A stretch of 63,720 nucleotides of DNA from a virus (Duplodnaviria > Caudoviricetes). Where the stretch lies: the IMG/VR virus record IMGVR_UViG_3300025132_000035, positions 1-63,720 of that record. One strand, given 5' to 3'. The notes beneath the pieces are model-generated. The model did no database searches. It saw nothing but the letters and a program-made list of their open reading frames with translations, and was not told the DNA's origin. Of the stretch, positions 1 to 63,720 are shown piece by piece. The translations under genes were made by a program, and so were the position numbers. How positions within the stretch are numbered: the stretch's first letter is position 1; every line of letters begins with the position of its first letter.

Positions 1-99
1 CTTAAAGGTATGAGAAAAAATACAGACAAAATGTCTAGTAAAGGTTGGGTTAGAAAAGCTGGTGCTTGGATGGGTATAGGTGCTTTAATAAAACAAAGT
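1..99. repeat. Terminal direct repeat, copy 1 (circular assembly overlap)
   Basis: Positions 1-99 are identical to 63622-63720, and the reading frame continues across the junction. Confidence 0.95.
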
Positions 100-891
100 A
101 CTGTTGCTTCACAATGGACTGGGGGTTTTACTGCAATTCTTGGTGGTTATGTAAACCAATTATTATTACCTTTTAATCCTCTTATTTCTAGGTTATTGAA
201 AGTTTTTGCAATGCCTATGGCTTTTACAGCCTCATTGTCAAAATGGTTTCACATGGTTTTTGAAACGTATTTTCATATGATAGAACTAACTATTACTTAT
301 CTTTGGGGAACACTTTTAAATCTTAAAGGTTGGTTCGAAGGATTATCTTTGGAACAGTTAGTAGAAAACGTACAAAAAGTATACGACTGGAGTAAAAGTT
401 TTATTTCAGACTTAATCGATAAAATAAAAAATAAATTGTTTGGTGGGGAAGATAGTATAGGTGGGGCTATTAGTTCTGGAATGAAAACTGCTTTAGGACT
501 TTTTATGGCACCACTTGCACCACTTGCTGTTGCATCAAAAGTAGTTAGTAAAGGAATGGATTTCTTATCAGAAACATTTGATGGTTTAACTGGTGGTGGT
601 GGAAATGGGGGCATATCTCAAGGTGCTTTAGCTGGTCATTATACAGATGCTTGGTCAATGACACCGGGTACTGGAAGTGCTGGTAGGTTGCCTAGTGTTG
701 ATCATAGTACTATAAAAGGCTCTTGGGAAAAAACAGGAACTAAACACGTAGATGCTGGAAATGATGCTCTTGATAATAAAAATAATAATGCTGGACTCAC
801 AATAGACAGAATAATGCATGATACTACTAAAACAGTAAACACTTGGGTAAGTGGATCAACAAATTATGGTTCATATATTTTTGATGAGTAA
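1..891 (+). CDS. Short tape-measure-like protein, 3' part (gene starts at 63505 and crosses the junction; about 335 aa)
   Basis: In frame with ATG 63505, which has an AAGGAG RBS. Follows tail tube and frameshifted chaperone; helical, hydrophobic, Trp-spaced composition. Confidence 0.65.
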   Translation, partial: LKGMRKNTDKMSSKGWVRKAGAWMGIGALIKQSTVASQWTGGFTAILGGYVNQLLLPFNPLISRLLKVFAMPMAFTASLSKWFHMVFETYFHMIELTITYLWGTLLNLKGWFEGLSLEQLVENVQKVYDWSKSFISDLIDKIKNKLFGGEDSIGGAISSGMKTALGLFMAPLAPLAVASKVVSKGMDFLSETFDGLTGGGGNGGISQGALAGHYTDAWSMTPGTGSAGRLPSVDHSTIKGSWEKTGTKHVDAGNDALDNKNNNAGLTIDRIMHDTTKTVNTWVSGSTNYGSYIFDE

Positions 892-904
892 TAAGGAGAA
901 ATAA

Positions 905-1456
905 GTGGATTCACCTATATCAGTTTTATTACGAGATGGTACACATAGTGGGGCTGATAATCATTTAGCTTTAAAAGTACACCAGATTGCTATTTCAATA
1001 GCAAGAGAACCGACACAAATTGCTGTACCGGGTGTTAGCCCACAACTGCAAGATTTAGGAACAGCAAGACCATCAATTACCATGTCTGGGATTATTGACA
1101 CTATTGGACAAGACCCAGCCAATACTGGTTCTGATAACAATACTCCAGAAACTTGGGGAATGGAATACATTTCTGTAACTGATGGGAGTACAACTAAAAA
1201 ATATTATATTCCTTATAAAAACTATTTAGAGGATAGATTAACAACATGGCTTACTAATACAGGTGGTATTGATTTACAAATAGAAATCGGTGATGCTACA
1301 AGACCAGTTGCAACAGGTAGTAGTAATTTAGCTACTGGTGGGGCTATATATAAAGTTGCATTAGGAAGAATGCAATTTACTCAAGAACCCGGAGAAGAAG
1401 ATCGTTGGATTTATACTATGCAATTTATATCTGAGTGGAGAGAAGGGATATCTTAA
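905..1456 (+). CDS. Distal tail (Dit-like) / tail tip protein
   Basis: Directly after the tape measure gene; AAGGAG RBS with GTG start; beta-rich 183 aa. Confidence 0.5.
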   Translation: MDSPISVLLRDGTHSGADNHLALKVHQIAISIAREPTQIAVPGVSPQLQDLGTARPSITMSGIIDTIGQDPANTGSDNNTPETWGMEYISVTDGSTTKKYYIPYKNYLEDRLTTWLTNTGGIDLQIEIGDATRPVATGSSNLATGGAIYKVALGRMQFTQEPGEEDRWIYTMQFISEWREGIS

Positions 1457-1459
1457 AAA

Positions 1460-4400
1460 ATGGCTTTAGCTTCTGTAGTATCTTATTACGATAATAGTAC
1501 TATAACACAGCTAGATGGTGCTATATCTAGTACTCCAAGTGCTGGTGCCACAACAAGTGTTACAGTAGATTCAACAAATAATTTTCATGCTAGTCAATAT
1601 ATTGTTATTGATTCCGAAGAAATGACTGTTAGTTCAATAACAAATGCAACTACAGTTGTTCTAACTCGTGGTGTTAATGGCACAACAGTCGCAACACATT
1701 CAGATGACGCTACTGTTAAAAGTGCTCCATTATGGCAAGATGTTGTACAACCCAGTACGACAAAATCAGCACTGCTAGACCTTGAAATTTCCGAACATCT
1801 TGGTTCTGAAAGAACAGCAAGAATTATAATTCAAAACGCTACGTCATCCCCTAAAGGGGGTAGTGGTGGGGCAGCACAAGGGGCATATACCCCAGTATTC
1901 AAATCATATACACCAATAAGAGTTCGTGATGGAGAAAATGGACATATTCTTTTTTATGGCATTGTATACAATGTAAAAGAAATCTATACTTCTAGGGTAG
2001 GAATGACCATTGAATTAAATTGTTATGATCATTTACATCTTTTAAAAGATGTCACAACTGCTGGTGAATATGGGTATAACATCGATACTGCACAGGCTCT
2101 TAGTAAATTTGCTGACTACAATGATTCAGGTTTAAATGTTAACACTTTTCAATATGCAAACGCAGCTTCATCTAGAGGGGGTTTGATAAAGTCCTTAATA
2201 GCACAAAACGTTAATATTGACAATATAACTTTTGCGAATGATAGTAATAGATTTACAGAGTCAGTAAGAAAATTCCAAGATAGTTTTACTTATCAATTAG
2301 GTGAACGAGGAAAAAAATCAGTATTGGCACATATACGAGAGTTGTCAAACGATGACCCAACTGCTGCAGCTGGGGGCAATTTTGGTTTTGACTACTATGG
2401 CGATCCAAATTTTACCTCAACAGCAACAAACCACAAACCAGCGTTATTTTTTAATTATTTTAAAAGGGGTAACAGACCTAGTACAGAACCAGAAAAATAT
2501 GGTGCTAGATTTGCCCAACCATACACAGGATTTTTAAAAACTGGTAGATCACAACCAATACAAGATTTTGTTTTTGAAAACCCAAAAGAAGAAATTTATA
2601 CTGATGCAAAGGTTACTTTTCCTAGTTTTTCTAATAGTGCGACTACTTCTCGTGCTGAAAAAACAGTAGATTTTGAGTTATTACAAATATCTGACTATGC
2701 AATTGTACAATATACAACTTTGAATGAAGCATTGGATGACTCTGAAACAGCCATTGATGTATCTGATGCATCATCAGGTAATAGTGCTTCACAAGCCATA
2801 ATAGCTGGTATGACTATTAGAGTTGACGATGAAGAAATGTACGTAAGTTCGGTTTCAACTAACACTTTGACAGTAGTTAGGGGCGTTAACTATACAACTG
2901 CTGCTGCCCACGATAATAGTACAGCAGTAAAATCAGCTTTTACTTGGGGCAACCCAAACAATTTAATGGATAAAAATTATTATGGTACACTACAAGCACT
3001 TCATGCCCCAGAAAGATTAGACGTACAACTTACTCAGTTAGATGGGGCGCACACCAATACAAGTAGTACAGCATTTACAGTAGATTCAACTGCTGGTATG
3101 TATGTAAACCAAATGTTATTTATTGCTACTAGCACTACTGCTGGTGCAAGAGAATATATTTATGTAACAGCAGTTAATTCAAATGGTACAGATTTTACTG
3201 CTACTAGGGCGCAACTTAGTACTTCTGCTGCAACACACGTTGATAATTCTTATGTATTTGCTTATGACGTTGCAACAATGCAATACATTAGTAGAACAGA
3301 TACAAGTGGTGGTAATGACATAACAGCTTCAGCCCCAGCATTTGTTATGATCTCTGATGTTAGAAAAGCAATTATGGGTACAGCAACAAGAGAAGCCCAT
3401 TTAGCAGTTGGTTCGGTTGTTAGAGGACATTATAATTACCAAACAAATTTTACTATATTAAGTAGACCTAAAACCACACACCAAATAAAACGAACTTTAA
3501 ATATTACCATAGGTTCTTCTAGTAACCCAAACAATATTAGAGAAGAAGTTGCTGCTAGATTAATGAGGAGTACAGGTGAGGTTACTCGTGGTATGTTTTT
3601 CTCAAATGAAAAACCTTACTATTACGTTGATGCTACACCTACAGCAGTGGGAAGTTCGTCATCAGCTACTGTACAAGGAACAACAAAATATACAGAAACA
3701 CTTACATTCGGTAAAGTACTTGTTACTACTCTCAATGAGGCTTTAGATGATTCTGAAACAGCCATAGATGTTACATCAAGCGATGAAATGTATGTTGGAC
3801 AAACATTCCAAATAGACAGTGAAAAATTTGCAATAACAGCTATAAACAGTTCTACCAATATTTCAGCAGACAGGGGACAAGCTAGTACATCAGCAGCTGA
3901 ACACGACACTGGCACACAAATATATGACATATCAGCAAACCCATTAAATTTTGGCATTAGAATTGGAACAACTTTAAACGAATTAGATTCTAACTCAAAA
4001 CCAACATCAACGTATGGTTATGCATCAGCAGTTACGTCAACACAAGTAACTGGTACATGGGATACTGGGCAAATATCAACTAGTTCAGTAGTTCGATATT
4101 ATGTACCGATTAGGGTTGGTGATATATTACGATTGCGAAACGATCTTACTAATATTGACCAAAATTGTATTATAACAAAAGCGTGTTACTATGAATTAAA
4201 TGGGCAGTATTTTACACAGTATGAAGTAGCAAAATCATCAGATTCAAACGTTGATTTACCCATAAGAAGACTTTCTGGTACTGCTGCACTAGCAGAACAA
4301 ATAACTAGAGATGGTAATTTACCAGTAACAGGTGAGGTTCAAGGTGCTTCATCATCTTCAGAAATATCCCCAAACCCAGTCATATCGTTAGCGTGGTCAG

Positions 4401-5074
4401 CACCGGGTGCAGATAATGCTTATATGTTTAGATTACAAGCTGACGCAACAATCGGTGGAAAAAGCTACCTTAAAGGTGATATGTTATTTGTAAATATTAC
4501 TACTGGTGATTTACATTTTTCTTCTGACGTTAAAAGTGACAAAACAGGTGCTTTTGATTTAGGGGATAAAGATGGGGCTAACTGGAATAATTTATATGTA
4601 GAAGCAGTTGCATTTGAGTCTACTAGTAACACCTATGAAGAATTTGCTGGTATACAAGCACCAGCCAATTATTCAAGTGGTAATAGTGATACTGCAAGAT
4701 ATGTTTTGACATTACCAACTACTGCTCCGGGTGGGGACAGATTAATACAAACAGATAGTTCTGGGGTTTTAACATTTGTTTCGACATCTTCAAGCGTTGC
4801 TTACAAAGAAAATATAAAACCATTAGACATGGACACTTCAAGAATATTTGATCTAAAAGCTAAAAACTTTAACTATAAAGATGGGCATCAGTCTTTGTTA
4901 AATGGCTCAACATTTGGTTATTTAGCAGAAGATGTACAAAAGGTTTTACCAGAAATTGTCATACCAGATAAAGATGGAAAACCAGATGCCTTGCACTATC
5001 AACTATTATCTGTTCTACTGTTAGAAGAAGTTAAAAAAATGAAATCTAGATTAGACGTTTTGGAAGGGAAATAA
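1460..5074 (+). CDS. Tail tip/baseplate hub-spike protein with four internal beta-rich repeats and a C-terminal intramolecular chaperone (peptidase S74-like)
   Basis: Four repeats of the type TxL..A.....T.I.V.......G..I.ID.E...V......T..RG...T.AA.H; C-terminus SS..YKENI...FGYLAEDV..VLPE.V...Y..L plus coiled coil. Confidence 0.75.
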   Translation: MALASVVSYYDNSTITQLDGAISSTPSAGATTSVTVDSTNNFHASQYIVIDSEEMTVSSITNATTVVLTRGVNGTTVATHSDDATVKSAPLWQDVVQPSTTKSALLDLEISEHLGSERTARIIIQNATSSPKGGSGGAAQGAYTPVFKSYTPIRVRDGENGHILFYGIVYNVKEIYTSRVGMTIELNCYDHLHLLKDVTTAGEYGYNIDTAQALSKFADYNDSGLNVNTFQYANAASSRGGLIKSLIAQNVNIDNITFANDSNRFTESVRKFQDSFTYQLGERGKKSVLAHIRELSNDDPTAAAGGNFGFDYYGDPNFTSTATNHKPALFFNYFKRGNRPSTEPEKYGARFAQPYTGFLKTGRSQPIQDFVFENPKEEIYTDAKVTFPSFSNSATTSRAEKTVDFELLQISDYAIVQYTTLNEALDDSETAIDVSDASSGNSASQAIIAGMTIRVDDEEMYVSSVSTNTLTVVRGVNYTTAAAHDNSTAVKSAFTWGNPNNLMDKNYYGTLQALHAPERLDVQLTQLDGAHTNTSSTAFTVDSTAGMYVNQMLFIATSTTAGAREYIYVTAVNSNGTDFTATRAQLSTSAATHVDNSYVFAYDVATMQYISRTDTSGGNDITASAPAFVMISDVRKAIMGTATREAHLAVGSVVRGHYNYQTNFTILSRPKTTHQIKRTLNITIGSSSNPNNIREEVAARLMRSTGEVTRGMFFSNEKPYYYVDATPTAVGSSSSATVQGTTKYTETLTFGKVLVTTLNEALDDSETAIDVTSSDEMYVGQTFQIDSEKFAITAINSSTNISADRGQASTSAAEHDTGTQIYDISANPLNFGIRIGTTLNELDSNSKPTSTYGYASAVTSTQVTGTWDTGQISTSSVVRYYVPIRVGDILRLRNDLTNIDQNCIITKACYYELNGQYFTQYEVAKSSDSNVDLPIRRLSGTAALAEQITRDGNLPVTGEVQGASSSSEISPNPVISLAWSAPGADNAYMFRLQADATIGGKSYLKGDMLFVNITTGDLHFSSDVKSDKTGAFDLGDKDGANWNNLYVEAVAFESTSNTYEEFAGIQAPANYSSGNSDTARYVLTLPTTAPGGDRLIQTDSSGVLTFVSTSSSVAYKENIKPLDMDTSRIFDLKAKNFNYKDGHQSLLNGSTFGYLAEDVQKVLPEIVIPDKDGKPDALHYQLLSVLLLEEVKKMKSRLDVLEGK

Positions 5075-5075
5075 C

Positions 5076-5282
5076 ATGGCACAATCATTTACAGTCAGTA
5101 TATCAGATGATTTATGGACAGAATGCCAAACCGAACTTAAAAATCTTGCTACTGATAACGAAGAAGAATCATTAACTGTGGCTAGAATGAATATATATTT
5201 ATCTGAAGTTGTATCATCAAGATTAAACTCTGCTATTCAAAAGAAAAAATTGCAAGAGTTTAGAAAGACACAATTCGGATAA
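5076..5282 (+). CDS. Hypothetical protein
   Basis: ORF tightly coupled to both neighbours. Confidence 0.7.
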   Translation: MAQSFTVSISDDLWTECQTELKNLATDNEEESLTVARMNIYLSEVVSSRLNSAIQKKKLQEFRKTQFG

Positions 5283-5773
5283 TGTCTAAAGGTGGAACGA
5301 CTAAGTGGAGTAGAAAACGTAGAAGAAAAGAAATACTGCTCTATAAAGAATTACATCCATTAGCAACATTGACTGAAATAGGAGAACAGTTTGGTGTAAC
5401 CAAACAATATATCTCCCAGTTTTTAAGATCAAACAATATAGTACAAGGAAAAGCAAAGAGAAGAAAAGACAGCAGACCTATTAGGTACTGTAAGCACTGT
5501 GGAAAAAGAACCCAAATGGCATCTTACGGAGTATATTACCCAGTAGTATGTCCAGAATGCAAGTTCTACCATAAAAAATTATTGGTACACTGTGCTTTTT
5601 GTAAAACACCATTTTACAGAGAAAAGAAAACCATAAGATATAAGTTCCAGAATAAAGAAAAGATGATTTATTGTAGTTTGTCTTGTTATCACAAAGGTGA
5701 AAAAGATGGGCTAACAAAGAAACGAACGAAAGCCGAAATATATAGAAACGCTTTATATGGAAATAAACAATAA
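5282..5773 (+). CDS. HTH plus zinc-finger DNA-binding protein
   Basis: ATLTEIGEQFGVTKQYISQ HTH; several Cys pairs (CKHC, CPEC, CAFC, CSLSC). Confidence 0.65.
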   Translation: MSKGGTTKWSRKRRRKEILLYKELHPLATLTEIGEQFGVTKQYISQFLRSNNIVQGKAKRRKDSRPIRYCKHCGKRTQMASYGVYYPVVCPECKFYHKKLLVHCAFCKTPFYREKKTIRYKFQNKEKMIYCSLSCYHKGEKDGLTKKRTKAEIYRNALYGNKQ

Positions 5774-6272
5774 CCTTATAGAAAAATGGGAACCAAAAAT
5801 TCACAGGATGACTCAAAATCTATTCATAGTTGGAATGGATAAAGAGGACATACAACAAGAATTACGAATCGCAATTATGAAAGCAGCAAAATCCTTTGAT
5901 GACTCCAAAGGAGTTATATTCCACACTTACCTTCATACTAGTATGGTCAATACTATAAGAACGTTAATGACAAAAGCTGAAAAACGATTGGATCAAAAGT
6001 CATTAGATGTTTCATACGAAAACAATAGTGTAATTCCCTCAGAATTAATTAATGCCCTACGTGACCCTAAAAACTATGAGTTAGAAATTGAGGTTAACGA
6101 TATTTTAGATTCAAAAAATTTAACACATAGCGAAAAATCCTTCATAGAGTTACGAATGGAAGGTATGACTATGGAAGAAATAAGCGTTGATCTTGGTGAA
6201 TCTGCATATAAAGTAAGGGCTGGGCTAAGAGAAAAGTTTACAGAAATAGGTACTGATGAGGAAACCACATAG
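5757..6272 (+). CDS. Phage-encoded sigma-70-family RNA polymerase sigma factor
   Basis: Region 2-like DKEDIQQELRIAIMKAAKSFDDSKGVIFHTY; region 4-like LTHSEK..IELRMEGMTMEEIS..LG. Confidence 0.85.
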   Translation: MEINNNLIEKWEPKIHRMTQNLFIVGMDKEDIQQELRIAIMKAAKSFDDSKGVIFHTYLHTSMVNTIRTLMTKAEKRLDQKSLDVSYENNSVIPSELINALRDPKNYELEIEVNDILDSKNLTHSEKSFIELRMEGMTMEEISVDLGESAYKVRAGLREKFTEIGTDEETT

Positions 6273-6483
6273 AAAAAAAGGTCAGTTAACACGTAAAGTA
6301 CCCCAACTTAATAATTATAAAGTTATTTGTCTTAATACTAAAACAAACCAATCTTGGGTAGAGGTTGAGTTGTTTTCTTTGAATGATGCTAAAGTATTTA
6401 TTGACAACAATACGTTACCCAATGTAGAATACTACGTACTATTTAAAGAAAGCAATCGAGTTCTTTACAAAAAAGAGGGTTGA
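6256..6483 (+). CDS. Hypothetical protein
   Basis: ORF overlapping the sigma gene stop and leading into the helicase. Confidence 0.6.
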   Translation: MRKPHRKKGQLTRKVPQLNNYKVICLNTKTNQSWVEVELFSLNDAKVFIDNNTLPNVEYYVLFKESNRVLYKKEG

Positions 6484-6487
6484 GTAC

Positions 6488-7735
6488 GTGTCAAGTTTTG
6501 AATACATAGAATCTGCTGTTATATTTAATCTCACTAACAAAGAAAATTTACGTTCGTTCCCATATGCCACACAAGATTTTTCCATACATGGTGAAGTATA
6601 TAAATTCCTAATAGACTTTTTTGACAAGCATGGTGAGTTTCCTGATGTGGCAACACTATGCCATAACTATCCTTATTTAGATAAAACAGCTAATTCAGTT
6701 AACTATGAATACGCTTTAGATATTTTTAAAGATCAAATATTACACAGAAAAGTTGTAAGTACAATTAATTCTGTTAGAGATACTGTAAAAACAGACCCCA
6801 AAACAGCTTTATCAAGGTTAATGATTGGATTAACTGACATAGAAGTATCAATCGATGAAGATATAAACTCTTTTAGTGAAAACAGTAGTAAAAGATTAGA
6901 TGAATGGAGAGATCGAGCAGACATACATAATTCAGATGAGGGTATGATGGGTATACCAACATCCCTTATTAGTATAAATAATACTGGTGTTGGGTGGATG
7001 GGTGGCGATCTTATAGGTCTTTATGCAAGACCAATGATAGGAAAAACATGGATGGCTATTCATTCAGCAGCTACAGCTATTTACAACAAAAAAAGAACTT
7101 TATTTATTAGTGCTGAACAATCGGTATCATCAATAAACATGAGATTAGATGTAGTTCTTGGCAAGTTATTGGGATATGACTTTAATCATTCATCTTTAAG
7201 AAATGGTTCACAAATAGATGAATCAAGATACTTAGATTATTTAGAAGAAATCAAAGGGTTGGAATTACTGGTGTGTGATCATATTTCTGGTAGAGATTCA
7301 ATATCGGTAGAATCTATCGCTAGTCTTGTTAGAAAACACAACCCAGAGTTTGTTATTATTGATGGCATTTATTTAATTGACATACCAAACAAGGCACAGG
7401 CTTCTTGGGAGAAAAACCACGAATTGGTACACGCAGTAAAAAATCTGGCGAAGGCTAGAAACATTCCTATTATGGTTATTACACAAGCTAACAGGGAAGC
7501 TAGGAATATATATGAACCACCTAAACCCAGTCACGTTGCTTTTGGTGATGGGCTTATGAGAGCAGCAGATGTTGTGCTTTCTATGTGTCAACTTGAAAAC
7601 GATGAGTCTAAACGTATTTTAGAGGTACAAAAATATCGTGAAGGCGAACTTGCTGGTAAGTTATTGGCTATGGATTGGAACGTTAATAATGGAACTATTA
7701 AAGAACTTCCAAATTTTAATTTTAATGATTTTTAA
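6488..7735 (+). CDS. dnaB: DnaB-like replicative helicase
   Basis: Walker A ARPMIGKT, FISAEQ, Walker B VIIDGIYL, ITQANR, AD.V and QKYREG motifs. Confidence 0.9.
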   Translation: MSSFEYIESAVIFNLTNKENLRSFPYATQDFSIHGEVYKFLIDFFDKHGEFPDVATLCHNYPYLDKTANSVNYEYALDIFKDQILHRKVVSTINSVRDTVKTDPKTALSRLMIGLTDIEVSIDEDINSFSENSSKRLDEWRDRADIHNSDEGMMGIPTSLISINNTGVGWMGGDLIGLYARPMIGKTWMAIHSAATAIYNKKRTLFISAEQSVSSINMRLDVVLGKLLGYDFNHSSLRNGSQIDESRYLDYLEEIKGLELLVCDHISGRDSISVESIASLVRKHNPEFVIIDGIYLIDIPNKAQASWEKNHELVHAVKNLAKARNIPIMVITQANREARNIYEPPKPSHVAFGDGLMRAADVVLSMCQLENDESKRILEVQKYREGELAGKLLAMDWNVNNGTIKELPNFNFNDF

Positions 7736-7750
7736 GAAAGGAGAAAAATC

Positions 7751-7960
7751 ATGGGTATTTTTAATTGGTTTGATAGTGGCAAGACAGTAGTTAAAACTGT
7801 TAAAGGTAAATATACAGGTAAACCACTTGATGTTACTGTTGATGATATACGTAAGAAATATATTATTGATGAACAAGGTCACAAAAACGAAATAGCCCTT
7901 TTCTTGAGGGAAAACTCGACAGATCGTAAAGCCAAACGAAAAATTATTGAGAATGCATAA
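7751..7960 (+). CDS. Hypothetical protein
   Basis: AAGGAG RBS; coupled to primase. Confidence 0.7.
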   Translation: MGIFNWFDSGKTVVKTVKGKYTGKPLDVTVDDIRKKYIIDEQGHKNEIALFLRENSTDRKAKRKIIENA

Positions 7961-8817
7961 TGGATTGGCATTCAATATTACTAAGCTATGGGGTAGATAT
8001 TCAGTATGAGGATGAATTTAACATACTTTGTCCATTCCATGAAGATTCAGTTTCCTCATGTTCTATAAACACTGAAAAGGGTGTGTGGATATGTTTTGCT
8101 GGTTGTGGTCAAGGTAGTTTAAAATACTTTATCTACAAACTATCAGGTAGAAATTGGACTGAGTTAAACCAAGAGTTAGAAGAAAAAACTTGGGAAATAG
8201 CTGACTTTTCATTTCCAGACATGGAGATAGATACACAGGAACCACAGGAAGTAGAACCTTTAGAAGGTTTAAGTAATATTTTGGATGACCATTGGATTTT
8301 CGATCGTGGGTTTACTAAAGAATGTATAGATAAATGGGACTGTAAGAAAAACAGATATAACGATTTGTGTATACCAGTTGATAACAAAGATAACAAAACA
8401 ATTGGGTATATAACAAGAAGGCATGAAATGATCCCTAAATATATGTTTTCTAAAGGCTTTAAAAAATCAAGGGCGTTATTTGGTATAAACCATGTCGTAG
8501 ATTCGGAGACACTTTATGTAGTTGAGGGTGCTTTAGATGCTATGTGGTTAGATCAAAATGGGTACAGTGCTATAGCAGTTCTTGGAGCAATAGTTTCAAA
8601 AACCCAGATAGATTTAATATCAACATTGAGACCATCTGAAGTAGTTATATGTTTAGACAATGATGAAGCTGGTCGTATCGGAATATCAAAGGCAACCGAA
8701 GATATGCGAAATAGATTTATGCTTAGTTACGTTGATCTACAAGAGTTTAAAGATGTACAAGAAATAAGAGACAAGGTAAGATTACAAGCTATAGTAGAAG
8801 ATAGAAATTTTTGGTAA
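7960..8817 (+). CDS. dnaG: DNA primase (CHC2 zinc finger plus TOPRIM)
   Basis: CPFHED..SC...W.CFAGCG; YVVEGALDA; CLDNDEAG. Confidence 0.9.
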   Translation: MDWHSILLSYGVDIQYEDEFNILCPFHEDSVSSCSINTEKGVWICFAGCGQGSLKYFIYKLSGRNWTELNQELEEKTWEIADFSFPDMEIDTQEPQEVEPLEGLSNILDDHWIFDRGFTKECIDKWDCKKNRYNDLCIPVDNKDNKTIGYITRRHEMIPKYMFSKGFKKSRALFGINHVVDSETLYVVEGALDAMWLDQNGYSAIAVLGAIVSKTQIDLISTLRPSEVVICLDNDEAGRIGISKATEDMRNRFMLSYVDLQEFKDVQEIRDKVRLQAIVEDRNFW

Positions 8818-9455
8818 AGGAGAACAATATGCCAGATAATGAAAAATTTAAAATTTTAATGACAAAACCTAACGATATAGTTTATTTCACACCAGTAGCA
8901 AGTAGTTTCTATGAAAAAGAACACATAGAAGAATTAGAAATGTACTTTCTTGATGGGAGATACAAACTTAAACAAGAAGGTGAGGATGTTCAAGCAAGAA
9001 AAAGATTAGCTATGTGGGCATACGTTTACTTTATATATCACGAAAATCGTGATAATGAAGAATGGGTTGAGAAAGAACTCGACTCAAAAAAGAAAATGTT
9101 TAAGGAAAACGTAGAAGATTTTAAGATTGTTGAATTTCCTTATGGGCAATGGGATAGAGAAACCAGAGTATATGCTAATAGACAGAAGTTTGACTCAGCT
9201 TGTGAATACAATCGTGGTTTAAATAAAAGTATTATTAAGTTAAGAAAATATGTTGATGGGCAATACACTAATTACTCAATCAGTGGTTTAGCAAATGAGG
9301 ATAATGCCCAACAAGTAGCTACTGATATAATAGAAAACAAGAAAGATGAAATTCAAAACCTACAACCATTAATGGATTTTTATCTTGGGAAAAATGAAAG
9401 TAAGAAAGAAGAACCTAAACCAACAAAAGATGACGAAAGTTTTGAGTTATTTTAA
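8811..9455 (+). CDS. Hypothetical replication protein, possibly ssDNA-binding
   Basis: Between primase and polymerase; acidic/aromatic C-terminal tail DDESFELF. Likely start ATG 8829. Confidence 0.45.
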   Translation: MVKENNMPDNEKFKILMTKPNDIVYFTPVASSFYEKEHIEELEMYFLDGRYKLKQEGEDVQARKRLAMWAYVYFIYHENRDNEEWVEKELDSKKKMFKENVEDFKIVEFPYGQWDRETRVYANRQKFDSACEYNRGLNKSIIKLRKYVDGQYTNYSISGLANEDNAQQVATDIIENKKDEIQNLQPLMDFYLGKNESKKEEPKPTKDDESFELF

Positions 9456-11404
9456 TGACTATAGTACGTAACAGTACCTTTTATGAGGATATTAAATTAT
9501 TGCAAGAATGTTCACAGATAGTTGTGGATGTTGAAACTAATGGTTTGAATCCTCATAAAAATCAAATCTGTGGTATTGGGATCGGTGAACCATTTCATGG
9601 TGGCAAATCACAGTATTATCCTTTTAGGCACCATCAAGGTGAGAACCTAACTCAAGACCATTTAGACATTTTGATAGGGTGTTTAAACGAACTAACTGAA
9701 TACATTGGCTATAATGTAAAGTTTGATTTATCTTTTTTAGAACAAGAGGGTTTAATACTAACCGATAAAATTTTAACTGATGTAATTGTTATGGTAAGAC
9801 TTACTGAACATTCGGAAGTTAGGGAGATGGGTTTAACACCAACTGGTAAAAGAAGGTATGGGCAAAAAGCTGTTGATTACGACATTGATACTAAAAAGTT
9901 TCTGCGATCTAACAAATGGCACAAAGATTTTTCAATGGCACCATCAGATATATTAGGCGAATACTGTAAAAAAGATGTGGAGTTAACAGCAAGATTATAT
10001 CAAGATTCTTTGGAACTTATAAAGAAAACCGAGCAAGAACAAGTATTTGCCCTAGAAAAGGCTCTGACAAAGGTTTTATACAGCATGGAGTCCAAAGGTA
10101 TCATTGTGGACAGAAAACACGCTGAAGGGTCGAAAAAACGCATTTTAGAACGTTTAAAAGAGATAGAGAGCCAGATATATTTACTAGCTGGCATGGAATT
10201 TAATATTTCAAGTTCACAACAAATTGACGCTATGTTTAAGACTATGGATATTTACTCACCTGTAAAAACAGCAAAAGGTGCTAACAGTTGGAACGAAACA
10301 GCTTTAGTAAACATAAACAACCCAATTGCTGGTTTGATACGTCAATACAGAACATTAGATAAGTTGAATTCTACTTATATAGAACCTTATATGGATGCTG
10401 ACATAATGCATACGACTTTTTGTAATTGGGGGACAACGACAGGTAGGCTTTCTAGTAGAAGCCCAAACTTGCAAAACATACCAAGAAACCATTTTAAACT
10501 GAGTAATATAGACTTAGATGAAAAAGGTATTGAAGAAGTTCGTGGCAGAATACACGCTATGTTAAATTCTAAAGGAAACAGTGTAACAGTAGAGTTATCA
10601 CCAGAGGTAATAAAGACTTGGGCATTTATTGGCGATGAAAGTTATGATGAAACTGATAAAAGCCAGATATCAATAAGGCGTTTGTTTATTCCAAGACCAG
10701 AATACAATCTTGTTTCTTTTGATTATAGCCAAATGGAAGTACGTGTTTTTTTAAGTTACTTTAGAAACGAGACTATTGATGAACTATTATTTAAAGATGA
10801 TGTAGATTTTCATGGTGAAGCTGCAAAATTAGCTTTTAATGTTACGGAATCTGATGATCAGTTTAAGTTTTATAGGCAAATGGCTAAAGGTATTACTTTT
10901 GGCACAATATATGGAATTGGGAATAATGCTTTAGCTAGACAATTAGGAACAACAGTAGATGAAGCTAGTAAGTATAAACAGAAATACTTTCAAGGTTTAC
11001 GAGGTTCTAAAGATTTTTTTGAGAGAGTAGTAAAAACAGTTGCAAGAAGGGGGTGGATTAAGAATAAATATGGTAGAAAGTATGAAATACCAAAAAATTT
11101 AGGGTATAAAGGAGTAAATTACCTCGTACAAGGTACCAGTGCTGATCTTCTTAGTGAAAGAATGATAAAAATAGGAAAATTTTTAGAAAACACGAGAAGT
11201 TATATGCTTTTACAAGTACATGATGAGGTTATTTTAGAAATACACGATAGTGAACTTGATTATTTGCCAAATAAGATTCGAGAATTGTTGGAACAAAACA
11301 GTTTAGACATTCCTTTGAAGGTTGATATGGAAATATGTACTCCATCATGGGCAAGTAAAAAAGATTTACAACCAGCAACATACCAGACAAGTTTTAATTT
11401 TTAG
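9455..11404 (+). CDS. polA: Family A DNA polymerase with 3'-5' exonuclease
   Basis: ExoI DVETNGL; TTTGRLSS..PNLQNIP; motif A DYSQMEVR; motif B RQMAKGITFGTIYG; motif C LQVHDEV. Confidence 0.95.
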   Translation: MTIVRNSTFYEDIKLLQECSQIVVDVETNGLNPHKNQICGIGIGEPFHGGKSQYYPFRHHQGENLTQDHLDILIGCLNELTEYIGYNVKFDLSFLEQEGLILTDKILTDVIVMVRLTEHSEVREMGLTPTGKRRYGQKAVDYDIDTKKFLRSNKWHKDFSMAPSDILGEYCKKDVELTARLYQDSLELIKKTEQEQVFALEKALTKVLYSMESKGIIVDRKHAEGSKKRILERLKEIESQIYLLAGMEFNISSSQQIDAMFKTMDIYSPVKTAKGANSWNETALVNINNPIAGLIRQYRTLDKLNSTYIEPYMDADIMHTTFCNWGTTTGRLSSRSPNLQNIPRNHFKLSNIDLDEKGIEEVRGRIHAMLNSKGNSVTVELSPEVIKTWAFIGDESYDETDKSQISIRRLFIPRPEYNLVSFDYSQMEVRVFLSYFRNETIDELLFKDDVDFHGEAAKLAFNVTESDDQFKFYRQMAKGITFGTIYGIGNNALARQLGTTVDEASKYKQKYFQGLRGSKDFFERVVKTVARRGWIKNKYGRKYEIPKNLGYKGVNYLVQGTSADLLSERMIKIGKFLENTRSYMLLQVHDEVILEIHDSELDYLPNKIRELLEQNSLDIPLKVDMEICTPSWASKKDLQPATYQTSFNF

Positions 11405-11418
11405 AGAGGAGTTAATAC

Positions 11419-11646
11419 ATGAAAATGTCACAAGCAAAAATAATAGAGAATTTGGTTTACAGTTCTAAAGAGCCAGTACCATCTTGGGGGCTACAAAAAA
11501 TTAACACCGAATGGGGTTGGTTAGGAACCTCAGCAGATAGAATAGCAAGAAAACTTGCTGAAGATGGCGTTTTAAACAGAGTCAGACATGGTAAATATGT
11601 ATACTATACACATGGTGATAAACAATTAGGATTTGACTGGGAATAA
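11419..11646 (+). CDS. Small winged-helix-like hypothetical protein
   Basis: GAGGAG RBS; SADRIARKLAEDGVLNR followed by a beta hairpin. Confidence 0.55.
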   Translation: MKMSQAKIIENLVYSSKEPVPSWGLQKINTEWGWLGTSADRIARKLAEDGVLNRVRHGKYVYYTHGDKQLGFDWE

Positions 11647-11648
11647 TT

Positions 11649-11903
11649 ATGAAATATAATGAAGATAAAACTATAACAGAAGTTGAAGAATATATAAGAA
11701 ATACATATGGTGAACACTATAGTGAGGGGGATATACAGACACTGGATTTTATTGAAGCGTGTGGGGATGCTATACCTTTTTGTAGGGCAAACATTTTGAA
11801 GTACGCTTCTCGGTATGATAAAAAGGGAAGTCCAAGAAAAGATATATTTAAGATAATACATTATGCTATGTTATTATTACATTTTACAGAAAAGGAGAAC
11901 TAG
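11649..11903 (+). CDS. DUF3310-like phage protein
   Basis: HY....IQTLDFI......FCRANILKYASRYDKKG....DIFKIIHY motif. Confidence 0.75.
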   Translation: MKYNEDKTITEVEEYIRNTYGEHYSEGDIQTLDFIEACGDAIPFCRANILKYASRYDKKGSPRKDIFKIIHYAMLLLHFTEKEN

Positions 11904-11904
11904 A

Positions 11905-12114
11905 ATGGCAAAGGTAGGAGTAAAATTAGGTTATACTAAAAAGATAGGGGAATCTGATTTTTTAAAGGCTGATATTAGTATTGGAGAAATTGACACAGAT
12001 CAACCATTGGATATTCAATTAGGCAGTTCCGAAGATTACTTAAAAGCACTAATAGAAATGGCTAAAGAAAATATTAATGCCCAATTTAAACAACAGAAAA
12101 AGGATGCTGAATGA
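11905..12114 (+). CDS. Hypothetical protein
   Basis: AAGGAG RBS before ATG 11905 (the ORF track extends it to 11863). Confidence 0.65.
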   Translation: MAKVGVKLGYTKKIGESDFLKADISIGEIDTDQPLDIQLGSSEDYLKALIEMAKENINAQFKQQKKDAE

Positions 12115-13031
12115 CAAAAAAAGTAAAACCCATAAACTTTATTCGTGGTGACAGTAAAGAATTAGAGTTTGGTCGTATACCATTCAACATAAGAATTTTA
12201 GACGATCTGATCGCTGGGGGGATACCAAGAAAACATTTTACTATTATAAGTGGTATGCCCTCTGTTGGAAAAACGTACCTTGCATATAAATTAGCAAGAA
12301 GCGTTATTAACGAAGATAAAGAGAAAGTTTACTGGATAGATGCTGAAGACTCACATCAACCAAGTTGGGCAGAACACTGTGGTGTTGATACCACTATGCT
12401 TCAAGTATTTCAGCCAACCCATGCAGAGGAAGCATACGAAGCTATTAGATCAGCGATACACGACAACGCTAGTTTAATAGTTTTGGATTCTATAGCTTCT
12501 TTAGTGCCAACAGCAATGTTAGAACAAGATTTTGAGTACAATCCTATAGGGTTGTTGGCTAGAAGTCTAAGTGCTAATTTACCTAAAATTGCTGCTGATC
12601 TTAGGGAATCCCAAAACTCTACTTTAGTTGCTATAAACCAATTGAGGTCTGCTATATCGCAATATGCCCCAGACACTCTTGTTGGGGGAAGGGCGCAATC
12701 ATATCAGGCACATTTAATGTTAGAGTTAAGGAAAGAAGGGTACATGACTGTTGATAAAGAACGTCAAGGTCATTACATAAGAACTAAGTTAACGAAAACA
12801 AAAGTTGGTGGGAAAACAGACAGTTCAGTTCTTATACCATTTCATTATGAGGGTGGGATTGACAACGTTGAGATATCAATAGAAGCTGCATTGAAAAAGA
12901 AAATTATTCAAAATTCTGGGGCTTGGTACTATTACCAAGATAATAAAATACAAGGTAGAATTAAAGTAAAAGATTTTTTTGATGATAACCCAGAACTTTA
13001 TAAGGAACTAGAAATTGAACTTGCCACATAA
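12111..13031 (+). CDS. recA: RecA/UvsX-like recombinase
   Basis: GGIPRK; Walker A GMPSVGKT; WIDAE; LIVLDSIASLVP; INQLR; GGRA; GAWYYY. Confidence 0.9.
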   Translation: MTKKVKPINFIRGDSKELEFGRIPFNIRILDDLIAGGIPRKHFTIISGMPSVGKTYLAYKLARSVINEDKEKVYWIDAEDSHQPSWAEHCGVDTTMLQVFQPTHAEEAYEAIRSAIHDNASLIVLDSIASLVPTAMLEQDFEYNPIGLLARSLSANLPKIAADLRESQNSTLVAINQLRSAISQYAPDTLVGGRAQSYQAHLMLELRKEGYMTVDKERQGHYIRTKLTKTKVGGKTDSSVLIPFHYEGGIDNVEISIEAALKKKIIQNSGAWYYYQDNKIQGRIKVKDFFDDNPELYKELEIELAT

Positions 13032-13329
13032 AGATTTCACTAAACAAGAGCAAACAATTGCTAGTGTGTTAGATGAACTTGGATTACGCTATGTTCAACA
13101 AGAACAGTTTTTTAATTATTTCGTAGATTTTTGGTTGCCAGAATTATTGATGGTTGTTGAGGCTGATGGTATGTATGGTCATTTTGGAAAACGTGAGAAA
13201 AAGCGAAATGAAGCATTGCTTACTGTAAGTGTTATAGATCATGTATTACACATTAAAGCCACAAGCAAAAAAGAAATAAAGGAAATATTATGCAAGGAGA
13301 TCGACAAGATATCTGGCTCGTTGACTTAA
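13015..13329 (+). CDS. DUF559/Vsr-like endonuclease
   Basis: YFVDFWLPELLMVVEADGMYGH....R...L motif. Confidence 0.75.
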   Translation: MNLPHKDFTKQEQTIASVLDELGLRYVQQEQFFNYFVDFWLPELLMVVEADGMYGHFGKREKKRNEALLTVSVIDHVLHIKATSKKEIKEILCKEIDKISGSLT

Positions 13330-13919
13330 TTGACGAGCATTTGTATTCGACATTCAATCCACCAACAAAAGGGGTATTTTATCCATCTACACTAAGTAAT
13401 AAATGCGATAGGGCAGTTTGGTTGGCTTATCATGGGCATATGCCAGAACTACCACTACCTTCTAATTTAGCAAGAATATTTCAAAATGGTTCTTCATTAG
13501 AAGATAGAGTGTCTAAATGGTTTACCGATCTGGGAATTTTACAAGATCGAGAGGTAGTTGTTAAAAATGATGACCCACCAATCTCAGGTCGTATAGACTT
13601 TATAATAAACCACAAACATTATGGACTAATGCCAGTAGAATTAAAAAGTATTAACACTGCTGGTTTTTCTAAACTAAAGGGTGCTAAAGAAGATCACTAC
13701 ACACAACTTCAAATATATCTTAATTTAGCTGAGTACCCAATAGGTACAGTTTTATATGAAAATAAGAACGACCAAAAGATAAAAGCATTTTTTGTAGAAC
13801 GTGATGAGGAATTTTGGTCTATGATGGTTAGAAGGTGTTTAAACATCTCTAACATGAAAAAACCACCAGAAAAATGTGGTGGTTTATTCTACTGTAATTG
13901 TAGGCAAGTAAAAATATAA
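13290..13919 (+). CDS. Cas4-like PD-(D/E)xK exonuclease
   Basis: YPS.L..CDR; GRIDF; VELKS; QLQIY; C-terminal Cys cluster C....YC.C. Confidence 0.8.
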   Translation: MQGDRQDIWLVDLIDEHLYSTFNPPTKGVFYPSTLSNKCDRAVWLAYHGHMPELPLPSNLARIFQNGSSLEDRVSKWFTDLGILQDREVVVKNDDPPISGRIDFIINHKHYGLMPVELKSINTAGFSKLKGAKEDHYTQLQIYLNLAEYPIGTVLYENKNDQKIKAFFVERDEEFWSMMVRRCLNISNMKKPPEKCGGLFYCNCRQVKI

Positions 13920-13923
13920 AACC

Positions 13924-14460
13924 ATGAAAATTATACCTTATACAGAAGAAATGATACAAAAGGCTCGTAAAAAAGCATTTGAGTTAGGTAAATTAAATAA
14001 TTCTATTACTCGTGGCAAAGGAAATATAGCTGGATATTTAGGTGAAGAAGCAGTTGCTAGTTATATTAGTGCTAAAATAGTAAGTAATGATGTTGGTACA
14101 GATAAATTTAATCATGATTTATTGAAAGATAATTTAAGGATAGAGGTAAAAACTAAAAGACGTACTGTACCACCTAAAGATTTTTATGATGTTTCTATAG
14201 CTGAATCAAGTTTACATCAAAAACCAGACTTATACATTTTTGTTAGTTTACAGTTTAAAGAATCTTTTAAAGATAAAAATGGGGAAATTAGGTATAAGGA
14301 ACTAGAAAACGTTTGGTTATTAGGGCAGAAAGAACCTGATGAGTATTTGAAAATTGCTGTTGTATGGAAATCTGGAGATATAGATAAAAGCAATAGTTTT
14401 TTTACTCATGAAACTATGTATAATGTAGCTATTAAAGATTTAGATACGATAAATAAGTGA
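13924..14460 (+). CDS. PD-(D/E)xK nuclease-fold protein
   Basis: GYLGEEAV...HDL....IEVKT motif. Confidence 0.6.
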   Translation: MKIIPYTEEMIQKARKKAFELGKLNNSITRGKGNIAGYLGEEAVASYISAKIVSNDVGTDKFNHDLLKDNLRIEVKTKRRTVPPKDFYDVSIAESSLHQKPDLYIFVSLQFKESFKDKNGEIRYKELENVWLLGQKEPDEYLKIAVVWKSGDIDKSNSFFTHETMYNVAIKDLDTINK

Positions 14461-14473
14461 AGGGTATAGAACT

Positions 14474-14932
14474 ATGATTTGGGATAGTAAAACTATTATA
14501 GATGACGTTACTGAAGAATATAATTTATATCAACTTCCTAGTTTTGGTGATGATGAAGAAATACCATTTGAGTCATTACGAGAATGTAGCAAAGAAGAAC
14601 TACAAAATTTATTTTTCCAATTCTCGCAACAAAAAATTTATATTGAGGAAATAAAAGCCATTCGAGAGTCTGAATTACATATCCAACAAGAAACTTATGG
14701 TCAGGAATATCAAATTGCTTTATACAATATTTCTAAAGAATATAAAGATAAAGGCATTAAGAAACCAACACAAGACGAGTTAAAAGCTGAGGTTGTGGCA
14801 AGAAACGAACAGTTAAGGAATATGAATAAAGAAATAATACACAATAAAAGTTTATTAACTAGGATAAAAGGCTTGTCAGAAAAAGTTTCTACTAAGTACT
14901 TTACCACTAAAGATTTTTTAAATAGGTTATGA
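14474..14932 (+). CDS. Helical hypothetical protein (UvsY-like position and shape)
   Basis: Coiled-coil protein in the recombination cluster. Confidence 0.4.
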   Translation: MIWDSKTIIDDVTEEYNLYQLPSFGDDEEIPFESLRECSKEELQNLFFQFSQQKIYIEEIKAIRESELHIQQETYGQEYQIALYNISKEYKDKGIKKPTQDELKAEVVARNEQLRNMNKEIIHNKSLLTRIKGLSEKVSTKYFTTKDFLNRL

Positions 14933-15396
14933 ATTATTTAGGCATAGACTCATCAACACAGGCTATTCATTGTGTCGTTATAGACGACAAAGAACGTCTT
15001 ATTTCAACACAAAAGTTTTTTAGTAAAGGCAAGAAAACCTTAGACAGATTCCCAGAAATGATGGTAGGGTTTTTTGATTTTATTAGTACAATAAATAATA
15101 TATCATCAGTTGCTATAGAGGATTCAATACAGGCTCGTAATGGAGTTACAACGAAAACATTAGCAAGAGTTGTCGGTGGTGTTCACACTTGTTGTGTACT
15201 GAGTGATATTGAAACTGTTTTAATACATTTAGCGACTTGGAAAAAAGAAGTTATTGGTAGAGGAAATGCTACCAAATCAGATATATTAGAATTTGCTATA
15301 GAAAAGTGGGGAAATTGTTTCCCAGAACAAGATTATGCCGATGCAGCTTGTGTCGCATTATGGAATAAGAGGAGATCAAATGGCGAAAAGTGTTAA
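14929..15396 (+). CDS. ruvC: RuvC-like Holliday junction resolvase
   Basis: YLGIDSS; VAIED; TWKKEVIGRGNATK; DYADA. Confidence 0.85.
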   Translation: MNYLGIDSSTQAIHCVVIDDKERLISTQKFFSKGKKTLDRFPEMMVGFFDFISTINNISSVAIEDSIQARNGVTTKTLARVVGGVHTCCVLSDIETVLIHLATWKKEVIGRGNATKSDILEFAIEKWGNCFPEQDYADAACVALWNKRRSNGEKC

Positions 15397-15880
15397 AAAA
15401 TTACGACCAGAAATACAAGTAAATTTTTACGATCCATTAAAGAAAGAAAAAAAAGAATATAAAGATACATTCCCAGATGACTTACCAACCCTTGAAGATG
15501 TAAAACAAAAACATGGTACTGTAGTTTGGTGTCAGTACACAGGTTGTCGCAACTATCAAGAAATAAAAGATTTACAAAGAACCTCTGGAAAGTTACTAAA
15601 GAACCGAACTTACAAACCATTAGCAGAACAAGAAGCGATATGGTCAGGGATATGTACAAGGGATGAAATTGGTATGGCATTTAATGTTGTAATTACATCA
15701 AATAATAATAAATTTAAAGTGCCACATTGTTTCGTAGCTTCCACAAGAAAAACAGGTCATATTGACTTCAGTAAATTTCTTAACAGTGATGGAAGCCCTA
15801 TTGGTGGTAGCATTGAAAGTAGACCAGCAGATTTGTCTGGGTATGACATACTTCAAGGCAATAACATCTGGGGCGTATAA
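15380..15880 (+). CDS. Hypothetical protein with four Cys
   Basis: GAGGAG RBS before ATG 15380 (the ORF track starts at 15335). Confidence 0.65.
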   Translation: MAKSVKKLRPEIQVNFYDPLKKEKKEYKDTFPDDLPTLEDVKQKHGTVVWCQYTGCRNYQEIKDLQRTSGKLLKNRTYKPLAEQEAIWSGICTRDEIGMAFNVVITSNNNKFKVPHCFVASTRKTGHIDFSKFLNSDGSPIGGSIESRPADLSGYDILQGNNIWGV

Positions 15881-16377
15881 TGCCTAAGAAAACACCAGAT
15901 AGTATTAAACTCCAAGCTATGGAGTTGTTTGTAACAGGTAATTATACTGCTAAAGAAATAGCAGAAAAAATCTCAACAAAAGAACATAAGATTAAACCAG
16001 TTACTATTTATGCTTGGGCTAGGAGAGAAAACTGGAACGAAAGAGCAGTAATAGCTAAAGTTGAAGAACAAGAGAAAATCGTTAAAAACGATGCCAAAAG
16101 GTTTAACCAGCTTCAAGAAAAACAACTTGAAGCATACACAAAATTAGCAAACAAGGGAGCAGTTTCGCTTGACTACCTTGAGTTTGACAAGGCTTTAGAC
16201 GCTTCTAGGGCAATGGATTTAGGTATAAGAGGACAGAGAGACGTAATGCAAGGCATGGTAAACTTGCAGTTCGTTCAGGATTTACTAGGTATACTGGTAG
16301 ATGAAGTGAAAGACCAAGATCAGCTTAATAGAATTGCGACTAAAATGAAAACACTTGTTCAAAGTCAAGGGGAATAA
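15880..16377 (+). CDS. terS: Terminase small subunit
   Basis: N-terminal HTH (AKEIAEK...TIYAWARRENW); immediately upstream of TerL. Confidence 0.75.
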   Translation: MPKKTPDSIKLQAMELFVTGNYTAKEIAEKISTKEHKIKPVTIYAWARRENWNERAVIAKVEEQEKIVKNDAKRFNQLQEKQLEAYTKLANKGAVSLDYLEFDKALDASRAMDLGIRGQRDVMQGMVNLQFVQDLLGILVDEVKDQDQLNRIATKMKTLVQSQGE

Positions 16378-17993
16378 TGGCGAAAGAATTAATCACAATA
16401 GAATCAGCTTTTAATATGCTTTCTGACGCTTTAGTAGAACAAGAAAAATATCAAGTTGGTTCGTTTAGAGATTTCCTACAAAATGTTTGGTGTTATAGTT
16501 ATGACAACCCAGAGTATTTTCAGGCTTGGCACGTTGGTGTTTTAGCAGATGATATAGAAGAATGTCTAGAAACTGGAATGAATTACTTGGCTGTTTTGCC
16601 AAGATTTCATTTTAAGTCAACAATACTTGGACACGCTTTTTCTGTTTGGCGATTAATGTCTGCATCAAGAGATTCAAGTATTTTGTATTTATCGTATTCT
16701 GATACTATGGCTCGATACCATATATCAGAGATAAATAAGGGTATATCAAGAAATCCGATCTTAACAGATTTAATAAAGAAACGAAATGCCCAAGCAGACT
16801 TTTCTGGTAGATACTATATTAATAAAAGACCAGTAGAAGTTATGCATGGTGGGTTGTTTTCATTCAAAAGAGGTATGCACGTTAATGGTGCTTTGATTGC
16901 AGATGACATACTTAGAGACCCTGAAAACCCATTAAACTTTGGGCAAATAACTAAAGTAGAAGATCACTTCATGACTGAATCTTTGTTTATTCCATTAAAG
17001 GGTGTACCAGTTATTGTTTTGGGAACCCCTATGATGCCCGGTGACTTAATAGCTAAACTGCAACAAGATAAAAGATTTAAGTCTAGGGTGTTACCAGCAT
17101 TAGACCCAATACCCGGTAGAAGGGTGTTAATGCCAGAGTTATATAGTGAACAATGGTTATTAGATCAACAATCTGCTAGACCAAAATCATTCGCATCAGA
17201 ATTTATGCTTACCCCTCATTTTGCAACAGAAGCATATTTTGATCCAGAAGATGTAGACAAATGCATTGATAATACTTTGCGAAACCATTCACCAAATATG
17301 GAATTTCATTTAGAAGTTGGGGATGAAATTTATGGTGGGTTTGACGTTGGTAAAAAACGACATCCATCACACTTAGTATTATTTAGAAAACGTGGTGAAA
17401 AGGTTGAACAAGTACATCAATCATTTTTACAAGGTTGGTCTTACAGTGACCAGATAGCTTACCTAAATGAAGTAGCTGAAAATTATAATTTATCTTATGG
17501 GTTTATAGATAACACTAGAGGTGAATTAGAAGATAGGGGTTTAGACAATAGATGGAGAGCCATGCATTTTACTGCTAAAAGTAAAAGGACAATGGCACAA
17601 GTATTAGAAACATTTGTTCATTCGAACAACTTAAAAATATTAGATGATGAACGACAAAAACAATCTTTACTTTCAGTAAGTAATGACTTAAAAGCACCTG
17701 ATACCCCTATGGGGCATGGAGATGCATTTTTTAGTATTGCAATGGCTTGTCAGGCTATACATGATCGCAATGCTTATAATTTTTCGAGTTTAGGTTCAGC
17801 TTCCGATTGGTTTGGGGCAAATAATCCTCAAGATAATTCACAGAAAGAGTTTGAGTCAAAGTTTAAACCTGTTAATGAACTAGCAACAATAGATGGCGCA
17901 CCAGACCCAACTTGTACTGATGTAGCGTGTATACCATCTTTTTGGGTTCCTGAACGAGGTTTGTGTTTATATTGTGGTTATCGTAAAAAATAG
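16377..17993 (+). CDS. terL: Terminase large subunit
   Basis: Walker A LPRFHFKST; RGMH; Walker B LIADDIL; GTP; nuclease GFDVG and HGDAFFS. Confidence 0.9.
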   Translation: MAKELITIESAFNMLSDALVEQEKYQVGSFRDFLQNVWCYSYDNPEYFQAWHVGVLADDIEECLETGMNYLAVLPRFHFKSTILGHAFSVWRLMSASRDSSILYLSYSDTMARYHISEINKGISRNPILTDLIKKRNAQADFSGRYYINKRPVEVMHGGLFSFKRGMHVNGALIADDILRDPENPLNFGQITKVEDHFMTESLFIPLKGVPVIVLGTPMMPGDLIAKLQQDKRFKSRVLPALDPIPGRRVLMPELYSEQWLLDQQSARPKSFASEFMLTPHFATEAYFDPEDVDKCIDNTLRNHSPNMEFHLEVGDEIYGGFDVGKKRHPSHLVLFRKRGEKVEQVHQSFLQGWSYSDQIAYLNEVAENYNLSYGFIDNTRGELEDRGLDNRWRAMHFTAKSKRTMAQVLETFVHSNNLKILDDERQKQSLLSVSNDLKAPDTPMGHGDAFFSIAMACQAIHDRNAYNFSSLGSASDWFGANNPQDNSQKEFESKFKPVNELATIDGAPDPTCTDVACIPSFWVPERGLCLYCGYRKK

Positions 17994-18006
17994 GAGGAAA
18001 AAAGTA

Positions 18007-19869
18007 ATGACAACTGTATCAGTAGTATCTGAACAAGCAGAAGTTATATTAAATCATAGATATTATCTTAAAGATAATAACAATCAAGTAGTAGAAGATG
18101 CTAGTGCTATGTTCAATCGTGTGGCAAAAGCTGTGGCTGCCATCGAAAATCACTACTATACCTTACCTGTGGAAGCAGACTTAGTGGCATTAAATTTTTG
18201 GACAATGATGAAAAACTTAGAGTTTGTTCCCAATAGTCCAACGCTAATGAATGCTGGAACCGAACAAGGAACGCTGTCAGCGTGTTTTGTTTTACCATTA
18301 GAAGATTCTATGGAAGGAATTATGAAAGCTGCGACAGACAGTGCTATGGTGCAAAAGTTTGGGGGTGGTACAGGATTTGCATTATCTAAGATAAGACCAA
18401 AAGGCGATAGCATTAAAACTACACATGGGATAGCTTGTGGGGCAATTGAGGTGTTAAAAACACTTAGTAGAGTCTCATCAATGATAACTCAAGGTGGAAA
18501 ACGAGATGGGGCGAATATGGCAGTTATGTCGGTTTACCATCCTGATATTCTTGATTTTATTTCTTGCAAATCTGTTGAAGGCGATATCCATAATTTTAAC
18601 ATATCAGTGGGTGTTGATTCTCATTTTATGGAGTGTGTTGTAAATAAACTAAACTACAATTTAATCAACCCAAAAGACAATACTATTGTTGGTCAATTAC
18701 CAGCACAAGAAGTATTTTACAAAATAATTGAAGGGGCTTGGCGTAATGGTGAGCCGGGTATGGTATTTTTAGATACAATTAATCGTGACAATCATGTTTC
18801 GGATAGATATGGCGATATGATTGCAACCAACCCTTGTGGTGAGCAACCCTTATTGCCAAACGAAAGTTGTAACTTGGGATCAATAAACTTAGACAAATTC
18901 TTCATACCTTACGAAGGTGGATTTAAAGATGTTAAAAATAGATGGGAAGGTCAAATAAACTGGGAAAGACTAGAAGAAGTCACTAGACACGCTACTAGAT
19001 TCTTAGACAATGTTATTGATGCTAACTATTACGCAACACCTGAAATAGAAGAAATGACGAAATCCACTAGAAAAATAGGGTTAGGTGTTATGGGATTTGC
19101 AGATTTATTAACACAGTTACGAATTCCATATAATTCTGAGTTAGCTAGAACTGTGGGCAATAGAATTATACATCAAATTAGAATGTGGTCTGATAATGAA
19201 AGTATACAACTAGCAAAAGTTAGGGGGGTATTCCCAGCTTTTAAAGATAGTAACTACAGTGTAGATCAAGAATATAGAAACCATTGCAGACTTACAGTAG
19301 CACCTACTGGGACTATTAGTATGATTGCAGACTGTTCTAGTGGCATTGAGCCAACATTCGCATTGGCTTGGAAGAAGCAAAACATACTAGAAGGTAAAAC
19401 GCTAAACTATATAAACAGCCATTTTGAATCCGATGCTAGAAAATATGGTTTTTATTCAGAAGAACTTATGAACTATTTAGCTGAGGGTGGTTCTTTACAA
19501 GATGCAAAATTTAAAATGCCTGATTGGGTAAAACAAGTATATGTAACAGCCCCAGAAATATCACCAAAAGATCATGTGTTAATGCAATCTGTTTTTCAAG
19601 AACACGTGGATAGTGGTATTAGCAAAACAATAAATTTTCCTAACAACGCTACTCTTGATGATGTCGAACAGGCTTATATGTTAGCTTGGCAGTCTGGGTG
19701 TAAAGGTATAACTGTTTATCGTGCTGGTTCTAGGGATAAAGAAGTATTAGTAAAAGGAACATCGGAAGAATCAAGTACTGAACCATGTTGTGAAAACCAA
19801 TACATAGTAGAAGAATCAGGTTGCCAAACTTGTAAATCTTGTGGTTGGTCTGCTTGTCTAATTGCATAA
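18007..19869 (+). CDS. nrdJ: Class II (adenosylcobalamin-dependent) ribonucleotide reductase
   Basis: [10 protein letters not shown]; LSACFV; TNPCGEQPL...ESCNLGS; APTGTIS; ISKTIN; C-terminal CxxC..CG.S.C; AGGAGG RBS; no beta subunit gene seen. Confidence 0.92.
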
Positions 19870-19889
19870 TCAGTAAATAACCACAATAA

Positions 19890-19899
19890 TAGTATAATA
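19890..19899 (+). promoter_or_regulatory. Putative late promoter TAGTATAATA
   Basis: Recurrent intergenic motif with no TTGACA; upstream of the portal operon. Confidence 0.6.
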
Positions 19900-19924
19900 T
19901 AAATAGAAAAGTATAGGAGATGTT

Positions 19925-20353
19925 ATGGCTATAGGCAATATTTTAGATGGTGGAGACCAACAGTATGTAGCTGTTAAAGACACCACAGGTACTTGGAGAG
20001 TGTTAAATACTTGGCATAATGATTTAAAATTATTAGATGCTGACTCTGATATACCTGATGATTCTGAAGCAATAACAATTTTAAGTGAAGGTCAATTTAT
20101 TGCTTTAATAAAAGAAGCTGCAAGTCAAGGTGTTTTATCGAACGCTACTTTCAGTGCTAATACAGAAGAACTAGAGAATGAATTGGCTAATGTTTGTAAC
20201 GAACGAGATCAGTTAAAAGAAGAATTAGATAAAGTTAATAGTATCCAAAGTAAACCAAAACGTTCGGAGAAATACGATCTAAAGGAAAAGGCTATGGACA
20301 GCATACTAAAACTAGTTTCAATGCAAGACATGGCTGATCTAAGTAAGGAATAA
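19925..20353 (+). CDS. Hypothetical protein with coiled coil
   Basis: AGGAG RBS; precedes portal. Confidence 0.75.
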   Translation: MAIGNILDGGDQQYVAVKDTTGTWRVLNTWHNDLKLLDADSDIPDDSEAITILSEGQFIALIKEAASQGVLSNATFSANTEELENELANVCNERDQLKEELDKVNSIQSKPKRSEKYDLKEKAMDSILKLVSMQDMADLSKE

Positions 20354-20355
20354 AC

Positions 20356-22290
20356 ATGAAATTATCTGATTATATGCCACAACTTCCACAGTTAACTGAA
20401 CGGATGACAACAGTCAATCGACAGATTTCAATGTTGGATATGTTTAAATCAGCTGGAGATGTAGGCGCACCACCACAAATAGGGCTAGATACTGTAGTAA
20501 ATTCTATGGTAAGAAATTCTATTCAACATAGAATGCAACTTATTCGTGATGTTCAGACTATCGTAATGTCAGTTGAGGAAATTCGTGGGCCGCTAAACCA
20601 CATTACCTCTGAAGTATTTAGAAGGGGTTTGCATTTTGCATCAACTGTAGAAAACCCAGACCCAATGCAAAAAGAAAAATTAGAGGACATTAGAGATAGT
20701 TGTAATATCTTTGGGCAATCTTTAGAAGAAGTATTACGACAATTCCATCATGATTTAATATCTTTAGATGATGCTTTTTTGCATTTTAGCAAAGAATATA
20801 AAGATTTAGGTAATGGAAAACTAACTTCAAGGTTGTTAGAAATCAGAAGATTAAACCCAGCAATGGTTGAATTTGATATTGATGCAGAGGGTTTACCAAA
20901 GAATGCTAACTTCCTTTGTCCTATACATAGAGAAACAGCACATACCAAAAGAGGTAAATGCGAAAATGATGATTGTGATATTGAATTACAGCCAGTAATG
21001 TATAAATTAAAATATAGAAACAAAGAAACATTCCTACTTGAAAACGAAGTAGTACACTTATCTAAGTTTAGCCCAAGTGAAACCTATGGTTGGAGTCCAG
21101 TTCTTACGATCTTTGAAAAAGCATTAACATTAATAGGTATGGATAAGAACCTATTCAATTATTTTTTCCAGCGCAAGATGCCAGCTAGTATGTTACTTAT
21201 AACTACTGATGACCCAGAATCATTACGTAGAGAAAGAGAACATATCGCAGCACAAACAAGGGCTGATCCTAACTATATCCCAATGGTTGCAGTTTCATCT
21301 AGGAACCAAAGAGGTAGAGTTGATATGGTACGTATGTTTCATACTTTACAAGAAATGGATTACTTACCTGTTAGGCAAGAGATTCGTGAAAGAGTTGCTG
21401 CTATATGGGGTGTTACAGCTTCTTGGCAAGGCGCACCAGATGCTTTTGGTGGGTTATCTAGCCAAACACAACAGTTAACTGTTATGAGTCGTGTTGTAGA
21501 AGCTGACCAAAGATTGTTTACCGAAAAAGTATTTCCACAATTAATTAAATGTTTAGCCATAACAGATTTTGAAATTGAGTTACCACAACCAGAAGAAAAG
21601 GCTGAAAACACTAAATTGTCTTTTGCTATGCAGAAAATAAACATAGCTTCACAGTTTTCAAAGTTAGGATTTGAAGTATCACTAAAAGAACAAAATGCTG
21701 ATGTTATTGATGCTGAGTTTGTAGTAAGTGGTAAGGCAACTAAAACAGCCAACCTTGCTGAGGAAAAAACAAAACTAGACATTGAAAATCAAAAGAAACA
21801 AATGGAACAAGAAGAAGCTCAACAGCAACAGCAAGAAGCTCAACAGCAACAGCAAGAACAACAGCAACAACAAGAAATGTTTGGAATGTCGGATGATACA
21901 CCAGATATGGATAAGTTAATACCAGATCGTTCTGCTGATAGAAAGTTTAAAGGTAGAACTGGGGGATTAACTCCTAACAGTGCTGACAAAGCACCTAACG
22001 AAGAACGAGATTTAGATAGTTATGCTGAAGCTAGAAGTATGGAACTATCTAAAAACTGGATAGATACTTTAGTAGAAAAAGGATTTACAAGCCCTTTGAT
22101 TAAAGAAGTATCACCTGATCTTAAACAAATGTGGTTTTCTCAAGACAACATTGACTATGTTGCTCAACTATCTAGTAATGGTGTTGGGTTTATTGAAAAA
22201 GCTACTTTCAGTAATCCAGAGGCGTTTAAACACACTAAAGAACAACCAAAAAGCCCTAACCCTATTAAGGTAGACTTAGATGAAAGTTAA
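20356..22290 (+). CDS. Portal protein
   Basis: EVVHLSKFSPS..YGWSP motif; position between terminase and head genes; size. Confidence 0.85.
   Translation: MKLSDYMPQLPQLTERMTTVNRQISMLDMFKSAGDVGAPPQIGLDTVVNSMVRNSIQHRMQLIRDVQTIVMSVEEIRGPLNHITSEVFRRGLHFASTVENPDPMQKEKLEDIRDSCNIFGQSLEEVLRQFHHDLISLDDAFLHFSKEYKDLGNGKLTSRLLEIRRLNPAMVEFDIDAEGLPKNANFLCPIHRETAHTKRGKCENDDCDIELQPVMYKLKYRNKETFLLENEVVHLSKFSPSETYGWSPVLTIFEKALTLIGMDKNLFNYFFQRKMPASMLLITTDDPESLRREREHIAAQTRADPNYIPMVAVSSRNQRGRVDMVRMFHTLQEMDYLPVRQEIRERVAAIWGVTASWQGAPDAFGGLSSQTQQLTVMSRVVEADQRLFTEKVFPQLIKCLAITDFEIELPQPEEKAENTKLSFAMQKINIASQFSKLGFEVSLKEQNADVIDAEFVVSGKATKTANLAEEKTKLDIENQKKQMEQEEAQQQQQEAQQQQQEQQQQQEMFGMSDDTPDMDKLIPDRSADRKFKGRTGGLTPNSADKAPNEERDLDSYAEARSMELSKNWIDTLVEKGFTSPLIKEVSPDLKQMWFSQDNIDYVAQLSSNGVGFIEKATFSNPEAFKHTKEQPKSPNPIKVDLDES
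21814..21873 (+). repeat. Tandem 21-bp-unit poly-Gln repeat in the portal C-terminal tail
   Basis: gaagctcaacagcaacagcaa twice plus a degenerate copy, encoding EAQQQQQEAQQQQQEQQQQQ. Confidence 0.85.
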
Positions 22291-22612
22291 AAAAGATTTC
22301 GGTGGGACAGTTGTTACGTCAGCAGATTCTGGAACTTTTACCCCTACTTATGGTGGGCATAAAAAGAAAAAGAAGAAAGATGGCATAGATCGTTTGAACG
22401 GATTTATTAATAATAAAACCCCAACGTTACGTATGTATAATAAGTCTTTAGTAGCACTTACTAAATGGATTGCAAAACAAGAAGATAATGAACAAAAAGA
22501 TAAGATGAAGAAAATAAAAGAAAAAGAAAAACATGAAGAAAGTGTTGATGAGGCAGCACCATTTACTGGGCATTCTGATTTAGCACTACCAATATTGAAT
22601 TATGAAAAATAA
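22280..22612 (+). CDS. Basic hypothetical protein, possibly a virion internal protein
   Basis: Coupled to portal; FTPTYGG then a poly-Lys run. Confidence 0.65.
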   Translation: MKVKKDFGGTVVTSADSGTFTPTYGGHKKKKKKDGIDRLNGFINNKTPTLRMYNKSLVALTKWIAKQEDNEQKDKMKKIKEKEKHEESVDEAAPFTGHSDLALPILNYEK

Positions 22613-22907
22613 TAATTGCCCTAAATGTAATGGATTAATGTTCTTGAATGAGGACAAAGATTTACACTGTTTTATGTGTGGAAAAACAATTGTACTGACA
22701 GTCAGGAGAAGCTATGATGAGAGAACAGGGGATTTACGATATAATAAAGTGGAGACAAGAGGGGAACACATGGGAACAGATTTCGGAGAAAGTATACGAA
22801 GATTATGGGATAAAAGTTCACAGGACAACGATTCAACGTTGGCACGACAGGTCACTGGTCTCGGTACAGGACTTTACGGAATCAGAAGGCATAGAAGATA
22901 CATTTGA
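22602..22907 (+). CDS. Small zinc-ribbon protein
   Basis: CPKC...CFMCG; 3' part overlaps the next gene. Confidence 0.5.
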   Translation: MKNNNCPKCNGLMFLNEDKDLHCFMCGKTIVLTVRRSYDERTGDLRYNKVETRGEHMGTDFGESIRRLWDKSSQDNDSTLARQVTGLGTGLYGIRRHRRYI

Positions 22908-24033
22908 AGATAAGATAATAAAAGCTGATAGAAGGATTGAATACCTTAAATCAGAAGCATCTTTTTACCGAAAACTTTACAATACTGTTACTAAACAGTC
23001 AGCCAAAGAAGATTTATTATTAGATATCATCCACGATATCTCCCCTAGTTTTAAAGAAGTTCCAAAGATACCCTACAAACAAATCAAGGGTAAAGCAGAA
23101 CATTCACAAACAGTTATAGCCCCACTAACAGATACCCACATCGGAGAGTACATCAACGAAAAACAAATGATCGGTATGAACAAATACGATATGGAATTGT
23201 TCAACAAACGTTTGTATGGGTGGGCAAATCAACTACTAGCGTTAGTCAATTACAGAAGAAACATAGCCAACATTGATACCCTTATTATTCCCATGTTAGG
23301 AGATATGATCTCTGGTGATATTCACGATGAGTTAGCAAGGTCTAACGTAGAAAATAATATGATGCAAATGTTAAAGGGAGCATACTTAATCTCCCAAGCT
23401 ATTCTATTATTAGCCCCACACTTTAAAGAAATAAAAGTCCCATGTGTTGTTGGTAATCATGGTCGCATGACACATAAACCAGTAATGAAAAACAGAGTAA
23501 CTACCGACTGGGATTATATGTTATACCAGTGGATAGCTGCATTTCTTAAAAATCAAAAGCATATAAAGTTTGAAATACCAGAATCTTTTTTTCATATCTT
23601 CAATGTGTATAACAATAGAGTGTTAATAATGCATGGGGATAGTATTGCTGGTGGTGGAAGTAGTATGTCCATATCAAAAGCAGTATCTAATTTACGAGGG
23701 GCATTACAATATAAGAACAACCTTAACACTGAGTTAGGGGTTGATACTCAAGAACTAAACCATTTTGATACTGTATTTATGGGGCATTTTCATAGAGTAG
23801 ACGAGATGGACATTGGAACTGGGGAGTTACACATCTGTGGCTGTATAAAAGGTGTGGATGAGTTTGCTTTACAACGTTTACACGTATCAGCAAAACCTAA
23901 ACAAATAGCTACGTACTGGCATCCACTTCATGGTTATCTAGGAAAAGAAGTTATTTATCTATCAAGATATGATCAATCAGATAATAAATTTGATGATAAT
24001 ATAAATTCCACGTGGGCAAACATGATTTTTTAG
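22714..24033 (+). CDS. HTH plus calcineurin-like metallophosphoesterase
   Basis: DTHIG; LGDMISG; GNHGR; HGD; GHFH; N-terminal HTH. Confidence 0.85.
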   Translation: MMREQGIYDIIKWRQEGNTWEQISEKVYEDYGIKVHRTTIQRWHDRSLVSVQDFTESEGIEDTFEDKIIKADRRIEYLKSEASFYRKLYNTVTKQSAKEDLLLDIIHDISPSFKEVPKIPYKQIKGKAEHSQTVIAPLTDTHIGEYINEKQMIGMNKYDMELFNKRLYGWANQLLALVNYRRNIANIDTLIIPMLGDMISGDIHDELARSNVENNMMQMLKGAYLISQAILLLAPHFKEIKVPCVVGNHGRMTHKPVMKNRVTTDWDYMLYQWIAAFLKNQKHIKFEIPESFFHIFNVYNNRVLIMHGDSIAGGGSSMSISKAVSNLRGALQYKNNLNTELGVDTQELNHFDTVFMGHFHRVDEMDIGTGELHICGCIKGVDEFALQRLHVSAKPKQIATYWHPLHGYLGKEVIYLSRYDQSDNKFDDNINSTWANMIF

Positions 24034-24040
24034 TATAATA
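24031..24040 (+). promoter_or_regulatory. Putative late promoter TAGTATAATA (leaderless gene follows)
   Basis: ATG 24046 lies 7 nt after TATAAT with no SD. Confidence 0.6.
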
Positions 24041-24045
24041 ATATT

Positions 24046-24543
24046 ATGATACTACAATTTAAAAAACTTAAAAGAGTTTTAAAAAGGTTCCAAAAAGTCG
24101 AACCTCAAATGTTTGACAATATTGGATACCTAGTTTTCAGGGAAGCACAAGAGACTTGCCCTGTAGATACTGGTAGATTAAAAGCATCTGGTACATACAA
24201 TGCAACACCTTATGGTTGGAACATTGAATATAAAGCACCTTATGCAATGGAAGTTCATAGTGGTATTAGGAGAAAACCTAAACCGAACCCATATGAATCA
24301 AATGTTAGGGGGCATATTAGAAATGGTTCTTATGTCCGACCACATTTGAGAACACAGAAAAAAGATGTTAAACCAATGTTTATATCAGGTTTAAACACAT
24401 GGAGAAATATAGATACAACAAAACCAATAAAAGCAAATGGTTGGTTAGAGAAGGCTTACCAAAAAATAAAAGGGGAATTACCATTTCAAATACAAGGTCA
24501 ATTCCCAGATTCGATAGTAAGGAGTAATAGGAATGGATATTAA
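24046..24543 (+). CDS. HK97 gp10-like neck/tail completion protein
   Basis: AQETCPVDTGRLKAS...Y.APYA.EVH.G; WLEKA. Confidence 0.8.
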   Translation: MILQFKKLKRVLKRFQKVEPQMFDNIGYLVFREAQETCPVDTGRLKASGTYNATPYGWNIEYKAPYAMEVHSGIRRKPKPNPYESNVRGHIRNGSYVRPHLRTQKKDVKPMFISGLNTWRNIDTTKPIKANGWLEKAYQKIKGELPFQIQGQFPDSIVRSNRNGY

Positions 24544-24742
24544 TAAAGTATCACAGACACAAGAATACATCATGGCAAGGCATAGTAGAATGGTTGGTAG
24601 GGTCTTGGACTTAGTAGAAGCTAGTCTACCTGAAGGCAACCAATGTGAAAAGCTAAAGAAACTTTTACAACAACCACTATATGATTTTCGAAACGAAATG
24701 ATCGATTTAGATTCTAAGGGTATTCCTGAAGATGACAAATAA
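24533..24742 (+). CDS. Hypothetical protein, paralog of 28991-29203
   Basis: AAGGAG RBS; shared R.VG.V..L.E.SLPE....LKK motif. Confidence 0.75.
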   Translation: MDINKVSQTQEYIMARHSRMVGRVLDLVEASLPEGNQCEKLKKLLQQPLYDFRNEMIDLDSKGIPEDDK

Positions 24743-24768
24743 AAAACCCCTCTAATTGAGGGGTTCTT
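24741..24768. terminator. Bidirectional intrinsic terminator
   Basis: aacccctc-taatt-gaggggtt between convergent genes, with A and T flanks. Confidence 0.75.
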
Positions 24769-24778
24769 ATAATTTTTC

Positions 24779-24961
24779 TTAGTAAGGAATTTCTTCATCT
24801 GGTTCGATTGTTTCTCCCATCTCGATCATCTCATAGTAGCCATTACCACCATACTTAGACCATCCACAGAAGCACCTAACTAAACCATCATGGAAATCAC
24901 ATACCATACAGACATCAGCCCCACAATGGGGGCTATAGTCATATTGGTGTTCACAGTTCAT
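24779..24961 (-). CDS. Small Cys-rich early protein
   Basis: AAGGAG RBS; C..C and C.C pairs. Confidence 0.7.
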   Translation of the reverse strand: MNCEHQYDYSPHCGADVCMVCDFHDGLVRCFCGWSKYGGNGYYEMIEMGETIEPDEEIPY

Positions 24962-24985
24962 TCTCTCACTCCTTTTTTAGTTGAT

Positions 24986-25639
24986 TTATTCTGACCACGT
25001 AATTGTTGAGTCAGAATCAGATATATAGTGAAGCTGGTCTTCAGGAAAATCTTCTATAATTGCTACATACTCATCAATGGATTTTTCTGGCTGATAGTAT
25101 TGAATTTTTTTCTTGTCAGAATCAGAAACTTCATAAGAATCATAATAAGCATATTGTGAGGTATATGTTCTTGTTGAATATCTTTTAACTGGGAAAACAC
25201 ACTCTGCAAAATCATGTTTTCCAGTTAATAAATCAATCCAATTTTTAGCATCAGTTGACTGAATAAACATTGAATTAAAATTCATCATATTTAGTCCACC
25301 TACTATCACACCCTCAGCTTTATACCTATTGATGTTTGATCTATCAATAATACTCATAATAGCATTTGGTATAAGTTGGTTTCTAAGTGAGTTAGCCCAG
25401 TTTATTTGTTTTTCTGAACCCTCAGTAAGAGTTGGAAGATGAACAATCTTTAAAATAGCATCAAGCACTTTTTGAGAATCAGATTTTTTATCTGATACAA
25501 AACAAGCCTTACAAACTCTAGTTTCATGAAAAGCTATGTTTCTAGCAATGGTGGCTTTTTGCTGACGTTCTCTAGGCATACTAACCTCATGTCCACATTT
25601 GTGGGTAACTGTATATGTTTTTTCTATTGTACTAACCAT
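24986..25639 (-). CDS. Hypothetical early protein
   Basis: HKCGH...VCKAC zinc motif; L.EGSEKQINWA..LR motif common in phage proteins. Confidence 0.75.
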   Translation of the reverse strand: MVSTIEKTYTVTHKCGHEVSMPRERQQKATIARNIAFHETRVCKACFVSDKKSDSQKVLDAILKIVHLPTLTEGSEKQINWANSLRNQLIPNAIMSIIDRSNINRYKAEGVIVGGLNMMNFNSMFIQSTDAKNWIDLLTGKHDFAECVFPVKRYSTRTYTSQYAYYDSYEVSDSDKKKIQYYQPEKSIDEYVAIIEDFPEDQLHYISDSDSTITWSE

Positions 25640-25932
25640 TATTCCACTCTCCCTTCGAGTCTAGCAGTTTCCTCACGACAAGCCTCGCTTAAAAATTCGA
25701 CTGCTTGGCACAAGTCTGCATAACTCATTTTTTCAAAGTTATAGTGATAGCCCTTACGACCAAAGGCATATTTATGTTCTTCATAAAGATAGATTTCTAA
25801 ATCTTCACGAGAATAATAATCCTTGTCTAAAATGTCAGCGTGGTTTGGTAAAGTTGAATTATTTTGAAGTTCATCCTCAAAAACATCAAAATTATTTTTA
25901 GAGTTAACTCTAGCTGTTCTTGTATTTGCCAT
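25639..25932 (-). CDS. Hypothetical early protein
   Basis: AAGGAG RBS; first gene after a sigma-70 promoter. Confidence 0.75.
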   Translation of the reverse strand: MANTRTARVNSKNNFDVFEDELQNNSTLPNHADILDKDYYSREDLEIYLYEEHKYAFGRKGYHYNFEKMSYADLCQAVEFLSEACREETARLEGRVE

Positions 25933-25964
25933 ATTTCACACTCCTTTTTATTTACTATAATCAT

Positions 25965-25992
25965 AGTATAACACAATAAATCTATTTGTCAA
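25965..25992 (-). promoter_or_regulatory. Sigma-70-type early promoter
   Basis: TTGACA-N16-TATACT with an extended -10 TG. Confidence 0.7.
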
Positions 25993-26008
25993 CACTTTAT
26001 TTAATAAA

Positions 26009-26038
26009 TAAAAAACCCCTCAATTTAGAGGGGTCTTT
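26009..26038 (-). terminator. Intrinsic terminator
   Basis: acccctc-aattta-gaggggt hairpin with a U tract on the minus strand. Confidence 0.7.
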
Positions 26039-26066
26039 CATATAGTCATAAAGAGAGGTGAAATCT

Positions 26067-26243
26067 TTATGCCATGTTTGTCATTGCATAATCCCAATCT
26101 CTTTTCATTTGAGTTGGGTCTTTTTTCCAAGAATTTATAACTTGTTCTCTTGTCATTTCAAACTCATTACAAATGGTCGGTAATATAAATTCTTTTGTTT
26201 CATGATCTAACTCAAACGTAAATTTTCTATTGCCTTTTCTCAT
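26067..26243 (-). CDS. Small hypothetical protein (58 aa, not in ORF track)
   Basis: AAGGAG RBS; MRKGNRKFTFELDHETKEF...NMA*. Confidence 0.65.
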   Translation of the reverse strand: MRKGNRKFTFELDHETKEFILPTICNEFEMTREQVINSWKKDPTQMKRDWDYAMTNMA

Positions 26244-26245
26244 AT

Positions 26246-26464
26246 TTAAATCTCCTTTGCTATTATTTCTTTTAGTTCTGGTACACTCATTTCATTTAAT
26301 CCATTAACTCCATACCTATAAAGATACTCAATCAGTTCGGTAAGTTGGTTGATTGCTTCTGCACGAGTTTCACAAGCCATGCCATTGTTATAATTTTCCA
26401 AAGTACGATGAAATATTATTTTCTCTATATAGTATTTTTGTTCACCTGTTATTTTAGTAACCAT
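26246..26464 (-). CDS. Hypothetical early protein
   Basis: AAGGAG RBS. Confidence 0.7.
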   Translation of the reverse strand: MVTKITGEQKYYIEKIIFHRTLENYNNGMACETRAEAINQLTELIEYLYRYGVNGLNEMSVPELKEIIAKEI

Positions 26465-26465
26465 T

Positions 26466-26594
26466 TTAAATCTCCTTTGCTATTTTTTTAGAAATACAAA
26501 CTCCCTTGTAATACACTTTGATCTCACGCTTGGGGGGAAAATACCCCTTAGCATTAATCCTGTCAATTTCCTTTTTAATTTCTGTGTTTATCAT
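26466..26594 (-). CDS. Small hypothetical protein (42 aa, not in ORF track)
   Basis: GAGGTG RBS; ends IAKEI* like the next gene. Confidence 0.55.
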   Translation of the reverse strand: MINTEIKKEIDRINAKGYFPPKREIKVYYKGVCISKKIAKEI

Positions 26595-26629
26595 AGTCAC
26601 CTCACTACAATTCATACTAAATTACAAAC

Positions 26630-26658
26630 AGTATATATTTAATTATTTAAAATGTCAA
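26630..26658 (-). promoter_or_regulatory. Sigma-70-type early promoter
   Basis: TTGACA-N17-TATACT. Confidence 0.75.
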
Positions 26659-26740
26659 CAGTTTGTTATGCAAATAGTTATACACGTTTGTTTATAAATG
26701 TATAAAATAATACATTTTGAATAGGAAATTCGAATTTCGT

Positions 26741-26750
26741 TAGTATAATA
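26741..26750 (+). promoter_or_regulatory. Putative late promoter TAGTATAATA for the scaffold/capsid operon
   Basis: Recurrent motif upstream of head genes. Confidence 0.6.
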
Positions 26751-26861
26751 ATAATGACGTTTTTTGTATAACGTTATATTTATTATATTTTGTCAATAGG
26801 TCGGATGGCTAAGACCAACCTTTTTGATGCGTTTAAACAACATCTGATTGGAGGTATACAT

Positions 26862-27548
26862 ATGTCAGATGAAGTACAACAGTCCAATGAAGGGGTAACT
26901 TTAGCACTGAGTGCAGTAGCTGAGGTTTTATCTAAAATGGATGAACGATTGGCAAAGCAAGAAGCTGAGGAAATCAAAAAGGCAGAGTTAGCCGAAGCTG
27001 AATTGCAAAAGTCAGAATTAGCAGAAATGATAAAGAGTATCGTTTCTCAAGCAGTAGCAGAGTTTACAAAAGCAGATGAAGAAGATGATCAAGATGAAGA
27101 AGACGCTGATGACTTCATAGAAGATATCAAGGAAGAAGAAGAAGCAGAGGAAGAAGAAGAAATAGATAAAGCAGACGAAGATGACGATGACGAAGAAGAA
27201 GTCGATAAAGGAAAATACATGAAATCCAAAGACTCTGATTCTGAAATTGCTTCATTAAAGAAACAAATAGCTGAGTTACAATCTGGAATTGATGAGAAAA
27301 TCCAAAAAGAAGCTGATACAAGACTTCGAAAATTAGGTTTCCGAGAGGAAACTGGTCTTAAAGCACCTGAAATTGTTCGATATGACACAATGGGTGTTGA
27401 GGATACAACCCCAATACAGAAATCCGAAGAACCAACTAATGTAGTAGAACAACTCGCAAAGATGTCTTATACACAACTTCGAACTTTACAACATAAAATT
27501 CAATCTGGTGATACCGATGGAGTTCCAAGAGAACTAATCGAAGGCTAA
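26862..27548 (+). CDS. Capsid scaffolding protein
   Basis: GGAGGT RBS before ATG 26862; very acidic coiled coil; directly upstream of the major capsid gene. Confidence 0.75.
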   Translation: MSDEVQQSNEGVTLALSAVAEVLSKMDERLAKQEAEEIKKAELAEAELQKSELAEMIKSIVSQAVAEFTKADEEDDQDEEDADDFIEDIKEEEEAEEEEEIDKADEDDDDEEEVDKGKYMKSKDSDSEIASLKKQIAELQSGIDEKIQKEADTRLRKLGFREETGLKAPEIVRYDTMGVEDTTPIQKSEEPTNVVEQLAKMSYTQLRTLQHKIQSGDTDGVPRELIEG

Positions 27549-27578
27549 TCACTTAAAAATTATAGGAGAAATATATAA

Positions 27579-28916
27579 ATGGCTAATCCAAGTTTATCAG
27601 AATATTTAGCCCAGTCTCAAAGAGGATTGTATCAATCAGTATTTGGTGAAGACTTCTTATCGAAGCAGTCATACTTCACAGTCGATACTTCGACCAATAT
27701 ATTTACCACAACTTTTGGTAGAAAAGTATTTGAGGCTCTAAATAACAAAACAAGATTTTTTAATGCACTACCTAAAACAGTTTGGGGAAATACTGCTGGT
27801 TGGAGAATACGATCCGATCGTGGTTCCAACAGAAGTTTACCAATAACTGAAACTGGAAGTCTCCCAACTGTAGACGTCAGTGCTATTCAAACAGTTAGTT
27901 CACTACCTAGAATCGTTGGTACCACATTCGGTGCTTCCGTTAAAGCAGTATTTACTGCTGGTTTAGAGGGTGGTGTTGGTGATGTTCTCGGAATGGAATC
28001 TGAGAATGCAGAAAGAGACCACATTAAAGAAATTGGTCAACAAATGAACGCTGGTACTGCTTTCTTAGCATCTGCTGGTGGAACAACATCAGTAACAATC
28101 CCAGCAGCAATAGCTACTAGTTCTTTCAGAATTGGTGATGCAGTTGGTCAGTATGATGTATCTGCAACTGGATATGACAGAACTTCTGGTTCTGCTATCT
28201 CAGCAATCAATACTTCTACTGGTGCTATGACTGTTGCTTCAGGTACTACATTCGCAGATGGTGACGTAGTTTTCGTTTATTCACGTGCTGGTATGACATC
28301 TATTGATGACATCGTTGCTGAAGATGGTTCTGCTGTTGGTGGTGGTGCTGCTCGATCCAGAGCATACGACTTAACACAAGCTGGTAGAACATCTGGTGGT
28401 TGGAATGCTGCTGCTTCCTCAAGCTACAACAGTGGTACAGGTCGAGACCTAACATTAACATTGTTAGACACAGCAATCCAAAAGATTCGTGAAAATGGTG
28501 GTGAGCCATCATTAATCCTTATGGGTCACGATCAATACTTTAAATTAGAAAGACTTCTTAACTCCCAACAAAGATATATGGGTCAAGAAGAATTCCAAGT
28601 TGGTATCGGTGATGAAAAGACCTATCCGGGTACACGAACTGGAATGACTTTGGCTACCTACATGGGTATACCAATCCTTCCAGATGCTGATACAGCTAAG
28701 TCAGTTTCAACTGCAGACGCTGTATTAGGCTCTAATGTCTATGTATTAAGCACAGACAGTTTAGAGGTAGCAATAGCAAGTCCAACACAGTATGTTGAAA
28801 ACCGAGACTTCTTCGCAGCTAATGCTTTAGTTGTTCGAGGATTGATCTATACTATGGCTGAACTTCGTTGCACAAACTTTATTCACCAAGCAAAAATTGC
28901 TGACTTGAATTCATAA
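27579..28916 (+). CDS. Major capsid protein (HK97 fold)
   Basis: After scaffold and before a strong terminator; FGRKVF..LN....FNALPK..W..GWR, YMGIPI.PD and YTMAELRC motifs. Confidence 0.85.
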   Translation: MANPSLSEYLAQSQRGLYQSVFGEDFLSKQSYFTVDTSTNIFTTTFGRKVFEALNNKTRFFNALPKTVWGNTAGWRIRSDRGSNRSLPITETGSLPTVDVSAIQTVSSLPRIVGTTFGASVKAVFTAGLEGGVGDVLGMESENAERDHIKEIGQQMNAGTAFLASAGGTTSVTIPAAIATSSFRIGDAVGQYDVSATGYDRTSGSAISAINTSTGAMTVASGTTFADGDVVFVYSRAGMTSIDDIVAEDGSAVGGGAARSRAYDLTQAGRTSGGWNAAASSSYNSGTGRDLTLTLLDTAIQKIRENGGEPSLILMGHDQYFKLERLLNSQQRYMGQEEFQVGIGDEKTYPGTRTGMTLATYMGIPILPDADTAKSVSTADAVLGSNVYVLSTDSLEVAIASPTQYVENRDFFAANALVVRGLIYTMAELRCTNFIHQAKIADLNS

Positions 28917-28934
28917 TAAAGTTTTAAAGTTTAT

Positions 28935-28961
28935 GGTGGGGTATTTCGGTATCCCACCTTT
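28935..28961 (+). terminator. Intrinsic terminator after the capsid gene
   Basis: ggtggggta...tatcccacc followed by ttt. Confidence 0.7.
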
Positions 28962-28990
28962 AACTATTTATTAATATGTAAAGTAATGTA

Positions 28991-29203
28991 ATGGTGGATA
29001 TGCGAACTGTGTATGTAGAGAATGTTACAACCTCGTTGGACATTCAAACAAAAAGATTAGTTGGTGAGGTAATGAATCTATTAGAAGGTTCACTACCAGA
29101 GACATCAGCAACACAAGCCCTAAAAAAGTCTGTGAAACAAGCAATCTGGCGTACTAGTCGCAACATTCAAGTTGATGTGAATAGCTTGAATATGAAGGAA
29201 TGA
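28991..29203 (+). CDS. Hypothetical protein, paralog of 24533-24742
   Basis: RLVGEVMNLLEGSLPE...LKK. Confidence 0.65.
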   Translation: MVDMRTVYVENVTTSLDIQTKRLVGEVMNLLEGSLPETSATQALKKSVKQAIWRTSRNIQVDVNSLNMKE

Positions 29204-29207
29204 AAAA

Positions 29208-29864
29208 ATGGTAAAACATAATTTTAAACAATCTGAAGCAACTGGGGATACTAGAATACTGGCTCGGTCTGCATTAGGATATGACTGGAATTATCTGGCT
29301 GATGCTGAAACTTTGCTTTTCGGTAGCACAGATGAAACTGCTTTTAGAATGCAAAACATGAGTGCTGGTACTGGTATCACAGGTGGTACTGGAACTGTTT
29401 ACAAAGCCAATGTAGAAGTTGCTGGGGATTTAATAACCACAACTATTCTTATTGATCTAACAGGTCTAAGGAATACAGCAGCTGGAGATATAATTGGTGT
29501 AAATGGTACTTCCAATGTTTGTCATATAGGACAAATAACAGCAGCCCTTAATGGTACAATATTTGCTGGAGAGATGACTTGTCTAGAAACCCCAGCTGGT
29601 GGTGAGCCTGATATTGATTTATATTCGGCTGACGAAGGTACTGGAATTGAAGATGGGGCAGTTAGTTCCCTTACAGAAAATGCTCTAGTAACTGCTGGTC
29701 AAGATTGGATAGCTGGACTTTCAGCTAATCAGTATAACAGTGCTGGATTAACAGCATTCCCAGCTGCTGACGAATACTTGTATTTAGTCGGTGGTGGTGG
29801 AACTACTGATGCTGATTATACAGCTGGAATATTTAGGATTACCCTTTATGGTTATCCAGCGTAA
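29208..29864 (+). CDS. Virion structural protein (head decoration/fibre-like)
   Basis: Gly/Thr/Ala-rich beta protein downstream of the capsid gene. Confidence 0.6.
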   Translation: MVKHNFKQSEATGDTRILARSALGYDWNYLADAETLLFGSTDETAFRMQNMSAGTGITGGTGTVYKANVEVAGDLITTTILIDLTGLRNTAAGDIIGVNGTSNVCHIGQITAALNGTIFAGEMTCLETPAGGEPDIDLYSADEGTGIEDGAVSSLTENALVTAGQDWIAGLSANQYNSAGLTAFPAADEYLYLVGGGGTTDADYTAGIFRITLYGYPA

Positions 29865-29876
29865 TTAGGATAATTA

Positions 29877-29911
29877 AGTAGCCACCTCTACTAAGGGGTG
29901 GCTACTCTTTA
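29877..29911 (+). terminator. Intrinsic terminator
   Basis: agtagccacc-N10-ggtggctact followed by cttt. Confidence 0.75.
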
Positions 29912-29939
29912 TTATAAAGATCGGAACGTAGGAAGTGAA

Positions 29940-30203
29940 ATGGCTCGTGATGCTATCCAAACAGAAGTAAATCTTGCAGTTTATATGGAACGATTAGATT
30001 CATATATAAATAAACAAACAGATATCAACACTTCATTAAAAGAAAGTTTGGATAATGCTAACGAACAAATAAGCGATATAAATGATTGGAGAACCAAGAT
30101 TTATGGCGCTAGGGTATTAATGATAGCTTTAGGAGTTATAGCACTTCACACAACAGCAATACTTGGTTCAATTGCTGCGATGATAAACCTAATGAACAAA
30201 TAG
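29940..30203 (+). CDS. Coiled-coil protein with C-terminal TM helix (holin/XhlA-like)
   Basis: Start at ATG 29940 (the ORF-track start lies inside the terminator); hydrophobic C-terminus. Confidence 0.55.
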   Translation: MARDAIQTEVNLAVYMERLDSYINKQTDINTSLKESLDNANEQISDINDWRTKIYGARVLMIALGVIALHTTAILGSIAAMINLMNK

Positions 30204-30215
30204 AGGAGAAATTAT

Positions 30216-31145
30216 ATGGCATTATTAGACCATACAGATGTGAAAGGATATGAATACGATGGTTCAACAAGGGCTAGTACACATCCCCACACTAAATATC
30301 AACCTTTCAGAGAAGCAACATCAACAAGTTTATCTACGTTGTTTTCTGTTGCAAGAGGGGAAACAGCCACAAACCTTGTTACAAACCCAAGAGTAGAGAG
30401 TTCTACAATATCAATGTTCACTGCAAGTGGTTCTGCGATATCAAGAGATACTGGACAACAATCTGTTGGTGCAGCATCTTTACTTGTTAACCCAGCAAAC
30501 TCAGCAGCTGGTGAAGGAATGTACTGGGAGAGTCCAACAATACCTTATAGTGTCCATCCACAATTCTTAACAGTAGCTGTGGAACATAGAGGGGCATCAG
30601 CTTCTGGTAATGTCAAAATTGATATTAGGGATAATGCTGGAACAACTATTCATGCTACCTCAGGTAGTGATAACTTAGCAACTAGTTGGAGAAGAATAAC
30701 AGCACAATACACTATCCCACCACTTACTGATGCAACAACTTATCGATTGTATGTAGTATCAAATACTCAACACAACATTAACTGGTACCTAGACAAATTC
30801 CAATTTGAATTACGACATGATACCACAGCAGTATCTGACTACACTGATGGATCATTTGGAATCAACCATTTCTGGACAGGTACAGCTAATGCATCTGAAT
30901 CCTATCAAAGACACGCTATGAGTATTATTCGTGGGATAACTATTAAGAATGAAAGTAGTACAGCTGCTGACATTGTTTATGTAGGGTTTGATACCGATGC
31001 CACATCAAGTACTGGTATACCCTTAATAGGGGGAGATACATTCCAAACCAACTTCCCAATACACTATACAAAGAAAATAACTTTAATAGCTGCACAAAAC
31101 ACTCCTACTGTTAGTGGAGTTATATGGGGGGCAAGTTCATTCTAA
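30216..31145 (+). CDS. Virion protein with carbohydrate-binding-module-like domain
   Basis: NLVTNP..E...W.RIT...Y.D..QFE pattern; C-terminus resembles 54815-55138. Confidence 0.6.
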   Translation: MALLDHTDVKGYEYDGSTRASTHPHTKYQPFREATSTSLSTLFSVARGETATNLVTNPRVESSTISMFTASGSAISRDTGQQSVGAASLLVNPANSAAGEGMYWESPTIPYSVHPQFLTVAVEHRGASASGNVKIDIRDNAGTTIHATSGSDNLATSWRRITAQYTIPPLTDATTYRLYVVSNTQHNINWYLDKFQFELRHDTTAVSDYTDGSFGINHFWTGTANASESYQRHAMSIIRGITIKNESSTAADIVYVGFDTDATSSTGIPLIGGDTFQTNFPIHYTKKITLIAAQNTPTVSGVIWGASSF

Positions 31146-33109
31146 TGACTACTGAAACAAGATATATTAATGAAATACAACAAGATAGTCCTATCATATT
31201 CTTAGAAAAGGCTACAGATGGTAAAGTAGCATTAGAAGATATATCCAAAGCCTTAGATGAATATGAAAGATTATATAAAGCTGGTTTCGCAACCCCAGCT
31301 GAATTACTAACATTATCAAGAGCATACCCAGAAAATGATGAATACTCTAAAGCCCTACAAAAAATGGGTATCGGAGATGATGATTCGTTAGTGATAGGCG
31401 GCCCAGCATCTATTGAACTGATAGATCGTGAAGGGCATCTTATCACTACGAAAGCATTAGAACCAGCATTTGAAAAGTATATGAACAATATTAGAAATAG
31501 AAATGTTATGGTTCTTCATAGTGATGTCCAAGTAGGTTGGGCATTACCAGCATATATTTCCTCTGAGGGGAGTATATTTAAATCTGGTGTAGATGACACT
31601 GGGTTATTCTTTATAGCAGAACTAAGGAATGATACTAAAATATCTAAGAAGGTAAGAGATCAAATTTCTTCTGGTCAAATGAAATCATATAGTATTGCTG
31701 GGTCAGCATTAAAAACCCAGACAATTGAAAAAGGTTTGTTGAAAGTTATGCAAGTAGATGAATTAGAACTTGCTGAGGTTACTATCTGTGAAAAGGGAGT
31801 TAACCAAGAAGCTGGATTCGAAATTTTAAAAGGCGATAACGTACCAACTAAGTCCTGTTCTGATGGAAGTTGCTTAACAAAAATGCAAGAATGCGAATGT
31901 CAAAATGCAACACCAGAGGTAGAGGCTAAACCTATTGTACATAAACCTATGCAATTATTAACTAAGAAAGATGGTAAGCCAGATTATTTTGCATCTTTGC
32001 AAAAATGGATCAACAAGGGTTCTGTAAATGGTGAGGACTTTGATTACTCTGATGCTGGTTTACAAGAAGCCATAGACTATGCTACTGGTTTAATGAGGGA
32101 CAAAAAGAAAGTTGTTTTCGAATGGGGAGATTATAAAAAGGGGTATAACAATATGGCAACAAAAGATAACATATTAAAACTAGCAGTTGAGGTTTTAAAA
32201 GAACTACCAGAGGGGGCTGAATATGCAGATGCTAATACTCCAGCTGATGCAATAAAACCAAACCCAAGTGGTCGAGGTAGAGGGCATTGGTTCCCAGAAC
32301 AATACGCTGCTCAAAAACAAAAAGGCGAATTTGGGAGTAGAATGACAGACGAAGATTATGGTATTAAAGAGTCTGAATCTACTTTTGAAGATTATGGTAT
32401 TGATAAAAATAATACAGAGGATTTGGGAAATGAGGATATTGTCTCACCTCTTTATACAACCACAAAAGGTGGTAAAAAAGTTGATATGTTTATAACTAGA
32501 GTTACTAATGAAAGTGTTGAGCCTCGATATCAAGGTAAATATCATATCAAGGACAGCAATAAAATGACTTATCTTTATGGATACAACTTTTCCTCTATTG
32601 GGGAAGCTAAAATAGCTATTTCTAGGGTTGGTAAAGTTGGCTACCATTCAATGACTAATGATGAAAGATATATGTACAATGGTCTTCTTGGAGATACACT
32701 AGCAAGGGATACTCAAGAAGCGAAGGATTTAAGAGCAGAAGCACTGTCACAAGATCGATATAAAGAATGGAATTATATAATACGAGCAGCAATGATTGAA
32801 GGTGTAAAAAATCAAGAGTTTCGTGTAAAAAAAGAGTATTATCAATATATTCTTGGAAACCTTTATGGGTCAGCTATAGATTCATCCGACCGAAGTGGTG
32901 CTGAAAAAGAGGAGGCACGTAAACACATATATAGAGCAGTCACGTACACAATTAACAAATTCCTACAGGATTGTTTTATTGATGGGGATTACGAAGCAGA
33001 ACTTTGTCATCCAAAGTTTGACACTGGCGTTACGTACGATCTTGAGGGTAGAAGTACTCCTAAAGACCTATCAAGAATAACTACTGTGGGAAGATATGAA
33101 AGGCGATAA
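31145..33109 (+). CDS. Prohead protease fused to a long C-terminal cargo-like region
   Basis: IGGPASIELIDREGHLI...VMVLHSDVQVG...SYSIAG...ELAEVTICEKGVNQEA.F; the ORF track starts at 31124. Confidence 0.85.
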   Translation: MTTETRYINEIQQDSPIIFLEKATDGKVALEDISKALDEYERLYKAGFATPAELLTLSRAYPENDEYSKALQKMGIGDDDSLVIGGPASIELIDREGHLITTKALEPAFEKYMNNIRNRNVMVLHSDVQVGWALPAYISSEGSIFKSGVDDTGLFFIAELRNDTKISKKVRDQISSGQMKSYSIAGSALKTQTIEKGLLKVMQVDELELAEVTICEKGVNQEAGFEILKGDNVPTKSCSDGSCLTKMQECECQNATPEVEAKPIVHKPMQLLTKKDGKPDYFASLQKWINKGSVNGEDFDYSDAGLQEAIDYATGLMRDKKKVVFEWGDYKKGYNNMATKDNILKLAVEVLKELPEGAEYADANTPADAIKPNPSGRGRGHWFPEQYAAQKQKGEFGSRMTDEDYGIKESESTFEDYGIDKNNTEDLGNEDIVSPLYTTTKGGKKVDMFITRVTNESVEPRYQGKYHIKDSNKMTYLYGYNFSSIGEAKIAISRVGKVGYHSMTNDERYMYNGLLGDTLARDTQEAKDLRAEALSQDRYKEWNYIIRAAMIEGVKNQEFRVKKEYYQYILGNLYGSAIDSSDRSGAEKEEARKHIYRAVTYTINKFLQDCFIDGDYEAELCHPKFDTGVTYDLEGRSTPKDLSRITTVGRYERR

Positions 33110-33132
33110 TAAACTTTAAGCTATATATATAT

Positions 33133-33156
33133 AAAATAATGCGGGTATTAGTATAA
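33133..33156 (+). repeat. 24-bp imperfect direct repeat, copy 1 (copy 2 at 33973-33996)
   Basis: aaaataatgcgggtattagtataa versus aaaataacgagggtattagtataa; 2 mismatches. Confidence 0.8.
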
Positions 33157-33996
33157 ATGTTAAACCATAAGCTATTAAAACTAGCCATAGACGTTCTTAA
33201 AGAACTTCCACAAGGGGCTGTGTATTCTACTACAAGAAAGCCACCAAAGGGGGCTAAAGTTTTTACAACTACTGGGGGTACAGAATATTGGATGCCTAGC
33301 CAACAAGATAAAAAACCTACTCCACAAAACCAAAAAAATACTAATGAAGCAATAGCTAAACTAGTACAGGAAAAAGTTAAAAGGGGTGACACTGGTGAAG
33401 GTAGAGAAGTTGAACTATCTAAAGATGAATTATCTTACGTCTTGAGTACTGGTAGTTATGCGTTGGTTTCTGGGGGTAGAAACTCAAACATCAAAGAAGA
33501 AGCAGACTTGGATGAACAAGATGAAAAGTTTGTACAACGTCACGAAGAACTTAAATCTGAATTAGTTAATTCAGGTTATGCCCACACCGAAATAACTGGA
33601 CACTATGGGGGTGAGGAGAAATCTTTCCTAGTTATGGTTCACGATCAAGATGAATCAGAAATGAAAGAACTAGGTAAAAAATATAATCAAGACTCTGTAA
33701 TTGTAGCAAATCAAGGCAAACAAAAAATGTTTTTTACCACAGGAGAAAACGAAGGATCATATTTCTCAGGTAGTGGATGGGAACAAACTCAGGATGCCAA
33801 AACAGATTACACATTATTTAAAACTTCTGATGGGACATTAATAAAGTTCTCATTAAATTTTGACTTCGATAATATGAATACTGATGAAGGCGAATCTGCA
33901 CAAATTGAAAAAGCAATCATCGAACAATTTCTACATATCATACATAGAAAACCACCAGATCAAAACTTAAAAAAAATAACGAGGGTATTAGTATAA
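33157..33996 (+). CDS. Protein with SAM-lyase/DUF3293-like domain and an N-terminal leader shared with the protease fusion
   Basis: ALVSGGRN...ELKSEL...GY...ITGHYGGEEKSFLV...ELGKKYNQDSVI resembles phage SAM lyases. Confidence 0.6.
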   Translation: MLNHKLLKLAIDVLKELPQGAVYSTTRKPPKGAKVFTTTGGTEYWMPSQQDKKPTPQNQKNTNEAIAKLVQEKVKRGDTGEGREVELSKDELSYVLSTGSYALVSGGRNSNIKEEADLDEQDEKFVQRHEELKSELVNSGYAHTEITGHYGGEEKSFLVMVHDQDESEMKELGKKYNQDSVIVANQGKQKMFFTTGENEGSYFSGSGWEQTQDAKTDYTLFKTSDGTLIKFSLNFDFDNMNTDEGESAQIEKAIIEQFLHIIHRKPPDQNLKKITRVLV

Positions 33997-33998
33997 TA
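33989..33998 (+). promoter_or_regulatory. Putative late promoter TAGTATAATA
   Basis: ATG 34003 lies 6 nt after TATAAT. Confidence 0.55.
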
Positions 33999-34002
33999 AG
34001 AC

Positions 34003-34191
34003 ATGGTGAAAAGATTATTTTCCTTACTCCGAAAATATATATTAGACCCATCAGACGAGTCAATAGAAAAGACCCAGCTGATGGAATATTGTCGTATTGA
34101 AAATACTAAAGTAAAAAGAAGGACAATAAAAAGACCAAGTTTATATCGTAGAGCATTAAGGCTAATGTTGGAGAACAGGAGATACAAATGA
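34003..34191 (+). CDS. Small basic hypothetical protein
   Basis: Probably leaderless; ATGA overlap with the next ORF. Confidence 0.55.
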   Translation: MVKRLFSLLRKYILDPSDESIEKTQLMEYCRIENTKVKRRTIKRPSLYRRALRLMLENRRYK

Positions 34192-34343
34192 ATATGGGTA
34201 AACTCAGACCCCAAATCTTTTTAGCGATTTTAGTTTTAGGAGTTCTAGCAGTAATTGCTACATTCCTAGATGTAGCTGAAGTTGCAACAGCTACGATTGG
34301 GGGGGTAATCGCTTTAGGCATGAAGGTGCTTGAGGCAGAATAA
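34188..34343 (+). CDS. Small two-TM membrane protein, holin-like (51 aa, not in ORF track)
   Basis: AGGAG RBS; MNMGKLRPQIFLAILVLGVLAVIATFLDVAEVATATIGGVIALGMKVLEAE. Confidence 0.7.
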   Translation: MNMGKLRPQIFLAILVLGVLAVIATFLDVAEVATATIGGVIALGMKVLEAE

Positions 34344-34364
34344 TTAGTATACTGGGGGAAACAA

Positions 34365-34535
34365 ATGGCAACAGAGGGTAACTGTAATTGCATAGTTGAT
34401 AATCAATGTATTTGTAATAAGAATCTTTGTACTTGTGATTGCGAATGTGTATGGTGTGTTGTTTTAGAGGAAGCTGATAACGAACAGAATTTATGTGCCT
34501 GTGGCAATGGGTTCTGTGGATGTAGAAATAATTAA
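34365..34535 (+). CDS. Metallothionein-like Cys-rich protein (56 aa, not in ORF track)
   Basis: MATEGNCNCIVDNQCICNKNLCTCDCECVWCVVLEEADNEQNLCACGNGFCGCRNN; GGGGGA RBS. Confidence 0.7.
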   Translation: MATEGNCNCIVDNQCICNKNLCTCDCECVWCVVLEEADNEQNLCACGNGFCGCRNN

Positions 34536-34551
34536 GGATAAAGGAGAACAG

Positions 34552-34779
34552 ATGAAAAATTTTATATCACTAGCTATTTCAATGTATAACCTCAATAAGA
34601 ATGTACCCCAAGCTGGGCAGATCGTTCTTAAAGAAGGGCTAGATGTAATTAAAGCTATTAGTTCAGCATTGAAAGATAACAAACTAACTCAAGAAGAAAA
34701 AAATGCAATCGTTGCTGAAATCCAACAGTTCTCAAAAGCTGGTATAAAAATGTTAGATAGTATAAAAATACCTAAGTAG
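34552..34779 (+). CDS. Hypothetical helical protein
   Basis: AAGGAG RBS before ATG 34552. Confidence 0.7.
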   Translation: MKNFISLAISMYNLNKNVPQAGQIVLKEGLDVIKAISSALKDNKLTQEEKNAIVAEIQQFSKAGIKMLDSIKIPK

Positions 34780-34783
34780 TATC

Positions 34784-35071
34784 ATGAGTAATATAGATAT
34801 CACAAAAATAAAACTGGATATAGCTGTCGTAGGATTTTTGTTTATACAGTTAGTTGGTATTGTTTGGTGGTTATCTGGACTGGATTCTAAAGTTGATAAT
34901 GTGGTTGCTATTACTGAAGAACTAAAAGGCGAAACCAGTATGGCAGTATTAGAGGTACGTATCTCTCAACTAGAAGCAACCGACAAACTACTTGATGAAA
35001 AGATAAAAGAGATTCAAGAAGAATTAGATAGTAAACAAGGTACGTCATTCTCTTTGTTTGGAAATAAGTAA
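34784..35071 (+). CDS. Membrane-anchored coiled-coil protein
   Basis: N-terminal TM ending GIVWWLSGLDS; paralog of the next gene. Confidence 0.7.
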   Translation: MSNIDITKIKLDIAVVGFLFIQLVGIVWWLSGLDSKVDNVVAITEELKGETSMAVLEVRISQLEATDKLLDEKIKEIQEELDSKQGTSFSLFGNK

Positions 35072-35499
35072 TGAATATGTTTGGAAATCTTAAATTACCA
35101 ATAGGAATAATCGGAGTCGTTATTGCCCAAGCGTTTGGGATAATATGGTATGTAGCACAACTAGACTCAACTGTTTCTAATCTTGATCAATCAGTTAACA
35201 CTATGCAAGAACAAGCTACCTCAATAGATGTTGCTGTACTCCAAACTGATTTAGAAAACATCAAAGAAAAAATAACTATGATGGATGAAATGCATTCTGC
35301 TAAGTTTGACCCAACAGATTTAGAGGAAGCCATTGAAGAACTAGAAGATCGGATTGCTAAACTAGAAACCAAAGATGCCTTGATTGAAAATGAAATGCGA
35401 ACCATAATGTCAGACCATGAAAATATTGGGAAAGCATTAGAAGGTTTGGGTGCTGGTGGTCATGCTGAAACTAGACAATATGGTAATTATGGTTACTAG
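35071..35499 (+). CDS. Membrane-anchored coiled-coil protein
   Basis: N-terminal TM ending GIIWYVAQLDS; long coiled coil. Confidence 0.75.
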   Translation: MNMFGNLKLPIGIIGVVIAQAFGIIWYVAQLDSTVSNLDQSVNTMQEQATSIDVAVLQTDLENIKEKITMMDEMHSAKFDPTDLEEAIEELEDRIAKLETKDALIENEMRTIMSDHENIGKALEGLGAGGHAETRQYGNYGY

Positions 35500-35501
35500 G
35501 T

Positions 35502-35936
35502 ATGAAGAATTATATTGGTGATATTCCCAATACCCACATAAGAGATTTCCAAAGAAAGAAGTTATATCAAGCTGAAGAAGATTGCCTATTTTGGAACAAC
35601 ATTTACATACTTCCCACTAATGAAGTAACCAACATAATTCAGAAAATATCAAACTTCTTTAGTATTAAAACCCCAGTCATTGCTACAACAGGGCATGAAC
35701 TTGTTTATGCTACTCAGGATTTAATATCAATCCCATATCCCACATCTAAATCATTACCTTATATTTGCCATGAGATGAGTCATGTTATTAATTACAATGA
35801 CCCAGACAAAGCAGATCATCATGGGGCTAATTTTGCTGGAACATATCTACAAGTAGTGAAAGAATTTATTGGCGAAGAAGATTATCAAGAGTTACTAAAT
35901 GCGTTTAAACATAGGAAGGTAAAGTACAATGTCTAA
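35502..35936 (+). CDS. Zincin-type metallopeptidase
   Basis: ICHEMSH...HHGANF (HExxH plus a third His). Confidence 0.75.
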   Translation: MKNYIGDIPNTHIRDFQRKKLYQAEEDCLFWNNIYILPTNEVTNIIQKISNFFSIKTPVIATTGHELVYATQDLISIPYPTSKSLPYICHEMSHVINYNDPDKADHHGANFAGTYLQVVKEFIGEEDYQELLNAFKHRKVKYNV

Positions 35937-36099
35937 CATAATGCAATATATGCTCAACCAAACAGATGAGTTTAGAGATGCCTACGCAGAAATAATTGAG
36001 AAAATGGATGATGTGTTGGATAAATTATCTTTGATAGAACTAAGGTTATTAGATGTTGAAGTAAGGGTTAATCAAAACCGAAATACCGAACAAAAATAG
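35929..36099 (+). CDS. Small coiled-coil protein (56 aa, not in ORF track)
   Basis: MSNIMQYMLNQTDEFRDAYAEIIEKMDDVLDKL...; overlaps the upstream stop. Confidence 0.55.
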   Translation: MSNIMQYMLNQTDEFRDAYAEIIEKMDDVLDKLSLIELRLLDVEVRVNQNRNTEQK

Positions 36100-36106
36100 T
36101 ATAATA
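36097..36106 (+). promoter_or_regulatory. Putative late promoter TAGTATAATA
   Basis: ATG 36112 lies 7 nt after TATAAT. Confidence 0.55.
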
Positions 36107-36111
36107 TACTA

Positions 36112-36327
36112 ATGATAAATTTAATTTCCTATCAATACAATTTAGGCAAGGCATATGTAATTGCAATGTTTTGCTCTCTTTCTGGGCATAAAAGCCCACC
36201 ACTTATTGAATCTTCGCAAAATACTTCAGGTAAACCACGATCTGTTTATTTATGTAGAAGGTGTTTAAAAACAATGGGAGAAAAACCTTATGGCGAACGA
36301 AAACCTGTACGAAGCAGATTTCGATGA
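36112..36327 (+). CDS. Small hypothetical protein with C...GH / CRRC motif
   Basis: Follows the late motif directly. Confidence 0.55.
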   Translation: MINLISYQYNLGKAYVIAMFCSLSGHKSPPLIESSQNTSGKPRSVYLCRRCLKTMGEKPYGERKPVRSRFR

Positions 36328-36784
36328 AGATTCTCACTTATATGAAGAAAAACAATTAACCCTAACAAGAAACGAAGCATTATATCTATCAGATTCTATA
36401 ACAATACTTCTTGAGCATTCAGTTGAATCAGGTAGAATTCACAAACCAAGTGGTAGTTTATTACCCTCAGCTAAAGTTGCTGTACCTATAGAAACTGTAG
36501 AAAAAATAGGGATGGCTTGTTTAGATGCAACCGATCCCAATAATTTTCTTGGGGTAGCTACTATAAGTTTACCTATTACCGATCTTTATTTATTACGAGA
36601 ATGCTGTCAATCATATGTTAAAGTAAACAACGAACTAGTGGGGTTTAACCTACTAAGAAAAATCTATAGCCTTATTCTAGAGTCCGACATAAAAGAAAAG
36701 GAGTTAGTAGAAAATTTAACTAGAGAAATAGATCAGGCTTTTTTAGAAGCTGTTAAAAAAGGAAAAAGCATAGAGGAGATATAA
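36290..36784 (+). CDS. Hypothetical protein
   Basis: GGGAG RBS; 164 aa. Confidence 0.75.
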   Translation: MANENLYEADFDEDSHLYEEKQLTLTRNEALYLSDSITILLEHSVESGRIHKPSGSLLPSAKVAVPIETVEKIGMACLDATDPNNFLGVATISLPITDLYLLRECCQSYVKVNNELVGFNLLRKIYSLILESDIKEKELVENLTREIDQAFLEAVKKGKSIEEI

Positions 36785-36785
36785 T

Positions 36786-37115
36786 ATGACTTACCATCAA
36801 TCATTACCAGAAACAATTAAACTACAAGCCCACTTTGTTGGCATACCCAAGATCACAGAAAAAACCCATGAGGAATTTTTTAAGCGTGGGAAAATGTTAC
36901 AAGCATTGGGAGTTGGTTTTATGCAAGAAGGCAGAATGCCAACACTACAAGAAGTGAAAGATAATATTGGCACAGAAATCGTGGAAGCAAAACCCTTAAA
37001 CGCTAATCAATGGAAGTCTGCCCTATTTTCTATGGTGCAAGACCTCTCTAAGGAAATAATTAGGCGTGAAACAAGCCTTGTAAAGACCTCACATGAGGAA
37101 TTAGTCACGAAATAA
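36786..37115 (+). CDS. Hypothetical protein
   Basis: GAGGAG RBS. Confidence 0.75.
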   Translation: MTYHQSLPETIKLQAHFVGIPKITEKTHEEFFKRGKMLQALGVGFMQEGRMPTLQEVKDNIGTEIVEAKPLNANQWKSALFSMVQDLSKEIIRRETSLVKTSHEELVTK

Positions 37116-37193
37116 ATTAAAATCGTTTCTCGTTGATCCTCGTGCGAAATAGCACTTTAGGGCGTTTAAACATACTTAAAATAAGGAAAAAGA

Positions 37194-37361
37194 ATGGAAA
37201 ATAAGGATTTAATAGATAAATTAGCAAAAGCAGCGATCAAAATAAAGATGCTTCAAGAAATTAATGAGGCTCACAGAGAGATGAATGGTGAATTACGAGA
37301 GGAAATAAAAAAACTTAAGGGGGTGAAAAAGCAACACCCCTATGAGAATCAAGTACCTTAA
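37194..37361 (+). CDS. Small coiled-coil protein (55 aa, not in ORF track)
   Basis: AAGGA RBS; MENKDLIDKLAKAAIKIKMLQEINEAH... Confidence 0.6.
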   Translation: MENKDLIDKLAKAAIKIKMLQEINEAHREMNGELREEIKKLKGVKKQHPYENQVP

Positions 37362-37682
37362 AACTAGCACCATAGCTATAAGGTATGTTTTCATAGGGGG
37401 GTTGGTGTGTTGCTTGGCAATTCCAAACTACATTGGAGCATTCTAATATAGTTCAGAGGGTGAATTGCCCAGAAGCTACCTCGTTCGTTGAATAGCTTCA
37501 GTTATTATCCATGCTGTAGTAATTTCTTTTTTAAGGTCTTTACCTTTACATACTATTCTAAAATTCATACTCTACTCCTTTTTATTTAACTAGTGCCTAT
37601 CACAGATGCTAGTAATCGGGTAGCACCAAGATTCCCAAGTTATACGTAATGTATATAAATCTCATTTAAATAGACACTAGTT
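37362..37682 (-). ncRNA. Candidate structured RNA (multi-stem leader, 30-codon ORF, structured 3' part)
   Basis: Downstream of a sigma-70 promoter; several nested inverted repeats, with G-U pairs favouring the minus strand. Confidence 0.45.
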
Positions 37683-37688
37683 AGAAAT

Positions 37689-37716
37689 ATTATACATTAA
37701 TTATCCATTTTGTCAA
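37689..37716 (-). promoter_or_regulatory. Sigma-70-type early promoter
   Basis: TTGACA-N16-TATAAT. Confidence 0.65.
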
Positions 37717-37811
37717 ACTCCCCACCTAACAATCTATTCATCTTTATGGTTTCGTTTAGCACATCAATTGAAACATCTAGTAATTCTTTAGAAACTATAT
37801 AGATTTTCCAA

Positions 37812-38129
37812 TTAATATAAATAATTAAGGTCGTAACCAGAATCAAAAAAATCTCCATTATCTACAGTCCCCATTTTCTTTTGTGCTTCGATCATTTCTT
37901 TTTTACCTGTAACACTAGTCGGAATATTCATTTTTTTTAATATTACCCTGACTCTCTCTCTACTACCAATATTAAATTTATCAGCAATAGTTTGGAGTGT
38001 AGCTTCTGGATGTTCTTTCTTATACAGGTAAATCTCTTTATCTCTTTCCTTGTTAAAGGTAACATACTTCCCAAATAAAACCACATCATCTTTGTAACTG
38101 GCTATCGTAATCTGTCCTTTATATCTCAT
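37812..38129 (-). CDS. HTH protein with sigma region 4.2-like helix-turn-helix
   Basis: ATLQTIADKFNIGSRERVRVIL; related to the 5282 N-terminus. Confidence 0.7.
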   Translation of the reverse strand: MRYKGQITIASYKDDVVLFGKYVTFNKERDKEIYLYKKEHPEATLQTIADKFNIGSRERVRVILKKMNIPTSVTGKKEMIEAQKKMGTVDNGDFFDSGYDLNYLY

Positions 38130-38142
38130 TTACTATCCTTCC

Positions 38143-38298
38143 TTATTTATCTTCTTCATAAAAATCTTCTTGTTCATCATCTTCCTCATAGAATTCTGAG
38201 TGTTCGTGGCAACTACCACAAAAACCAAACCCTAAAGCGATGTCTCTATCTACTATCGCACCAGCTGGGGGAGCATCACAACATTCACTAAGTTCCAT
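38143..38298 (-). CDS. Small acidic Cys protein
   Basis: AAGGAG RBS before MELSECCDAP...CGSCHEH (the ORF track extends to 38355). Confidence 0.65.
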   Translation of the reverse strand: MELSECCDAPPAGAIVDRDIALGFGFCGSCHEHSEFYEEDDEQEDFYEEDK

Positions 38299-38372
38299 GA
38301 TGTCTCTCCTTTTTTGTTGATATATATAATAATAGAATAATAAAAATTTCGGCAAACCAAACTAGCATATAA

Positions 38373-38501
38373 TTAATCATTATCCACACCCTTAGTATCT
38401 TTATTACTTTGTTCTAAGTCATATACCCTATCACTTAACTTAGCAATCATGCTATATAAGTTCACTATTAATTCTGATTGTTCTTCTTCTTTTATTTTCA
38501 T
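38373..38501 (-). CDS. Small hypothetical protein (42 aa, not in ORF track)
   Basis: AGGGAG RBS; MKIKEEEQSELIVNLYSMIAKLSDRV... Confidence 0.55.
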   Translation of the reverse strand: MKIKEEEQSELIVNLYSMIAKLSDRVYDLEQSNKDTKGVDND

Positions 38502-38940
38502 TGTAAACTCCCTTTTTTATGTGTATTACTGTATAAATCCTTTTCCAATGCAATTACAATCATTACCATATAATTCCCCTTTGTGTATATTTACTCATTT
38601 ATAAAAATAGTTCTATGTAATTTAATTTTATAGTTATTACCATGCCTAGAAGGTATCAAAATTCCTTAGCATAGCATTTTAAAGACCAACTTGATGCCCA
38701 ACCTTATACCGACAAATAAAAAGCGTTCCAGAGCATCAAGCCAGTCTCTCCTATTTTCGTTTTCGATCTTCTCCTTTCTGTCATTACCTTATCATTGGGG
38801 CAAGGTCATGTCAACCCCTTATTACGAGCCAAAATCGTTTTACGAATTTCGTAACCAAGTAGCTATGTATCGTAACCCTCGACAAGGCAAACGATACCCC
38901 TATGCAATCTCTCAAAAGGTCGTAAATAATAATTAAGGTG

Positions 38941-38969
38941 TTGACAAAGTAACCAAAATATGTTATGAT
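38941..38969 (+). promoter_or_regulatory. Sigma-70-type early promoter
   Basis: TTGACA-N17-TATGAT with extended TG. Confidence 0.75.
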
Positions 38970-39056
38970 ATAAGTATATAGTAAAACCCAGAGGTACTTA
39001 GGGAGGATGGGACACGCCCTCATTTTTGGCAAGGTCAAAATATAAAGGCACAAAAA

Positions 39057-39080
39057 AACTCCCCATATTTCAGGGGAGTT
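39057..39080. terminator. Intrinsic terminator
   Basis: aactcccc-N8-ggggagtt; U tract on the minus strand. Confidence 0.75.
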
Positions 39081-39088
39081 AATTTTGC

Positions 39089-39376
39089 TTAGTCTTTTGA
39101 GGGGTGCAACTCAGGGTTGCAGTTACCCATTCCATGACAAGAACCCATGCAAATACAAGCACAGGATTTAGAACCATTAAGGCATCTGCTGTCACATACT
39201 TCTTTTTGAGTTGGGTGGTTTTTAGTTAACTTAATAACTCGAGCAGTCGCTGTGAAGTCCTTACAGCCTTGCTTATAACAATAAGCCTTATTGTCATTGA
39301 AGTTCCCCATACTTGGATATTGTTCCGTTCCATGCTTTGGGCAATCAGCCCAGAAGGTGTAAATTGCTCTACTCAT
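39089..39376 (-). CDS. Cys-rich zinc-binding early protein
   Basis: AAGGAG RBS; CDSRCLNG...CACICMG.CHG motif. Confidence 0.75.
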   Translation of the reverse strand: MSRAIYTFWADCPKHGTEQYPSMGNFNDNKAYCYKQGCKDFTATARVIKLTKNHPTQKEVCDSRCLNGSKSCACICMGSCHGMGNCNPELHPSKD

Positions 39377-39387
39377 TTTAAACTCCT

Positions 39388-39513
39388 TTATTTTACTTGG
39401 TCGTGCATAACACTTTTTGGAAACAAAGATAATAAGGTTTTGATCTTGGCTTGTGAGATTTTTCGTGTTGCCTTTTTTGCCCCAACCTTGCTTATGTTAA
39501 CTTGCCTATTCAT
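39388..39513 (-). CDS. Small basic protein (41 aa, not in ORF track)
   Basis: GGAGGG RBS directly after a promoter. Confidence 0.55.
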   Translation of the reverse strand: MNRQVNISKVGAKKATRKISQAKIKTLLSLFPKSVMHDQVK

Positions 39514-39547
39514 TTGAACCCTCCAGTCAAATTTATATTATGCTTAT

Positions 39548-39576
39548 ATTCTAGCAGATAATTATTATAATGTCAA
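39548..39576 (-). promoter_or_regulatory. Sigma-70-type early promoter
   Basis: TTGACA-N17-TAGAAT. Confidence 0.75.
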
Positions 39577-39613
39577 TACCTTATCATTATAATATTGACT
39601 TTTGTTTTAGGTG

Positions 39614-39642
39614 TTGACACAGATGTTAAAATATGATATAAT
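39614..39642 (+). promoter_or_regulatory. Sigma-70-type early promoter (perfect consensus)
   Basis: TTGACA-N17-TATAAT with extended TG. Confidence 0.8.
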
Positions 39643-39692
39643 GAAAGGTTAACCCCTTTTATAAATTGACCCAAGCAATTTTATTAAAGGTG

Positions 39693-39721
39693 TTGACAAC
39701 ATTGTTAATTTATGGTATTAT
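39693..39721 (+). promoter_or_regulatory. Sigma-70-type early promoter
   Basis: TTGACA-N17-TATTAT. Confidence 0.7.
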
Positions 39722-39864
39722 GTAGTTAACATAAAAGAAACCTAGTGAGAGATACTGAAGGAGAGGGGAACTCGCCCTACTTTTTCGTGATCAAGACAAG
39801 CGTTATTTTTCCCCATGTGGTGTTCTTCCTAAGTCCCTACTGGATATATCTATTTTATACTTAA

Positions 39865-39893
39865 AGTATAGCATTTTTTTAAAGTGTTGTCAA
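39865..39893 (-). promoter_or_regulatory. Sigma-70-type early promoter
   Basis: TTGACA-N17-TATACT. Confidence 0.75.
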
Positions 39894-39917
39894 TACATTA
39901 TTTTAAGTTCTTGGTAA

Positions 39918-39943
39918 ATCCCCACAGGTATGATGTGGGGATT
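39918..39943 (-). terminator. Hairpin terminator
   Basis: atccccaca-N7-tgtggggat downstream of the 39970-40329 gene. Confidence 0.6.
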
Positions 39944-39969
39944 CATAATGAATATATATAATAAACTAA

Positions 39970-40329
39970 TTATTCAGAATCATCAGTTAACATTTTGGAC
40001 ATGCTTGTACGTTGTCGTTCAATGTATTCATGTATGCTTGTAGTAGCTTCATCTGTTATAGTCTTTACATGATCATCTAGCACCTTAACTCCAGCGTTTC
40101 TGGCACGTTCTAAACATTCACTACACATATAACAATTTCGCATCTCTGGCTCACCCTCTAGCTTCATGCGTACTGAATAAACATCTAGTTCAAAGAAGAA
40201 TCTTTTAAACTTGTTTTCCTCAGACTGGCACTTATCACAAAAGTATATTGGGTAATCAGGAGTGGCAACATGTTCATCTACAAAAAAAGTTAACATCTCA
40301 TTTTGTTTACGGACTTCATCGCTAATCAT
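39970..40329 (-). CDS. Zinc-finger hypothetical early protein
   Basis: CDKC...CSEC; GAGGTG RBS. Confidence 0.75.
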   Translation of the reverse strand: MISDEVRKQNEMLTFFVDEHVATPDYPIYFCDKCQSEENKFKRFFFELDVYSVRMKLEGEPEMRNCYMCSECLERARNAGVKVLDDHVKTITDEATTSIHEYIERQRTSMSKMLTDDSE

Positions 40330-40423
40330 AGTTCACCTCTGGTATTTTCTTATTAGAAAACATCGACCTAGTTCCATACCGACTTTTTGTTTTCTATGAA
40401 GTATAACTTTACTTACATATTTT

Positions 40424-40452
40424 ATCTTATCAGATATCTCCTTTAATGTCAA
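40424..40452 (-). promoter_or_regulatory. Sigma-70-type early promoter
   Basis: TTGACA-N17-TAAGAT. Confidence 0.7.
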
Positions 40453-40579
40453 TACCTCTAGTAAAATCGACCCCCCTGTTGTGGGTATTTTGCCATTTTT
40501 GCTCACATATAATCTCGTCTAAGAACAAAAAAAATTTTCAAAAAAAAGCCATACTTTAAATACGAATTTGCAAGAAGTG

Positions 40580-40608
40580 TTGACATTATTGTAGGGATGT
40601 GTTATGAT
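40580..40608 (+). promoter_or_regulatory. Sigma-70-type early promoter
   Basis: TTGACA-N17-TATGAT. Confidence 0.75.
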
Positions 40609-40717
40609 TTAATCATTAAATATAAAAACGTGATTGAGGTGTCACAACATAAATACCATTAATATGGTTAGTCGAATGGATTACTTTAAAAATTAAATAC
40701 TAAAAGGAGAAAGTACA

Positions 40718-41491
40718 ATGTTACTCTCGAAAGCTAAAAGAACCGATTTGTCGTTGGCTGAAATGCACTTAACTCAAACCGAACCAAAACAAAATAACAT
40801 ATCATTTTTGTCTTGGTCTAAAATACTATCCAAAAAGGATGGTGGGGTTATAGTGATCACTGGTCATCGAGGACAGGGTAAATCAGCACTAGGTTGGTGG
40901 TTAGCCCAAAAGATTAATAAAGAACAGAAGAAGAATATTGTTGCTGTAGGATTTCCCCATGAAGCAAGAAGTCTTTTCCCCAAGAGGGGATTTGGATCAG
41001 GTGGAATTCGATGGGCTACTGGGATTGAAGAAGTTGACTCGATTAATAAACCAAGCGTTTTAGTTTGTGATGAAGCATCATTTATAGCAAACGCTAGGGA
41101 AGCAATGACTAAGAATAATCAGGCTTGGCTTCGGTTAATAAATACTAGTAGGCAAAAAGAACATTGGTTGCTTTTCATAACTCAAAATTCAGATCAACTG
41201 GATAAACAACTTATGATGAATGCTGACTTTGTTCTGATGAAGAAACCTACTGAGCAACATCGTAGGGGTTGCAATAAAATGTATTTACCAGAAATGAATG
41301 AAGCAATAAACCAATTTAGCCATAAAAAGGATACCAAGAAATTCGTGTTTGCAGTTGATTACAACTACGAATATGGAAAACCAAAATTGCTTTCAGCTGG
41401 AATCCCTACTTGGTGGAACAGCAAAGTTTCAAAAGCGTTTAGCACTGCTACTGTTATTAAACAAAGTGGTAGTTCAAACGACAGTTGTTAG
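40718..41491 (+). CDS. P-loop NTPase (Zot/FtsK-HerA-like)
   Basis: ITGHRGQGKS; LVCDEA; SRQ....LFITQ...QLDK.L..NAD. Confidence 0.8.
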   Translation: MLLSKAKRTDLSLAEMHLTQTEPKQNNISFLSWSKILSKKDGGVIVITGHRGQGKSALGWWLAQKINKEQKKNIVAVGFPHEARSLFPKRGFGSGGIRWATGIEEVDSINKPSVLVCDEASFIANAREAMTKNNQAWLRLINTSRQKEHWLLFITQNSDQLDKQLMMNADFVLMKKPTEQHRRGCNKMYLPEMNEAINQFSHKKDTKKFVFAVDYNYEYGKPKLLSAGIPTWWNSKVSKAFSTATVIKQSGSSNDSC

Positions 41492-41500
41492 AATGCTTAA

Positions 41501-41530
41501 TAAATGCCCTCTGAAATATGAGGGCATTTA
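41501..41530 (+). terminator. Hairpin terminator
   Basis: taaatgccctc-N8-gagggcattta. Confidence 0.7.
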
Positions 41531-41560
41531 ATAAAACAAAAAGTAATATTATAAAAAGTG

Positions 41561-41589
41561 TTGACTTTAATGTTTTACTATGATAAGAT
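41561..41589 (+). promoter_or_regulatory. Sigma-70-type early promoter
   Basis: TTGACT-N17-TAAGAT. Confidence 0.7.
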
Positions 41590-41633
41590 ATAAACAGTTA
41601 AGTTAAAAGTGTTTAAACGAAGGGAGCATTAAA

Positions 41634-42347
41634 GTGAAAGCATTAGAGAAAAAGTTTGAGTTTAAAGAACAGTATCTTTATGAGGCTGCAAAGATTATGA
41701 AGGATAAGCTGTTTAAACCAGTTGGAGTTGAATTACCAGAAGACATAGAGTTCAGTGCTAGTTTCCCAGCAAGGGCAGCACTACCATCTTCAAATGGTGG
41801 TTCCCATACTGTAGGGGTTTGTTACCCTAGAGAGATGTCTCAGGACAAACATATACTAGTTCATGTTTCTCCATTAATAGGAGACGAACTTGAAGCATTA
41901 GCAATTTTGGCTCATGAACTCGTCCATGCTAGTGATAACTGCCACTCAGGGCATCGCAATCATTTTCGAAAGACTGCACTAGGCATTGGACTAGAAGGAA
42001 AAATGACCTCTACCCATGCTGGTGATCAGCTAATAGCAAAACTAAAAGGAATGGTAGATGTGCTTGGTGAATACCCACAAGTATCTCTCGCAGTTCAGAA
42101 AAGAGTTTCTGGTACTAGAAACTTATTGATCGAATGTGTTAATCCTCAATGTGGATTAAAAATGAGAACATCAAAGAAACAAATTGATGAAGGCATTAAA
42201 TTAAATGGATGGGTAATATGTTCAAAATGTAGTTCACTTGGTTCTCTAAGATTTAATATAGATGATAGTGTTTATACTAGACAAGAATATATCGATATTG
42301 TGAGGGCATGGGAAAAAGGAATGTTTACAGAAGAAGATGAAGAATAA
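41634..42347 (+). CDS. SprT-like zinc metallopeptidase with C-terminal zinc ribbon
   Basis: LAHELVHA....GH...F; ECVNPQCG...CSKC. Confidence 0.75.
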   Translation: MKALEKKFEFKEQYLYEAAKIMKDKLFKPVGVELPEDIEFSASFPARAALPSSNGGSHTVGVCYPREMSQDKHILVHVSPLIGDELEALAILAHELVHASDNCHSGHRNHFRKTALGIGLEGKMTSTHAGDQLIAKLKGMVDVLGEYPQVSLAVQKRVSGTRNLLIECVNPQCGLKMRTSKKQIDEGIKLNGWVICSKCSSLGSLRFNIDDSVYTRQEYIDIVRAWEKGMFTEEDEE

Positions 42348-42357
42348 GACAATTAAA

Positions 42358-42389
42358 ACTAGGGGACTTGTTTAAACATCTCCCCTAGT
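42358..42389. terminator. Hairpin with GTTTAAAC in its loop
   Basis: actagggga-cttgtttaaacatc-tcccctagt. Confidence 0.6.
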
Positions 42390-42417
42390 AAAAAATTTAT
42401 AAAAAAGGAGAGAAAAT

Positions 42418-42612
42418 ATGGTGATGATTAATAGTGATTTAGAAGCAATAGAAATTATTGAAGGAATGCAAGAACCAGAATCAGAAGAACAGTATATCCA
42501 AGCATGGCAACACTTAGTTAACACAGGTACTGTTTGGCACTTACAAGGTTCTTATGGTAGAACAGCAATGCAATTAATAGAAAATGAAATTATAAAATTA
42601 AAAGGAGAGTAA
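42418..42612 (+). CDS. Small phage protein (AWQ.LV.TG..W.LQG.YGR.A family)
   Basis: AAGGAG RBS; motif recurrent in phage early regions. Confidence 0.75.
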   Translation: MVMINSDLEAIEIIEGMQEPESEEQYIQAWQHLVNTGTVWHLQGSYGRTAMQLIENEIIKLKGE

Positions 42613-42617
42613 ATAAA

Positions 42618-42845
42618 ATGTTAAAGATAGAAATAAAAATAAATACAGACAACTCAGCATTTACAAAAGATAAGGAATCTGAAATTATGCGCATCGTAAA
42701 TAAATTTTTTAATGAGTCTGGTAAGTATGTAAATTGTGATAATACAGAGGTTTCTGGTTTTGGTTGCAATGATTGCGAACACACATTAACAGATAGCAAT
42801 GGTAACAAAGTAGGGACAATTGAATTAATAGAAGCTACTTGCTAA
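42618..42845 (+). CDS. Hypothetical early protein
   Basis: I.TDNSAF...D.NGNKVG motif. Confidence 0.75.
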   Translation: MLKIEIKINTDNSAFTKDKESEIMRIVNKFFNESGKYVNCDNTEVSGFGCNDCEHTLTDSNGNKVGTIELIEATC

Positions 42846-42899
42846 TAGTATTGAAATTTATTAAATAGAAACGTTTAAACATATCTAAGGAGTTTTAAA

Positions 42900-43256
42900 A
42901 TGAGTATAATGTTAGCTAATAAAATATTTAGAGGTCTACCTAAAAATCAATTAGAGGTAGAGGAATTAATAGAAGCAATAGAGTTTCATTACCAAGAATT
43001 TTACTTTGAAAATTTTCTTGAGGAAATTGCAGAACACCATCACTATGCACCAAATAGTTCCCATGAAGATTTTTATACTACAGTTATTTGCGATCCTACG
43101 ATTCAAAAAAGTATCGTTACTACTTATAACTGTTTTGTAAGATATGAAATATTGCTTGATGAAAATGGGAACCAACAAGATATTTATTATCAAGCTGGAA
43201 CTATTAAGGCAACAGAACTTTTACAAGCTATTATTAAATTTGCAGAGGGGTTTTAA
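42900..43256 (+). CDS. Hypothetical early protein
   Basis: AAGGAG RBS. Confidence 0.75.
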   Translation: MSIMLANKIFRGLPKNQLEVEELIEAIEFHYQEFYFENFLEEIAEHHHYAPNSSHEDFYTTVICDPTIQKSIVTTYNCFVRYEILLDENGNQQDIYYQAGTIKATELLQAIIKFAEGF

Positions 43257-43258
43257 TT

Positions 43259-43372
43259 ATGTTAGATAAATGGGCAGTAATGGAACAAGCTATAGAAAAA
43301 TTAGAAGATGAGTTGGGACGTGAGCCAACAAGAGAAGAACTAGATCAAGAAATAGAAAGAAGGAGTGAGTAA
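43259..43372 (+). CDS. 37-aa peptide with sigma region 3-like LGREPT.EEL motif (not in ORF track)
   Basis: MLDKWAVMEQAIEKLEDELGREPTREELDQEIERRSE; GAGGGG RBS; fills the gap exactly. Confidence 0.65.
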   Translation: MLDKWAVMEQAIEKLEDELGREPTREELDQEIERRSE

Positions 43373-43373
43373 A

Positions 43374-44015
43374 ATGACTAAGGTAAATGGGCATAGCAAA
43401 AACAAAATAGTAGAATCCTTGATTTCATATATTATATTAGATGTTGAATTTGAAGCATTTAATGAGATAAAAGAATTTGAGTACGGCCCGGAATATTATG
43501 ATGAAATCGGAAATGCAGATATGGGTGATCTACTTAAAAAAGAATGGAATAAAGACTCTAATTTTTTTGCAGATTATGTTGATAAAATTGTAAGTGATAA
43601 CGTTAGAATTGCCTTTAGTATTACTAATCGTATAGAGGGGTATTTTGATACGTTTGGTATAAAATCAAACACAATAAAAAAGGAAGTAACAGACTTTTTT
43701 AGATTACCATTTCTCCCCAATTATGCTACCGAAACTAGGGTTAATCTTTATACACCTATTATTATCCAAAAGATTAAAAACCATCTTTTAAATAACACTA
43801 GCCCATTTGAAGTTTATGATATTAGGGATGAAGAAGATAGTGATGATTGTCGCTACAATGAGACATCTAAGAATTATTTTGAATTTCCCCTTAATAAACT
43901 TATTATAGCAAATACCTATCAAGTGAAGGGTTTTGAGGGATGCTTTAAAGATGTCTTTGAGAGGTTTTTAGAATTTGATTATTTAGATAAAGCAAAAATT
44001 AATTACACAATCTAA
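43374..44015 (+). CDS. Acidic hypothetical early protein
   Basis: AAGGAG RBS; the ORF track starts at 43365. Confidence 0.75.
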   Translation: MTKVNGHSKNKIVESLISYIILDVEFEAFNEIKEFEYGPEYYDEIGNADMGDLLKKEWNKDSNFFADYVDKIVSDNVRIAFSITNRIEGYFDTFGIKSNTIKKEVTDFFRLPFLPNYATETRVNLYTPIIIQKIKNHLLNNTSPFEVYDIRDEEDSDDCRYNETSKNYFEFPLNKLIIANTYQVKGFEGCFKDVFERFLEFDYLDKAKINYTI

Positions 44016-44025
44016 GGGGTAGAAT

Positions 44026-44190
44026 ATGGATATAATATTATTTATGTTATTTATGTGGGGTCTTTATGAACTAGCTGTTTTTATCTGGGGCAAAATCATT
44101 TCTATTAAAAATAGTATCGTAGATCAAGTATCCCCAAAAAACTCAAAACTATTTACTGATCATATTATTGGAGATATTTACCTCAATTAA
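44026..44190 (+). CDS. Small membrane protein (54 aa, not in ORF track)
   Basis: AAGGGG RBS; hydrophobic N-terminus MDIILFMLFMWGLYELAVFIW. Confidence 0.55.
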   Translation: MDIILFMLFMWGLYELAVFIWGKIISIKNSIVDQVSPKNSKLFTDHIIGDIYLN

Positions 44191-44200
44191 TAATAAACTG

Positions 44201-44229
44201 TTGACAAATAGTTGTTTATGCCCTATACT
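44201..44229 (+). promoter_or_regulatory. Sigma-70-type early promoter
   Basis: TTGACA-N17-TATACT. Confidence 0.75.
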
Positions 44230-44265
44230 GTATTTATAGTAAATTAATTATAAGGAGTGTAGATT

Positions 44266-44691
44266 ATGAGTAAGTTTATAAATAAAGATATTTCTAAGAT
44301 GGATGACTATCAAGGCAAATTGCACAAAGAAGAAAAAATGAGTTTTATTCTAAAAGAACTTGGTTTCGCAAAGACTGATTTAACAGATAATGAAATTGCA
44401 GTTCTTTCTAAGATGTTGGGTTTTTGTGATTATAAATTTCCTGAACAATTTGGTGAACTTCTTGAAGAATCTGTAGAAATGACTCTTGAGTTAAATGAAA
44501 TAAACGAACTTCTTAATTGGAATGACCATCAAGTATCAGGGTTAATAAGTTCTTTAGAATCTAAGGGATTAGCATATAGTTTTAATGTTGATGGACGTAC
44601 ATTCCTTAACATAAGTCATAGAGGTATACACATACAAGTTCAGCAATTCGCAAACGTAGATGTAGACCCATCAGATTGTAATTGGTGTTAA
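44266..44691 (+). CDS. Winged-helix DNA-binding protein
   Basis: LTDNE..VL...HQVSGLISSLESKGL...L.IS.RG. Confidence 0.65.
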   Translation: MSKFINKDISKMDDYQGKLHKEEKMSFILKELGFAKTDLTDNEIAVLSKMLGFCDYKFPEQFGELLEESVEMTLELNEINELLNWNDHQVSGLISSLESKGLAYSFNVDGRTFLNISHRGIHIQVQQFANVDVDPSDCNWC

Positions 44692-44726
44692 TTTGATATT
44701 TAAACCAAGAACATAGAACAATAATC

Positions 44727-44754
44727 AGGGGGTTACGAAAGTAGCCCCTTTTTT
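44727..44754 (+). terminator. Intrinsic terminator
   Basis: ggggttac-GAAA-gtagcccc followed by a T tract. Confidence 0.8.
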
Positions 44755-44941
44755 ATTTGCCTAACCACCCCTTGACGTGCTTTTGTCGTGCGATAGCCGC
44801 AATCAAAATACCAAAGAGTATAGTTCCTACCAACAACATTGAGTAATGTATTTCTGTATATCTTCCCAGAGCAATTAATATAGCATCTTCTGCAAAATGT
44901 AAAACACTAACAAAGGTTGCTATGTAACTAAATTTTTTCAT
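44753..44941 (-). CDS. Small two-TM membrane protein
   Basis: Two hydrophobic segments. Confidence 0.7.
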   Translation of the reverse strand: MKKFSYIATFVSVLHFAEDAILIALGRYTEIHYSMLLVGTILFGILIAAIARQKHVKGWLGK

Positions 44942-45117
44942 GGTTGTTTGTTCCTTGCGATTGTAAGATTACTAGCAATAACCATTAAAGTATTGGCATC
45001 TACTTTTGGATATTGCTTTTGTAGTTTCATAAAGTACAAATTAAATGCAGAATAAACATCATCATTTGCCCCTATTGGTTGATCTGACTTATTTAAATAA
45101 ACTCTCTTTATGTCCAT
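44938..45117 (-). CDS. Small hypothetical protein (59 aa, probably leaderless, not in ORF track)
   Basis: ATG 6 nt after TATAAT of the AGTATAATA motif at 45122-45130; ATGA overlap with the next gene. Confidence 0.6.
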   Translation of the reverse strand: MDIKRVYLNKSDQPIGANDDVYSAFNLYFMKLQKQYPKVDANTLMVIASNLTIARNKQP

Positions 45118-45163
45118 ACTTTATTATACTTTATACCAATTTATTTTTATTTTAAAAAAAGTG

Positions 45164-45192
45164 TTGACAATATAATATTTATATAGTACTAT
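45164..45192 (+). promoter_or_regulatory. Sigma-70-type promoter
   Basis: TTGACA-N17-TACTAT preceded by an A tract. Confidence 0.7.
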
Positions 45193-45197
45193 ATATA

Positions 45198-45559
45198 CAT
45201 GAGATGAACTTAAACGATCTGGCACTGCATTAGTAGAAGGATTGAATCAACTTTCTAGAGTTGAACAAGAAATTCGAAGTTTGGAATCCAATGTAACGTT
45301 AAGGGTCTAGAGTAATTGATCTTAAGGGATAGGGGTGGTTAGCACCACACCTAATAGATAAAGGACTGGCAAGTCCTCTGGATAGATCAATGAAGACTAA
45401 TTCTAGGGAAGTGGGGGTTTAAGTTTGGGGACTAGAAAACTCAAACTGATTCCCCTTCCTGACTGGAGTCTTATTTAACAAGAAGGGAGGAAATCATGCT
45501 TTGTTCATAGGACTTATTAAACAAACTTAAAAGAGCCTAAAATTTTAGGCTCTTTTTTT
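45198..45559 (+). ncRNA. Candidate ~360-nt structured non-coding RNA
   Basis: Own promoter and terminator, no substantial ORF, many nested helices. Confidence 0.6.
45529..45559. terminator. Bidirectional intrinsic terminator
   Basis: aaaagagcctaa-aatt-ttaggctctttt followed by a further T run. Confidence 0.85.
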
Positions 45560-45560
45560 A

Positions 45561-46466
45561 TTACAATAACTTTAATTGTTGTGGGGTGAGTTTGGGCAAC
45601 TTTTTTAAGTCAATTAAATTACGAGGATTTTTTAAATAGGATTCACAAAACCACTTAATTGAAGGATTAGTATGTGCCTGTTCTAACACATAATTTAAAT
45701 TACTAGGGTTAATTAATTTCAGGGCTTTATTAGCATATTCGTCATCCCCTATCAATTTATACATTACGCTTAACCTAGCCAACAAATTTTCGGAATGTGT
45801 GAACACTGTATCAGTCATACCTTTTTCATAAGGTGGGTAAGGTAATTCTGGGAGTAGTATTTCTTTCGTTTTGTTTAAACAATATATATATCTATAAGTT
45901 TTAACTTTAAATGCTCGTAATTTATTGTCTAAGTACAGACGATTCTTATTTAAAAATCCTGTTGGTCGCTTTGTATTCTCTAATGGAACTTTATGGAATA
46001 ATTCTTTACTGTTAATATCTTGCAAAAATACAGAATTAGAATGTCCATAATATTTAAAATTAGCTGCTTTATATATTGTTCCACATCCTAATCTACCATC
46101 AGCAAAAGATTGAATAGTATATATATATGGATATAACTTTTTTATAATTTTAAAAGATGCTCCTATTAGCGTGGTTTCAGCATTGTACCCTAATTCGTCA
46201 TCGATCCATAGTCTATTTAACTCTACTACATTTTCTTTATCAAAATCTGGGTTAAGTTTTTTATAACTATTTGGGTTCATTAAATTACCAAATACGGCAG
46301 CACCTAAGAGAGTACCATCTCTAAATACACCTATATTCACTAAACCAAACGAGGTGTTCCATTTATGCGAATAATGATATTTAACCATCATATTCTTTGC
46401 TGTTTGATATGGAATTTCTCGGAAGATTAAGGTGCCATTGGTTTTAGTTTCTTTAATAATTTTCAA
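45561..46466 (-). CDS. Mom-like (GNAT-fold) DNA modification protein
   Basis: KYHYSH...GAAVFG...ELNRLW...IQSFAD...GTIYKAANF.Y.G; likely TTG start at 46466 because the ORF-track start (46613) overlaps the upstream gene. Confidence 0.75.
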   Translation of the reverse strand: MKIIKETKTNGTLIFREIPYQTAKNMMVKYHYSHKWNTSFGLVNIGVFRDGTLLGAAVFGNLMNPNSYKKLNPDFDKENVVELNRLWIDDELGYNAETTLIGASFKIIKKLYPYIYTIQSFADGRLGCGTIYKAANFKYYGHSNSVFLQDINSKELFHKVPLENTKRPTGFLNKNRLYLDNKLRAFKVKTYRYIYCLNKTKEILLPELPYPPYEKGMTDTVFTHSENLLARLSVMYKLIGDDEYANKALKLINPSNLNYVLEQAHTNPSIKWFCESYLKNPRNLIDLKKLPKLTPQQLKLL

Positions 46467-46476
46467 GCTATTACCA

Positions 46477-46740
46477 CTAACAGTTACAAGACCATTCAAA
46501 TAAGGGAGTATTCTCCCCAACATATGCACCCAGAGTATTAAATTCAAACCATTCCAAAGACTCTTTATCACACCAATCATTATCTTCCATAAGTTGTTGA
46601 ATGCATTTTTCACTTGAATAAAGAACCACAGGAATGTTATTTCGAAAACCTATTCCCTTAATTGCCCTATCGTACCCATCTGCAAACAATGCATCAGGGT
46701 TAATTTTTACTATGTATTTTTCAATTATCTTTCTATCCAT
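46477..46740 (-). CDS. Conserved phage hypothetical protein
   Basis: ADGYD.AI.G...Y..EKCI..LM...EWFEFN.LGAYVGE.TP motif; AAGGAG RBS. Confidence 0.8.
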   Translation of the reverse strand: MDRKIIEKYIVKINPDALFADGYDRAIKGIGFRNNIPVVLYSSEKCIQQLMEDNDWCDKESLEWFEFNTLGAYVGENTPLFEWSCNC

Positions 46741-46785
46741 AATTACTCCTTATGCATAAATAAAGACGTTTAAACACCTTTAGTG

Positions 46786-47868
46786 CTAAAATAAAGACAT
46801 TTGTTCTTTGCTTTTGGTATCTAGGGTCAAACCCCAATTCTCTAAATCTTGTTTCCATTCTGAGTTAATTTCACCAATATATTCATGAGTATAACAGATT
46901 CTTTTTGTATCAACTCTCCAATGATCAAAACCAGATTTTTTTGATAGACGTCTTGGTTTTAAGTTATGGACTGTTGGTCTCCATAAAGGACTTTTCTCTC
47001 TGTACTCTCCTAACAAAACATTAGAGGTTTTAGTAAACATTCTTTTCCCATTTTGTACATAAAGTTGGCTGATATAATGTGATAGTCTGGTACCAATTCC
47101 TAATCCTTGATATTTAGGTACTGTTACTAATCTATGTGACCTAAAAGCATTTTTAAGACTTCCTGATGGCAATGTCTGAATGGCTTGAAACCCAGCTGGT
47201 TTGCCATCAACATAGGCTTCATAACAACGTGAACTTATGTTTAAATTACCTGTTAAATAATGATGCTTTTTATAATACTCCCATCTTTGATAAGGAACTC
47301 TTTTAATATCAAATTGATAAGATAAATCTAAAGTTTGTTTTTTAAAAGAAGCAGTTTCAACATTATATATCCAGTCTGCTTTTAACCATTCTGTAATATC
47401 CTCGTGACCAGTAGCAACAACTATGTTTTTTCTTGTAATGCCTTTATTAATAGAACTACATATTGATTTCGCAGACTCTCTATCTAGGGTACTGGTAAAT
47501 TCATCTACCAAATAAATTGGCTTGTCTTTTGAAAACGTTAACGCTAGTTTAGCCCTGTATTGTTCTCCCATAGATAAAGTGTCTATTGATCTTATCCATG
47601 TGGGAACGCTGTTTAGCCCAACACTTTTAAAGTAATGAATTGCTTCCTCAGAATCAGAAAAACTTTCGCAAATAGGGTTATTGTCATATGAGTCAAGGTC
47701 TAAAACATCCCCTAAAGATTTTAATATAGTTGTTTTACCACTACCACTTGCACCAATAATGATCCCAACACCAAAGTCTTTTGGAAAAGTTGGAATAAAT
47801 ATTTTTTCCAAATAGTGATCAGATTCTGCCAAATCAAATTTTACTTTTATATCATCTACTATATTCAA
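46786..47868 (-). CDS. ABC-type ATPase fused to a Mom-like GNAT acyltransferase
   Basis: GASGSGKT; LSMGEQYR; VDEFTS.LDR; ATGHED; then KHHYL...RLVTVPKYQGLGIG. Confidence 0.85.
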   Translation of the reverse strand: MNIVDDIKVKFDLAESDHYLEKIFIPTFPKDFGVGIIIGASGSGKTTILKSLGDVLDLDSYDNNPICESFSDSEEAIHYFKSVGLNSVPTWIRSIDTLSMGEQYRAKLALTFSKDKPIYLVDEFTSTLDRESAKSICSSINKGITRKNIVVATGHEDITEWLKADWIYNVETASFKKQTLDLSYQFDIKRVPYQRWEYYKKHHYLTGNLNISSRCYEAYVDGKPAGFQAIQTLPSGSLKNAFRSHRLVTVPKYQGLGIGTRLSHYISQLYVQNGKRMFTKTSNVLLGEYREKSPLWRPTVHNLKPRRLSKKSGFDHWRVDTKRICYTHEYIGEINSEWKQDLENWGLTLDTKSKEQMSLF

Positions 47869-48082
47869 TCTATTACCCCTATTAAAACAAAAGGAACCAT
47901 CATATCAGACTGTAATAAGCCCTTAATGTACAATGGTTCCAGTTGCCATACCAAAGGAGAGAGAGTTTTTTTTGTAGCGTTGTTATTTATCTCTTTTTTC
48001 AATAAGTGCCAGACATAACATATCTGGACTTTAATAAAATAAATGTTCTCTCTCGTGCTATGGTATTACTATATCACAATAA

Positions 48083-48571
48083 TTATGAATAAACAACAGC
48101 AGAATAATCGTAATTTATACTTTGTTGGTTTATTGATAATATTTCAGCACCTAATCTTGTGTGAAACTTGTGAGCCATATCTGTTTTTGGACTCATTGTC
48201 ATAAACTTAGTAACTTCGAAATAGTTTGATTGGATGTAGTCTACTGTACTAAATAACATACGTTTGCCATAACCAGCTTTGTTTGCCCAGATCGTATAAA
48301 ATACAGCTATTGAATCTTTATCATCTGGAGAACAATTGTAGTCACGTAAATCATGTACAGTGGTTGGAATTTCTTTGCAGTAAGCAACACATACTGTTGC
48401 TAAAACCTGATCATCTTTGATAAGGGAATAAACTTCTCTGTCATCGGAAGTTCTAAATAGAGCATCAAGTTCTGGTCTAATGGGGTCATCGTGAATTCTT
48501 TGAAGGGCTAAGTGGTGGTTTCTTTCTAATAAATCCTCAGTCATGTTTCTATCTCCTGTTTTCTTTACCAC
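48083..48571 (-). CDS. GNAT-fold hypothetical protein
   Basis: DDPIRP...AVFYTIW...GYGKRM...TMSPKTDMA.KFH..LGA; likely start ATG 48544. Confidence 0.6.
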   Translation of the reverse strand: MVKKTGDRNMTEDLLERNHHLALQRIHDDPIRPELDALFRTSDDREVYSLIKDDQVLATVCVAYCKEIPTTVHDLRDYNCSPDDKDSIAVFYTIWANKAGYGKRMLFSTVDYIQSNYFEVTKFMTMSPKTDMAHKFHTRLGAEILSINQQSINYDYSAVVYS

Positions 48572-48585
48572 GTTCTTAGTTCACG

Positions 48586-48789
48586 TTATTCTTCCCTTTT
48601 TTTGCCTGATCGATCAAACTGGTATTGTTTCAAATCCCAACAATCAAGGCATAACCCATTTCCTAAGATTTGTGGTTCAATGTTGCCACATCTTTTATAT
48701 TTAGCACAGATTCCATAAGATTCAGTAGGTAGCTGAACTGGGTTAAACATATAAGCATAAACAGGTTTACCCTTACGAGCAGACATCAA
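48586..48789 (-). CDS. Small zinc-finger protein
   Basis: C....RC...GLCLDCWD. Confidence 0.65.
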   Translation of the reverse strand: MMSARKGKPVYAYMFNPVQLPTESYGICAKYKRCGNIEPQILGNGLCLDCWDLKQYQFDRSGKKREE

Positions 48790-48974
48790 ATTTTTAATAT
48801 TTCTAACTCATCTCTCCAGATTTCTGCATTTCTTGATTTCTGGGTTCTCAGTTCAACTCGACCCTTAAAATCAAATCTCATATTTTGTATGAGCCTTGTT
48901 ACTTTCTTTGCATCTTCTGAATCGCTAAGTTCTACTCTTATGTAATCTTTAAAAACTTCTTTTCTTAATCCCAA
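48786..48974 (-). CDS. Hypothetical protein
   Basis: AAGGAG RBS with TTG start. Confidence 0.65.
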   Translation of the reverse strand: MGLRKEVFKDYIRVELSDSEDAKKVTRLIQNMRFDFKGRVELRTQKSRNAEIWRDELEILKI

Positions 48975-49128
48975 ACTAAAATCTCCTTTTCTTTTGTAGG
49001 GAGATCGTAGGCTTTTAATCTCCCTCGATATGGATTATGACCACTTTACACCCTTTACTCTGCTACGCTATGGGTACCATGTAGTCAGAATAAATCTACC
49101 ATCCGACCAAGTAAAGTACCATATACTT

Positions 49129-49137
49129 TATTATACT
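49129..49137 (-). promoter_or_regulatory. Putative late promoter AGTATAATA
   Basis: Intergenic; followed by a ~150-nt hairpin-rich leader. Confidence 0.5.
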
Positions 49138-49157
49138 TATAATACTAAGTTTTTATT

Positions 49158-49454
49158 TTATGTCAAATTTTCATCATCAGTAAATGCTTTTAAAAATACG
49201 TCAGGAATCTTGGTTGGTTCCTCTATTTCTTCAGGTTTTTTGCCTGTCATTTTTTGCCACATTGAATTGTATTGTGCTTGATGCAAAACATCACCATTAA
49301 TTGTTGTTTCAAAACGTTTCGCAATAGTTGATAACAACTCAAACATTTTTTCATCTTCAGGTAAACCCTGTTCAACAGTAATAGTAATATGTGGTAATTT
49401 GTGTTTCTTTAACGTTGTTAAAATGTATTCTCTAAAGGCATCATTAAATTTCAT
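49158..49454 (-). CDS. Hypothetical protein
   Basis: ATGA overlap with nadA. Confidence 0.75.
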   Translation of the reverse strand: MKFNDAFREYILTTLKKHKLPHITITVEQGLPEDEKMFELLSTIAKRFETTINGDVLHQAQYNSMWQKMTGKKPEEIEEPTKIPDVFLKAFTDDENLT

Positions 49455-50647
49455 AGTACTAGCATCCTATTCAAAGCACGTTTAGCGTAATATTTAGTTT
49501 CTTCATCAACCTCTATTATATTAACAGGTTTTTTGTCATCATACATTATACTTTCTAAAACCCACAATAAATAAGCTGGATGAATCCTATACATTGTGGC
49601 ACATGGACACACCATAGAATCAAGACAAAATATTGTTTTGTCTGGGTTGGTTTTAGCTAATCTATTAACAAGATTTATTTCTGTCCCAATTGCCCAAATA
49701 GATTTTGGTTTAGAGTTATTAACCATGTTTATTATTGCCTCAGTTGAGCCAGTTCTGTCAGCTTTCATGACAACATCATTAGTACATTCAGGATGAACAA
49801 CAACTTTCACATTAGGATACTTTTGACGTGCCATTTCTATTTGTTTTGTTGTAAATCTAGTGTGAACCGAACAATGCCCTTGCCAAAGAATTACTGTGGC
49901 TTTTGTTAATTCTTCTAGTGTATGCCCACCTAAAGGTTTGTTAGGGTTCCAAACAATTATCTGGTCATCTGGAATATCCCATTTTTTAGCAACATTTCTC
50001 CCTAAGTGTTGATCTGGTAAAAAGAATATTTTGTTTCCTTTATCCATTGCCCATTTAAATGCTTTAGTTGCATTAGAACTTGTGCAAATAATCCCCTTGT
50101 TTCTACCACATAGTGCTTTGATCTCAGCAGTAGAGTTCATATATGCTACTGGAATAACATCAACCCAAGAACCAACATTGGCTAAAATATCTAACCAAGC
50201 ATCTTGAACTTTCTCAGTTGGAGCCATATCAGCCATTGAACAACCAGCTGCTAAATTAGGCAATATAACTTTTTGCCAATCATCACTAACCACATCAGCT
50301 GTTTCTGCCATAAACCTTACACCACAAAAAACGATCCATTTAGATTTTTGTATTGCTGAGTATTGAGAGAGTTTAAACGAATCCCCTGTTACATCTGCAA
50401 ATTGGATTACTTCCTCTCTTTGGTAATGATGCCCAAGAATAGTTACTGCTGTTGAAAGTTTTGCTTTTGCACTAAATATTCGTTCTTTTATTACTTGGGG
50501 ATCAAGACGTAAATATGCTTGTGGAACTTCTTGCCAGTTCACATTTATTTCAAGTTCTTCTATTAGTGGTTTTGTTACCAACTGAGATTCTTCTTGGCAG
50601 AATGCTGCCTGTTCTAACTCTGTAACAGGTATTCGAGTTACCATCAA
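49451..50647 (-). CDS. nadA: Quinolinate synthase A (4Fe-4S)
   Basis: GHHYQR; GDSF.LS; FCGV.FMAETA; AGCSMADM; YMNS; CTSSNA; PDQHLGRN; G.CSVH; HPEC; GST; GTE; CPCATM. Confidence 0.95.
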   Translation of the reverse strand: MMVTRIPVTELEQAAFCQEESQLVTKPLIEELEINVNWQEVPQAYLRLDPQVIKERIFSAKAKLSTAVTILGHHYQREEVIQFADVTGDSFKLSQYSAIQKSKWIVFCGVRFMAETADVVSDDWQKVILPNLAAGCSMADMAPTEKVQDAWLDILANVGSWVDVIPVAYMNSTAEIKALCGRNKGIICTSSNATKAFKWAMDKGNKIFFLPDQHLGRNVAKKWDIPDDQIIVWNPNKPLGGHTLEELTKATVILWQGHCSVHTRFTTKQIEMARQKYPNVKVVVHPECTNDVVMKADRTGSTEAIINMVNNSKPKSIWAIGTEINLVNRLAKTNPDKTIFCLDSMVCPCATMYRIHPAYLLWVLESIMYDDKKPVNIIEVDEETKYYAKRALNRMLVL

Positions 50648-50826
50648 TAATCCTTTAGTGATTTCGAAAGTTTGTTAGTGAAGTGTGCCTGTGTTAATGA
50701 TGCTGCTGTTTGAACCCTAAGATCGGTACCATACACATCAATGCCTTTTTCTGAAACTACCTGAGACACAACATCGTAATAATGTTTAAACGTTTCTTTA
50801 ACTTCATCGTATTCTTCAGTAACCAT
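50644..50826 (-). CDS. Hypothetical protein
   Basis: GGAAGGAGAG RBS before MVTEEY (the ORF track extends to 50889). Confidence 0.7.
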   Translation of the reverse strand: MVTEEYDEVKETFKHYYDVVSQVVSEKGIDVYGTDLRVQTAASLTQAHFTNKLSKSLKDY

Positions 50827-50847
50827 AATTCTCTCCTTCCCTAACAA

Positions 50848-50968
50848 TATTATACTGAGTTTAAGTATAATATTATAAAGGGGTATCATAATGCAATACT
50901 TCTTTTCTTTTATTTTAATTTTCTTTTTTTACACCAAGAATAGATATTTAGAATAAAAGAGTATAATA
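50848..50968. promoter_or_regulatory. Divergent late-type promoters (AGTATAATA at 50848-50856 minus; 50864-50872 and 50960-50968 plus)
   Basis: Three motif copies at the strand switch. Confidence 0.55.
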
Positions 50969-50977
50969 ATAGTGGAG

Positions 50978-51018
50978 TTACAATATATATATATATTATA
51001 AATATATATATATTGTAA
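50978..51018. repeat. AT-rich inverted repeat with 17-bp arms
   Basis: ttacaatatatatatat-N7-atatatatatattgtaa. Confidence 0.8.
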
Positions 51019-51045
51019 AATTAAAAAACCAAAGGAGATACGCTA

Positions 51046-52395
51046 ATGAAAAAAATCGGAAGTTTTTTTAAACGACTGCTACCGAAACCCCACTTTCGTT
51101 TACCAACTATACAACTACCAAAGGTTCGTTTTACGATCAAGGTTCCCCAAACAAACATACCTTTTAGAAAAATAGGTCTTGTTTTTAGAGACTTAATTTC
51201 TACTGTATTGATTGTTTCTGGTGGTATTGGTTTGTTAGTTTCTTATATTAACCCATTACCATTCATAAATAAGTATTACATTACTAGTGAGTTGGTTAAT
51301 CAACAGGTTGTTTTGCTATATAAAAACCTTGAGGTTGCTATAGGCGTATCAATTGCTTTAGTTCTTGTTGGACTTTTGATGCACGTCACTAATTTTAAAA
51401 CGTGGGCAAAAAATATAAAAGCTACTCCAAGAGCAATATTAAATTCTCCTATAGCTTTTTATAACAAACTAAAGAAATTTAGAGATTGGTTATTAGCTAA
51501 AATTGAACATCTTAACGAGGAAAGTGCTAAGTGGCGTAAAGCATTTACAGTAATGAGATCACCATACTCTTTACTTAGATCACTTGGTTTTTCTCCTCAA
51601 ATGGCACTAGGTCTTTTGGTAACTACCTCAACAGTTGGTACTGGTGTGGTAGTTAATGAGACAGTACTGGCTGAGAAATCCTTTGCTGCTGGTGATTCTG
51701 GTATCTACGCTGCGTCAGTTATTGGTGGTGGTGCTGACCTAGACATACCTACTACGTACTCTGATGAATACAACACGTTACGAGTTGATCTAGGAGCAAC
51801 CCCAGTTAAAGAAATTACTATATCTGATATCAGCGTAGGAACAGCTTTTACAAATAGTGCGCTACCGAATGGTCAGACAACTGCTTTACAAATATCAGGA
51901 AACCCAAATGCAGAAAACTTTAATCCAACCCGTTTAGAAATAGGAGAGTTCATTTTCGAAAAAAATCGTTGCAAAACCCTAACTTTAAGTGATATAAATG
52001 CCCACACATTAATCGTAGAAGGCAATGCGTCTGATGGTCAAAGTCTAGCCCCTAGTCCCGGTTCTGCACGAATGAGAACTGTGCTTGGTGGTCATTTCAC
52101 AGCAGATAAAATGGAAACAAAAGGTGGACTATATGACCGAGTTTGGATTCAAGCCCCTACTAGTGGCGTTAATGGACAAATCGGAAAACTTACTGTATCG
52201 AACATTGTGACAAAAGGTGGTTCATGCGTTTTAAGTAAAATTGATGTTGGGACTATGACAGTACGTTTAAACACAACCGGGAATGGCGATGGGTTCGCCA
52301 CTAAAGATTTCCAGATAGAAACTAGCGTTGAAGTAGCCAATTTACAAATGAATGACAACGTAGAAGTAAGTATTTCTGAACCAGCTACACAATAA
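51046..52395 (+). CDS. Membrane protein with about 3 TM segments and a large beta-rich C-terminal domain
   Basis: AAGGAG RBS; hydrophobic segments then a Thr/Gly/Ser-rich domain. Confidence 0.75.
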   Translation: MKKIGSFFKRLLPKPHFRLPTIQLPKVRFTIKVPQTNIPFRKIGLVFRDLISTVLIVSGGIGLLVSYINPLPFINKYYITSELVNQQVVLLYKNLEVAIGVSIALVLVGLLMHVTNFKTWAKNIKATPRAILNSPIAFYNKLKKFRDWLLAKIEHLNEESAKWRKAFTVMRSPYSLLRSLGFSPQMALGLLVTTSTVGTGVVVNETVLAEKSFAAGDSGIYAASVIGGGADLDIPTTYSDEYNTLRVDLGATPVKEITISDISVGTAFTNSALPNGQTTALQISGNPNAENFNPTRLEIGEFIFEKNRCKTLTLSDINAHTLIVEGNASDGQSLAPSPGSARMRTVLGGHFTADKMETKGGLYDRVWIQAPTSGVNGQIGKLTVSNIVTKGGSCVLSKIDVGTMTVRLNTTGNGDGFATKDFQIETSVEVANLQMNDNVEVSISEPATQ

Positions 52396-52405
52396 CAGGA
52401 TAAAT

Positions 52406-52729
52406 ATGGAAATAGATTACGCCATAGGCATATTTAAAAATATTATAGAAAAAAGAGTAACACGATCTGGGGAAACTTTTAGGGCATACAATACTCCTAA
52501 AAGAACCCCAAATCATCCTACTAAAAGCCATGCTGTTTTAGCGAAAGTAAAAGACAAAATCAAATTAATTCGGTTTGGTCAGCAAGGTGTTAAAGGCGAA
52601 GGCGATCCAGCTAAGTCTGACACTAAAGCTGAAAAAGCCAGACGTAAAGCATTTAAAGCTAGACACAAAGAAAATATTAAACGTGGCAAAATGTCAGCTG
52701 CATACTGGGCTAACAAAGTTAAATGGTAA
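52406..52729 (+). CDS. Highly basic conserved viral protein (DUF5754-like)
   Basis: KLIRFGQQG...RRKAFKARH...SAAYWA..VKW. Confidence 0.7.
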   Translation: MEIDYAIGIFKNIIEKRVTRSGETFRAYNTPKRTPNHPTKSHAVLAKVKDKIKLIRFGQQGVKGEGDPAKSDTKAEKARRKAFKARHKENIKRGKMSAAYWANKVKW

Positions 52730-52730
52730 T

Positions 52731-52838
52731 ATGAAAAAATCATGGGTTCGTTGTAAATGTGGAGTAAAGCTACACGCTAAATCTGGTGTGAGGCAATGTT
52801 ATAAATGCAAACAAAAGGAAATGAAAAGAAATGTATGA
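52731..52838 (+). CDS. Tiny zinc-ribbon protein
   Basis: MKKSWVRCKCG...QCYKC fills the gap between neighbours. Confidence 0.5.
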   Translation: MKKSWVRCKCGVKLHAKSGVRQCYKCKQKEMKRNV

Positions 52839-53253
52839 GTATAATGCTATTGTAACAAGAGTAGTTGATGGTGACACAATTGATGTAAATATCCAGTTGG
52901 GTTTTAATGTTATGCTGTTTAAACAACGTGTTAGACTATATGGAATTGATACCCCTGAGTCCAGAACTAGGGATAAAGAAGAAAAAGTTCGTGGGTTACT
53001 TTCAAAAGCATATGTACAAGAAAAATGCCCAATAAATAGTACAATTAGATTAAAGAGTTATGATCGTGGTAAGTTTGGGAGAATATTAGGCGATATATAT
53101 GAACTTGATTCCGACATAAGTATTAATCAAAGAATGATAGAAGAAGGATATGCAGTCCCTTATACTGGTGGCAACAAAGAAGAATTGATAAAATTACATG
53201 AAGCAAACAAACAAAAATTAATACAAAAAGGCGTTTTACCAAATGAAAATTAA
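52831..53253 (+). CDS. Thermonuclease (SNase-like)
   Basis: RVVDGDTIDV...RVRLYGIDTPE...GKFGRILG...GYA. Confidence 0.9.
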   Translation: MYEYNAIVTRVVDGDTIDVNIQLGFNVMLFKQRVRLYGIDTPESRTRDKEEKVRGLLSKAYVQEKCPINSTIRLKSYDRGKFGRILGDIYELDSDISINQRMIEEGYAVPYTGGNKEELIKLHEANKQKLIQKGVLPNEN

Positions 53254-53437
53254 AAAAATAGACCCAATAGTACCCTTAAGTGCATTAGCTGGTTGGCTAT
53301 TAGCTGGTAGAAACAAAGAAGACTTGTCTACTGAAGATCGAAAAGAATTTGAAAGACAAGTGAAAGAGTCTTTAAAAAGAAACAAGAAAAAGGCACTTGG
53401 AAAGTTACTTAAATACACAATGACCGAAAGGAAGTAA
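53243..53437 (+). CDS. Hypothetical protein
   Basis: Coupled ORF. Confidence 0.6.
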   Translation: MKIKKIDPIVPLSALAGWLLAGRNKEDLSTEDRKEFERQVKESLKRNKKKALGKLLKYTMTERK

Positions 53438-53438
53438 A

Positions 53439-53831
53439 ATGGCAGAAGAAAAGAAAAAAACTACAACAAAGAAAATTGAAAAAGAAGAAACCCCTATTGT
53501 TGAAAAAGAAATAAAAATATGTGATTTACTAGCACCTATTTTTATGACCATCAACTCTGACGAAACTAGACAACACGTTGGAGATATGATGTTTAAGGCA
53601 TCAACAAAAGAATTAGAAGTAATCCCACTTGTCGCAAATGTTGCAGCAGAATTAGAAAATGCTGTATTAGGTGATGCATCAATTAGAGACGAAAAAACAG
53701 GTGCAATAACTATGGTATCAAGAGAAGAAGAACCAGAGCAATGGATAAGAAACCTTGTAAACTCTTTAGAGTTTTCTGGAAATCCATTCATAGCAGACCC
53801 TGTTATTGAAATATGTGATAATGAAGTTTAG
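53439..53831 (+). CDS. Hypothetical protein
   Basis: AAGGA RBS; 130 aa. Confidence 0.75.
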   Translation: MAEEKKKTTTKKIEKEETPIVEKEIKICDLLAPIFMTINSDETRQHVGDMMFKASTKELEVIPLVANVAAELENAVLGDASIRDEKTGAITMVSREEEPEQWIRNLVNSLEFSGNPFIADPVIEICDNEV

Positions 53832-54825
53832 TGAATACGTAAACAAAAAAAGAATACCAACCCAAAGAAAAACAACACAGTTTGTTTTAGGTAACACACT
53901 AGCTGAGTCAAAATTACAAAATGAGGTTTCAGATTTAAACTCTGAAATTACACGACTCCGATCTGTTCAACAAGATCGTGATGATGCTGTTAGTAAGTTA
54001 ACACACGAAAAAACCAAGTTTAAAGAAGCGTCAATAATCTTCGATAAAACCAAAGAAGAAAACTTTTTGTTACATAAAAACATCGAGTTTTTAAACAAAC
54101 AAATCAAAGAACTAGAAAAAACTAAGGTTTTATATAAAGAAACTAGTTCTAAATTTGGTGATCTAAACAATAAATTTACGCTTTTACAATCTCAAATGTC
54201 TAAAAAGATAAACGACTATGTTTTGTTACAAAAACAAACAGAAGGGTTAAAGTCCGAAAACAAACAATTGGTTGCAGAATCCACACAAGCAGTAGCTAAT
54301 AGTGTGTCTGCTGAAGAAGAAAGAAAACAAGTTCTTAATAAAAACCAAGAATTAAAAAGTTTTGCTGACGAAACTAGTAAAATAAATATAAGACTAAAAG
54401 AAGATAACAAAACTTTACGAGATGAAAACAACTATCATCGCAAGGAATCAGAAGAAAGAGCAATAGCTTTAGATGAATCTAAACAATTAGAAGCAAAGTT
54501 AAGAGAATGGGTAACTGCATTAGAAACAACACAATCTAGCACAAGTAGTAAAAATGTTGGATTGAATAAAAAGATATCACTTTTGCAAGATACAACTAAA
54601 GATATGGGAAATACTATAGAGCAATTAATTAAAGAAATGGGTTTCCTTAGAGAATTAAATAAAAAATATCGTGTTGAGTTGGGAAAACCTAGATACATAT
54701 CAATGGCAACAATAGCGAAAAAAGAAAACTTTACAATGCCAACTGAGGTTGTATATAGAAGAAGTATTGGAAATGCAGCACAACCTTTAATTAAGTTTAA
54801 ACAGGGAGAAAAAGATGACAACTAG
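53821..54825 (+). CDS. Long coiled-coil protein
   Basis: Heptad-rich, about 334 aa. Confidence 0.75.
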   Translation: MKFSEYVNKKRIPTQRKTTQFVLGNTLAESKLQNEVSDLNSEITRLRSVQQDRDDAVSKLTHEKTKFKEASIIFDKTKEENFLLHKNIEFLNKQIKELEKTKVLYKETSSKFGDLNNKFTLLQSQMSKKINDYVLLQKQTEGLKSENKQLVAESTQAVANSVSAEEERKQVLNKNQELKSFADETSKINIRLKEDNKTLRDENNYHRKESEERAIALDESKQLEAKLREWVTALETTQSSTSSKNVGLNKKISLLQDTTKDMGNTIEQLIKEMGFLRELNKKYRVELGKPRYISMATIAKKENFTMPTEVVYRRSIGNAAQPLIKFKQGEKDDN

Positions 54826-55138
54826 ACCATTTAGACAGGAAATAGAGTTATTACAAAATTACTCTAAAGTAAAAACTTTTACTATGACCACATCAGGGAG
54901 TTCAGCAGAAGATGCTGTAACTTTGGCTGGTGTTATGGAAGAAGCCAATAAGGTAAGTTTTGTTGTTGAGTTAGGCGATGCTTATATTGCTTTTGATGAA
55001 ACAGCAACAAGTTCGAGTATGTTAATTCCAGCTGGAGAAGGGTATTCAGATGAAGGTGTTTATTTTGGAACAAAAATATCAATAATACGATCTGGATCAA
55101 CCAATGCCAGAATTCGTGGCATCATATGGGGGAGATAA
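54815..55138 (+). CDS. Small virion beta-sandwich protein
   Basis: Resembles the C-terminus of the 30216 protein (Y..FD..ATSS...IWG). Confidence 0.6.
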   Translation: MTTRPFRQEIELLQNYSKVKTFTMTTSGSSAEDAVTLAGVMEEANKVSFVVELGDAYIAFDETATSSSMLIPAGEGYSDEGVYFGTKISIIRSGSTNARIRGIIWGR

Positions 55139-58100
55139 ATGCCTAGTAGATATAGAAGTGGTGGCTTGGGTAAAGCCAACCTATTCGATACAAATGTAAA
55201 AGCGACACAGATTGATGAGGATATATTTACCGACAAAGAGGTGTTATCTTCTATTGCTGATGATGACTTAGTGTTGTTATTAGATGTCAGTGAAGACCCA
55301 GACGAAATAAAATATATGACAAAATCTAATTTTGTTTCTGGACTCACAGTATTGACTGGCAGTACGGATAATACACTGGTGTCTGTTACTGGTGCTAATG
55401 CAATAAGTGGTGAAGCCAATCTATTATTTGATGGGACTATACTCACTAACGATGGTGGTGAAATTGATATTGATATTAGTTCTGGTGACCCACATCTAAG
55501 TTTTCAAATAGGGGGTACTGATGAGTTTACTATTGGAGTAGATGATTCAGATTCCGATATTTTTAAAATTGATACTGGTGGAACTGTCGGTGGTGCTACT
55601 AAACTTTCAATTGACAGTTCTGGAAATGTAATAATCGCTGGTGGTCTTACCACTGGCTCAACTTCTTTTGTAAACAGTTCTGGAGTAATCCAAGTTGCAT
55701 CACAAACGAATATTACTGGTCTGGGAACTATATCCACAGGAACATGGCAAGGTACTGCAATTGCCTCAGCGTATCTTGACTCAGATACAGCACATTTAAC
55801 TGGTACACAAACCTTTAGTGGGGTAAAAACTTTTTCTTCAGGATTCGCTAGGGGCAGTGATGCAGAAGGCGATATTTTATATTCTAATGGCTCGGCTTAT
55901 GTACGACTGGCTAGAGGGTCTGATGATCAAGTTCTTACGTTAGCTTCTGGAGTACCTAGTTGGGCAACACCAACTGTCGGTGACATAACTGGCGTGACAG
56001 CCGGAGTTGGTTTAAGTGGTGGTGGCACTACTGGTGGAGTAACTCTTACCTTAGATTTAAGTGAGTTATCCGATGTTACCCCAGCAAATGGGGATAAATT
56101 ATCTACATTAGATTCTGATGGTTCTACTGAACAATTAACAACAGTTGCCTCTTTGGCTACCCTCTTTGCTGGTACAGGTTTGACTGCCAGTAGTTCGGTA
56201 ATTGGGGTCGATGCCAGTCAAGCAATAACAGCTTTAACTGGTGGCGATTTAACGATCTACGAGGATGCAAATAACGCAGACGTCAGTTTAAAAATGGGGA
56301 CTTCAGCCACAGAATCTTTAAGCATAGAAGTATTAAATGGTGGGGCTAATAAAACTGCTGAAGAAATACGAATAACAACTGCTACAGCTTCTGGTACTGC
56401 AAATCATGGTAAGATCGCAATATATATTGATGGTGCTGAAATACTAGATATTGACGATGGTGGTATTGATATGGCATCAGGTATGACTGTTGCTTTAAAT
56501 GGTACTGACATTGAATCAGCGTCAGGTGCTAACACAGCACTAACATCAATATATAATACATCTCTTAAAATGGGTAGAGATTCAGAAAATCTAATAGATT
56601 TCGCAACTACTGATAATAAAATTATCCTTAGAGTTAACAATGTTGATGAAGTAGAGTTGGTAGAAAATGCCCTATCACCAGTAACAAGTGATGGTGTTGC
56701 ATTAGGTACAGGCTCATTAATGTGGTCAGACTTATTTGTAGCTTCAGGGGCTGTTGTTAATTTTAACAATGGCGATGTTTTGCTTACTCACGCTTCTAAT
56801 ACGTTAACACTTACTGGTGGTGATTTTGTTATAGGCGTAGATGATACTGGGCATGATGTTAAATTCTTTGGAGCATCAGCTGGTGCATATATGTTATACG
56901 ATCAATCCGAAGATCAGCTTGTAGTTATGGGAGCATCAGCAGATGCAACCACAAGTACAGGTAAATTACTTCTTGCCACAAGTTTAACAGACATTAATGC
57001 TAATGACGTTATTGGTAAAATTGACTTTCAAGCACCACATGAAGGTGGTGGAACAGACGCTATTACAGTTGCTGCTTCTATTCAAGCAATTGCTCAAGGT
57101 ACTTTTAGTTCTTCAGTAAATGCTACAGACTTAGTATTTTATACAGGACATTCCGAAGCTGCTACAGAAAAATTCAGATTTACTTCACAAGGTGAGATTG
57201 GTATTGGTGGTGCTAACTATGGTACTGATGGTCAAGTCTTAACTTCTGGTGGAGCTGGTGCTGCTCCAGCTTGGGAAGATGCTGGTGGTGGGGGTGGTAC
57301 AACTACTTTGGTAGCTGATGGAGCCATTGCCGCAGGAGCGCCAGTCTATGTACACACAGACGGAAAAGCCAAACAGGCAACATCTGGTATAGGTATGCCA
57401 CAAGTAATGGATAGCGAAAATGCACAAGGTATAGCTTCGAATGGTGGGTATGTAATAGACCTTAATATATCTGGTTCTGGAAATTCGAGAGTTTTTGCTT
57501 ATTGGAAACAAAGCAGTAACGGATATATGTGGGGTTGCGTTGGAACTGTCCAAAGTAACAATTCCGTTACTTGGGGAACACCTGCGGCTATAAAGGAAGC
57601 AGCTGGTGACCTTGGGCCGGTGTGCCAAGCATCTGACGATTTCACAAAAGTTTTTTGTGGATATACTATTTCAAGTGTACCAAAAGGTGTAATTGTTACT
57701 GTGGATAATAGTGACAATACCTTTTCTGTAGGTACAGAACGAACAACAGGTGATACTGGTGAAAATAATTATAATGGTTATTCTGCTTGTTGGGACGATA
57801 ATAGAAATAAAGTGTTTGTTGCCTACAATGATGTAAACCTTGGTGGTGCTGGTAATACCAGTTATAGAAGAATGAAAGTTCGTTCATTTGATCCAGATAA
57901 TGGATTTACTGGAACTGTTTTGTTTATGCAAAATTCCAATACTGGTGGTAGTAGCACAGGTGTTAAAGATGATTCTAATGCTTATTATATTGTTGCCGCA
58001 TACAATCCTAGTAGCCAACAAAATGTTGTGACATGGAGACAGCAAAAAGATGGAGGCAGTGTCGAAACAGCATGGGGGGCAACATTTGCCATGCCATCTG

Positions 58101-58855
58101 GGACAGGTGCTTGTACAACTGGAGGGGCTGTAGAAATTAAAGCGAGTATAAATGGAATAATGGATTTAGAATATGACCCAGACACATCTGGAAACTATAT
58201 GGTTGTGGCTTACAATGTTGGTAACGAGATTTTTCTTAACACACTAGACCACGCAGCTTCAGGGAACACCTTAGATTTAGGGACTGAAAGAGATACTAAC
58301 TTAGCTTATAATTATGCGTCATTGGCTTATGACACCGAAGAAAATAAAATGATGTGTATTGCGTATAAACCTGATAGTGGTGGTATATTTACCTTTACTA
58401 TTCCTAGTGGCAACCCTAGTGCTGCTGGAACAGTTGCAACTTGGACTGACACAGACCCATATCCTGAACAGTATGGGCAACTTGCAGCTTGTTGGTCAGA
58501 AGAACATAATAAAATAATTTTTGTTTATAGAGATGGAGAAAATTCTAACAGATTTACAACCATTGTTTTTACAGAACCATATACTGCTGGAGATTTAGAC
58601 GATTCAAGTAATGGTTTTATTGGATATAATACCTCAGCAGTTTCTGATGGGGCTACTGCAACAATAACAGTTGCTGGAGGGGTAAACGAAAACCAGACAG
58701 GGCTAACTGTAGGAACAAGATACTACGCAGATGGTGGTGGGAATTTACACACTACAAACTCAGGTATTGCTAGACCTATTTATGCAGGAGTTGCCACAGC
58801 AGCGACTAAATTATTAGTAAATGGGGCATATATTTCAACTGATGTTTCAAGTTAG
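55139..58855 (+). CDS. Tail fibre / receptor-binding protein
   Basis: 1238 aa, Gly/Thr/Ser/Asp-rich; fibre motifs (GDITGVTAG.GLSGGG, GTDGQVLTS.G); propeller-like C-terminal region. Confidence 0.8.
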   Translation: MPSRYRSGGLGKANLFDTNVKATQIDEDIFTDKEVLSSIADDDLVLLLDVSEDPDEIKYMTKSNFVSGLTVLTGSTDNTLVSVTGANAISGEANLLFDGTILTNDGGEIDIDISSGDPHLSFQIGGTDEFTIGVDDSDSDIFKIDTGGTVGGATKLSIDSSGNVIIAGGLTTGSTSFVNSSGVIQVASQTNITGLGTISTGTWQGTAIASAYLDSDTAHLTGTQTFSGVKTFSSGFARGSDAEGDILYSNGSAYVRLARGSDDQVLTLASGVPSWATPTVGDITGVTAGVGLSGGGTTGGVTLTLDLSELSDVTPANGDKLSTLDSDGSTEQLTTVASLATLFAGTGLTASSSVIGVDASQAITALTGGDLTIYEDANNADVSLKMGTSATESLSIEVLNGGANKTAEEIRITTATASGTANHGKIAIYIDGAEILDIDDGGIDMASGMTVALNGTDIESASGANTALTSIYNTSLKMGRDSENLIDFATTDNKIILRVNNVDEVELVENALSPVTSDGVALGTGSLMWSDLFVASGAVVNFNNGDVLLTHASNTLTLTGGDFVIGVDDTGHDVKFFGASAGAYMLYDQSEDQLVVMGASADATTSTGKLLLATSLTDINANDVIGKIDFQAPHEGGGTDAITVAASIQAIAQGTFSSSVNATDLVFYTGHSEAATEKFRFTSQGEIGIGGANYGTDGQVLTSGGAGAAPAWEDAGGGGGTTTLVADGAIAAGAPVYVHTDGKAKQATSGIGMPQVMDSENAQGIASNGGYVIDLNISGSGNSRVFAYWKQSSNGYMWGCVGTVQSNNSVTWGTPAAIKEAAGDLGPVCQASDDFTKVFCGYTISSVPKGVIVTVDNSDNTFSVGTERTTGDTGENNYNGYSACWDDNRNKVFVAYNDVNLGGAGNTSYRRMKVRSFDPDNGFTGTVLFMQNSNTGGSSTGVKDDSNAYYIVAAYNPSSQQNVVTWRQQKDGGSVETAWGATFAMPSGTGACTTGGAVEIKASINGIMDLEYDPDTSGNYMVVAYNVGNEIFLNTLDHAASGNTLDLGTERDTNLAYNYASLAYDTEENKMMCIAYKPDSGGIFTFTIPSGNPSAAGTVATWTDTDPYPEQYGQLAACWSEEHNKIIFVYRDGENSNRFTTIVFTEPYTAGDLDDSSNGFIGYNTSAVSDGATATITVAGGVNENQTGLTVGTRYYADGGGNLHTTNSGIARPIYAGVATAATKLLVNGAYISTDVSS

Positions 58856-58868
58856 ATAGGATAATAAT

Positions 58869-59228
58869 ATGAAGGTAAATTTAGTTTGTATAAATAATAA
58901 ATTACTTATTGGAGAAGATAGCAATAAAATTTCTTTTAGAGATAATATTACTGCCAATGTTTATTGGGAAAAAACTTTAGAATCTCCAGTTGCTTTTGAT
59001 TTTGTTATTTTAGAGAAAAGCCAATGTTTTTATTTAGCATTAGAAAACGGAAAAATATTAGCTATAAATTTTGAAGATGGTGAAGTTTTATGGACTTGCG
59101 ATACTAGTGGAGCATTATTTGGGAATTTTACTATTAAAAACGATTATATTTATGGAGTAAACACAGCAAATAAAATTTTTAAAATTAATTTATATACAGG
59201 GCAACTTGTATATCATGTATCAGTATAA
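58869..59228 (+). CDS. Short PQQ-like beta-propeller-blade protein
   Basis: G.I.A.....GEV.W and K...IN..TG motifs; very AT-rich. Confidence 0.55.
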   Translation: MKVNLVCINNKLLIGEDSNKISFRDNITANVYWEKTLESPVAFDFVILEKSQCFYLALENGKILAINFEDGEVLWTCDTSGALFGNFTIKNDYIYGVNTANKIFKINLYTGQLVYHVSV

Positions 59229-59246
59229 AAAAGAAAGGATATAGCA

Positions 59247-59489
59247 ATGACAGAAGAACAGATAGCAGAATATCAAAATGATTTAGGACTTATTGAAAAA
59301 GATTACACTAGAATGGCGCAACAACGTGATGAAAAAATAAAAGAAATACGAGAAATAGATACTAGAGTAGCACATTTACAAGGGGCTGCAGCTTGGATTA
59401 GGGGAAAACTAAATCCCCAACAAGTTGATGAACCAGAAATAGAACAAGTTACTATTGAAGAAAATGAGGATAACACCGAAGGAGAATAA
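59247..59489 (+). CDS. Small coiled-coil protein
   Basis: AAGGA RBS; LQGA motif. Confidence 0.7.
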   Translation: MTEEQIAEYQNDLGLIEKDYTRMAQQRDEKIKEIREIDTRVAHLQGAAAWIRGKLNPQQVDEPEIEQVTIEENEDNTEGE

Positions 59490-60604
59490 TGCCTACTACA
59501 GCTGGTAGTGAATTTACAAAAGTTTTTACATTTGATGGTAGCAGTTATACTGACGTTACACTAGAATCGCAATCCCCAGCTGGGACTGCTTTTTCCATTC
59601 TCGGTGGAACAAGTCATTATTTATATTTAGGTCATGATGCTCGGTTTGATATGGCTGTCTTTGATGTTGACACTACTGGGAGTCTTGGTGCTTTAACATG
59701 GGCTTACTATAATGGTTCTGGGTGGGTACAATTTACCCCAATGTCAGGCAGATACGAAATAGACGTAGATGACAATGAGGGCGTTCCATATGACTTTTCT
59801 AGAGATGGTGTGGAAATGTTCCCACAAAACATATTAAGCGATTGGGCAACAGAAACAATAAATAGTGCAAACAAATATTGGATTAGAGTTTCTACTGCTA
59901 GTGTTTCACAAGCCCCAACAATTAAAAGAATACAAATGAGGGCATTAGCAGCATACTGTACTCCACAGGATGTGTTTGATCTATTGCAATTAAAGAATGT
60001 TCTAGGAACAACAAACTTTACTTCCTCTACAGTCCCAACAATCTCTATGGTGGAACAAAACATCTTAGAAGCACAATCATATATAGATAGTTACACTAGA
60101 AAATCGTGGAGACCAAACTATATAGCTGCTGAATACCATCAGTTTAATATTAATGGAATAAGACTTGATTATACTTTTCCCTACAAAATACTTTCGTTAA
60201 AAATTTGGAATGGTAGTTCATGGGATACTAAAGTACAGGGTAGAGGGCAAGATTTTTTCTTAGTTCCTGATACCTCTATGATTCAGTTTGCTAGATATTT
60301 TGCATTACCAGCAAAATTTACTACTTACAATGCACCGATCTGGAGATGGGGTGGGGGTGAATTTAGTAATGCTGTAAAAATATCTTATTTAGCTGGTAGA
60401 GATATAAATTTAGACATAAGGCAAGGTAATTTAATTACTGACATTTGTACAAAAATAGCTTCTATTGAAGTGGTCAGACAAGCTGACTTTGGTGGTGCAG
60501 TAGTTAATGGGTTAGATAGAATTGGTTTGCAAGAAAGAGTTTCTGGATGGGAAGAAGAAACTTCAAATAATTTAGACAACCTGAAAGCATTTGAGGTGTT
60601 TTAA
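59489..60604 (+). CDS. Head-tail adaptor with N-terminal beta domain
   Basis: AYCTPQDV...I.EAQSYIDSYT..SW...VKISY.AG; upstream of tail genes. Confidence 0.7.
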   Translation: MPTTAGSEFTKVFTFDGSSYTDVTLESQSPAGTAFSILGGTSHYLYLGHDARFDMAVFDVDTTGSLGALTWAYYNGSGWVQFTPMSGRYEIDVDDNEGVPYDFSRDGVEMFPQNILSDWATETINSANKYWIRVSTASVSQAPTIKRIQMRALAAYCTPQDVFDLLQLKNVLGTTNFTSSTVPTISMVEQNILEAQSYIDSYTRKSWRPNYIAAEYHQFNINGIRLDYTFPYKILSLKIWNGSSWDTKVQGRGQDFFLVPDTSMIQFARYFALPAKFTTYNAPIWRWGGGEFSNAVKISYLAGRDINLDIRQGNLITDICTKIASIEVVRQADFGGAVVNGLDRIGLQERVSGWEEETSNNLDNLKAFEVF

Positions 60605-61041
60605 TGGCTGATGAACCGATACCTATAGATGCAATAATGACAGATTTAAACAGTCAATGGAACGCATCAAACGTAACAAAACCTACGTTAATAACAGTAA
60701 ATAAAACAAATGACCCAATACGTTATGATTTAAATCGTGGCGATATGTTAATTGGTCGAACAGGAACACCATCATTTGATGAACAACCTATTGGAAACTG
60801 GAAATATGGCAACAGGGCATACAATGTTGAAATAGAATTATGGACATTGAATAGTAGGCAAAGACTTTACAATTTAATGCAAGAAGTTAGAAGAATTTGC
60901 CATGCTCGTATGCATTCTTTAACAAACTTTCAAAGACAAGAATTTATTGATTTTAATGAGGAAGTTAGTGACCAAGTAAATCTTTGGACTGGAACGCTTG
61001 GTATACAACTGCAAAATAACGGAGTTTTGTTAGACACTTAG
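60604..61041 (+). CDS. Tail terminator-like protein
   Basis: Size and position before the tail tube gene. Confidence 0.55.
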   Translation: MADEPIPIDAIMTDLNSQWNASNVTKPTLITVNKTNDPIRYDLNRGDMLIGRTGTPSFDEQPIGNWKYGNRAYNVEIELWTLNSRQRLYNLMQEVRRICHARMHSLTNFQRQEFIDFNEEVSDQVNLWTGTLGIQLQNNGVLLDT

Positions 61042-61048
61042 TATAATA
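61039..61048 (+). promoter_or_regulatory. Putative late promoter TAGTATAATA for the tail operon
   Basis: Recurrent motif. Confidence 0.6.
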
Positions 61049-61076
61049 TAATATGAAACAAAATTGGAGAACATAA

Positions 61077-62888
61077 ATGGGAGTATACAGAAGTGACCAA
61101 GCGCAACTAACATTCGCAGCAGAATTTGGTGGGCAAGGTGCAGACGCTGAAATGATTGAAGCTACAGTAAGTGGTAGTACTGCTTTATTAGCTGCTGACG
61201 TTTCTGCTGGATCAAGAACAATAACAGTAGATACAATAGCTACAGCAGCACTTGTTGTAGGGGATTTTATTCGTATTGGTACTGTTGCTGGAACAGCATC
61301 AGCGACAGTTAATGAACATGAAGTTCGAAGGGTTGAAGCATTAAGTGGAACACAACAAGTTGGTACATCACCCGGTAATGTAATAACAGTACTTTTAGAT
61401 CGAGCAACAGCGTTTTTTCACGCTAATAATGAAGAAGTGAAAGAAGCCACAGCAATAGGTGGTGATGCAACTCGAAACGATAAAGCTAAATACATTACCT
61501 TTATACCCGGTGTCTACGACACTGTTGATACCCCAGACCCAGAAATGACTATCGAGGGTAGAAGGTTTTTATCAACTCAGAGTAAAAGAAACTTTTCAGT
61601 AGCATATGCTGGGCAACAATCTTTAAGTGGATCAGTCAGTGATTTTATACTATTAAATGGTTGGGCTTTACGATTCCCTATAGGAAAAGTTGTAACAACC
61701 CCATCAGCATTAGAAGGTTCTACCATATTATTAAACGGAGCAACTAAAAAAGGTGATGTTTACATATCAGCAGATGGTGCAAATGTAAGTAATTTAGCTG
61801 TAGGTGATTATATAAACATTGATGATGGTTCCTCAACAGTATCTGAGGTTAGAAGAATTATTGCAGAACCAGCATCAGATACGTTTAAACTGGATTACCC
61901 ATTACAATTTGACCATGATGATGATGTATCTATTGATGAAGTTAGCACTAGTGCTTATTACACACACGTTATTACTGAAACAACTGATTTAGATTCTATG
62001 TCTTGGCACGTTCATATGAAAGACAGCACAGAAACAGCTGCTAAAGATTTTAACCGAAGATATGTTGGTGGAATGGTTAATTCTGCAACAATAAGTGCCG
62101 AAGAAGGTGGTATGGTTACCATGTCTTGGGATGATGTTGAATTTTTAAACATGGTTCATAATCAACAAGAACAAACTACTGTAGGAACAAATCTTTATAA
62201 TGGTGCTAGTATTCAAGCAAATATGCCTAGATTTGGTTTAATGCAACAAATAGACAAAGACGATATTAATATGGGTGCAATGGCAGTTGGTTCTGGTAAC
62301 GATGGAAGTGGATACCCAAGTACACAACCTTACTATTTTAGTCAAGGAACAATTAAATATTTTGGTGTAGAGTTTGCTAGAATTAGAAACTTTTCAATTT
62401 CAATAAACAATAACAATGAAGCAAGATATTACATGGGTAGACAAGGAGCCAGATCACGCGGCCCATATGAAATACACGAAGGTGCTAGAGATTATTCTTT
62501 ATCAGCTTCTGTTGTATTACCAGACGCTGACTTTGATGCTAACTCAGCTTATAATGTTTCAAACCTACAAACAGGAGCAACGGAGTTGTTTAAACAGCTT
62601 CTTCTTGAAGGAAATTATGGTGGTAGTACTCAAGCAACAGCTATGACTGGTATGACTGCTACCCTACAATTTACAAGAGGAACAAACGATTTTATTTATA
62701 TAGACATTCCAACAAGTAGTACAGCTGGTACACCAACAGCTGGTTCTAACGCACTTAACAGTCAAGGAATGTTTATAAATTCAGCACAACACAGTATTAC
62801 TGGCGATAACCCTTTTCAAGTTGATATAGATGCAATTTTTCAGGGTTTAAAAATAACAATAGAGGATTCAGTGCCAGTGTATCCTTAA
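61077..62888 (+). CDS. Major tail tube protein with inserted decoration domains
   Basis: FSISINNN...EG.RDYSLS; followed by the chaperone frameshift pair. Confidence 0.75.
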   Translation: MGVYRSDQAQLTFAAEFGGQGADAEMIEATVSGSTALLAADVSAGSRTITVDTIATAALVVGDFIRIGTVAGTASATVNEHEVRRVEALSGTQQVGTSPGNVITVLLDRATAFFHANNEEVKEATAIGGDATRNDKAKYITFIPGVYDTVDTPDPEMTIEGRRFLSTQSKRNFSVAYAGQQSLSGSVSDFILLNGWALRFPIGKVVTTPSALEGSTILLNGATKKGDVYISADGANVSNLAVGDYINIDDGSSTVSEVRRIIAEPASDTFKLDYPLQFDHDDDVSIDEVSTSAYYTHVITETTDLDSMSWHVHMKDSTETAAKDFNRRYVGGMVNSATISAEEGGMVTMSWDDVEFLNMVHNQQEQTTVGTNLYNGASIQANMPRFGLMQQIDKDDINMGAMAVGSGNDGSGYPSTQPYYFSQGTIKYFGVEFARIRNFSISINNNNEARYYMGRQGARSRGPYEIHEGARDYSLSASVVLPDADFDANSAYNVSNLQTGATELFKQLLLEGNYGGSTQATAMTGMTATLQFTRGTNDFIYIDIPTSSTAGTPTAGSNALNSQGMFINSAQHSITGDNPFQVDIDAIFQGLKITIEDSVPVYP

Positions 62889-62904
62889 AAAGATAGGAGA
62901 CAAT

Positions 62905-63276
62905 ATGGTTAAGGAAAGTAAAGGATTTGATTTATCTAAATATCAAATAGCTAACCAAACAAGATCGGTACCGATAGTTATTGAAGAAACAGGAGACGAA
63001 TTTGAGATTACTATTAAACAGTTATCTTGGAGTAAACGAAATCAGTTAGTTTCTAGTTGTTTATCGTTTAGTAATTCAGGTGAAACTGCATTTAATGGCG
63101 ATAAATACGTTAGAGAATGTTTAAAAGATATGATTATAGAAGCGCCATGGGGTAAAACAACTGAAGCGTTTTTGGTTACAATAGATGAAAGATTAGGGGC
63201 TGCTTTAGAAGCATTAGTGCCTAAAGCGTTTAGCACACCAGATGTTTTAGATGCTGATACAGTAAAAAAAGAGTAA
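62905..63276 (+). CDS. Tail assembly chaperone (gpG-like)
   Basis: AGGAG RBS; ends in slippery GTA AAA AAA GAG TAA. Confidence 0.75.
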   Translation: MVKESKGFDLSKYQIANQTRSVPIVIEETGDEFEITIKQLSWSKRNQLVSSCLSFSNSGETAFNGDKYVRECLKDMIIEAPWGKTTEAFLVTIDERLGAALEALVPKAFSTPDVLDADTVKKE

Positions 63277-63494
63277 AGGCATTCATACGAAGGGTTGATA
63301 CTCAGAGTCCACAAGAAAAAATGACCTATGCATATTGGATGACAGTACTACAACTTTTAGAAATAGGGGTTTCGTGGGATGCCATTGATAAACTAAGTGA
63401 AAATGAAGTAAGTGTAATACTAGGTGTACATAGTGCTATTAGTGAATATAGGTCAGAGGTTGAAGCTAGTGCTAGGGCTATGAATAAAATATAA
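63270..63494 (+). CDS. -1 frameshift extension of the chaperone (gpGT-like)
   Basis: -1 frame open for 74 codons (RVKAFIRR...MNKI*) up to the tape measure RBS. Confidence 0.7.
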   Translation, partial: RVKAFIRRVDTQSPQEKMTYAYWMTVLQLLEIGVSWDAIDKLSENEVSVILGVHSAISEYRSEVEASARAMNKI

Positions 63495-63504
63495 GGAGTA
63501 AATT

Positions 63505-63720
63505 ATGCCATTACCATTAATAGGAATGCTAGGTAGAGCAGCGTTGATGTCTGCTGCTAGTGGTATGGGTGGTGCCAGAGAGGAATCGTCATCACAAGAA
63601 GATACAGGGGATTCTAAAAACCTTAAAGGTATGAGAAAAAATACAGACAAAATGTCTAGTAAAGGTTGGGTTAGAAAAGCTGGTGCTTGGATGGGTATAG
63701 GTGCTTTAATAAAACAAAGT
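63505..63720 (+). CDS. Tape-measure-like protein, 5' part (continues at window start to 891)
   Basis: AAGGAG RBS; MPLPLIGMLGRAALMSAASG... in frame across the junction. Confidence 0.65.
   Translation, partial: MPLPLIGMLGRAALMSAASGMGGAREESSSQEDTGDSKNLKGMRKNTDKMSSKGWVRKAGAWMGIGALIKQS
63622..63720. repeat. Terminal direct repeat, copy 2
   Basis: Identical to 1-99. Confidence 0.95.

What the first reader, a model, noticed from the sequence alone, without database searches (positions are those of the whole stretch)
45164..45559. Unrecognised ~360-nt structured RNA with its own promoter and terminator
Seen: TTGACA-N17-TACTAT promoter and a strong terminator enclose DNA in which the ATGs I traced open only tiny ORFs. 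Nested helices include tagaagg/ctttcta; ttgatct/agatcaa closing two hairpins (taggggtggt/accacaccta and aggact/agtcct); aagact/agtctt closing ggaag.ggg/ccccttcc and agtttg/caaact; and long-range tgaacaag (45262) with tttgttca (45500). I see no tRNA or tmRNA ends. Inference: a multi-domain phage ncRNA of a class I do not recognise, made by host RNA polymerase and convergent with the DNA-modification block.
Basis: partly seen in the sequence, partly recalled or inferred. Interest (0 to 1): 0.78.

Follow-up and report, generated by a model that had tools for sequence, protein, structure and literature searches.

The report
Unclassified non-coding RNA unit, marine phage
A 430-base insert in an uncultured marine phage carries its own promoter and terminator around a well-folding stretch that codes for no protein and matches no known RNA family, so it is probably a small stand-alone RNA gene, but nothing yet proves that its fold matters or shows what it does.

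Summary
A TTGACA-N17-TACTAT promoter-like site (45164-45192) and a 12-bp terminator with a T7 tail (45529-45563) enclose about 330 nt. This stretch has no ORF above 22 codons, no tRNA or tmRNA, a local GC peak, and a fold better than shuffles (z -4.0; -2.5 without the terminator).

Rfam 15 gives nothing: 0 hits at E<=10 once the terminator is removed.

The unit 45132-45562 behaves as a separate module. One marine relative lacks it together with Mom. Another entity carries it next to a different neighbour.

Contigs from two metatranscriptome studies lie wholly inside it and none covers the left flank, which is a weak sign of transcription.

Limits:
- I found no diverged homologue in 32 kin phage records, 85 Mom-linked loci, or 40 loci from pattern scans, so covariation could not be tested.
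- The few natural variants preserve the fold no better than random mutations.
- Both strands fold equally well.

Verdict: probably a genuine stand-alone phage RNA gene, an "RNA moron" of an unrecognised class. Function is unknown. My best guess is a stable trans-acting, protein-binding RNA made early by host polymerase. A transcribed recombination scar remains a serious rival.

The parts
45132..45562 (+). Whole insertable unit (promoter, non-coding body, terminator)
   Evidence: Marine contig L102 joins window 46478 directly to 45131, so it lacks Mom and this unit. In DNA run X14 a 2027-nt contig follows the window up to 45562 and then runs on unlike it (tables 7 and 8). In run X8 a contig spans 45278-45646, which keeps the junction with Mom.
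45144..45192 (+). A/T-rich upstream stretch, -35 TTGACA (45164-69) and -10 TACTAT (45187-92). The start is predicted near 45199 (inferred).
   Evidence: 10 of 12 positions, spacer 17. The two variants seen here, 45171 and 45183, fall in the spacer and not in the hexamers. The 21-nt string around the -35 is unique in the window.
45200..45311 (+). 5' part: poorly defined fold and the most variable stretch. It holds the competing hairpins 45234-40/45251-57 and 45247-53/45258-64, and two TCTAGAGT copies.
   Evidence: Nine variant positions including a +T insertion. The centroid fold leaves most of it unpaired.
45315..45391 (+). Three-way-junction domain: closing helix 45315-22/45384-91, hairpin 45330-53 (one G.A mismatch), hairpin 45362-77
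   Evidence: Present in both the MFE and the centroid folds. The only variant seen is 45340, in a loop.
45393..45472 (+). Long bulged hairpin: 45393-98/45467-72, 45406-11/45455-60, 45413-19/45448-54, 45422-29/45440-47, with a 10-nt loop
   Evidence: Variants: 45460 turns G.U into G-C; 45430, 45462 and 45463 are unpaired; the 45413 deletion sits in a G run; 45447 breaks an end pair.
45479..45510 (+). Purine-rich Shine-Dalgarno-like AAGAAGGGAGGAAATC, then ATG (45496) opening only four codons (MLCS) before a stop
   Evidence: Read. It can pair instead with CCCTTCCTG at 45453-61 (I13). Variants change codons 2 and 4.
45511..45528 (+). A/U-rich linker. CAAACTT(AAA) here is complementary to AAGTTTG at both 45277-83 and 45418-27.
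   Evidence: (I6, a 10-nt perfect match; D7). A variant at 45526 breaks both pairings.
45529..45563 (+). Intrinsic terminator, 12-bp stem with T7 tail. It can also act on the - strand behind Mom.
   Evidence: It is kept in the X14 contig that lacks Mom, and it is absent behind the 97%-identical Mom copy of L064.

Best explanation
The stretch 45132-45562 is a self-contained accessory transcription unit, an 'RNA moron', in an uncultured marine tailed phage of a bacterium. It sits between the gene for an 87-residue protein plus Mom on one side and a gene for a 59-residue protein on the other.

Proposed mechanism:
- A sigma-70-type promoter lets host RNA polymerase start near 45199 on the + strand.
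- The intrinsic terminator at 45529-45563 ends a transcript of about 330-360 nt that encodes no protein.
- Its better-defined part is a two-domain core, a three-way junction at 45315-91 and a long bulged hairpin at 45393-45472. This core is followed by an exposed purine-rich Shine-Dalgarno-like tract, an A/U-rich linker, and the terminator hairpin with its U tail.
- I take it to act in trans as a stable structured RNA that binds a host or phage protein, as a decoy, sponge or scaffold, early in infection.

Shown: the anatomy, the absence of coding capacity, the module behaviour, the lack of any Rfam match, and the presence in RNA libraries.
Inferred: the strand, the ends, the polymerase, and the whole mode of action.
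For: - No ORF above 22 codons. Four single-base indels occur among natural variants (table 4).
- Promoter and terminator are in place. The terminator's T7 tail lies on the + strand, and it travels with the unit rather than with Mom.
- Fold z -3.99 and a local GC peak.
- Present/absent polymorphism: L102 lacks the unit. A high-depth X14 contig carries it with another right-hand neighbour, and X8 carries it with Mom.
- 20 of 24 listed runs from 12 studies hold part of it. Six of these are RNA libraries.
- One whole RNA-run contig from each of two studies lies inside it: X15 at 45248-45416 with 0 differences, and X17 at 45217-45463. No RNA contig lies on 44841-45199, which DNA run X14 does cover.
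- Rfam: 0 matches at gathering score and 0 at E<=10 without the terminator.
- In the hairpin 45247-64, both variants (45250, 45264) turn A-U into G.U, and 45460 turns G.U into G-C.
Against: - No homologue beyond near-identical copies was found, so there is no covariation: 0 of 32 kin records, 0 of 85 loci, 0 of 40 pattern loci.
- Four natural haplotype fragments keep the MFE no better than random changes of the same kind. The fraction of random sets folding at least as well was 0.40-0.73.
- Variants are not depleted in paired positions: 3 of 100 paired against 4 of 65 unpaired, Fisher p 0.44.
- The - strand folds as well relative to shuffles.
- Without the terminator the fold is only z -2.46.
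- Promoter-like matches are common in this DNA.
- RNA-run contigs cannot show strand, ends or level, and DNA carry-over is not excluded (header).
- No partner or target was found. The best complementarity elsewhere in the phage is at chance level.
Confidence: 0.5

Rival explanations
1. Transcribed but functionless scar. A promoter and a terminator, brought together by the frequent cassette exchange in this accessory region, enclose leftover sequence such as remains of a + strand gene. The fold and GC content are by-products.
For: - The region is a recombination hot spot. Mom moves as a cassette with breakpoints at its gene ends: L062 and L064 are 97% identical with unrelated flanks, and L102 lacks it.
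- GC and G-over-C skew equal those of + strand genes nearby.
- A strong ribosome site opens only four codons, as after a deletion.
- Variants do not spare the fold.
- No homologue exists outside a narrow clade.
Against: - Frames carry about 10 stops in 120 codons, so no recent gene is visible.
- Stop-free stretches match nothing specific. The only hit is phrog_1744 at E 0.006, and that profile also rings in 13 of 14 control genomes.
- The unit is kept at 97-100% identity in different genomic contexts and in 12 studies.
- RNA contigs cover it and not its flank.
Confidence: 0.25
2. Cis-acting switch. The structured body, the exposed ribosome site with its four-codon ORF, and the competing pairings around the linker decide whether transcription stops at the terminator or runs on antisense into the convergent cargo gene. 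Here that gene is Mom, whose relatives are known from recall to be tightly controlled in phage Mu.
For: - Mutually exclusive pairings exist. AAGTTTG occurs at 45277 and 45421 and can pair with CAAACT at 45442 or 45522. AACTTAAAC at 45207 is complementary to 45417-25. CCCTTCCTG at 45453 can pair with the ribosome site at 45479-87 (I6, I7, I13, D4, D7).
- The mini-ORF stops 18 nt before the terminator stem.
- The next gene is convergent.
Against: - The terminator is strong, 12 bp at -14.7 kcal/mol with a T7 tail.
- The same unit stands next to a different neighbour in X14.
- Variants at 45526 and 45447, and in the 45207 copy, break these pairings without visible compensation.
- No ligand-binding family matches.
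Confidence: 0.12
3. DNA-level element. The inverted repeats and the repeated TCTAG palindromes are protein-binding or recombination sites, such as operators, an origin, or a cassette exchange site, and not RNA structure.
For: - TCTAG occurs 3 times against 0.3 expected, and CTAG 4 times against 1.1.
- Both strands fold alike.
- The helices are almost all Watson-Crick and so are symmetric between strands.
- The unit borders cassette breakpoints.
Against: - The breakpoints lie at the ends of the unit, not inside it.
- There are no iterons or long direct repeats.
- Promoter and terminator frame it neatly.
- It is found in RNA libraries.
Confidence: 0.06
4. It encodes a very small protein: the 22-codon TTG ORF at 45242-45310, or the four-codon ORF behind the strong ribosome site.
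For: The ribosome site GGGAGG lies 5 nt before an ATG. The 35-residue stop-free stretch looks like a coiled coil.
Against: - A natural variant inserts one base after 45275, inside the 22-codon ORF.
- Codons 2 and 4 of the mini-ORF change residue in a variant.
- The TTG start has no properly spaced ribosome site.
- No specific family matches.
Confidence: 0.03

Closest known systems
Morons of tailed phages (an extra gene with its own promoter and terminator, inserted between two genes of a relative; concept recalled from the lambdoid phage literature, not read here)
   Same: It has its own promoter-like site and terminator. It is present in the window and absent at the same junction in relative L102. 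It lies in an accessory region with Mom and other modification genes.
   Different: The cargo is not a protein gene but a non-coding, well-folding 330 nt.
Large ornate phage-associated RNAs GOLLD and ROOL (Rfam families; only the search listing of PMC12286853 was seen)
   Same: These are stand-alone structured RNA genes of unknown function, often carried by phages. Palindromic loop motifs that could mediate self-association are present here too (CTAG 4 times).
   Different: No match to either family at E<=10. This RNA is about 330 nt, against about 600-800 nt recalled for those families. There is no covariation support and no wide distribution.
Terminator-ended trans-acting small RNAs of bacteria and phages (Hfq/ProQ-type 3' module; recalled)
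   Same: An A/U-rich single-stranded tract, a G+C hairpin and a U7 tail at the 3' end. It also has its own sigma-70-type promoter.
   Different: It is three to four times longer than typical members. No target complementarity above chance was found in the phage. The host is unknown, so host targets could not be searched.
CsrB/RsmZ-type protein sponges (recalled; Rfam families)
   Same: Size of about 350 nt, own promoter and terminator, and excess GGA (11 against 6.3 +/- 2.1 expected).
   Different: None of the hairpin end loops in the modelled core carries a whole GGA. The GGA motifs sit in junctions, in stems, or with one base in a stem and two in a loop. No Rfam match.
Candidate structured RNAs of viruses predicted from IMG/VR (Fremin et al. 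2023, PMC10690425; abstract and outline read)
   Same: The same kind of object and the same source collection.
   Different: That screen needed clusters with covariation. I found no second copy in IMG/VR with two exact patterns and one junction pattern. Its supplementary lists were not open to me, so I cannot say whether this RNA is in them.

Membership tests
Any Rfam 15 family | Score at or above the family's gathering threshold | tested here: not met
   0 matches in the whole window. The 23 sub-threshold matches around the terminator reach at best 29.1 bits where 60 are needed. 0 matches at E<=10 on 45195-45528, both strands.
tRNA / tmRNA | Cloverleaf or tRNA-like ends with a tag reading frame | tested here: not met
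   ARAGORN finds 0 genes in the window.
Moron (autonomous accessory unit) | Own promoter and own terminator | tested here: met
   Consensus matches at 45164-92 and 45529-56. This is sequence evidence only; no transcript ends were mapped.
Moron (autonomous accessory unit) | Present in one phage and absent at the same junction in a relative | tested here: met
   L102 joins 46478 to 45131 at 90-93% flank identity. That gap also removes Mom.
Riboswitch / leader RNA | A regulated gene downstream in cis | tested here: not met
   Only a four-codon ORF, then the terminator, then a convergent gene.
Retron msr-msd RNA | Adjacent reverse transcriptase | tested here: not met
   No RVT_1 match at E<=1 in the whole phage in six frames. 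The control rings in 4 of 14 genomes.
TnpB/IscB guide (omega) RNA | Adjacent RNA-guided nuclease | tested here: not met
   No PF07282 match at E<=1 in the phage. Neighbours are Mom and small proteins. Only this one nuclease domain was searched.
CsrB-type sponge | Many GGA motifs displayed in hairpin loops | tested here: not met
   11 GGA in total. Of the 6 in the modelled core, 3 lie in junctions or internal loops, 2 in stems, and 1 spans a stem end and a loop. No end loop carries a whole GGA.
Structured functional RNA in general | Compensatory base changes among homologues | tested here: inconclusive
   No diverged homologue was found. The near-identical variants give 0 double changes and three wobble-compatible changes, and they preserve the fold no better than random changes.
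Hfq-type small RNA | Binding to Hfq and base pairing with targets | not testable with these tools
   Only the 3' module is visible in the sequence. The host is unknown.

The most novel reading that the evidence does not exclude
This is a new class of horizontally exchanged, phage-borne structured RNA gene, common enough in the sea to be assembled from metatranscriptomes. It would work either as a decoy against a host defence or regulatory protein, or as a ribosome- or ligand-sensing switch that gates antisense transcription into a neighbouring, potentially toxic DNA-modification gene.
Probability: 0.25. Interest if true: 0.7.

Novelty: new variant of a known kind. Interest (0 to 1): 0.45.

Why it matters
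Accessory regions of phages are mined almost only for proteins. If this is a promoter-to-terminator unit whose cargo is a folded RNA, one that moves between marine phages and is visible in ocean RNA libraries, it would add an RNA entry to the list of phage accessory or counter-defence elements. It would also give a concrete, short construct to test. If it is only a transcribed scar, it is a useful warning: promoter, terminator, GC peak and a good folding score together still do not make a functional RNA.

Tried and rejected
Searches for homologues:
- Exact patterns from the core in IMG/VR: 0 and 0 matches.
- A pattern built from the three junction strands with free helices gave 5 IMG/VR and 35 genome loci. 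That is about the number I estimated by hand from pattern length and collection size (not computed in a call). None scored with the models.
- blastn against 50,697 phage records matched only 48 nt of the promoter in Streptococcus and Staphylococcus phages. The gene behind that promoter in phage SG586P1 is unrelated.
- nhmmer and blastn against 117 loci gave nothing beyond chance 13-33-mers.
- Searches with the neighbours: 27 + 58 Mom loci, 0 for the 59-residue protein, and 0 for the ATPase-acetyltransferase.
- Covariance model R1 had the basal helix of the long hairpin shifted by one column, which I found. Its only hits were 15.1-bit matches inside portal genes. I rebuilt it as R2 and repeated all searches.

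Other tests:
- Decayed-gene test. Stop-free stretches gave only phrog_1744 at E 0.006, a profile that also rings in 13 of 14 control genomes.
- A search for antisense targets inside the phage gave only chance-level matches.
- The non-coding stretch behind the Mom copy of L064 is not an analogue: z -0.01 and no Rfam hit.
- Retron and guide-RNA readings: no reverse transcriptase and no TnpB domain.

Not available or uninformative:
- Parts of the laid stretch without RNA-contig cover to the right of 45562 say nothing, because the common DNA form lacks Mom there.

Full report
**What the window is.** The window is a complete 63,720-bp virus record with direct terminal repeats and 34.6% G+C.
- It encodes a DnaB-like helicase, a family A DNA polymerase, RecA, ribonucleotide reductase, terminase, portal, an SU10-like capsid protein and a SAM-lyase-like protein.
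- Most genes are preceded by AGGAG-like ribosome sites, so the host is a bacterium that uses Shine-Dalgarno pairing. The host itself is unknown.
- The nearest cultured relatives are remote: the portal is 27-29% identical to haloarchaeal tailed viruses, and the polymerase 24-28% identical to assorted phages.
- Relatives by portal, and the sequencing runs that hold the region, carry marine labels or accession styles.

**The observation.**
- TTGACA-N17-TACTAT lies at 45164-45192, matching 10 of 12 positions.
- The hairpin AAAAGAGCCTAAAA/TTTTAGGCTCTTTT lies at 45529-45556. It is 12 bp and -14.7 kcal/mol. On the + strand it is followed by seven T; on the - strand by TTTT then AAG.
- No ORF longer than 22 codons lies between them on either strand.
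- ARAGORN finds no tRNA or tmRNA.
- The 360 nt fold at -104.7 kcal/mol against -83.6 +/- 5.3 for dinucleotide shuffles, z -3.99.
- G+C rises to 0.39-0.425, against 0.23-0.31 beside it.
- Two domains appear in every fold: a three-way junction at 45315-45391 and a long bulged hairpin at 45393-45472.

**Limits on the observation.**
- Without promoter and terminator the fold is only z -2.46.
- The reverse strand scores z -4.12.
- Promoter-like matches are as frequent as in shuffled DNA here.
- In a scan of 224 window-strands in all non-coding gaps, two other places score better. One of them is a plain terminator.
- The 5' third is poorly defined.

**Not a known RNA and not a gene remnant that I can recognise.**
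- Rfam 15 gives no match at gathering score in the window.
- The 23 weak matches in a 901-nt scan (best 29.1 bits, 60 needed) cluster on and around the terminator. With the terminator cut off there are 0 matches at E<=10 on both strands.
- Six-frame reading shows about ten stops per frame.
- Four stop-free stretches of 26-39 residues match nothing in Pfam. In PHROGs they match only phrog_1744 at E 0.006. That profile also rings in 13 of 14 control genomes and inside another gene of this phage, so I set it aside.
- The phage has no reverse transcriptase and no TnpB-type domain. This removes the retron and guide-RNA readings.

**The unit is a module.**
- A TARA contig (L102) is 93% identical to window 47998-46478 and then continues at 45131-44701 at 90% identity. 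It therefore lacks 45132-46477, which is Mom together with the promoter, the non-coding body and the terminator. About 26 unrelated bases take their place.
- Two other marine contigs carry Mom at 97% identity with unrelated sequence on both sides, with breakpoints at 46472 and 45560, the ends of the gene. So Mom is one cassette and the non-coding unit is another.
- Laying public contigs on 44700-46100 shows that in DNA run X14 a 2027-nt contig of depth 81 follows the window to 45562 and then runs on unlike it. Another loose end lies at 44835. The contig that reaches into Mom has depth 9.
- So a second, more abundant entity shares only about 44835-45562 with the window: the 59-residue gene, the start of the 62-residue gene, and the non-coding unit including its terminator.
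- In run X8, from another study, a contig spans 45278-45646, which is the window's own junction with Mom.
- The terminator therefore belongs to the non-coding unit. This fits the classical description of a moron (recalled, not read), except that the cargo is not a protein gene.

**Transcription.**
- Of 24 runs listed for 45132-45560, 20 hold part of it, from 12 studies. Fourteen hold at least half of the sampled words. Six are RNA libraries with shares of 0.08-0.36.
- Of the two RNA runs I laid, X15 gives one 172-nt contig on 45248-45416 with no difference. X17 gives one 246-nt contig on 45217-45463 with six differences and one gap.
- No RNA contig lies on 44841-45199, which the DNA run covers. 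The X17 pieces at 44723-44829 are poor matches with loose ends.
- Contigs cannot show strand, ends or level, and DNA carry-over is possible, so this is a weak hint of a transcript more abundant than its neighbours. It is not proof.

**The search for homologues, and the covariation test that could not be made.**
- No second copy turned up in IMG/VR by two exact core patterns, nor in 50,697 phage records beyond a 48-nt promoter match.
- Nothing appeared in 117 fetched loci by nhmmer or blastn.
- I built a covariance model of the 165-nt core. The first version (R1) had one helix shifted by a column, which I noticed. Its only hits were 15.1-bit matches inside portal genes.
- The corrected model R2 finds only the window itself among the window plus 85 loci next to Mom relatives. 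It finds nothing in the 32 records that share the portal, two of them 83-86% complete genomes.
- It also finds nothing in the 40 loci that match a pattern of the three junction strands with free helices.
- The RNA is thus confined, as far as I can see, to a narrow set of closely related or recombining marine phages.

**What the near-identical variants say.**
- For a non-coding reading: four single-base indels (after 45275, at 45413, at 45463, after 45542). Changes of codons 2 and 4 of the four-codon ORF.
- Mildly for the local helices: 45250 and 45264 turn A-U into G.U in one hairpin. 45460 turns G.U into G-C. 45340, 45430, 45462 and 45463 are unpaired. The promoter variants 45171 and 45183 lie in the spacer.
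- Against: 45447 breaks an end pair. 45287 and 45304 break a predicted 5' helix. 45526 breaks both pairings of the linker.
- Taken together, variants are not depleted in paired positions (3 of 100 against 4 of 65, p 0.44).
- Four haplotype fragments keep the folding energy no better than random changes of the same kind. The fraction of random sets folding at least as well was 0.58, 0.73, 0.40 and 0.58.
- Table 3 lists only variants above a 5% share, so I make no claim that the core is invariant.

**How it most likely works.**
- Shown: a non-coding, well-folding unit with promoter and terminator consensus, exchanged as a module and present in RNA libraries.
- Inferred: host RNA polymerase starts near 45199 and stops at the terminator, giving a 330-360-nt RNA. 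Its 3' end (A/U-rich tract, hairpin, U7) resembles the stabilising and chaperone-binding module of bacterial small RNAs.
- The body shows an excess of GGA (11 against 6.3 +/- 2.1) and of the palindrome TCTAG (3 against 0.3). It also shows an exposed GGGAGG-ATG. These features suit protein or ribosome binding more than antisense pairing, for which I found no target in the phage.
- I therefore put a trans-acting, protein-binding accessory RNA first, at 0.5 for a genuine functional RNA gene. The specific decoy mechanism is much less certain.
- A transcribed scar comes second, at 0.25.
- A cis switch that gates antisense read-through into the convergent cargo gene comes third, at 0.12. The mutually exclusive pairings suggest it, but the strong terminator, the uncompensated variants and the different neighbour in X14 weaken it.
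- DNA-level and small-protein readings trail, at 0.06 and 0.03.

**Comparison with what is known.**
- It works like a moron and meets both tested criteria for one. It differs in that the cargo is RNA.
- It resembles the ornate phage-associated RNAs GOLLD and ROOL only in being a stand-alone structured RNA of unknown role. It is not a member of either family.
- It is not a CsrB-type sponge, because none of its end loops carries a whole GGA.
- It is not a riboswitch leader, because there is no downstream gene.
- The IMG/VR screen of Fremin et al. (PMC10690425; abstract and outline read) predicts thousands of such candidates.

**Verdict.** This is a credible but unproven new phage RNA gene, of moderate interest. 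The key proof, covariation or a mapped transcript, is still missing, and the little variation available does not help.

Noticed in passing
window 45561-46613 (- strand), L062, L064, L102: Mom moves as a cassette. Two marine contigs carry it at 97% identity with unrelated flanks, with breakpoints at 46472 and 45560, and a close relative (L102) lacks it. The listed 350-codon ORF overlaps the 87-codon gene, and homologues align only from residues 45-52. The true start is therefore probably near 46481.
   Followed up: partly
window 46786-50647 (- strand): Next to Mom lie an ABC-type ATPase fused to a GNAT acetyltransferase (phrog_11143), a small protein with a weak malonyl-CoA-decarboxylase-like match, and a quinolinate-synthase-like protein (NadA, 2.3e-99). 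Together they form a candidate DNA hypermodification cluster. A SAM-lyase-like protein sits at 33157-33996.
   Followed up: no
window 20356-22290: The only cultured relatives of the portal protein in 50,697 phage records are haloarchaeal tailed viruses (HVTV-1, HCTV-1, HCTV-5; 27-29% identity over 45% of the protein), although the replication genes are of bacterial type.
   Followed up: partly
window 37276-37555 and 25933-26172: Two other non-coding places fold better than the finding in the gap scan: z -5.4 with GC 0.42, and z -10.1. The second contains a plain strong terminator next to small - strand genes. The first was not examined further.
   Followed up: partly
window 44835-45562: In DNA run X14 a much more abundant entity shares only this 0.7 kb with the window at 95-99% identity (59-residue gene, start of the 62-residue membrane-like gene, and the non-coding unit). 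The unit and the divergent 59-residue gene therefore travel together in two contexts, while L102 has the 59-residue gene without the unit.
   Followed up: partly
window 45143-45192: A - strand promoter-like site (TTGTCA-16-AAAAAT) overlaps the -35 of the + strand promoter. The unit and the 59-residue gene may therefore be driven by back-to-back promoters within about 80 bp.
   Followed up: no
L064 451-1045: Behind the Mom copy of another marine contig lies about 600 nt without a convincing ORF. It has two TTGACA/TATAAT-like promoters and a G/C hairpin with a T run, but no unusual fold (z -0.01) and no Rfam match.
   Followed up: partly
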